Below are positions 1 through 64,000 of a stretch of 64,000 nucleotides of DNA, piece by piece. Each line of letters begins with the position of its first letter. Position 1 is the first letter of the stretch. Origin of the DNA: Dehalococcoidia bacterium (GTDB lineage Bacteria; Chloroflexota; Dehalococcoidia; UBA2979); NCBI GenBank assembly GCA_965237865.1, contig OZ250164.1, forward strand, positions 240,048 to 304,047, in the 5' to 3' direction. A program made the translations under genes and the position numbers. The notes beneath the pieces are model-generated. The model worked only from the letters and a program-made list of their open reading frames with translations. It searched no databases and was not told the origin of the DNA.

Positions 1-179
1 TGCTCTTCGCCGCGCTGCTCGTCAACCTCTGGTTCGGCGGCGACCTCGTGGAGGCGCTGGCCGGCCCCTACGTGCGGGGGCTGTTCGAGTTGATCCTGAT
101 CAGCGGCTACCTCTGGTTCGTCGTCGGCCTCGGGACGCTGCTGCGAGGCCGGACGGACGAGCCGCCGCCGCCCGGTTGA
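1..179 (+). CDS. 3' end of a membrane protein (partial)
   Basis: Open hydrophobic frame from position 3 (LFAALLVNLWFGG...YLWFVVGLGTLLRGRTDEPPPPG) ending TGA at 177-179. Confidence 0.7.
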   Translation, partial: LFAALLVNLWFGGDLVEALAGPYVRGLFELILISGYLWFVVGLGTLLRGRTDEPPPPG

Positions 180-201
180 CCCGCCGATTGACGCGCTCCT
201 A
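113..201 (+). repeat. Diverged direct repeat, copy 1 (89 bp)
   Basis: Aligns without gaps to 1791-1879, with 11 mismatches by manual count. Confidence 0.9.
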
Positions 202-335
202 CGGGCCCTGGACTTCCATCGTTCCACCCGTCTCCTGCTATGTCGGAAAAGCGGGCGGAGTATGACGGGCGATCAGGGATGCCCAACTCGTCCTTGTAGT
301 CATGCACATAGCTGGGGCGTGTTCAATGAATTCGT

Positions 336-1610
336 TTAGCACGCTCTTCGCTGCAACGGGTTACCTGTGACAGCCACGTATAGCGCCCAGGCGCCGGCCA
401 GGAGCACGGCTGCAACGAGAAACCCTCCCTGAAAGCCAATTCTGTCAGCAATCACAAATCCTGTGAGCGGGCCCAATGCCGCCCCCAGATCCAGCCAGGT
501 TGAATACCTGCCCATCACGGCGGCGCGTGTTGAGTCGGGCGATGTTTCGCCTATGGCCGCATCCAGTGCGGCGTTCACTCCCACGGATGCGATGAACAAC
601 AGCGGTATCCCAACGATCGCGGCGACCACGGAATCAAATGCGGCTATCAGGGCCAGCGAAGCAAACATTGCGGCCACTCCGTAGGCGATGGACGTCCGCC
701 TGCCCACGCGGTCCGAGAGGTGCCCCAGAGGTACGCCAAGGCCGAGGTCGGAGAACCACCTGAAACCAACCAGGAGGCCTGCAAGAGTAACCACGGCAAG
801 CGATCCTCCGAGTACCTTCCCGTTCTCATCAGCGAATTCAGCGAGGTAGGGAGCCACGGTAGCAATGGCCAGACCATTTGCCGCGAACGCTGTGGCGAAC
901 CGCATCAAGCTAATCGAGAGAAGGGGAAGCCTGAGCTTGCGGCCGTACCCCGGTAGTCTGGATACGGCGAGGTCCCAGGGATTCAGGCTGTTTCGCAAGC
1001 CTCCGCCAGATGATCGGATGCGCTCGGGCCTGAGGTTCGGGACCCGAGTGGCGATGATCACGCCGATCAGTCCGACGCCTGCCAGAGCTGTGAACGTCAC
1101 CTCCCTCGAGGTGAGTTGGAATAGCACCGCGCCGGCGGTGACTGCGATAAGACTGCCGAGCCGTTGACCGGAATTGAAGAACCCCATCAGTCTGCCCCGC
1201 ATTGCGGATGTACCGACCCCAAACGCCGTCAGCTGCGCCGCTAGTCGCATGTGCGAGTACGAAATGCCCCACACAGCGCGGGCCAGTAGCAGCGACACGA
1301 GACCGCTTCCCAGACCGTATGCAAGCGTCGTCAGAGCGCCGACGGCAATGGAAGCGACGAAAGGCCAACGCACACCAAACCGCTGGTACACAGGGGCAGC
1401 GAGGGCATTGCTGACCAGGCGAATGAAGCGGTTGATGCTGAGTGCAAACCCAATCCAGAATGACGCGGCAAGGCCGAAATGGTCACCGGCCCCAAATTCG
1501 GCCGCCGCCACGGGCAGCACGACGTACATCAGTGAGTCGCCCATGATGACGGCCGCGGTTGGGGCTACCGCATACACCATCCCGGCCGGAATCATCGGTC
1601 TGATACGCAT
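336..1610 (-). CDS. MFS transporter
   Basis: About 12 hydrophobic segments and MFS motif-A-like GHLSDRVGRR. Visibly lower GC than the flanks. Confidence 0.9.
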   Translation of the reverse strand: MRIRPMIPAGMVYAVAPTAAVIMGDSLMYVVLPVAAAEFGAGDHFGLAASFWIGFALSINRFIRLVSNALAAPVYQRFGVRWPFVASIAVGALTTLAYGLGSGLVSLLLARAVWGISYSHMRLAAQLTAFGVGTSAMRGRLMGFFNSGQRLGSLIAVTAGAVLFQLTSREVTFTALAGVGLIGVIIATRVPNLRPERIRSSGGGLRNSLNPWDLAVSRLPGYGRKLRLPLLSISLMRFATAFAANGLAIATVAPYLAEFADENGKVLGGSLAVVTLAGLLVGFRWFSDLGLGVPLGHLSDRVGRRTSIAYGVAAMFASLALIAAFDSVVAAIVGIPLLFIASVGVNAALDAAIGETSPDSTRAAVMGRYSTWLDLGAALGPLTGFVIADRIGFQGGFLVAAVLLAGAWALYVAVTGNPLQRRAC

Positions 1611-1790
1611 GCCTGGAGTGCGGCCTCCCTGACCTCGCCGTGGTCGCCAACTGTGGCACGCACGATGGGATGCCGTCGAGGAGTTCTACTTCTCGTCCGT
1701 GAGGCCCAGCAGTTCGTTCGACGTTGTGGTGAGGACATAACGGTCCTGCGAGTGAGTCATCGTTGGGTGGCCTGGCCCAGCCTTCTCCAG

Positions 1791-1879
1791 CTGGTTTGTC
1801 GTCGGCCTCGAGACGCTGCTGCGGCGCCGGCCGGGCGAACCGCCGCCGCGCGGTTGACCCGTCGATCGCCGCGCTCCTA
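1791..1879 (+). repeat. Diverged direct repeat, copy 2, carrying the -35 of the putative tRNA-Val promoter
   Basis: Matches 113-201. TTGACC(1854)-N18-TAGCAT(1878). Confidence 0.85.
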
Positions 1880-1933
1880 GCATCGAAGGCGGTAGCGGGC
1901 AGGGCGCACCCTCGAGCGGGCGCCTGTGCGCCG

Positions 1934-2010
1934 GGGCGATTAGCTCAGCAGGCCAGAGCGTCCGGTTTACACCCGGGAGGTCGGAGGTTCGAGCCCTCCA
2001 TCGCCCACCA
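1934..2010 (+). tRNA. tRNA-Val(TAC)
   Basis: GGGCGAT/ATCGCCC acceptor stem, anticodon loop TTTACAC, GGTTCGAG T-loop, encoded CCA. Confidence 0.97.
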
Positions 2011-2077
2011 TCCCCACGTGCGTGCGCTGCCCGTCGCCGGTCTCCTCGCCGATCATCGGGTTTGTCGGAGGTTGTTC

Positions 2078-2956
2078 ATGGTTACGGAACAGGTTCGCGA
2101 GGCGCCCTCGGGCGTGCCTGCACTGATCATCCTGCTGCTTGTGCTGCTGCTGGACATCGCGCTGATCGTGGTCGGCAGCGTGACCTGGCTCGAGGGAGGC
2201 TGGGTGCTGGTCACCATCGCCAGCGTGCTCTGTCCGATCATCCTCTTCTGCTTCGTCGGCTTGTTCGCCGTCCCGCCGAACGAGGCGCGCGTGCTCCAGC
2301 TGTTCGGGAGGTACGTCGGCACCGTGCGCAGTCCGGGGCTGCGCTACACCAACCCGCTCTACACCAAGCAGCGCATCTCCGTGCGGGTACGCAACTTCGA
2401 GACGACGCGCTCGAAGGTCAACGACACCGACGGCAATCCGATCGAGATGGCGGCCGTCGTCGTCTGGAAGGTGATGGACACGGCCGTGGCCACGTTCCAG
2501 GTGGACGACTACGTCAACTACGTGCACGTCCAGAGCGAGTCGGCGGTGCGCAACCTCGCGACCCACTACCCGTACGACACGCAGGAGGACGGGCAGCTCT
2601 CGCTGCGCGGCGATACGGAGGAGATCGCGGGCCAGCTGCAGGCGGAGATCCAGGGCCGGCTGGTCGAAGCCGGTGTCGAGGTCATGGAGGCGCGGATCAC
2701 ACACCTGGCCTACGCGCCGGAGATTGCCTCGGCGATGCTCCAGCGGCAGCAGGCGGGCGCGATCATCGCCGCCCGCACCCAGATCGTGGAGGGCGCTGTG
2801 AGCATGGTGCAGATGGCGCTCGATCAGCTGTCCGCGCGCAACGTCGTCGAGCTCGACGAGGAGCGGAAGGCAGCCATGGTCAGCAATCTGCTGGTCGTGC
2901 TGTGCGGGGACAGAAGCACGCAGCCGGTGCTGAATACTGACAGCTTCAACCGGTAA
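2078..2956 (+). CDS. SPFH/band 7 domain membrane protein
   Basis: GGAGG RBS before ATG 2078. Two N-terminal TM helices, then KVNDTDGNPIEMAAVVVWKV and HLAYAPEIASAMLQRQQA, typical of SPFH proteins. Confidence 0.92.
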   Translation: MVTEQVREAPSGVPALIILLLVLLLDIALIVVGSVTWLEGGWVLVTIASVLCPIILFCFVGLFAVPPNEARVLQLFGRYVGTVRSPGLRYTNPLYTKQRISVRVRNFETTRSKVNDTDGNPIEMAAVVVWKVMDTAVATFQVDDYVNYVHVQSESAVRNLATHYPYDTQEDGQLSLRGDTEEIAGQLQAEIQGRLVEAGVEVMEARITHLAYAPEIASAMLQRQQAGAIIAARTQIVEGAVSMVQMALDQLSARNVVELDEERKAAMVSNLLVVLCGDRSTQPVLNTDSFNR

Positions 2957-3072
2957 CGCGGCGCGCACGCGTGGCCGGGCCGCCCATAGTGTGACCGCCG
3001 GTTCGGAGGTGGCGCCGCCCGCCGTCAGGTGAGGGCCACCGAGGCGGCTCCCCCGCAGCTCAGGAGGTAGTT

Positions 3073-4829
3073 CTGGCGGCTTCCGCGCACCCCCGCTACG
3101 AGGCGCACGAGCGCCCGCCATTCCTCACGACCCTGGGTCTCGGTGCGCAGTTCAGCCTGATCGCGTCCGCCACGCTGCTGGTCACGCCTGTAATCGTCCC
3201 AACGCATCGGGCCGGGGCGAGCCGTATGTCGTGTGGATGGTCTTCGCCTCGCTGGTGGTTGTCGGGCTGTCCACGCTGCTGCAGGTGCGGCGGCTCGGCT
3301 TCGTCGGCGCCGGCGCGGTGCTGCCGATGTTCACGGCCGCCTTCGCGATCCCGTTCTGCATCACCGCGGTGGTTGACGGCGGGCCGGCGACGCTGACGAC
3401 GCTGCTGCTCGTCTCGGCGGGAGCCCAGCTCGCCATCTCGCGCTGGCTCTTCATCCTGAGGCGGGTCGTCACCCCGACCGTGAGCGGCACGGTGATGATG
3501 ATCCTCTCCATCACCCTCGCCTCCGTCGTGTTCGACCTGCTGGACGACGCCACGCAGGTAGAGCCCGAAGCGGCGTCGCTCACCGCGTTCGTGACTATGG
3601 TCGTCGCTGCCGCGCTGACGCTGCGCCGATCGCCGCTGCTGCGGTTCTGGGGGCCGATCGCCGGCATCATCGTTGGCTGCGTGGTGGCCGGGGCACTCGG
3701 TATCTTCGACACGGAGCGGGTGGCCGAGGCCGCCTGGGTGGGGCTCCCGCCCGAGCGGCCAGAGCTGGGGCTCGACTTCGGACTCGAGTTCTGGACGCTG
3801 GTGCCGGCGTTCCTGTTCCTTGGCGTGATCATCTCGATCCAGGCGAACGGCGCGGCCATCTCCATGCAGCGGGTCGCGTCGCGCGAGGACCGGGCGGTGG
3901 ACTTCCGCCAGGTGCAGGGAGCGGTGGCGGGAGGCGCCGCGAGCAACGTCCTCGCTGCCCTCGCTGCCGCGGTGCCCAACGCGATCAATCCTGGCATCGT
4001 GCCGTTCACGCAGATCACCGGCGTCGCCGCCCGCAGCCTCGGATACAGCATCGGCATCTTCTTCATCGTGCTGGCGTTTCTGCCGAAGGTGTCCGGGTTG
4101 CTGAGCAGCATCCCGGGGCCGGTGATGACGGGCTACCTGATCATGGTGACGGGCTCCCTCTTCGTCGACGGAGCGCGGACCGTGATCCAGAACGAACAGG
4201 ACAACGAGAAGATCGCGGTCGCCGGCGTCTGCTTCTGGATTGGCGCGGCCTTCCAGTTCAAGCTCTTTGCCCTGCCGGACCTCGGTCCGGTGCTGGGGGC
4301 GCTGCTCAAGAGCGGCATCACCACCGGCGGACTCGCCGCCGTCGTGATGATCCTCTACCTGGAGTTCACCAACCCGCGGCGCATGCGTTTCCAGTCCCGA
4401 CTCCACATCGACGCCCTGCCGGAACTCAACGCGTTCATCGCCAGATTCGCCGATCGCAGGGGCTGGGACGACCCGATGAAGGACCGGCTGAGCGCCGTGG
4501 CGGAGGAGACGCTCCTCACGCTCGCTCCCCTCGACCTGGAGGGACTCCTCGAAGGGAACGACGGCGACGACGAGGACAAGGAAGAGCGGCAGCTAATCGT
4601 GCTGGCATCCAGCGAGGGTCCGGTCGCGGACCTCGAGTTCATCGGCGGAGGAGACGACGAGAACATGGAGGACCGGATCCGGCAGCTCCAGCAGCACGAC
4701 TCGGAGACGATGGTCGAGCAGGACGTCTCGCTGCGGCTGCTGCGGAACTACGCCTCGTCCGTGCGCCATCAGCAGTTCCACGACACCGACATCATCACGG
4801 TCCGCGTCGACCCTCCCCGGGCGCGATGA
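3073..4829 (+). pseudogene. NCS2 (xanthine/uracil permease family) transporter with C-terminal RsbW/HATPase-like domain; frameshift near 3199
   Basis: AGGAGG then CTG at 3073 starts RYEAHERPPFLTTLGLGAQ...TPVIV. After a 1-nt shift it continues NASGRGEPYVVWMVF into ORF 3231-4829, which has NCS2-like motifs (QITGVAARSLG, FLPKVSGLLSSIPGPV). Confidence 0.75.
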
Positions 4830-4937
4830 GCGGCCGCAGTTGGCCTGTCCGAGCCGCACGTGCCCGGAGCGCCGCCGCGCCGTACCATTCCGATCCCGAA
4901 TCGCAGGACGCCGCGGCGGTGACCCGGATGAGGCTCA

Positions 4938-5210
4938 ATGGCTGATCCCGAACCGCCCTCGCAGCACTCCGGGGCGATCGAGGAGATGAACGTCGCCGAC
5001 GAGTGGGACGCGGGCGACATGGGATGCGGTGAGGTGATCATCCTGCTCAGGATGCGGATGCAGAAGCTCGGCCCCGGCGCAGTCCTCAAGCTGACCGCGC
5101 GCGACCTGGGCGCCCCCGCCGACATTCCGGCATGGTGCCGGCTCACAGGCCGCCGCTTGCTCCGCGAGGAACACCCGCACTACTGGATCGAGCAGACACG
5201 GAGCGCATAG
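4938..5210 (+). CDS. TusA-family sulfur carrier protein
   Basis: WDAGDMGCG...LGPGAVLKLTARDLGAPADIPAWCRLTG follows the TusA/SirA pattern. Confidence 0.88.
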   Translation: MADPEPPSQHSGAIEEMNVADEWDAGDMGCGEVIILLRMRMQKLGPGAVLKLTARDLGAPADIPAWCRLTGRRLLREEHPHYWIEQTRSA

Positions 5211-5232
5211 GCCAAAGGGAAGGGAAACCGTC

Positions 5233-5595
5233 TTGGCTGGAAAGTTCTGCGTGAGCCTGACCCACGCGGGGGAAGACCCCGACAGGGCGACGGTCGCCTT
5301 CGTCGTGGCCAACGCGGCGCTGGGGTCGGAGCAGGAGACCGTCGTCTTCCTCAGCACAGAGGGCGTCCGCCTCGCCGAGCGGGGCTACGCCGACGACATC
5401 CACGAGGACGGCTTCATGGCGCTCAGCGAGTTGATGGCTGCCTTCGCCGGCGGCGGCGGGGAGATCTACGTCTGCGCGCCCTGCTTCAACAAGCGCGGCC
5501 TCGACGCGGACAACCTGGTCGACGGCGCGGCGATGGTCGGTGGGGCGAAGCTGGTCGAGTTCCTCTCCGACGGCACCCCCTCCATCTCCTACTAG
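5233..5595 (+). CDS. DsrE/DsrF-family protein
   Basis: ATVAFVVANAA...VVFLSTEGVRL...IYVCAPCFNKRGL. Confidence 0.88.
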   Translation: MAGKFCVSLTHAGEDPDRATVAFVVANAALGSEQETVVFLSTEGVRLAERGYADDIHEDGFMALSELMAAFAGGGGEIYVCAPCFNKRGLDADNLVDGAAMVGGAKLVEFLSDGTPSISY

Positions 5596-5634
5596 CGCGC
5601 CTCGTCGCGATCGACTGCTGACAGACCACCCCCG

Positions 5635-7182
5635 ATGGACTCGATCGAGCGGCACACCCACGAGCCCGACGCCAGCTTCGACGGCGGCAACCTCGACTGC
5701 GGCGGGGGGCTGCTGCTGCTGATCCGGCGTCACATCGACCCGCTCGAACCCGGCGGTCTGCTCGAGATCCTCTCGACCGATTCGACGGTCGAGGTGGAGT
5801 TGCCCGCCTGGTGCCGCTTGACCAGCAACGAGCTCGTCTCGTGGACGAAGCGCGGAGAGCAGCGCAGCTTCCTGGTCTGCAAGGGCTCCCTCGAGGATCG
5901 CGCGCAGGCGGCGGCCGCGGCGCGCGAGGCGCCAGCGGTCGCGGCGCCCTCGGTGGGCACGTTCGGCGAGCAGCTCCGGGTCGCGGTCACGATTCCGGAC
6001 TCGCTTCCGCGGCCGGCCGCCGCGCCGGCGATAGCGCCGCTCTCTGTGATGGGTGTCGGCAGTTGGCCGCGGCCGCGCTGGATGCTGCAGGCGATGCACG
6101 ACCGCCTCGAAGGCAGGCTCGGCGAGACGGAGTTCCAGGCCACGGCGGACGACGCGGTCCGGCTGAGCGTCGCCGCGCAACTGCGGGCGGGCGCCGAGGT
6201 CGTGACCGACGGCGAGCAGCGCCGCGACAACTACGCCAGCTTCGTGGGCGGGCGCCTCGACAACTGCCAGCTGATCCCGCTCAGCGACCTGACCGCGATG
6301 GTCGACGACCCGTCCGAGTTCGAGCAGGAACTCCGCGCCCTCGATGTACCGGCCTCGGAGGTGCGCCATCCGGTGGTCTACGGGGCGCTCGGGCGGGGCC
6401 TCCCGCTCGCCGTTCACGAGCTGGAGTTCGCCGCGACCTGCACGGACGTCCCGCTGAAGGTCGCGCTGCCGGGGCCCTACCTGCTCACGCGCATGATGTG
6501 GCTCGACTGCCTCGCTGATCGCCCATACGAGACGCGCGAGGAGCTCGCGCGCGACGTGGTCCGCGTCCTGCGCGAGGAGGCGCACTTCCTGCTCGCCTCG
6601 GGCGCCGCGCTGGTGCAGTTCGACGAGCCGGTGCTGATGGAGGTGGTCCATGGCAGCGCGGGCGGCACGCGCAGCTTCATGTGCGGGGCGCTGAGCGAGC
6701 GGCTCGAATCGGCCTCGGAGCTGGACTTCGCCGCCGGGCTGCTGGACGAGGTGGTGCGCGGCCTCCCGGCGGAATCGCTGGCGCTGCACGTCTGCCGCGG
6801 CAACTGGACGCCCGACGAGTCCGCCGCCCTTGCCGGCGACTACCGGCCGCTGCTCGGCTTCCTCGGGCGGGCCGCGGTGGGCACGCTCTTCCTCGAGCTC
6901 TCCACGCCGCGCGCCGGGGAGATCGACGTGCTCCGCGATCTTCCGGAGGGCAAGCGCATCGGTGTCGGCGTCGTGAACCAGAAGCTCGTCGCCGTCGAGC
7001 CGGTCGAGGAGATCCGGCGGCGCATCGCGCGCGCGATCGAGCTCTTCGGCGAGGAGCGCGTGCTGCTCACGCCGGACTGCGGCTTCGCGACGTTCGCCGA
7101 CAACCCCGTCGCCTCTGCCGGCATCGCCGAGGCGAAGCTGCGGACGATCGTCGAGGCGCGCGACCTGATCCGCGCGCGCTGA
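5635..7182 (+). CDS. Fusion of an N-terminal TusA domain to a cobalamin-independent methionine synthase II (MetE C-terminal core-like) domain
   Basis: N-terminus FDGGNLDCGGG...LPAWCRLT. Then VGSWPRP, VVTDGEQRR, VQFDEP, Zn-ligand motifs HVCRGN and TPDCGF. Confidence 0.85.
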   Translation: MDSIERHTHEPDASFDGGNLDCGGGLLLLIRRHIDPLEPGGLLEILSTDSTVEVELPAWCRLTSNELVSWTKRGEQRSFLVCKGSLEDRAQAAAAAREAPAVAAPSVGTFGEQLRVAVTIPDSLPRPAAAPAIAPLSVMGVGSWPRPRWMLQAMHDRLEGRLGETEFQATADDAVRLSVAAQLRAGAEVVTDGEQRRDNYASFVGGRLDNCQLIPLSDLTAMVDDPSEFEQELRALDVPASEVRHPVVYGALGRGLPLAVHELEFAATCTDVPLKVALPGPYLLTRMMWLDCLADRPYETREELARDVVRVLREEAHFLLASGAALVQFDEPVLMEVVHGSAGGTRSFMCGALSERLESASELDFAAGLLDEVVRGLPAESLALHVCRGNWTPDESAALAGDYRPLLGFLGRAAVGTLFLELSTPRAGEIDVLRDLPEGKRIGVGVVNQKLVAVEPVEEIRRRIARAIELFGEERVLLTPDCGFATFADNPVASAGIAEAKLRTIVEARDLIRAR

Positions 7183-7338
7183 AGGGGGCACCGCCTCGCG
7201 GGAGCCCTCGAAGGTGACCGCGAGCCACCTGCTCACCCGCCGGGAGCGCGGTAGCGTTGATTCGCGCGGCTGCCTACACTCGGCGCACCGGCCGCCCCCG
7301 AGGGCGCGGCGCGGCGACGCAGCCGGCGGAGGAGCCCC

Positions 7339-8997
<1,659 letters not shown>

Positions 8998-9008
8998 AGA
9001 TTCCGAGG

Positions 9009-9039
9009 CCCTCTCCCTGGGGAGAGGGTTGGGGTGAGG
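9009..9039. repeat. REP-like palindromic element
   Basis: CCCTCTCCC-TG-GGGAGAGGG followed by TTGGGGTGAGG. Confidence 0.7.
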
Positions 9040-9045
9040 AGTCCC

Positions 9046-9537
9046 ATGCCTGACGCCGTCGACGCGATCATCGAACAGAACGCACAGGCGCGCGCCGATC
9101 TGCTGGACGCGATCGACGCGCTGCCCGGAGAGCGGCGCACCGAGGGCTGGTACGGCCCGGAGCAGTGGTCCGTGCAGGACGTGCTCGCGCACCTCGCCCG
9201 CTGGCAGGAGGGCTGGAGCCACGCGCTGCGCGCGGTCGTCGCCGGCGAGCGGCCCTCGGTGCCCGGCTACGAGCCCAACCGCGACGACCCGGACGCGGCC
9301 GACAACGCCTACAACGCGGCCTCCGTGGCGGAGCAGCGCGGGCAGTCATGGGAAGCCGTGATGGCGCGACTGCGCTCCGCCCGCGAGGAGCACGACGAGG
9401 CGATCCGCGCCCTGCGCGCGCTCGAGCCCGAGCGCTACGCCGAGGGCCGCACTCCGCACCGCCTCGCGGACTCCGCCGAACACGACCACGAGCACATCGA
9501 GGCGATCCGCGCCTGGCGACGGGAGCACGGCCTCTGA
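9046..9537 (+). CDS. DinB/DfsB-family four-helix bundle protein
   Basis: WSVQDVLAHLARW...EHDHEHIEAI; GAGGAG RBS. Confidence 0.8.
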   Translation: MPDAVDAIIEQNAQARADLLDAIDALPGERRTEGWYGPEQWSVQDVLAHLARWQEGWSHALRAVVAGERPSVPGYEPNRDDPDAADNAYNAASVAEQRGQSWEAVMARLRSAREEHDEAIRALRALEPERYAEGRTPHRLADSAEHDHEHIEAIRAWRREHGL

Positions 9538-10346
9538 TCGACCTGCTGCACCACATGGGAGTCGTCGTACCCGACGCCGATGAGGCGTTGGGCTTCTACC
9601 GCGACGTTATGGGCCTGAGCGTCGCGAAGGACGAGATCGTCGAGGAGCAGGGCGTGCGCGGCGTGCTGCTTCCGATCGGCGAGAACGAGATCGAGCTGCT
9701 CCAGCCGGTCCGCGAAGACACCGGCGTGGCGCGCTTCCTCGAGAGCCGCGGCCCCACGCTGCACCACATCTGCCTGCGCACGGACGACATCCGCGCCGAG
9801 CTGGCGCGCATCCGGGCGCTCGGCCTCGAGCTGATCGACGAGGAGCCGCGCTACGGGTTGGCCGGCGAGATCGCCTTCATCCACCCGCGCTCGATGCACG
9901 GCGTGCTGGTCGAGCTCGCCGAGGTCGAGGACCGCCACACCTCGCCCGACAAGGGCTTCGATCACATCGCCTGCCGCGTGGCGGACTACGACGCAGCGCA
10001 GCGGCGCTGGGGCGAGGTCGCCGGCCTCGAGGAGCACGCGCGGCTCAACGTCGAGGAGTCGGGGATGCTGATCGGGCAGTTCCCGATCGGGCAGTGCATG
10101 CTCGAACTGCTCGCGCCGAACGGGCCGGACTCGCCGCTTGCGCAGGCGATCGAGGAGCAACGCGAAGGCGCCTCCCCGATGGTGGCGATCGAGGTCGCGG
10201 ACCTCGATGCGGAGATCGCCCGTTACCGGGCGGCCGGGCTCGACGTGCCGGACGCGGACGTAGGGGTCCTGCCGGGGACGCGGCGCTCGGGGATTGGCGC
10301 GGAGCAGGCGTTCGGCATCCGCATCCAACTGCTGGAGTACGTCTAG
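9534..10346 (+). CDS. Methylmalonyl-CoA epimerase-like protein with two tandem VOC modules; CTG start
   Basis: LHHMGVVV...EQGVR...IELLQP...LHHICL...[16 protein letters not shown], then a second FDHIA...LELLAP...IQLLEY module. CTGA overlap with the upstream stop. Confidence 0.85.
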
Positions 10347-10431
10347 TCCGCGAACTCGCGCAGCCGCGCGGGGCTCGCTAGACTCGCCTGCGAGATCGGC
10401 GCGCGCTTCGCGCAACGAGGAGACCCCCCAG

Positions 10432-10842
10432 ATGGCTGACGAACAGGCGATTCGCGTGCTGATCGCGAAGCCCGGCCTCGACGGGCATGACCGCGGCGCC
10501 AAGGTGGTGGCGCGCGCCCTGCGCGATGCCGGCATGGAAGTGATCTACACCGGCATCCGGCAGACCCCGGAAATGATCGCGGAGGCGGCGCTGCAGGAAG
10601 ACGTGCAGGTCGTCGGGCTCTCGATCCTCTCGGGCGCGCACCTCGAGCTGTTCCCCCGCGTGGTGAACGCCCTCGATGAGCGCGGGGTGAGCGACGTGCT
10701 GCTCTTCTGCGGCGGGATCATTCCCGAGGCCGACATCGCGACGGTTCAGGAGATGGGCTTCTCGGGCGTCTTCGGCCCGGGCACCAACACCCAGTCGATC
10801 ATCGAGTTCGTCCGCGAGAACGCGGCGAGCCCGACCGCCTGA
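10432..10842 (+). CDS. Methylmalonyl-CoA mutase, cobalamin-binding subunit
   Basis: [14 protein letters not shown] (DxHxxG) motif; GAGGAG RBS. Confidence 0.95.
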
Positions 10843-10848
10843 GGCCAG

Positions 10849-36263: not shown

Positions 36264-36429
36264 GGGTGAGCCCTCCGCGCGATCCGATCAGTGCTGAGGA
36301 GTGCGAAACGCGGAGATCAGATCGTCAGAACCGACGGATTTGCGGCTTCGGCGCCTGTCCACCCAGCCGATGTTCAGTCTAGCAGATCGCCCCTCCGGCG
36401 CGTCCCGGCTGGACGCCCGTGCTGCGCGA

Positions 36430-37494
36430 TCAGCGCACCGGGCGCCGCGCGCTGACCCGCGCCTGCACTTTCCGCAGCGTCGAGGCTTCCTCGAGTGTCT
36501 CGGCGCAGCCGCGCACGACCGAGCGGAGCGGGTCCGCGGCCACGTACGTGGGGAAGCGCGTCTCGGCGGCGATGCGGCGGTCGAGGCCCTGCAGCAGCGC
36601 GCCTCCGCCCGCCATCGCGATGCCGTGCAGCATCAGATCGGCGACCAGCTCGGGCGGGGTGCGCTCGATCGTCGCCTGTACCGCGTGGACGATCTCGTTC
36701 GTGATCGGTGACAGCGCGTCCCGCACCTCGACCGTCGAGACCTCGACGGACTTCGGCAGGCCGGTCGCGAGATCGCGACCGCGCAGGTCGACGCGGCCTT
36801 CCTCCTCGAGCGGGTAGGCGGAGCCGGCCTCGATCTTGATCGACTCGGCGCTGCGTTCGCCGATGAGCATGTTGTGGACCTGCCGCGCGTACTGCATCAG
36901 CGCCTGGTCCATCGCGTCGCCCGCCGCCCGCACGGAGGTTGAGACGACGATGCCTCCGAGGGCGATCACGGCGACCTCGGTGGTGCCGCCGCCGATGTCG
37001 ATGATCATCTGCCCGGCGGGATTCATCACGGGCAGCTTGGCGCCGATGGCCGAGGCCATCGGCTCCTCGATCAGGTAGGACGACCGCGCGCCGGCCGCGA
37101 CGGCGGCGTCGTGGACCGCGCGCTTCTCCACCTCCGTCGCGCCGGACGGAATGCCGATCACGACGCGCGGCTTGGGGATGCCGAGCCCGAAGCGCTCGTG
37201 CACCTGGCGGATGAAGTGATGCAGCATGCGCTCGGTCACCGAGAAGTCCGAGATCACGCCGTCGCGCAGCGGGCGCACCGCCACGATCGTCGAGGGCGTG
37301 CGCCCGACCATCAGCTTCGCCTCCTCGCCGATCGCGAGTACGCGCTTCGAGACGGTGTCGATCGCGACCACGGACGGCTCGTCGACGACGATGCCGCGCC
37401 CGCGCACGAAGACGAGCGTGTTGGCCGTGCCGAGGTCGATGCCGATGTCGTGCGAGAAGATGCCGAGGAAGCTTGAGAGCGGGTTGAAGGCCAC
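36430..37494 (-). CDS. mreB: Rod shape-determining protein MreB
   Basis: IGIDLGTANT, DIGGGTTEVA, AGGGALL. Confidence 0.97.
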   Translation of the reverse strand: MAFNPLSSFLGIFSHDIGIDLGTANTLVFVRGRGIVVDEPSVVAIDTVSKRVLAIGEEAKLMVGRTPSTIVAVRPLRDGVISDFSVTERMLHHFIRQVHERFGLGIPKPRVVIGIPSGATEVEKRAVHDAAVAAGARSSYLIEEPMASAIGAKLPVMNPAGQMIIDIGGGTTEVAVIALGGIVVSTSVRAAGDAMDQALMQYARQVHNMLIGERSAESIKIEAGSAYPLEEEGRVDLRGRDLATGLPKSVEVSTVEVRDALSPITNEIVHAVQATIERTPPELVADLMLHGIAMAGGGALLQGLDRRIAAETRFPTYVAADPLRSVVRGCAETLEEASTLRKVQARVSARRPVR

Positions 37495-37648
37495 AGCGAA
37501 CCCTTTCGCGGCGTCTCATCCAGAGGATGCCGAACGCACGACGCCGGGCGCGTCACGCGAAAGGGGAAGGCTGGCGGGGCCCCGCCGCAGGCGCCCGCGA
37601 AGTCAGTATAGCCCGCTGCGCAACGGCTCGTGCAGCGGGCCGCGGCGG

Positions 37649-40432
<2,784 letters not shown>

Positions 40433-40433
<1 letters not shown>

Positions 40434-41143
40434 TGGAGGTGATCCCGGCGATCGACATCCGCGGCGGGCAGTGCGTGCGCCTCAGCCAGGGCGACTACGA
40501 GCGCGAGACGGTGTTCGACAACGACCCGGTCGCCGTCGCGGTGCGCTGGGCCTCGCTAGGCGCGCGCCGCATCCACATCGTCGATCTCGATGGCGCACGC
40601 GCCGGGCAGCAGGTCAACGCCGCGCTCGTGCGGCGCATCGTCCACACCGTTGGCGCGGCCGTGCAGACCGGGGGCGGCCTGCGCGACCTGGGCGCACTGC
40701 GCGCCGCGCTCGACGACGGCGTGAACCGCGTCGTGCTCGGCACCGCCGCGGTCCGCGACCCGGACCTGCTCCGCGAGGCCGTCGCCGTGGCTCGTGACCG
40801 GCTGATCGTCTCCGTCGATGCGCGCAACGGCATCGTGCAAACGCAAGGCTGGACCGAGGGCAGCGACGTCGATGCGACCTCGTTCATCCGCCAGCTCGCC
40901 TCGATCGGCGTCGAGCGGATCGTCTACACGGACATCGATCGCGACGGCGTGCGCGGCTCCCCGAATTTCGAGATGTACGAGGCGCTGGTCTCGGACACCT
41001 CGATCGCCGTCATCGCCGCCGGTGGCGTCAGCACGCTCGACGACCTGCGGCGGCTCTCCGACTGCGGCGTCGAGGCCGCGATCGTCGGGCGCGCCCTCTA
41101 CACCGGCGAGGTCTCGCTGCCCGAAGCGCTGGCCGTCGCATGA
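40433..41143 (+). CDS. hisA: ProFAR isomerase HisA
   Basis: IPAIDIRGGQCVRL, HIVDLDGA, YTDIDRDG. Confidence 0.95.
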
Positions 41144-41182
41144 CGGCGGCGACCCCAACGCCGAGGGCGGAGCGCTGAGCCG

Positions 41183-42004
41183 ATGCTGACGAAACGCATC
41201 ATCCCCTGCTTCGACGTCGACCTCGGGCGCGTGGTGAAGGGCATCTCCTTCGTCGAACTGCGTGACGCCGGCGACCCGGTCGAGCTCGCCGCCTCCTACG
41301 AGAAGGCCGGTGCCGACGAGCTGGTATTCCTCGATATCACCGCCTCCTCCGACGGCCGGCCGAGCGTCTACGACATGGTCGCCCGCACCGCGGACCAGGT
41401 GTTCGTGCCGTTCACCGTGGGCGGCGGGATCCGCTCCCCCGAGGACGTGCGCGTGATGCTCGAGATGGGCGCCGACAAGGTCTCCATCAACACCGCCGCC
41501 GTCGAGCGGCCGGAGCTGATCAGCGAGGGCGCCCGCGGCTTCGGCTCCCAGTGCATCGTCGTCGCCATCGACGCCAAGCGCCGCTCGCCCGACGACCCGG
41601 CCGCGGGCTGGGAGGTCTACACCCACGGCGGCCGCACCCCGACCGGCATCGACGCGCTCGCCTGGGCGCGCGAGGCGGTCGAGCGTGGCTCCGGCGAGTT
41701 GCTGGTGACCTCGATGGATCGCGACGGCCACCAGACCGGCTACGACCTGGAGTTGCTGCGCGCGATCAGCGACTCGGTCGAGGTGCCTGTGATCGCCTCG
41801 GGCGGCGCGGGCACCCCGGAGCATCTCTACGAGGCGCTCACCGAGGGCGGCGCGGAGGCCGTGCTCGCCGCCTCGATCTTCCACTTCGGCACGTACGACA
41901 TCGCCGACCTCAAGCGCTACCTCTCGGACCGCGGCATCCCGATGCGGCCCGTCGAGGACACGGACAACGAGGGCGGCGCGGGCGAGGGAGACGCGCGTGA
42001 TTGA
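41183..42004 (+). CDS. hisF: Imidazole glycerol phosphate synthase subunit HisF
   Basis: [29 protein letters not shown]. Confidence 0.97.
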
Positions 42005-42353
42005 CCCTTCCGAGCTTCGCTTCGACGCGCAGGGACTGATCCCGGCGATCCTGCAGGACCACGTCAGCCACGAGGTCGTGATGCTCGGCTACATGAACGC
42101 CGAGTCGCTGCGCCGCACGCTCGAGCTCGGGCAGGCCGTGTTCTGGTCGCGCAGCCGCCAGGAGCTGTGGCACAAGGGCGCGACCTCCGGCGACTACGTG
42201 CGCGTCTTCGAGATCCGCACCGATTGCGACAGCGACGCGCTCGTGTTGCAGGTCGAGCTGCTCGGCGGCGCCGTCTGCCACACCGGAGCGCACTCCTGCT
42301 TCGTCGAGCCTGACGCGGCCACGCCGCGCCTCGTCGGCTCGCCGCCCGCCTGA
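41997..42353 (+). CDS. hisI: Phosphoribosyl-AMP cyclohydrolase
   Basis: [28 protein letters not shown]. Confidence 0.95.
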
Positions 42354-42366
42354 CGCGAGACCGTCC

Positions 42367-43059
42367 ATGAGCGGCCCGCCCTTCGCCGTCTCGCTCGTCA
42401 TCTTCGACGTCGACGGCACGCTGGTGGACTTCACGGGGGCGATCGACGCGGGCCTCGAGGCGGTCGCGAGCGATGTCTCGGCGCGCGCCGGCGGCGTCGA
42501 GGTGGATCCGCGACAACTGCGGGCCCTGCGCAACGAGGTGGGCCGCGACCCGGCGTGGCGCGGCCGCCGGCTCGTCGCGATCCGGCGCGAGTCGTTCCGT
42601 CGCATCCTCGAGGCCTTCGGCATCGAAGAGCCGCGGGCGCTCGACGAGGTGCACGACCGCTACTACCGAGTCCGGGACGAGGCGATTGCCGTGTTCCCGG
42701 ACGTGGAGCCGGTGCTCGCGGAGTTGCGCGCCCGCGGGCTGCTGCTGCTGGCGGCCTCGAACGGCAACGTCCCGCTCGCCTCGGTGCGCCTCGCTGGCTA
42801 CTTCGCCGCGACGCACTACGCCGAGGACGTCGGGCTCTCGAAGCCGGACCCGACCTTCTTCGCCACCGCCGTAGAGCGCATGGGCGGCCAGCCCGAGACG
42901 ACGCTGGCGATCGGCGACCGCCTCGACAACGACTACCGCCCGGCGCGCGCCGCGGGCCTGCACGCCGTGCTCCTCGACCGTGCGAACCGCGTTGAGGACG
43001 CCTCGATCCTGCGCGTGCGCTCGCTGAGCGAGTTGCCGGAGCTGCTGACGATCGCCTAG
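42367..43059 (+). CDS. HAD-family hydrolase
   Basis: FDVDGTL, SNG, KPDP, GDRLDND. Confidence 0.9.
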   Translation: MSGPPFAVSLVIFDVDGTLVDFTGAIDAGLEAVASDVSARAGGVEVDPRQLRALRNEVGRDPAWRGRRLVAIRRESFRRILEAFGIEEPRALDEVHDRYYRVRDEAIAVFPDVEPVLAELRARGLLLLAASNGNVPLASVRLAGYFAATHYAEDVGLSKPDPTFFATAVERMGGQPETTLAIGDRLDNDYRPARAAGLHAVLLDRANRVEDASILRVRSLSELPELLTIA

Positions 43060-44000
43060 CTGCGGGGCTCTCCCGTGGACGCCGAGGGCTGCTCGGCCCG
43101 CTCCTCCTCCTCGAGGACTGCCTCGAGCGAGGCGATCGCCACCTGGATCTGCGCGTCGTCCGGGGGGCGCGTCGTGAGATGCTGGAGCGCGATGTTGGCG
43201 GAGAAGAGCGCCTGCACGATGGGCTTGTCGAGGCGGCGGCCGGCGAATCGAATCGCCTCGTAGGCGACGGCGGCGATCAGCGGGATCAGCGCCAGCCGCG
43301 AGGCGAAGCGCCACCACAGCGGGTCCGAGCCGACGAGGATGAACGCGACCGCCGCGATCACGGCGACAGTGAGCAGGAACGAGGTGCCGCAGCGCGGGTG
43401 CTCTTTCGGGAAGCGCCGGATCGCCTGCACGGTCAGCTCGCGGCCGTGCTCGAAGGCGCTGATCGTCATGTGCTCGGCGCCGTGGTACTGAAAGACCCGC
43501 GCCACGTCCTGCGAGCGCCCGATCAGCCAGATGTAGCCGATCAGCAGCCCGATCCGCAGCACGCCCTCGAAGGCGATCACCAGCGGCCCGGGGAAGCGGC
43601 GCTCCAGCCATGCCGTCGCCACTACCGGCCCGGCGAAGAAGAAGGCGAGCGCGACCAGCAGCATCAGCGCGAGGAACGTCCAGCCCGCCGCACCGAGGGG
43701 CTTCGCCTCGCCGTGCTCGTCCACCTCGTCGCTGGCGACGGCCGAGGACCAGGTGAGCGCGGAGATGCCGAGCGCGAGCGTCTCCCACAGCACCAGCACG
43801 CCGCGCAGCAACGGCACCCGCCGCAGCCTGGCGCTGTAGATCCCGCCGAGCGGCCGGCTGCGGATGGCGATCTCGCCGTCCGGCTTGCGCACCGCCGTCG
43901 CGACGGCGTGCGGCCCGCGGATCATGACGCCCTCGACGACCGCCTGGCCGCCGTAGTTCGCCCTCGCCGCGATCGCCGGACCCGCCTTCGCGTTACTCAC
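43056..44000 (-). CDS. DUF1385 domain membrane protein
   Basis: GGQAVVEGVMIR, FQYHGAEH, HPRCGTSF, LQHLTTR. Confidence 0.9.
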   Translation of the reverse strand: MSNAKAGPAIAARANYGGQAVVEGVMIRGPHAVATAVRKPDGEIAIRSRPLGGIYSARLRRVPLLRGVLVLWETLALGISALTWSSAVASDEVDEHGEAKPLGAAGWTFLALMLLVALAFFFAGPVVATAWLERRFPGPLVIAFEGVLRIGLLIGYIWLIGRSQDVARVFQYHGAEHMTISAFEHGRELTVQAIRRFPKEHPRCGTSFLLTVAVIAAVAFILVGSDPLWWRFASRLALIPLIAAVAYEAIRFAGRRLDKPIVQALFSANIALQHLTTRPPDDAQIQVAIASLEAVLEEEERAEQPSASTGEPRS

Positions 44001-44047
44001 GTGCGCAGCCTACGACGCGCGGGCGGAACGGTCCGCAGGTGCCCCGG

Positions 44048-45616
44048 TTACGAGGCTGCGGCTTCGCTTCCGGATTCCGCGGGTTCCCCCTCGGGAAGGT
44101 GGCGCGCCGGCATGAACCTCGCGATCAGCAGCGAGCCGGCGATGGCCACTCCCGCCGCGACGATCACGGCGACGCCGAGCGCGTCGGTGAAGGCGGCCCT
44201 GGCCGCTTCCACCAATCCGCCGGCGACCTCGGGGGGCAACGTTGACGCAACCCGGGACGCGGCGCCGACCGAGTCACTCGCGGCCTCTGCCGCCTCGGGT
44301 GGTAACCCCGTCACCGCCTCACGCATCCTGCCGCCGTACACCGTGTTGAGGACGGAGCCGATGACGGCGACGCCGAAGGCCCCCGCCACCTGACGCGTGA
44401 CGTCGTTCATCGCGGAGGCGATGCCGGCGTTGGCCTCGGGGACCGCTCCCATCACCGCGTCGGTCGATGGCGCCATGACGTTGCCCATGCTGAACGCGAG
44501 GAGGAAGAAGGTCAGGCCTACCACCAGGTAGCTGGTATCCGGCTCCCAGAAGCTGATGCTCAGGAGGACCGCAGCCACTCCCGTGAGGCCCATCGCCACC
44601 ACCTTGTTGCTGCCCAGGCGGCCGACCAGGCGATGGCTCATGCCCGCCCCGAACGCCATGCCGAGGGCGATCGGCACCATCCTCAATCCGGCCTCCAGCG
44701 GGGTGTGGCCCTGGACGAACTGGAGGAACTGCGTCATCCCGAAGATCATGCCGAACAAGGCGAAGAACCCGATCGAGATCGCGGCCGCTCCCGCCGAGAA
44801 TCGCAGGTTCCTAAAGAACGCGAGATTGAGCATCGGGTGGTCGGTCTTGATCTCCCAGTACATGAACGCGGCGACCAGGGCCGCGCCACCCACGAAGCCG
44901 GCGATCGTCAAGCCATCCGTCCAGCCGCGCACCGGGGCCTCAATGATCGAGTAGACCAGCGTGGTCACGGCCGCGATCGAGAGGACGGCGCCCGGAATAT
45001 CCAACGGCCTCGGGTGTGGGTCCCGGCTTTCGGGGATCAGCAGGAGCCCGGCCACGAGGGCGAATCCGACGATCGGCACGTTGACGAGGAATACGGAACC
45101 CCACCAGAAACGCTCAAGCAGCAGGCCGCCGGTGAGGGGGCCGAGCCCGATGCCCAGTCCGGCGACCGCGGCCCAGATGCCGATCGCCTTGCCGCGCTCC
45201 TCCCTCGGGAAGACGTTGGTGAGGATCGAGAGAGTGGACGGCATGATCAGCGCCCCGCCGATACCCAGCAGGGCGCGCGCGGCGATCAGGTGCGCGCTCG
45301 ATTCAGAGTACGCAGCGAGGAGGCTCGCCAGGCCGAAGACGAGCAGCCCCGCCTGCAGCGCGCGCTTGCGCCCGAAGCGGTCGCCGAGCGAACCCATCGT
45401 CAGCAGCAGACCGGCGAAGACGAGGATGTACGCGTCGACCATCCATTGGAGCGCGGTCGCGGTCGCGTCGAACTCTCGCTGCAGGGTGGGGATGGCGACG
45501 TTCAGGATGGTGTTGTCGAGGCCGATGATGAGCAGGCTCATCGACAGGATGACGAGGGTCCACCAGCGCCTCCGGTACGCGGCTGATTGCTCCGGGGTCG
45601 TGGCTGAGTCCGTCAT
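44048..45616 (-). CDS. DHA2/EmrB-QacA family MFS efflux transporter
   Basis: LDNTILNVAIP, GSLGDRFGRKR, WGSVFLVNVP. Confidence 0.93.
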   Translation of the reverse strand: MTDSATTPEQSAAYRRRWWTLVILSMSLLIIGLDNTILNVAIPTLQREFDATATALQWMVDAYILVFAGLLLTMGSLGDRFGRKRALQAGLLVFGLASLLAAYSESSAHLIAARALLGIGGALIMPSTLSILTNVFPREERGKAIGIWAAVAGLGIGLGPLTGGLLLERFWWGSVFLVNVPIVGFALVAGLLLIPESRDPHPRPLDIPGAVLSIAAVTTLVYSIIEAPVRGWTDGLTIAGFVGGAALVAAFMYWEIKTDHPMLNLAFFRNLRFSAGAAAISIGFFALFGMIFGMTQFLQFVQGHTPLEAGLRMVPIALGMAFGAGMSHRLVGRLGSNKVVAMGLTGVAAVLLSISFWEPDTSYLVVGLTFFLLAFSMGNVMAPSTDAVMGAVPEANAGIASAMNDVTRQVAGAFGVAVIGSVLNTVYGGRMREAVTGLPPEAAEAASDSVGAASRVASTLPPEVAGGLVEAARAAFTDALGVAVIVAAGVAIAGSLLIARFMPARHLPEGEPAESGSEAAAS

Positions 45617-45735
45617 CGAGTGACCTCTCTGCTAGCAGCGCTACGGTAGCGCGATCCGCAGGCGCGGAGCCGCAGGCCACGAATGAGCGAGGCGGAGAGC
45701 CAGCAGGAGAACCGCGGTCGTGGGTCGGACTGGCG

Positions 45736-45990
45736 CTACTCGGCCTGCTGCGTACGGGCGTAGCGACGCCGGAAGCGCTCGACCTGGCCGGCCGTGTCCA
45801 CGATGCGCTGCTCGCCCGTGAAGAACGGGTGCGAGCTGGCGCTGATGTCGACGCGCACCACGTACGCCTCGACGCCGTCGACCTCGCGCCGCTCCGCCGA
45901 GGTCATGGTGGAGCGCGTCAGGTATTCCTCGCCGGTGGAGATGTCGACGAAGACGACGTAGTCGTAGTCGGGGTGGATGCTGTCCTTCAT
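45736..45990 (-). CDS. rpmE: 50S ribosomal protein L31, type B
   Basis: MKDSIHPDY...VDISASSHPFFTG...GQVERF, with no Zn-binding Cys. Confidence 0.93.
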   Translation of the reverse strand: MKDSIHPDYDYVVFVDISTGEEYLTRSTMTSAERREVDGVEAYVVRVDISASSHPFFTGEQRIVDTAGQVERFRRRYARTQQAE

Positions 45991-45998
45991 TGCCCTCG

Positions 45999-46268
45999 CT
46001 ACCCTTCGGCCGCGACGGGCAGGATCGAGACCTGCTTGCGCCGGCCCTTGGCGTAGGGGCTGAACTTGACGACGCCGTCCACCCGCGCCCAGAGCGTGTG
46101 ATCGCGGCCCACGCCGACGTGCCGGCCGGGGTGGAAGCGCGTGCCGCGCTGCCGCACGAGGATCGAACCGGCGGTCACGAGCTGGCCGTCGAAGCGCTTC
46201 ACGCCGAGCCGTTTCGCGTTGGAGTCGCGGCCGTTACGGCTCGATCCGCCGGACTTCTTGTGAGCCAT
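45999..46268 (-). CDS. rpmA: 50S ribosomal protein L27
   Basis: [16 protein letters not shown]. Confidence 0.98.
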
Positions 46269-46290
46269 CGCGCTGCCCTCGCTTCGCTCG

Positions 46291-46608
46291 CTACGTACTC
46301 GCGCTGATGCCGGTGATGGTGATGCGCGTGCGCTGCTGCCGATGCCCGCGCAGCTTGCGCTGCCGTGTCTTGTTCTTGTACTTGAAGACCATGACCTTCT
46401 TGCCGCGCGTGTGCTCGTCGATGCGCGCGGCCACCGAGGCGCCCTCGACGGTCGGGTCGCCGACTGTCACCGCGTCGCCGTCGGAGACCAGCAGCACGTC
46501 GAGCTGGACCTCGGAGCCCTCGGGCAGGTCGAGGCGCTCGACGGCGAGGCTGTCGCCCTCGCGCACGCGGTACTGCTTTCCGCCGGTGCGGATGATGGCG
46601 TAGGAGAT
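46291..46608 (-). CDS. rplU: 50S ribosomal protein L21, apparent ATC start
   Basis: (I/M)[14 protein letters not shown]...GHRQ. No in-frame ATG/GTG/TTG upstream before a TAG; GGAG lies 9 nt before ATC. Confidence 0.93.
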
Positions 46609-46749
46609 GGCGGCGTACTCCGGCTGATCGATGCTGGGGGTCGGCGCTGGCGTGTAGTGATCGCAGGCTCGACCGTTACGATCCTAGGCAGGCCCGGGGC
46701 GGAGCGTCAATGAAGGCGCGCCGGCGGGCGCCACGGGCGGAGGGCTGCC

Positions 46750-47478
46750 CTGGAGTTCCTCGAGGTCATCACCGCCCCGTACGACTTGCTGAACTGGATC
46801 GCCGACCAGATGTTCCTGGCGGCGAACGACCTGTTCGATCGCTTCGGCGCGCCCGTCGTCTTCGCCTCGGCGCTGATCGAGGCGACGGTGGGCCTCGGCC
46901 TGATTTATCCCGGCGTGATCATGATGTTCCTCGGAGGCGCCTTCGCCGACGATCAGGGCACGCCGATCGCCCTGATCTGGGTCCTCGCGATCCTCGGCAC
47001 GATGCTCGGCGACACGATCTCCTACGCGCTCGGGCGCTGGGGCGGCGGCCGGCTGGAGCGCTCCCGCTTCGGCAAGCAGCTGCGGATCGGGCGGATGATC
47101 GTCGGCGGGAAGGCCCTCTGGCTGATTCCCTTCTACCACCTCAACAGCTGGACGCGGACGCTGGGGCCGTTCGGCGCGGGCGCCATCCGCATGCCGCTGC
47201 GTATCTGGATGCCGCTCGACTACCTCGGCGCGGTCATCGCCAACTCGGCCTGGGTAGGCGCCGGCTACTTCCTCGGGCAGGCAGTGCTCACCCCCGAGGG
47301 CAAGCTCGAGGAGCACCCCGCGCTGCGCATCGGCCTCGGCCTCGGCGCGGCGATCTGGTTCGTCGTCGCCCAGCGCGAGTTCCTCAAGAGCTACCGCAAG
47401 GCGATGCGCGACGAGCAGGCCTCGGCCGAGACCGCCGAGGCTGCCACAGCCGCCGTGGACGCGCGCCCCGAGGCATAG
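46750..47478 (+). CDS. DedA-family membrane protein, probable CTG start
   Basis: IEATVGLGLIYPG, GDTISYALGR, RTLGPFGAG. GGAGG precedes CTG 46750. Confidence 0.85.
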   Translation: MEFLEVITAPYDLLNWIADQMFLAANDLFDRFGAPVVFASALIEATVGLGLIYPGVIMMFLGGAFADDQGTPIALIWVLAILGTMLGDTISYALGRWGGGRLERSRFGKQLRIGRMIVGGKALWLIPFYHLNSWTRTLGPFGAGAIRMPLRIWMPLDYLGAVIANSAWVGAGYFLGQAVLTPEGKLEEHPALRIGLGLGAAIWFVVAQREFLKSYRKAMRDEQASAETAEAATAAVDARPEA

Positions 47479-47545
47479 TGCTGCGCCCTCGCGGGCGGGG
47501 CGGGGAACGCAAACAGAACGGGATCAGGTCGTGCGTGGGCGGCGG

Positions 47546-49519
<1,974 letters not shown>

Positions 49520-49668
49520 GGTCCAGGGCCGCTCCTCGCACTCGGGCCGGGCCGCCTGGATCGATTCGCAGGCTGCGGGCCTGGCCCGCGCAGCGCCAGA
49601 TCCAGTGTATCACCGGCCCCGCTTGCAGCCCGGCTTCTCCAGCTCAGACGCGTAGCGCCCGCGCGCGC

Positions 49669-49874
49669 TCAGTCGAGGTCGTCCTCGTCCTCGTGGTCGA
49701 TGCAGAGCTTGCCGTCGCTGGCCCAGGACTCGGCGTCGTACTCGCTGAAGACGACGATCGTGTCCTCGGCGCGGGGTGAGCGATGTTGCAGACGGCGTCG
49801 GTGACGACGCGCGCCAGTTCGCGCTTCCGGGCGAGCGAGCGACCTGCCAGCACCTCGATGCGGGCGATGGGCAT
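49669..49874 (-). pseudogene. 4-oxalocrotonate tautomerase family protein, frameshifted
   Basis: MPIARIEVLAGRSLARKRELARVVTDAV (Pro-1). After a 1-nt shift near 49778 it continues PRAEDTIVVFSEYDAESWASDGKL. Confidence 0.8.
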
Positions 49875-50173
49875 CGAGGCGTCCTTCCGGCGAATCGGGA
49901 CTCGTCGAGGGGATGATATGGCCATCCGGCTTGGTGCGCCGCGCGATGCGATACGCTCGATCTGCGGAGAGTGGCGGTGCGATGGCCCGGGCGCCTCGGA
50001 TGACGGTCAGCGCACTGCCGAGCCTCGCCCTGCTGATCGTTGCCCTCGCGGCCTCGCTCGCCTGCAGAGGTGGCGGCGAGGACGAGCAGACGCCAGCCGC
50101 GACGGCTGCCACGACGCCGACGACGACCGCGACGCCCACGGCCACACGCACCGCGACGCCGACGCCGACGCCC

Positions 50174-50389
50174 ACGCCGACCGCGGCACCGACGGCCACG
50201 GCCACGGCGACGCCCACCGCGACGCCGACGCCGACCGCGGCACCGACGGCCACGGCCACGGCGACGCCCACCGCGACGCCGACGCCGACCGCGGCACCGA
50301 CGGCCACGGCCACGGCGACGCCCACCGCGACGCCGACGCCGACCGCGGCACCGACGGCCACGGCCACGGCGACGCCCACCGCGACGCCT
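50174..50389 (+). repeat. 54-bp tandem repeat, about 4 copies (TPTAAPTATATATPTATP)
   Basis: Seen directly in both DNA and protein. Confidence 0.88.
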
Positions 50390-51257
50390 GCGCCCACCGC
50401 GCTGCCGCAGACCACAGCGCCGCCCACGCCCGCCGGAGCGCCGTCAGCGCGGTACACGCAGATCGCGGTCGGTGACGACGAAGCATGTGCGTTGACTGGG
50501 TCGGGCACCGTGGCTTGCTGGGGGATCGGCGCCCGTGTCGAGGATGCTGTTCCACGAGAGGGCCGCTACACGTACGTTGCCTCTCGACGGGGAATCACAT
50601 GTGCCATTACGGACGGTGGCGAGATCGGGTGCTGGGGGGATCTGAGCCGCGGGAACCCCGCAGATGGTGCGCCGCCTGGCCGCTACAAGGCGATCAGCAC
50701 GATCGGTGAGCGCTCGTGTGCGCTGACCGAAGCGGGCGAGGCGGTGTGCTGGGGGCCCTCGACCGAGGGAAAGACGCCGTTCGATCAGTCCCCCGACCCA
50801 CCGGCGGGCGTGTATGAGGCTATCGATGTCACGTACACCTACGACGGGCTCGGCTCGTACTTCTTCACGACCTGCGCCTTGGCCGAGACGCAGGACGTTG
50901 TCTGTTGGGGGGCCGGGAACACTCGAGTTCCGTACGTTCACTATCACCGCGGGAGTTACGCGGTGGCGCTCGCGGGCCCGTGGGACTTCTGCGGGCTGAC
51001 CACGGGCGGCGAGGCGACTTGCCAGGGTAGCGGCGGTCACGAACTCCCCGCCCTGACGGGCGACTACGGCGACGGTGTGCGCTACACGGCGATCAGCGAG
51101 AGCGACAGGTTCCGTTGCGCTATCACCGATGCCGGCAAGGCTGTGTGTGAGGCGATGCCTTCGCTCCAGGGAAACGTCCGTGCGATGAACCCGCCCGACC
51201 CGGCGCCTGGGCGCTTCATCGCCGTCAGCGTCGGGAGGAGCCATGCCTGCGCTCTAG

Positions 51258-52402
51258 GGATGATCTGAACAACTCGCCTGAGCGAGTGAGCGGATGCGAT
51301 CATGGGGCGCGGACCCGGAGAGGGGCGCCCCATGCAGCAGCGTTCGTTCGGCAGCGTCGAGTACGAGCACAAGAAGGTCAAGACGAGGCGGCAGACGTTC
51401 CTCGAGCGCATGGACAGGCTCGTCCCCTGGGCTGAGCTGGAGCAGCGCATCGCGCCCGTCTACCCGAAGCGCGGCCGCGGACGCCGCCCCTACGCGCTGC
51501 GCGTGATGCTGCGCATCCACTGCCTGCAGCTCTGGTTCAATCTCAGCGACCCCGGCATGGAGCAGGAACTCTACGACTCCCGTTCGATGCTCGAGTTCGC
51601 CGGTCTCAGCCTCTCCGAGCCGATTCCCGATGAGACGACGATCCTCCATTTCCGCCACCTGCTGGAGCGTCATCAGCTGGGAATGGCGCTGTTCGCGACG
51701 ATCAACGCGCACTTCGCAGCGCGCGGTCTGCAGGTGCGCGAGGGCACGATCGTGGACTCCACGATCATCAGCGCGCCGTCATCGACGAAGAACCGGGAGC
51801 GTGCGCGCGACCCCGAGATGCATCAGACCAGAAAGGGCCGGCAGTGGTACTTCGGGATGAAGCTGCACAGCGGCACGGATGCGCGGACGGGGCTGGTGCA
51901 CAGCGTGCACACGACGGCGGCGAACGTCTCCGACGTGACCGAGGCGCATCGCCTGTTGCACGGCGGTGAGAGCGCGGTGTGGGGCGATGCCGGCTACCAG
52001 GGAGCGGAGAAACGCCCGGAGCACGCGGGTTCGGGGGTGAGTTGGCAGGTGGCGCTGCGCCCGGGTCTCAGGCGGAGCGGCGGAAGGCCTCGGTGCGTGC
52101 GAAGGCTGAGCATCCGTTTCTCTACGTGAAGCGGCACTTCGGGTACGCGAAGGTGCGCTACCGGGGTCTTGAGAAGAACCGCCAGCGTCTCGCGCTGCTG
52201 CTCGGCTTCGCGAACCTGTTGCGAGCGGCGCCTCAGCTCGCGTGATCGCGGGAGCCGTGCGTCCGGAATCGCTCCTGCGGGCGATTGCGGAGCGACATGG
52301 AGGCGAGACCACCCCTGGACCGCGGTATCGGGCCCCTACAGCGCGGCTCGGCACGCTGATCGATACGCACCGCGCCCGACACGCGAGTTGTTCAGACCAT
52401 CC
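51258..52402 (+). mobile_element. IS5-family insertion sequence
   Basis: 20-bp terminal inverted repeats GGATG(A/G)TCTGAACAACTCGC; CTAG target duplication at 51254-57 and 52403-06. Confidence 0.95.
51332..52245 (+). pseudogene. IS5 transposase, frameshifted near 52070
   Basis: IPDETTILHFR, IVDSTII, WYFGMKLH, GDAGYQG. The C-terminal KASVRAKAEHPF...KVRYRGL is in another frame. Confidence 0.88.
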
Positions 52403-53379
52403 CTAGCGGAAAGCGGCGAGGCCATGTGTTGGGACGAGGAACTACTCGTCACGCAGCAGCCCGAGCCGCCACCGGGCCGCTATGTCGCCCTGAGCAACGG
52501 GCCCTCGCACACCTGCGCGCTCACTGAGGCCGGCGAGGTGGTCTGCTGGGGCTGGAACAACTACGGACAGATCGATGTGCAGCCGGGCCGCTACAGCGCC
52601 GTGAGCGCGGGCGACCTCCACACATGCGTCCTCACCGAGGCCGGGGAGGCAGCCTGTTGGGGGCTGGGTTATTCGTACGGGGACTACCCTCGCGGACCGT
52701 ACGTCGCGATTAGCGCTGGCTACTACAACACGTGCGCGCTGACAGAGGCCGGTGAGGCGGTGTGTTGGTCCGGTCTAGAGGAGGGGTTTGCGCTCGACCC
52801 GCCAGCGGGACGATTCGCGGCGATCAGTACTGGCTGGAGCCCCTTCGCCTGCGCGCTGACTGAAGGCGGTGAGGTTGTGTGCTGGGGGCACGACTCGCAC
52901 GGGGAAACGGACGTGCCGCCACGCACCTACCAGTCCGTCAGCGCGGGCAGAGCCGTGACCTGCGCGCTCACCGACGCCGGCGAACCCTCGTGTTGGGGAG
53001 ACCTGGGGCTGTGGAGCTACCTCAACGAAGATCCCCCGTCCGGCAACTACGAAGCGATCGGCACGGGAGGAGGTGTCGGCTGTGTCCTGACCGACGAAGG
53101 TGAGGCGACGTGCTGGGGTTCGTTCCAGCTCCTCAAGGATGGGCGGGACTACGGAAGCGTGGAAGCCCCAGCCGGCCGCTACACCGCGATCAGCACTAGC
53201 ACATATCGCGTGTGTGCACTCACCGAGGCAGGGGAGGTCCGGGGTGTGAATCGCCAGGATCTATTTACCACCAAACGGCGAGATCGCCAGGGTCTTTTGA
53301 CCACTTCGCCAGGGTCTATTGACCACCCGGGCCGCCGGTACGGCCAGCATCGTCTGCATCCCCAGGGAAGGGAGCAGCG

Positions 53380-54960
53380 ATGGCCTACCGGGAGGTGCAT
53401 TGCGTGGAGATCAGGGAAGTCATCCGCCGCTGGCAGGCGGGACTCAGCCAGCGCCGGATCGCTGGCGGCACGGGAGTGTCGCGGCCGACGGTGCGGCGCT
53501 ACATCGAGGCGGCGGAGGCGGCCGGGCTTGAGCCCGGCGGTCCCGAGCCGAGTGAGGAGCAGCTCGCCCGCCTGGCGACGCTGAGCCGGACCGGGCCGCG
53601 GCAGGCGGAGGCGCCGAGCGAGCAGCTGCTGGCGCCGTGGGCGGAGCAGATCGAGGGCTGGCTGACGGCCGAGCGCCTGCAGGTGACGCGGGTCCAGGAG
53701 CTGCTGGCCGAGCGCGGCTGCGAGGTCTCGTACAGCTCGCTGCGGCGCTTCATCCGGCGCCGCGGCTGGCGCCAGCGGCAGCCTGTGACCGTGCGCATGG
53801 AGGACGGGCCGCCGGGCGAGGTCGCCGAGATGGACTTCGGCCGGCTCGGCCTGGTCACGGATCCCGAGAGCGGCCGCCGGCGCACGGTGTGGGCGCTGAT
53901 CGTGGTCTGGCGCTACTCGCGGCACTGCTTCGTCTGGCCCACCACCAGCCAGCAGCTGGGGGCGGTGATCGAGGGCCTGGAGGCGGCCTGGGCCTGTTTC
54001 GGGGGCGTGCCCCGCTACCTCGTCATCGATAACTTCCCGGCCGCCGTGGCCGGGGCCGACGCGCTGCACCCGCGCTTCACGCGGGGCTTCCTGGAGTACG
54101 CCCGCCACCGCGGCTTCATCAGCGACCCCGCACGCGTGCGCCGGCCCCGCGACAAGCCGCGCGTCGAGCGCAGCGTCCCGTACGTGCGCGAGCGCTTCTT
54201 CAAGGGTGCCCAGTTCCGGGACCTCGCCGAGATGCGCTCCGTCGCCCGGCGCTGGTGCCTGGAGGTGGCGGGGCAGCGCATCCACGGCACGACCCGCAGG
54301 CGCCCGCTCGAGGTCTTCCAGGAGGAGGAGCGCCCGCTGCTCGCCCCGTGGGACGGGGAACCGTACGAGCTGCCCGACTGGCGTACGGCGACGGTCCACG
54401 CAGACCACCACGTCGCCTGCCAGTACGCACTCTATTCGGTGCCGTCGGAGCTCTGCCCGCCGGGGCAGAAGGTGGAGGTGCAACTCGGCGCGAAGCTGGT
54501 GCGCATCTACCACCGCGGCGCGCTGCTCAAGGTCCATCCGCGCCAGCAGCGCGGCGGCCGGGCCACCGACCCGAACGACTACCCGGCAGAGCTCAGCCCC
54601 TACACGCGGCGTGCGCCCGAGCAGATCCAGCGGCGCGCGGCCGAGCTGGGCGAGGCCGTGGGCAGCTACGCCGAGCGGCTCTTCGAGGGACCCCTGCCCT
54701 GGGCGAAGCTCCGGCAGGGCCACAAGCTGCTGCGGCTCGCGGAGCGCTACTCCCCCGCCCGCCTCGATGCCGCCTGCCTGCGGGCGCTCGAGGTCGAGCT
54801 GATCGACGTGCGCCGGCTCGAGCGCATCCTCGTCGAGGCCCTCGAGCAGGAGACCACCCCGCAGCAGCCGCCCGGGCCCCCGCCGCCGGGCCGCTTCGCC
54901 CGCCCCGGCGCCGTCTTCGCACTGACCGCCACGCAGACCACGACAGGAGCGTCACGATGA
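53380..54960 (+). CDS. istA: IS21 transposase IstA
   Basis: N-terminal HTH, EMDFG, VIDN, KPRVERSV, HGTT. Confidence 0.95.
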   Translation: MAYREVHCVEIREVIRRWQAGLSQRRIAGGTGVSRPTVRRYIEAAEAAGLEPGGPEPSEEQLARLATLSRTGPRQAEAPSEQLLAPWAEQIEGWLTAERLQVTRVQELLAERGCEVSYSSLRRFIRRRGWRQRQPVTVRMEDGPPGEVAEMDFGRLGLVTDPESGRRRTVWALIVVWRYSRHCFVWPTTSQQLGAVIEGLEAAWACFGGVPRYLVIDNFPAAVAGADALHPRFTRGFLEYARHRGFISDPARVRRPRDKPRVERSVPYVRERFFKGAQFRDLAEMRSVARRWCLEVAGQRIHGTTRRRPLEVFQEEERPLLAPWDGEPYELPDWRTATVHADHHVACQYALYSVPSELCPPGQKVEVQLGAKLVRIYHRGALLKVHPRQQRGGRATDPNDYPAELSPYTRRAPEQIQRRAAELGEAVGSYAERLFEGPLPWAKLRQGHKLLRLAERYSPARLDAACLRALEVELIDVRRLERILVEALEQETTPQQPPGPPPPGRFARPGAVFALTATQTTTGASR

Positions 54961-55730
54961 CCGCCACGACCGCCGAACTCCGACCGCTGCTCAAGCGCCT
55001 CAAGCTGGGCCCGATGCTCGACACCCTGCCCGAGCGCATCGCTCTCGCGAGGCGCGACGGGCTCGACTACGCCGACTTCCTGCAGATCGTCCTCGCCGGC
55101 GAGGTGAGCCGCCGCGACCACGGGCGGCTGGAACTGCGCCTCCGCCAGGCCGGCTTCGAGCAGCTCTGCAGGCTCGAGGACTTCGACTGGTCGGCACAGG
55201 TCCGCCTCGACCGCAGGCTGCTCGACGCCGCCTGCTCGCTGCGCTTCCTCGACCGCCGCGAGCACGTCCTGCTCGTCGGCCCCGTCGGCGTCGGCAAGAG
55301 CTTCCTCGCCCAGGCGCTCGGCTACGCCGCCGTCCGCTCCGGGCACAGCGTCCGCTTCGTGACTGCCGACCAGTACTTCCGCGAGCTGGCGCAGGCCCGG
55401 GCCGACCACTCCACCGAGAAGACGTTCCGCGCCTTCCTCGCCCCCGACCTGCTGATCCTCGACGACCTCGGGCTCCACCGGCTCAGCGCACAGCAGTCGA
55501 TCGACCTCTACGAGCTGGTCATCGGCCGCCACCGCAGCTCCAGCTTCGTCATCACCTCCAACCGCGCCGTCGAGGAGTGGCTCGGCCTCTTCGACGACCC
55601 GATCCTCGGCAACAGCGCCCTCGACCGGCTCGCCAACGCCAGCTACCAGATCGTGATCGAGGGCGAGAGCTACCGCCAGCGACTCTCGCCGCACCGCGCC
55701 CTGCTCGAGCGGCCGCAAGGAGGTGATTGA
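54957..55730 (+). CDS. istB: IS21 ATPase IstB
   Basis: GPVGVGKS, LLILDDLG, ITSN, ALDRL, GESYR; ATGA overlap. Confidence 0.96.
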   Translation: MTATTAELRPLLKRLKLGPMLDTLPERIALARRDGLDYADFLQIVLAGEVSRRDHGRLELRLRQAGFEQLCRLEDFDWSAQVRLDRRLLDAACSLRFLDRREHVLLVGPVGVGKSFLAQALGYAAVRSGHSVRFVTADQYFRELAQARADHSTEKTFRAFLAPDLLILDDLGLHRLSAQQSIDLYELVIGRHRSSSFVITSNRAVEEWLGLFDDPILGNSALDRLANASYQIVIEGESYRQRLSPHRALLERPQGGD

Positions 55731-55988
55731 CGACACAGACAGGCACTGATATCAAGCCGCGTACCGGCTGCCCAGGGTGGTCAAATGACTCTGGCGACGA
55801 CTGGTAAGAAGACCCTGGCGATCGACACGGTGTTGGGGTGACACGTCCTTCGAGGAGTGGCCCGGGACGTATATCGGGTATCAGTACGATAGCTGGTAGG
55901 CGAGCGTTCACGCGTTGCCCGCCATATGGGGTCGACGATCACAACCGCTCACTTGCCTGATCGGTATCGCCGTGGCTAGCATGCGGCC

Positions 55989-56648
55989 GTGGCTGCCGTA
56001 CTCGTCCGTCCGCGCCGCACCTCCAAGCCCACGTGGCAGGTTGAGAACGCGCTCTGGCGCGAGGGCTGCCTGCGTGTCGCCGGCGTCGACGAGGTCGGCC
56101 GCGGGCCGCTCGCCGGGCCGGTCGTCGCCGGCGCCGTCGTGCTGCGCTACTCGCGCGCCGGCTGGGTGCGGCGGCTGCGCGACTCCAAGCTGCTCGACGC
56201 CGCCTCCCGTGAGGAACTCGCCGCCCGGATCCGCCGCCACTGCGACTACGGCATCGGCGTCGTCTCCTCGCACGTCATCGACCAGCTCGGCATGACCGCC
56301 GCGACCCGGCTGGCGATGCGCCGCGCCGTCGAGCAGCTGGACCGCGCGCCGGACGCGCTGATCGTCGACGGCCGCGAGGTCGTCGAGTGCGCGACGAGGC
56401 AGCACGCGGTGATCGGCGGCGACGCGCTCTGCCCCTCGGTGGCCGCGGCGAGCATCGTCGCGAAGGTCGCGCGCGACGCGATGATGGACCGCCTCGACGC
56501 TCGCTTTCCCGGCTACGGCTTCGCGCGCAACAAGGGCTACGCCACCGCCGAGCACCGCGAGGCGCTGCGCCGCCTCGGGCACTCCAGCGTGCACCGCCTG
56601 CTCTTCGCCCCGGTGCGCGAGGTGCTGGCGCACAGCTCGCCACGGTGA
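55989..56648 (+). CDS. rnhB: Ribonuclease HII
   Basis: GVDEVGRGPLAGPV, DSK, AASIVAKVARD, NKGY. Confidence 0.96.
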   Translation: MAAVLVRPRRTSKPTWQVENALWREGCLRVAGVDEVGRGPLAGPVVAGAVVLRYSRAGWVRRLRDSKLLDAASREELAARIRRHCDYGIGVVSSHVIDQLGMTAATRLAMRRAVEQLDRAPDALIVDGREVVECATRQHAVIGGDALCPSVAAASIVAKVARDAMMDRLDARFPGYGFARNKGYATAEHREALRRLGHSSVHRLLFAPVREVLAHSSPR

Positions 56649-57013
56649 CGAGAGTGACCGACCGGCTGGGGCGCTCCGGCGAGCGCCTGGCCGCCGACTA
56701 CCTGAGCGCGCGCGGCTACCGGCTGGTGGCGCGCAACGTGCGCCGCCGCGAGGGCGAGGTCGATCTGATCGCGCTGCACGGCGGCACGCTGGTCTTCGTC
56801 GAGGTGAAGCTGCGGCGGCCCCGCCAGGCGGGACGCGCCATCGAGGCGCTGAGTGCGCGCAAGCAGCGTCGTCTGCGCGAGCTGGCGGCGGCCTACGGCT
56901 CGGAGCACCCGGATCTGCCCGCCGACCAGCGCATCGATCTCGTGGCGATCGATCTCGCGGCGGACGGCTCGGTCGCCTCGTTCCAGCACATCCGCAGCGC
57001 CGTCGAGGGCTGA
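56645..57013 (+). CDS. YraN-family (UPF0102) protein
   Basis: GERLAADYL...GEVDLIA...VFVEVK. Confidence 0.92.
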   Translation: MTRVTDRLGRSGERLAADYLSARGYRLVARNVRRREGEVDLIALHGGTLVFVEVKLRRPRQAGRAIEALSARKQRRLRELAAAYGSEHPDLPADQRIDLVAIDLAADGSVASFQHIRSAVEG

Positions 57014-57046
57014 GGCGGGGGCTCGGCGAGGGCCCGCGCAGCCTGT

Positions 57047-57268
57047 TCAGCGGTCCCGCAGGATGGCCGTGATCTCCTGCTCGCTGACGCGCTCAGTCGC
57101 CAGCCCTTCCTCGATGGCGCGCGCGAGGGCGGCGTCCTCCGCCTCCTCGGTGGGGTGTACTTGCTCGTCAACGGTCACGGATACCTCCGCGCCCTCCTCG
57201 AGGCCGAGGGGCTCCAGGGGCTCGAGCTTGCCGCCCGTGAACCTCGCTCTGACGCTCTGGAGCCCCAT
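57047..57268 (-). CDS. AF2212/DUF104-like antitoxin-family protein
   Basis: VRARFTGGKLEPLEPLGLEEGAEVSVTV; GGGGAGG RBS. Confidence 0.7.
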   Translation of the reverse strand: MGLQSVRARFTGGKLEPLEPLGLEEGAEVSVTVDEQVHPTEEAEDAALARAIEEGLATERVSEQEITAILRDR

Positions 57269-57379
57269 GATCGCCTCCCCGGCTGTGCGCCCATCATCGC
57301 ATCGCGGTCGCGCGCGTTGGCGCGCGCCACCGACCGCCACTGTTGCGGCGACGGCGCGGCGCGCTACACTTTCAGTATC

Positions 57380-57784
57380 ATGCCGATCTACCAATACGAC
57401 TGCGCAGACTGCGAGCAGTCCGTCGAGCTCTTCTTTCGCTCCGTCTCGGCGGCCCAGGATCCGGCGTGCCCGGAGTGCGGCGGCACGCAACTCACCCGCC
57501 TCATGTCCGCCTTCGCCCGCGTGCGCAGCGACGCGCAGCGTCTCGCCGATGTCGACTTCACCGAGCACGAGGCCGCCCTCGAACGCGGTGACGAGCGCGG
57601 CTTCGCGAGGTGGGCGCGCGAGGCCAGCGCCGAGTACGACGAGGTGCTCGGCTCCAACTACCGCGAGCTCGCCGAGAAGGCCGAGGCCGGGGAGGACCCC
57701 GTCGAGCGGATCGACGCTGGCTACTCCTTCCGCCACAGGGTGGCGGAGGCGAAGGCGAAGAAGAGCCTCGGGAACCCGGACTAG
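57380..57784 (+). CDS. FmdB-family zinc ribbon protein
   Basis: MPIYQYDCADC...CPECG...LTRLMS. Confidence 0.88.
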   Translation: MPIYQYDCADCEQSVELFFRSVSAAQDPACPECGGTQLTRLMSAFARVRSDAQRLADVDFTEHEAALERGDERGFARWAREASAEYDEVLGSNYRELAEKAEAGEDPVERIDAGYSFRHRVAEAKAKKSLGNPD

Positions 57785-57788
57785 CCGC

Positions 57789-58139
57789 CTGCCGATCTAC
57801 GAGTACCGCTGCGAGGAGTGCGAGCGCCTGACCAGCCTCTTCGTGCGCTCGATGCGCACCGACCCGTCGGCGCCGGACTGCGAGCACTGCGGCTCCAGCC
57901 GCACCACGCGCCAGATCTCCTCGGTCGCCCGCCTCAAGACGGACAAGGACGTGATCGACGAGTACGGCGCACCCGGCCCTGGCGGCCGTCCCGAGGACCA
58001 GTACCGCGACCCGCGCCAGATCGGACGCTGGGTGGAGCAGCGCTTCGAGGAGTACGGGATGGAGTTGCCCGACGAAACCCGCGAGATGATCGATGCCGCC
58101 CGCGAGGGCGAGCTGCCCGGCTCCGTGCAGGACGCCTGA
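57789..58139 (+). CDS. FmdB-family zinc ribbon protein, CTG start
   Basis: CTG-PIYEYRCEEC...CEHCGS...RQIS. Confidence 0.85.
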   Translation: MPIYEYRCEECERLTSLFVRSMRTDPSAPDCEHCGSSRTTRQISSVARLKTDKDVIDEYGAPGPGGRPEDQYRDPRQIGRWVEQRFEEYGMELPDETREMIDAAREGELPGSVQDA

Positions 58140-58144
58140 GCGCC

Positions 58145-58822
58145 ATGTCCGACGACGAAACCGCGTTCAGCGCCGAACTGGCGCGCGCCGTCGAGGACGT
58201 CCGCGCGGACCTCGAGGCGATGAACGGCGCGCGCGAGGCGGCGCTGCCGCTCTGCCGCGGCGCGGTCCGCTCCTCGGCAAACTGCATCCGCGCCGTGCAT
58301 CGCGGCGATACGGAAACCGCCGCACGCCTGCTCGCCGAGGCGCGCTCCGCCCTTGCGGAGGCCGCGACGGCGACGACCGGCTTCCCGCAGATCGCCCACG
58401 CGGGCTTCGTCCACGACGCGCAAAAGGAGTACGCCGAGGCGGCGATCACGCTCGCGCTGATCGCCGGCGGTCCGCTGCCCACGCCGCAATCGCTCGGCGT
58501 GCGCGGCGTGTCCTACCTGCACGGTGTGGCCGAGGCGATCGGCGAGCTGCGCCGCCACGTGCTGGACTCGCTGCGCGCGGACGCCCTCGATCGCTGCGAG
58601 GCGATGCTGGAGCGGATGGACGAGATGCAGTCGGTGCTGGTGACGATCGACTACCCGGACGCGATGACCTCCAACCTGCGCCGCGCCACGGACGTGACGC
58701 GCGGCATCATCGAGCGCACGCGCGGCGACCTCACGCTGGCGGCGCAGCAGCACCGGCTCGCAAGCCGCCTCGATGCCTTCGAGGCGCGCGGCGCGGGCGG
58801 GGGAGCGGGCGGCTCGCCCTAG
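58145..58822 (+). CDS. Translin/Trax-family (C3PO-like) protein
   Basis: AREAAL...IRAVHRGD...AQKEYAEA...YLHGVAEAIGELRR...LRRATDVTRGIIERT. Confidence 0.8.
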   Translation: MSDDETAFSAELARAVEDVRADLEAMNGAREAALPLCRGAVRSSANCIRAVHRGDTETAARLLAEARSALAEAATATTGFPQIAHAGFVHDAQKEYAEAAITLALIAGGPLPTPQSLGVRGVSYLHGVAEAIGELRRHVLDSLRADALDRCEAMLERMDEMQSVLVTIDYPDAMTSNLRRATDVTRGIIERTRGDLTLAAQQHRLASRLDAFEARGAGGGAGGSP

Positions 58823-58990
58823 GGGCTGACCTGGGACGGGCGAGTCTGCCCGGCGCCCTCGGCCCTGGCTATTGCATAGGCGCCATCGCGCCTTATCAGA
58901 CCTGTGCTATTATTTCAGTGCGTAGCGCGTGCGTCGCGTGTGCGTGAACATGCCCGCTGGCGGACTCGTTGCGCATTGAGTGGAGGCGAC

Positions 58991-61066
<2,076 letters not shown>

Positions 61067-61290
61067 TCGAAGCGGTGGGGTGACGGAACAGGCGGGGGTG
61101 TGATGGGAGAGGCACGGTGCCTCCCAGGCTGACCGTCCCATGACCCGCACCGCCGGGGTCTCCCGGCCCGGCGGTGACACCTCGCACGCGCAAGGGGGAG
61201 CGCGGTCGCGACTGAAGCCGGTAGCCTCGTCGGCTGCCCGATCGCGTCCGGTGAGTTGTGCGTTCGCACACGCTGCGCTCGGCGATCGCC

Positions 61291-62263
<973 letters not shown>

Positions 62264-62383
62264 CGCGCCATCACCGACGCGAACAGCCGGCGGCTTGTCG
62301 TTTGAGGGCAGTGCGGGGCGGTGCTACGCTCCCCTGCGTCCAACAGCGCCAGCCCGGCACTCGACGTAACGAGGAGTCACCGC

Positions 62384-63757
62384 GTGACCGAGGCCACCCT
62401 CGACGCCTCCGCAGCCGCCCCGGTAGAGCTTGAGACGCTGGTCTCGCTCGCCAAGCGCCGCGGCTTCGTCTTCCCTTCGGCAGAGATCTACGGCGGCTTC
62501 GCCTCCACCTACGACTACGGCCCGCTCGGCGTCGAGATGAAGCGCAACATCCGCGACCACTGGTGGCGGCGGATGGTCCAGGAGCGCACCGACATCGTCG
62601 GCATCGAGGCGGCGATGATCACCAACCCGAAGGTCTGGCAGGCGTCCGGTCACGTCGACAGCTTCGCCGACCCCCTCGTCGACTGCCTCGCCTGCCGCGC
62701 CCGCGTGCGCGCGGACCACATCGAGGACAACGCCTGTCCCTCGTGCGGCGAGGTCGGGCGGTTCACGGAGGAGCGGCAGTTCAACCTGCTCTTCCGCACC
62801 TTCGTGGGGCCGGTGCAGGACGACGCCTCGGTGGCCTACCTGCGGCCCGAGACGGCGCAGGGCATGTTCGTCAACTTCGAACAGGTGCAGCAGTCAACCC
62901 GGAGACGGCTGCCGTTCGGTATCGCGCAGATCGGCAAGTCGTTCCGCAACGAGATCACCACCGGGCACTTCACCTTCCGCATGCTCGAATTCGAGCAGAT
63001 GGAGATGGAGTTCTTCTGCGACCCGGCGGACTCGATGGAGTGGCACGAGTACTGGAAGCAGGAGCGGCTGCGCTGGTACTACTCGATCGGCGTGCGCCCG
63101 GAGCGGCTGCGGCTGCGCGATCACACTGCCGAGGAGCTCTCGCACTACTCGCGCGGCACGTCCGACATCGAGTACCTCTACCCCTGGGGCTGGGGCGAGC
63201 TTGAGGGCATCGCGCATCGCGGCGACTTCGACCTGAGTGCGCACGCGAGCGCCTCGGGCAAGTCGCTGACCTACTTCGACCAGGAGCGCGGCGAGCACAT
63301 CGTCCCGCACGTCGTCGAGCCGGCGGCGGGCGTCGATCGCATCCTGCTCACGCTGCTCGTGGACGCCTACGACGAGGAAGTGGATGCGCGCGGCGAGAAG
63401 CGCGTGCTGCTGCGGCTGGCGCCCGATGTCGCGCCGACGACCGTCGCGGTGCTGCCGCTCTCGCGCAACGAGCGGCTGGTTCCGACGGCGCGCCGCGTCT
63501 GGGAGCTGCTGCGCCCGCACTTCCGCACCCAGTACGATGACTCGCAGTCCATCGGCCGCCGCTACCGGCGGCAGGACGAGGTCGGCACGCCGCTCTGCGT
63601 GACGGTCGATTTCGAGACATTGGACGACGAGGCGGTTACTATCCGGGAACGCGATACGATGTCGCAGATTCGCGTGCCCCTCGATGGCGTCGTCGAGGCG
63701 CTGCGCGAGCGGATCGAGGCGCTGCGGCCGGTAGTGCAGGAGGCGGGGGACGAGTGA
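62384..63757 (+). CDS. glyQS: Glycine--tRNA ligase, alpha2 type
   Basis: [53 protein letters not shown]. Confidence 0.96.
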
Positions 63758-64000
63758 GCGACCAGCAGGGCCGGACCGAGCTGAAGTTCCTGCACACCTC
63801 GGATGTGCACCTCGGGGCCTACGATCACAGCGGGGCCGAGCGAACGATGCAGCGCCGGCAGGAGATGCACGACACCTTCCGCTCGGTGATCGACCTGTCG
63901 ATCACGGAGCGCGTCGACTTCATGGTGATCGCCGGCGACTTCTTCGACAACGCCCGCGTCCAGGAGGACACGATGCAGTTCGCCGGCGAGCAGCTGGCGC
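63754..64000 (+). CDS. SbcD/Mre11-family metallophosphoesterase (partial, 3' end outside window)
   Basis: GTGA overlap; [11 protein letters not shown]...IAGDFFD. Confidence 0.85.

Follow-up and report, generated by a model that had tools for sequence, protein, structure and literature searches.

A conserved tusA-dsrE-TusA::MetE-like gene cassette as a candidate selenium- or sulfur-handling module

Genes and proteins of the cassette

The window, a 64,000-nucleotide stretch of DNA from a Dehalococcoidia bacterium, was analyzed for open reading frames, and three of them were found on the + strand at 4938-5210, 5233-5595 and 5635-7182, with intergenic gaps of 22 and 39 bases. ORF listing and Pfam searches showed that these genes encode, in this order, a TusA-like protein of 90 amino acids, a DsrE-like protein of 120 amino acids with a CxxC motif, and a 515-amino-acid fusion of a TusA-like domain to a single-barrel MetE-like domain. 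The arrangement of three co-oriented, tightly spaced genes given in the preliminary description was thus borne out. A TACCAT hexamer, proposed there as a -10 element, does stand at 4883-4888 on the + strand. However, a consensus scan of positions 4600-7500 found no promoter-like and no terminator-like sites, and TACCAT was therefore regarded as a mere hexamer and not as a promoter element.

TusA and DsrE are established carriers, classically of sulfur in the form of persulfide. The stand-alone TusA-like protein (4938-5210) matched Pfam TusA (PF01206) with 31.1 bits (cut-off 28.6). It was not classed as a TusA equivalog because its score against the NCBIfam model NF001423 was 30.2 bits, below the cut-off of 78; the fused domain scored 22.9 bits against the same model. 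The two cysteines of the stand-alone protein, C30 in GCGE (codon 5025-5027) and C67 in PAWC (codon 5136-5138), were invariant in 28/28 aligned homologues. The canonical motif around the active Cys of TusA is CPxP, as quoted in PMC5322559. Both TusA domains carry CG in its place (GCGE and DCGGG), with the C-G pair kept in 28/28 plus 45/45 sequences, and both have a second Cys in PAWC (C67 in the stand-alone protein and C60 in the fusion), as had been noticed earlier. The DsrE-like protein (5233-5595) matched Pfam DsrE (PF02635) with 54.9 bits (cut-off 22.7). Its CxxC, likewise recognized earlier, lies in VCAPCF and consists of C81 (codon 5473-5475) and C84 (codon 5482-5484), which were invariant in 33/33 aligned homologues at 59-92% identity across phyla. 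Each carrier protein therefore keeps two cysteines among its aligned homologues. In a by-eye alignment to TusD/DsrE motifs, the position of the DsrE active-site Cys is presumably kept as well.

The fusion gene (5635-7182) encodes an N-terminal TusA-like domain (residues 1 to about 92; 5635-5910), an Ala/Pro-rich linker (residues about 93-137; 5911-6045) and a single-barrel MetE-like zinc domain (residues about 138-515; 6046-7182). Pfam Meth_synt_2 matched residues 141-490 with 81.9 bits, and Pfam TusA matched residues 27-83 with 26.3 bits, slightly below the cut-off of 28.6. The Pfam scan found no Meth_synt_1 (folate-side) domain in the fusion, which agrees with the earlier view that it joins TusA to one MetE-like barrel without the folate-side half. 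In the AlphaFold2 model, residues 13-96 adopted a beta-alpha-beta-beta-alpha-beta fold with a pLDDT of about 77-95. The pLDDT of linker residues 98-112 was below 50, and the linker sequence was not conserved across homologues. Complex prediction between the fused TusA domain (1-92) and the barrel (125-515) gave a score of 0.15 against a mark of 0.32, which has no bearing either way.

We also examined the conservation of single residues in the fusion. C22 in DCGGG (codon 5698-5700) was present in 72/72 sequences and C60 in PAWC (codon 5812-5814) in 70/72. The predicted zinc ligands, H385 and C387 in HVC, E421, and C482 in PDCG, were invariant in 72/72 sequences and also in a second alignment. 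The same was true in 72/72 sequences of a predicted homocysteine-binding triad, S143, E194 and D330, which align to Ser22, Glu73 and Asp188 of 3RPD (residue numbers from PMC7857596), and of three extra barrel cysteines, C211 (6265-6267), C292 (6508-6510) and C350 in SFMCG (6682-6684). The zinc-ligand motifs HVC and PDCG and the extra SFMCG Cys named in the preliminary description are therefore all present. Further invariant cysteines, C211 and C292 among them, had not been noted there, and neither had the recurrent HtxB-type importer and the selenium genes treated below. The closest solved relative of the barrel was 3RPD (E 3e-21, 79 bits; Foldseek TM-score 0.80 on the target; 22% identity). 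Selenocysteine in the fusion was considered and rejected: a TGA flagged inside one match (G568) was an ordinary stop codon.

Distribution and neighbouring genes

At least 383 genome loci and at least 512 metagenome loci were confirmed, and the best 80 of each were read. Among these, the order tusA-dsrE-fusion recurred in more than ten phyla, so that the cross-phylum co-occurrence raised as a question at the outset was found. DsrE was present in 74/80 and TusA in 66/80 of the best genome loci; the corresponding values for the best metagenome loci, many of which were short, were 66/80 and 57/80. The identity of the fusion was 60-91% across Chloroflexota, Acidobacteriota, Latescibacterota, Methylomirabilota, Planctomycetota, Pseudomonadota, Binatia, Actinomycetota and others. 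Identities of 60-75% between phyla suggest that the fusion is strongly selected and has spread horizontally, and the cassette is regarded as a real and strongly constrained unit. In the genus of the window it was carried by 11/19 genomes. A literature search found no paper on the TusA::MetE-like fusion or on the cassette.

In several phyla an ABC importer lies inside or beside the cassette, giving a six-gene form, and importer and cassette were found in two different gene orders. PhnD/E-type genes stood beside the cassette in 13-14/80 of the best genome loci and 11-12/80 of the best metagenome loci, while the importer was missing from about 66/80 and about 68/80 of them, respectively. In the genome of the window, a search for an HtxB-like binding protein gave none. 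The binding protein of the importer matched HtxB (PDB 5ME4/6EMN) with an E-value of 1.4e-82 and 280 bits, and PhnE and PhnC scored above their curated cut-offs. The HtxB pocket reads W-P-Y-N-T-S-F-M-R-D, and 23/23 binding proteins had W-P-Y-S-T-S-H-[F/Y]-R-D, with F in 22 and Y in 1. Seven of the ten residues (W52, the capping Trp, P71, Y97, T129, S130, R178 and D206) are thus the same as in HtxB, and N128S, F158H and M176F (Y in one) were changed in 23/23. In these respects the importer resembles the HtxBCDE hypophosphite/phosphite importer of Pseudomonas stutzeri (5ME4, 6EMN; PMC6629693), from which it differs in its altered pocket and in its neighbours, which are genes of Cys carriers rather than htxA and C-P lyase genes.

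The NCS2-family permease upstream of the cassette (3231-4829, + strand) matched Pfam Xan_ur_permease with 93.3 bits. It ends in a domain of some 150 amino acids that Pfam does not recognize: the last 153 residues had no hit at E values up to 1. It adjoined the cassette in 11/11 carrier genomes of the genus, but elsewhere NCS2 adjacency was seen in 4/80 genome loci (the best 80 of at least 383). The family reached up to 7 copies per genome, and 75-76% identical copies occurred in 3/5 genus members without the cassette. The link to NCS2, from which salvage of thio-nucleobases had been suggested, accordingly holds within the genus only, and on the same counts the permease was rejected as the importer of the cassette beyond the genus. 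It is a neighbour and probably not part of the system.

Five Binatia loci had a divergent metY (O-acetylhomoserine sulfhydrylase) next to the cassette, and 5 loci had flanking sulfatase genes. A 42% identical unfused homologue in one genome (G025) lay with rhodanese, OsmC, AhpD-like and MTHFR-like genes, and OsmC-like, AhpD-like, GST-like and thioredoxin-reductase-like genes were found beside some variants. The thioredoxin-reductase-like gene next to the importer in locus L151 did not recur in other loci and was not counted as a part. An arsenite-methyltransferase-like class I methyltransferase with weak family scores occurred near 6/80 loci.

Selenium genes near the cassette and in carrier genomes

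In four lineages, selD or selB adjoined the cassette. selD followed the fusion in loci L091, L107 and L108; a CBS-like gene and selD were convergent to the cassette in L058, L065, L079 and L116; an oxidoreductase::SelD fusion lay 2.9 kb from the importer in L151; and 6 Tepidiformaceae loci as well as G029 had selB at a distance of 3.5 kb. A further "SelD" match, in L166, was a thiamine-phosphate kinase and was dropped. Reading of the locus DNA showed no selenium gene in about 142/160 loci. In the genome of the window, selA is 77 kb and selD about 2.2 Mb from the cassette.

The presence of SelD was then compared between carrier and other genomes. A SelD-family match over the cut-off was found in 41/43 carrier genomes; the two without one (G131 and G559) may be incomplete, and in G127, G137 and G510 SelD was present only as a long SelD-type frame of about 750-800 amino acids. 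In Alphaproteobacteria, SelD was found in 3/3 carriers versus 30/150 other genomes. Planctomycetota with a fused or unfused cassette had SelD in 24/25 genomes versus 124/176 others (Fisher p 0.003, with kin that are not independent), and with the fused form only the values were 6/7 versus 142/194 (p 0.41). SelD was also found in 23/29 Dehalococcoidia relatives without the cassette, in 65/76 Burkholderiaceae as background, and in 19/19 genomes of the window's genus. With a background of 73-86% in Dehalococcoidia, Burkholderiaceae and, for the fused form, Planctomycetota, co-occurrence with SelD is not discriminating in these groups. SelD is so frequent in most of the sampled clades that co-occurrence says little.

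YedF, a fusion of TusA-like and DsrE-like modules with a CGXC motif, is statistically tied to SelD according to PMC5322559 (TIGR03527; Lin et al. 2015). The cassette resembles YedF, as described there, in its two modules, in the CxxC of the DsrE part and in the co-occurrence with SelD. In contrast, its modules are on separate genes, its TusA motif is CG and not CPxP, and YedF has no MetE-like partner. The NCBIfam scan gave no match of either carrier to the YedF model at E up to 0.01. According to PMC11097638, Methanococcus maripaludis starved of selenium induces TusA/TusD-like genes together with ABC parts of the phosphonate type and methyl-selenide methyltransferases. The same paper states that no dedicated transporter is known for any selenium species, nor how selenium reaches SelD.

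Proposed function and alternatives

Each part of the cassette is of a known fold family, but the combination of two Cys-pair carriers, a carrier-fused zinc barrel predicted to bind homocysteine and, in many genomes, a re-tuned phosphite-type importer is of none. The cassette probably handles selenium or sulfur rather than performing ordinary methionine synthesis. Our tentative preference, held at somewhat less than an even chance, is that it is a module for the acquisition and trafficking of selenium towards SelD. This preference draws on the strong constraint and the invariant residues of the cassette, on the recurrent importer with its altered pocket, on the selD and selB neighbours, on the SelD counts of carrier genomes and on the precedents of YedF and M. 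maripaludis. The Cys-pair carriers and the second TusA domain, tethered by a flexible linker, would deliver a chalcogen to the active site of the zinc enzyme or take it away from there, and this enzyme of MetE fold is predicted still to bind an amino-acid thiol of the homocysteine type. In the six-gene form, the first step would be uptake through the ABC importer of a small oxyanion of Se(IV), either selenite or methylseleninate. The carrier thiols together with C211, C292 and C350 of the barrel would then reduce the anion and hold the selenium as a selenenyl-sulfide. Next, a zinc-activated homocysteine thiolate might be alkylated (methylated) at the expense of the carrier-bound selenium, giving methionine, or might exchange with this selenium in some other way. 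The TusA-Cys-S-Se(-) left behind would finally be relayed as selenium to SelD by DsrE and TusA. The removal of methyl from selenium is purely conjectural, and attack by a thiolate should be faster on Se or S than on carbon.

Under the selenium reading only, the cassette can be compared with SdmABC of Methanococcus (cited in PMC11097638). There, according to that paper, cells short of selenium release it from a methylated compound by means of a zinc methyltransferase, which belongs to the UROD/MetE superfamily in the wider sense, and TusA/TusD-like genes are induced alongside. However, SdmABC uses a corrinoid protein and coenzyme M as acceptor, and the likeness is one by description. A stronger form of the selenium reading would make of the six-gene form a dedicated high-affinity pathway for the uptake and processing of selenium, the first of its kind, with the three-gene form of the window as its intracellular half and methionine as a by-product; in our judgement it is unlikely. 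Against selenium stand the metY and sulfatase neighbours, the classical role of TusA and DsrE as sulfur carriers, the small number of loci with selenium genes, the general frequency of SelD, the two carriers without it and the three with the long frame only, the genus in which all 19 genomes have SelD and only 11 the cassette, and, in the genome of the window, the distance of selA and selD and the missing HtxB-like binding protein.

The main rival is a sulfur version, to which we give a lesser though real chance. Here the carriers would shuttle sulfane sulfur (persulfide) or methyl-persulfide, and the zinc domain would use this cargo with homocysteine or activated homoserine, for example to make homocysteine or methionine without PLP, or to harvest sulfur from an imported organosulfur compound or oxy-sulfur anion (sulfite, thiosulfate). 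The established persulfide chemistry of both carrier families, the conserved homocysteine triad, the O-acetylhomoserine sulfhydrylase and sulfatase genes in 5 loci each, and the rhodanese, OsmC, AhpD-like and MTHFR-like genes around the unfused homologue agree with it. Compared with the persulfide relays that serve sulfur oxidation and tRNA thiolation (TusA-DsrE/TusBCD), the cassette has the same two carrier folds. However, it contains neither a desulfurase nor a rhodanese, DsrC, Hdr or tRNA enzyme and ends in a zinc enzyme of MetE fold, and each carrier has a second invariant Cys.

Routes to homocysteine were also examined for this alternative. The genus of the window, with 19 genomes searched, yielded no PF01053 enzyme, no MetX and no HcyBio, and therefore a known homocysteine route was not found there, which favours the sulfur version. 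However, the 8 genus members without the cassette lacked these routes as well. The idea of a distribution complementary to known homocysteine routes was for this reason rejected, and the cassette is no simple replacement for them. Large-genome Proteobacteria carry the cassette too. Riboswitches or other RNA motifs were not found at gathering score in 8 diverse loci, and a scan of window positions 1-12000 gave one tRNA and two sub-threshold matches and no SAM/methionine riboswitch. The importer is of the phosphite/hypophosphite type and not of the sulfate/thiosulfate or sulfonate type, and the sulfur version leaves the selD and selB adjacencies unexplained.

An improbable alternative is that the fusion simply adds a fifth type to the core methionine synthases that work without folate, with its methyl donor supplied or regenerated by TusA and DsrE, as by MesX for MesD. 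Its nearest solved and characterized relative, 3RPD, was named MesD, the core folate-independent methionine synthase of aerobic bacteria, by Price et al. (2021; PMC7857596), and MesD too needs a partner, whose chemistry is unexplained in that paper. The two proteins share a single MetE-type barrel without a folate-side domain, the zinc ligands and the Ser/Glu/Asp triad, and MesD is the best match in sequence and fold. In contrast, the fusion is only 22% identical to it, carries a fused TusA domain as well as three additional invariant Cys, and is accompanied by TusA-like and DsrE-like partners. Fold, zinc site and homocysteine site are also those of the C-terminal barrel of MetE (T. maritima 1XDJ and others), of which the N-terminal folate barrel is missing in the fusion.

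Membership in characterized families was judged by scores against curated models. The fusion scored at most 139 bits against all NCBIfam methionine-synthase equivalog models, whose cut-offs are 258-930, including 55.4 bits versus 929.95 and 64.6 bits versus 541 for the MetE models (TIGR01371/PRK05222) and 96 bits versus 392 for PRK09121, the best proteobacterial core-synthase model, which we take to stand for MesD. Falling below every curated cut-off, it lies outside the characterized families, as had been supposed. The bit-score marks given in PMC7857596 are 174 for MesA, 173 for MesB and 560 for MesD, and the 79 bits of the fusion to 3RPD are below the last of these. The genome of the window also has a full-length MetE, and with no SAM or other riboswitch found, a need for the fusion as a methionine synthase was not supported. 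MesX (DUF1852, PF08908) had no match in this genome, and none in 14 control genomes either; no MesX-sized gene recurred beside the cassette in the loci read, and neither did a corrinoid gene. A cysteine thioether would be a poor methyl donor on chemical grounds, and a core synthase would explain neither the importer nor the presence of three additional invariant Cys.

More doubtful still is a reading in which the Cys-rich relay does not serve nutrient acquisition and instead detoxifies a thiophilic metalloid or an oxidant (selenite, tellurite, arsenite, peroxides) or acts as a redox buffer against it. The many invariant Cys would suit such a role, as would the OsmC-, AhpD-, GST- and thioredoxin-reductase-like neighbours and the weakly scoring arsenite-methyltransferase-like gene. 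However, detoxification would call for the opposite of a high-affinity importer driven by ATP, no efflux pump or metalloregulator recurred, and the conserved homocysteine site is not explained. Least probable of all is the use of reduced phosphorus, with imported hypophosphite or phosphite oxidized by the Cys/Zn proteins, for example via thiophosphate with sulfane sulfur as oxidant: the close homology to HtxB, the PhnE and PhnC scores and the seven kept pocket residues with the capping Trp point that way, but three pocket residues differ in every binding protein, no htxA- or ptxD-like gene recurred beside the cassette, most cassettes and the genome of the window are without an importer, and the homocysteine site is left without a role.

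If the selenium reading is true, the cassette would address the question, raised in PMC11097638, of a dedicated selenium transporter and of the hand-over to SelD. If the sulfur version is true, it would be a new coupling of protein persulfides to homocysteine/methionine chemistry and would be relevant to the numerous Dehalococcoidia for which a known homocysteine route was not found here. The cassette is carried by the cultured Duganella alba, D. levis, D. aceris and Nitrospirillum sp. BR 11164, and the selenium and sulfur readings are therefore both directly testable.

The three genes and the fusion enzyme

Three ORFs of the same orientation, with intergenic gaps of 22 and 39 bases, were found on the + strand of the window: a tusA-like gene (4938-5210; 90 aa; Pfam TusA, 31.1 bits against a cut-off of 28.6), a dsrE-like gene (5233-5595; 120 aa; Pfam DsrE, 54.9 bits), and a gene encoding a TusA::MetE-like fusion (5635-7182; 515 aa). 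The Pfam scan matched fusion residues 141-490 to Meth_synt_2 (81.9 bits) and residues 27-83 to TusA at 26.3 bits, slightly below the cut-off of 28.6, and did not find a Meth_synt_1 domain in this protein. The TusA-like protein carries the motifs GCGE and PAWC, the DsrE-like protein VCAPCF, and the fusion DCGGG, PAWC, SFMCG, HVC, and PDCG. All the motifs named in the preliminary description were thus located, and its three-gene cluster was confirmed by the ORF, Pfam, and motif results. The hexamer TACCAT, which had been read as a -10 element, is present at 4883-4888, but a consensus scan of 4600-7500 found no promoter-like or terminator-like site.

The best NCBIfam model for the fusion was the 'methionine synthase' equivalog PRK04326, which scored 139 bits against a cut-off of 406, while the MetE models scored 55-65 bits against cut-offs of 541-930. 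Fifteen of the nearest unfused relatives likewise fell under every curated cut-off. Judged by these scores, the fusion enzyme is outside every characterised family. Its top solved relative was 3RPD (E 3e-21), given by Price et al. (2021; PMC7857596) as MesD of Shewanella. An AlphaFold2 model built from a 45-sequence alignment (mean pLDDT 82.4, pTM 0.74) showed a disordered linker at residues 98-112, and Foldseek with this model returned 3RPD first (TM-score 0.80 on target, 22% identity) and MetE C-terminal barrels next. The genome of the window also contains a separate full-length MetE (826-aa frame; PF01717 match, 491.6 bits).

We analyzed residue conservation in 72 fusion sequences, that of the window and 71 from genome loci, and the result was also checked in an alignment of fusion homologues. 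The zinc ligands H385, C387, E421, and C482 and the residues S143, E194, and D330 were invariant in all 72, which suggests that the barrel zinc should still be a binding site for homocysteine or for an amino-acid thiol or selenol isosteric with it. C22, C211, C292, and C350 were also invariant (72/72), and C60 was kept in 70 of the 72. The stand-alone TusA-like protein had C30 and C67 in 28/28 sequences, and the DsrE-like protein had C81 and C84 in 33/33. Of the extra cysteines C211, C292, and C350, the unfused Planctomycetota form, which is 44% identical, retains a single one, the equivalent of C350. Alignment with T. maritima MetE (1XDJ) placed C292 three residues past the Trp matching that of the MSW motif, and C350 in the loop that follows the DEP strand; both regions probably line the folate side in MetE. 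Alongside a zinc barrel that retains the homocysteine site, the system contains three carrier modules with a Cys pair each, one of which is joined to the barrel by a flexible tether.

Distribution of the cassette and the associated importer

Of 8,000 candidates scored in a word-indexed protein search with the fusion, 5,577 had E <=0.001. The best 120 of the 5,577 were 498-702 aa long and at least 73% identical, and the sole name given to them by the source was a MetE-type annotation. When representatives at 50% identity were searched exhaustively, 173 matches at E <=1e-30 were obtained. At least 383 loci were confirmed in the genome collection and at least 512 further loci in metagenomes, and the best 80 of each were examined. 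In the best 80 genome loci the fusion was adjoined by DsrE in 74 and by TusA in 66, and in the best 80 metagenome loci, many of them short, by DsrE in 66 and by TusA in 57. The flanks outside tusA, dsrE, and the fusion vary with lineage. The best 80 genome loci came from Dehalococcoidia, Terriglobia, Latescibacterota, Rokubacteria/Methylomirabilota, Burkholderiales, Nitrospirillum, Pseudolabrys, Planctomycetota, Binatia, Pedosphaera, Eisenbacteria, Thermoanaerobaculia, and Actinomycetota; harmless cultured carriers include Duganella alba FT9W, D. levis CY42W, and D. aceris SAP-35, all Burkholderiales, and Nitrospirillum sp. BR 11164. The fusion was present in 11 of the 19 genomes of the window's genus. 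In one genus member, G002 (contig C204, locus L013), it was broken up, with residues 1-140 in one frame and 141-514 in another, and a frameshift, an error of assembly, or a genuine split of the gene could account for this. A full-text literature search turned up no publication dealing with either the fusion or the cassette.

Among the same best 80 loci of each set, an ABC importer of the PhnCDE type lay beside the cassette, with homologues of PhnD in 13/80 and PhnE in 14/80 of the genome loci, and PhnD in 11/80 and PhnE in 12/80 of the metagenome loci. The importer-bearing loci belong to Burkholderiales, Alphaproteobacteria, and Rokubacteria-type bacteria, and two gene orders were seen, importer-tusA-dsrE-fusion and tusA-dsrE-importer-fusion. 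PhnE and PhnC scored above curated cut-offs, and the binding protein, which scored above the cut-off of the phosphate/phosphite/phosphonate subfamily, matched HtxB of Pseudomonas stutzeri at E 1.4e-82. The HtxB pocket is described as W52, P71, Y97, N128, T129, S130, F158, M176, R178, and D206 (PMC6629693). The corresponding residues were W-P-Y-S-T-S-H-F-R-D in 23/23 cassette-linked binding proteins, one of them with Y for F. In comparison with HtxB these proteins therefore carry constant N128S, F158H, and M176F, although they are just 60% identical to each other, which argues for a conserved ligand different from hypophosphite. No HtxB-like binding protein was found in the genome of the window, which is 93% complete.

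Selenium genes and the proposed cargo

Genes of selenium metabolism were found near the cassette in several lineages. In loci L091, L107, and L108, selD lies 3' of the fusion, past a gene for a Cys-rich secreted protein of 169 aa and a terminator-like run. The secreted protein is CxxC-rich in all three loci (1929-2438 in L091), and that of L091 had no Pfam or NCBIfam match. In L058, L065, L079, and L116, all from a single lineage of Burkholderiales, selD and the gene of a CBS-like PLP enzyme are convergent to the cassette, and this pair may form a separate small-molecule selenium pathway. The CBS-like enzyme scored 464 bits against a cystathionine beta-synthase cut-off of 510, and the selD ORF of these loci, taken from the first in-frame start, begins about 120 aa before the SelD match. 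In L151, a distance of 2.9 kb separates the importer from an oxidoreductase::SelD fusion. A selB gene and a HemW-like radical-SAM gene were located about 3.5 kb from the cassette in six Tepidiformaceae loci and in genome G029; the arrangement in G029 is unlike that in Tepidiformaceae, but the proximity may nevertheless reflect shared ancestry.

Co-occurrence was scored as a SelD-family match above the curated cut-off. SelD was found in 41 of 43 carrier genomes. The carriers comprised relatives of the window (12/12), named or MAG genomes (5/5), further Burkholderiaceae (4/4), one genome per lineage (14/15), a further alphaproteobacterium (1/1), and further Planctomycetota (5/6). The two carriers without a match, G131 and G559, may be incomplete genomes, and in three of the 41 (G127, G137, and G510) the match was found only as an oxidoreductase::SelD-type frame of about 750-800 aa. 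The background was 23/29 in Dehalococcoidia relatives without the cassette, 65/76 in Burkholderiaceae without it, 142/194 in Planctomycetota without the fused form, 30/150 in Alphaproteobacteria without the cassette, and 2/14 in well-known control genomes. Among the alphaproteobacterial matches listed, only about 11 of the 30 were short-type SelD with E <1e-105. Lin et al. (2015; PMC5322559) give the selenium trait for 36-45% of bacteria. Only two contrasts are informative by themselves, namely Alphaproteobacteria, with SelD in 3/3 carriers against a background of 20%, and Planctomycetota pooled for the fused or unfused cassette (24/25 against 124/176, Fisher p 0.003); the fused form alone gave 6/7 (p 0.41). 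Kinship among the genomes makes the data points non-independent, so that these contrasts exaggerate the strength of the association. In the genus of the window SelD was present in 19/19 genomes but the cassette in 11/19, and thus selenium use as such does not require the cassette.

The recurrent features of the system are coupling to a re-tuned phosphite-type importer and proximity to selD or selB. We propose that the tethered TusA domain would offer a Cys-bound cargo at the barrel face that serves as the methyl-folate site in MetE and as the docking side for the donor protein in core synthases. Selenium is the cargo that we favour as a hypothesis. With the homocysteine-methylating site intact, the simplest reaction in chemical terms would be methyl transfer to the zinc-site homocysteine from a methyl-selenide bound to the carrier. 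The leaving group, TusA-S-Se(-), would be a good one, and selenium could be passed on to SelD in this same form. A Se(IV) oxyanion would, after import, need three to four thiols for its reduction, and the extra cysteines could provide them. Most of the facts used for selenium are accommodated by its sulfur analogue, with a methyl-persulfide or plain persulfide as cargo, which however leaves the selenium-gene context unexplained.

The cassette might also be taken as a simple replacement of a homocysteine route, but it is no such substitute, since searches for the PF01053 enzyme (control positive in 13/14), MetX, and HcyBio gave no match in the 19 genomes of the genus, carriers and non-carriers alike. 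A MetE-like match was present in all 19. Judged from these three families, these Dehalococcoidia probably either depend on uptake of homocysteine or methionine, or produce their homocysteine by an unrecognised route; in larger genomes it is possible that the cassette supplies homocysteine or methionine. An RNA motif search of 8 loci and of window positions 1-12000 found no riboswitches. The general idea of the preliminary description, an undescribed carrier-fed zinc thiol transferase, was supported, and its suggestion of a methyl carrier for methionine synthesis was not. The cassette is a new arrangement of known parts, and selenium as its cargo is a testable hypothesis.

Variant cassettes and flanking genes

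Two variant cassettes were identified, one in Planctomycetota, composed of a transglutaminase-like gene, tusA, dsrE, and an unfused MetE-like gene, and another composed of DsrE, OsmC, MetE-like, and TusA genes. In the variant loci L191, L192, and L105 the unfused MetE-like gene product is 42-48% identical to the fusion proteins, and its companions are TusA, DsrE, and a transglutaminase-like or OsmC-like gene. SelD was present in 18/18 Planctomycetota genomes with the unfused variant. A Dehalococcoidia homologue adjoins OsmC, rhodanese, AhpD-like, and MTHFR-like genes. A transglutaminase-like gene was also found near the cassette in 5/80 of the best genome loci (of at least 383) and 14/80 of the best metagenome loci (of at least 512). 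Among the loci examined, O-acetylhomoserine sulfhydrylase lay beside the cassette in five Binatia loci, sulfatases in five loci, and a second DsrE-like gene was present in nine.

Upstream of the cassette in the window lies a gene for an NCS2-family permease (3231-4829), which adjoins the cassette in 11/11 carrier genomes of the genus. This family has up to seven paralogues per genome in the genus, of the same length and 40-76% identical, and copies 75-76% identical occur in 3/5 genus members without the cassette; the functional link to the permease that had been suggested earlier was therefore not upheld. The permease, of a family also seen in G003, G013, and G018, three other genomes of the genus, has a C-terminal cytoplasmic domain of about 150 aa without a Pfam match.

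Directly after the cassette, a methylmalonyl-CoA operon (7339-11814) was observed, with synteny only within the genus. It comprises genes for the large subunit of the mutase (7339-8997), a DinB-like protein (9034-9537), a glyoxalase-type protein of two domains (within 9165-10346) that is probably an epimerase, the B12-binding subunit (within 10294-10842), and MeaB (10849-11814). A tRNA gene on the + strand (1934-2007; Rfam tRNA, 66.3 bits) overlaps the called ORF 1763-2956, the Band_7/SPFH match of which starts at residue 170, and thus the true start of this gene is probably downstream of the tRNA. The G+C content of window positions 20001-26000 was 0.60-0.65, in comparison with about 0.70 elsewhere, and the GC skew was raised there (0.10-0.14).
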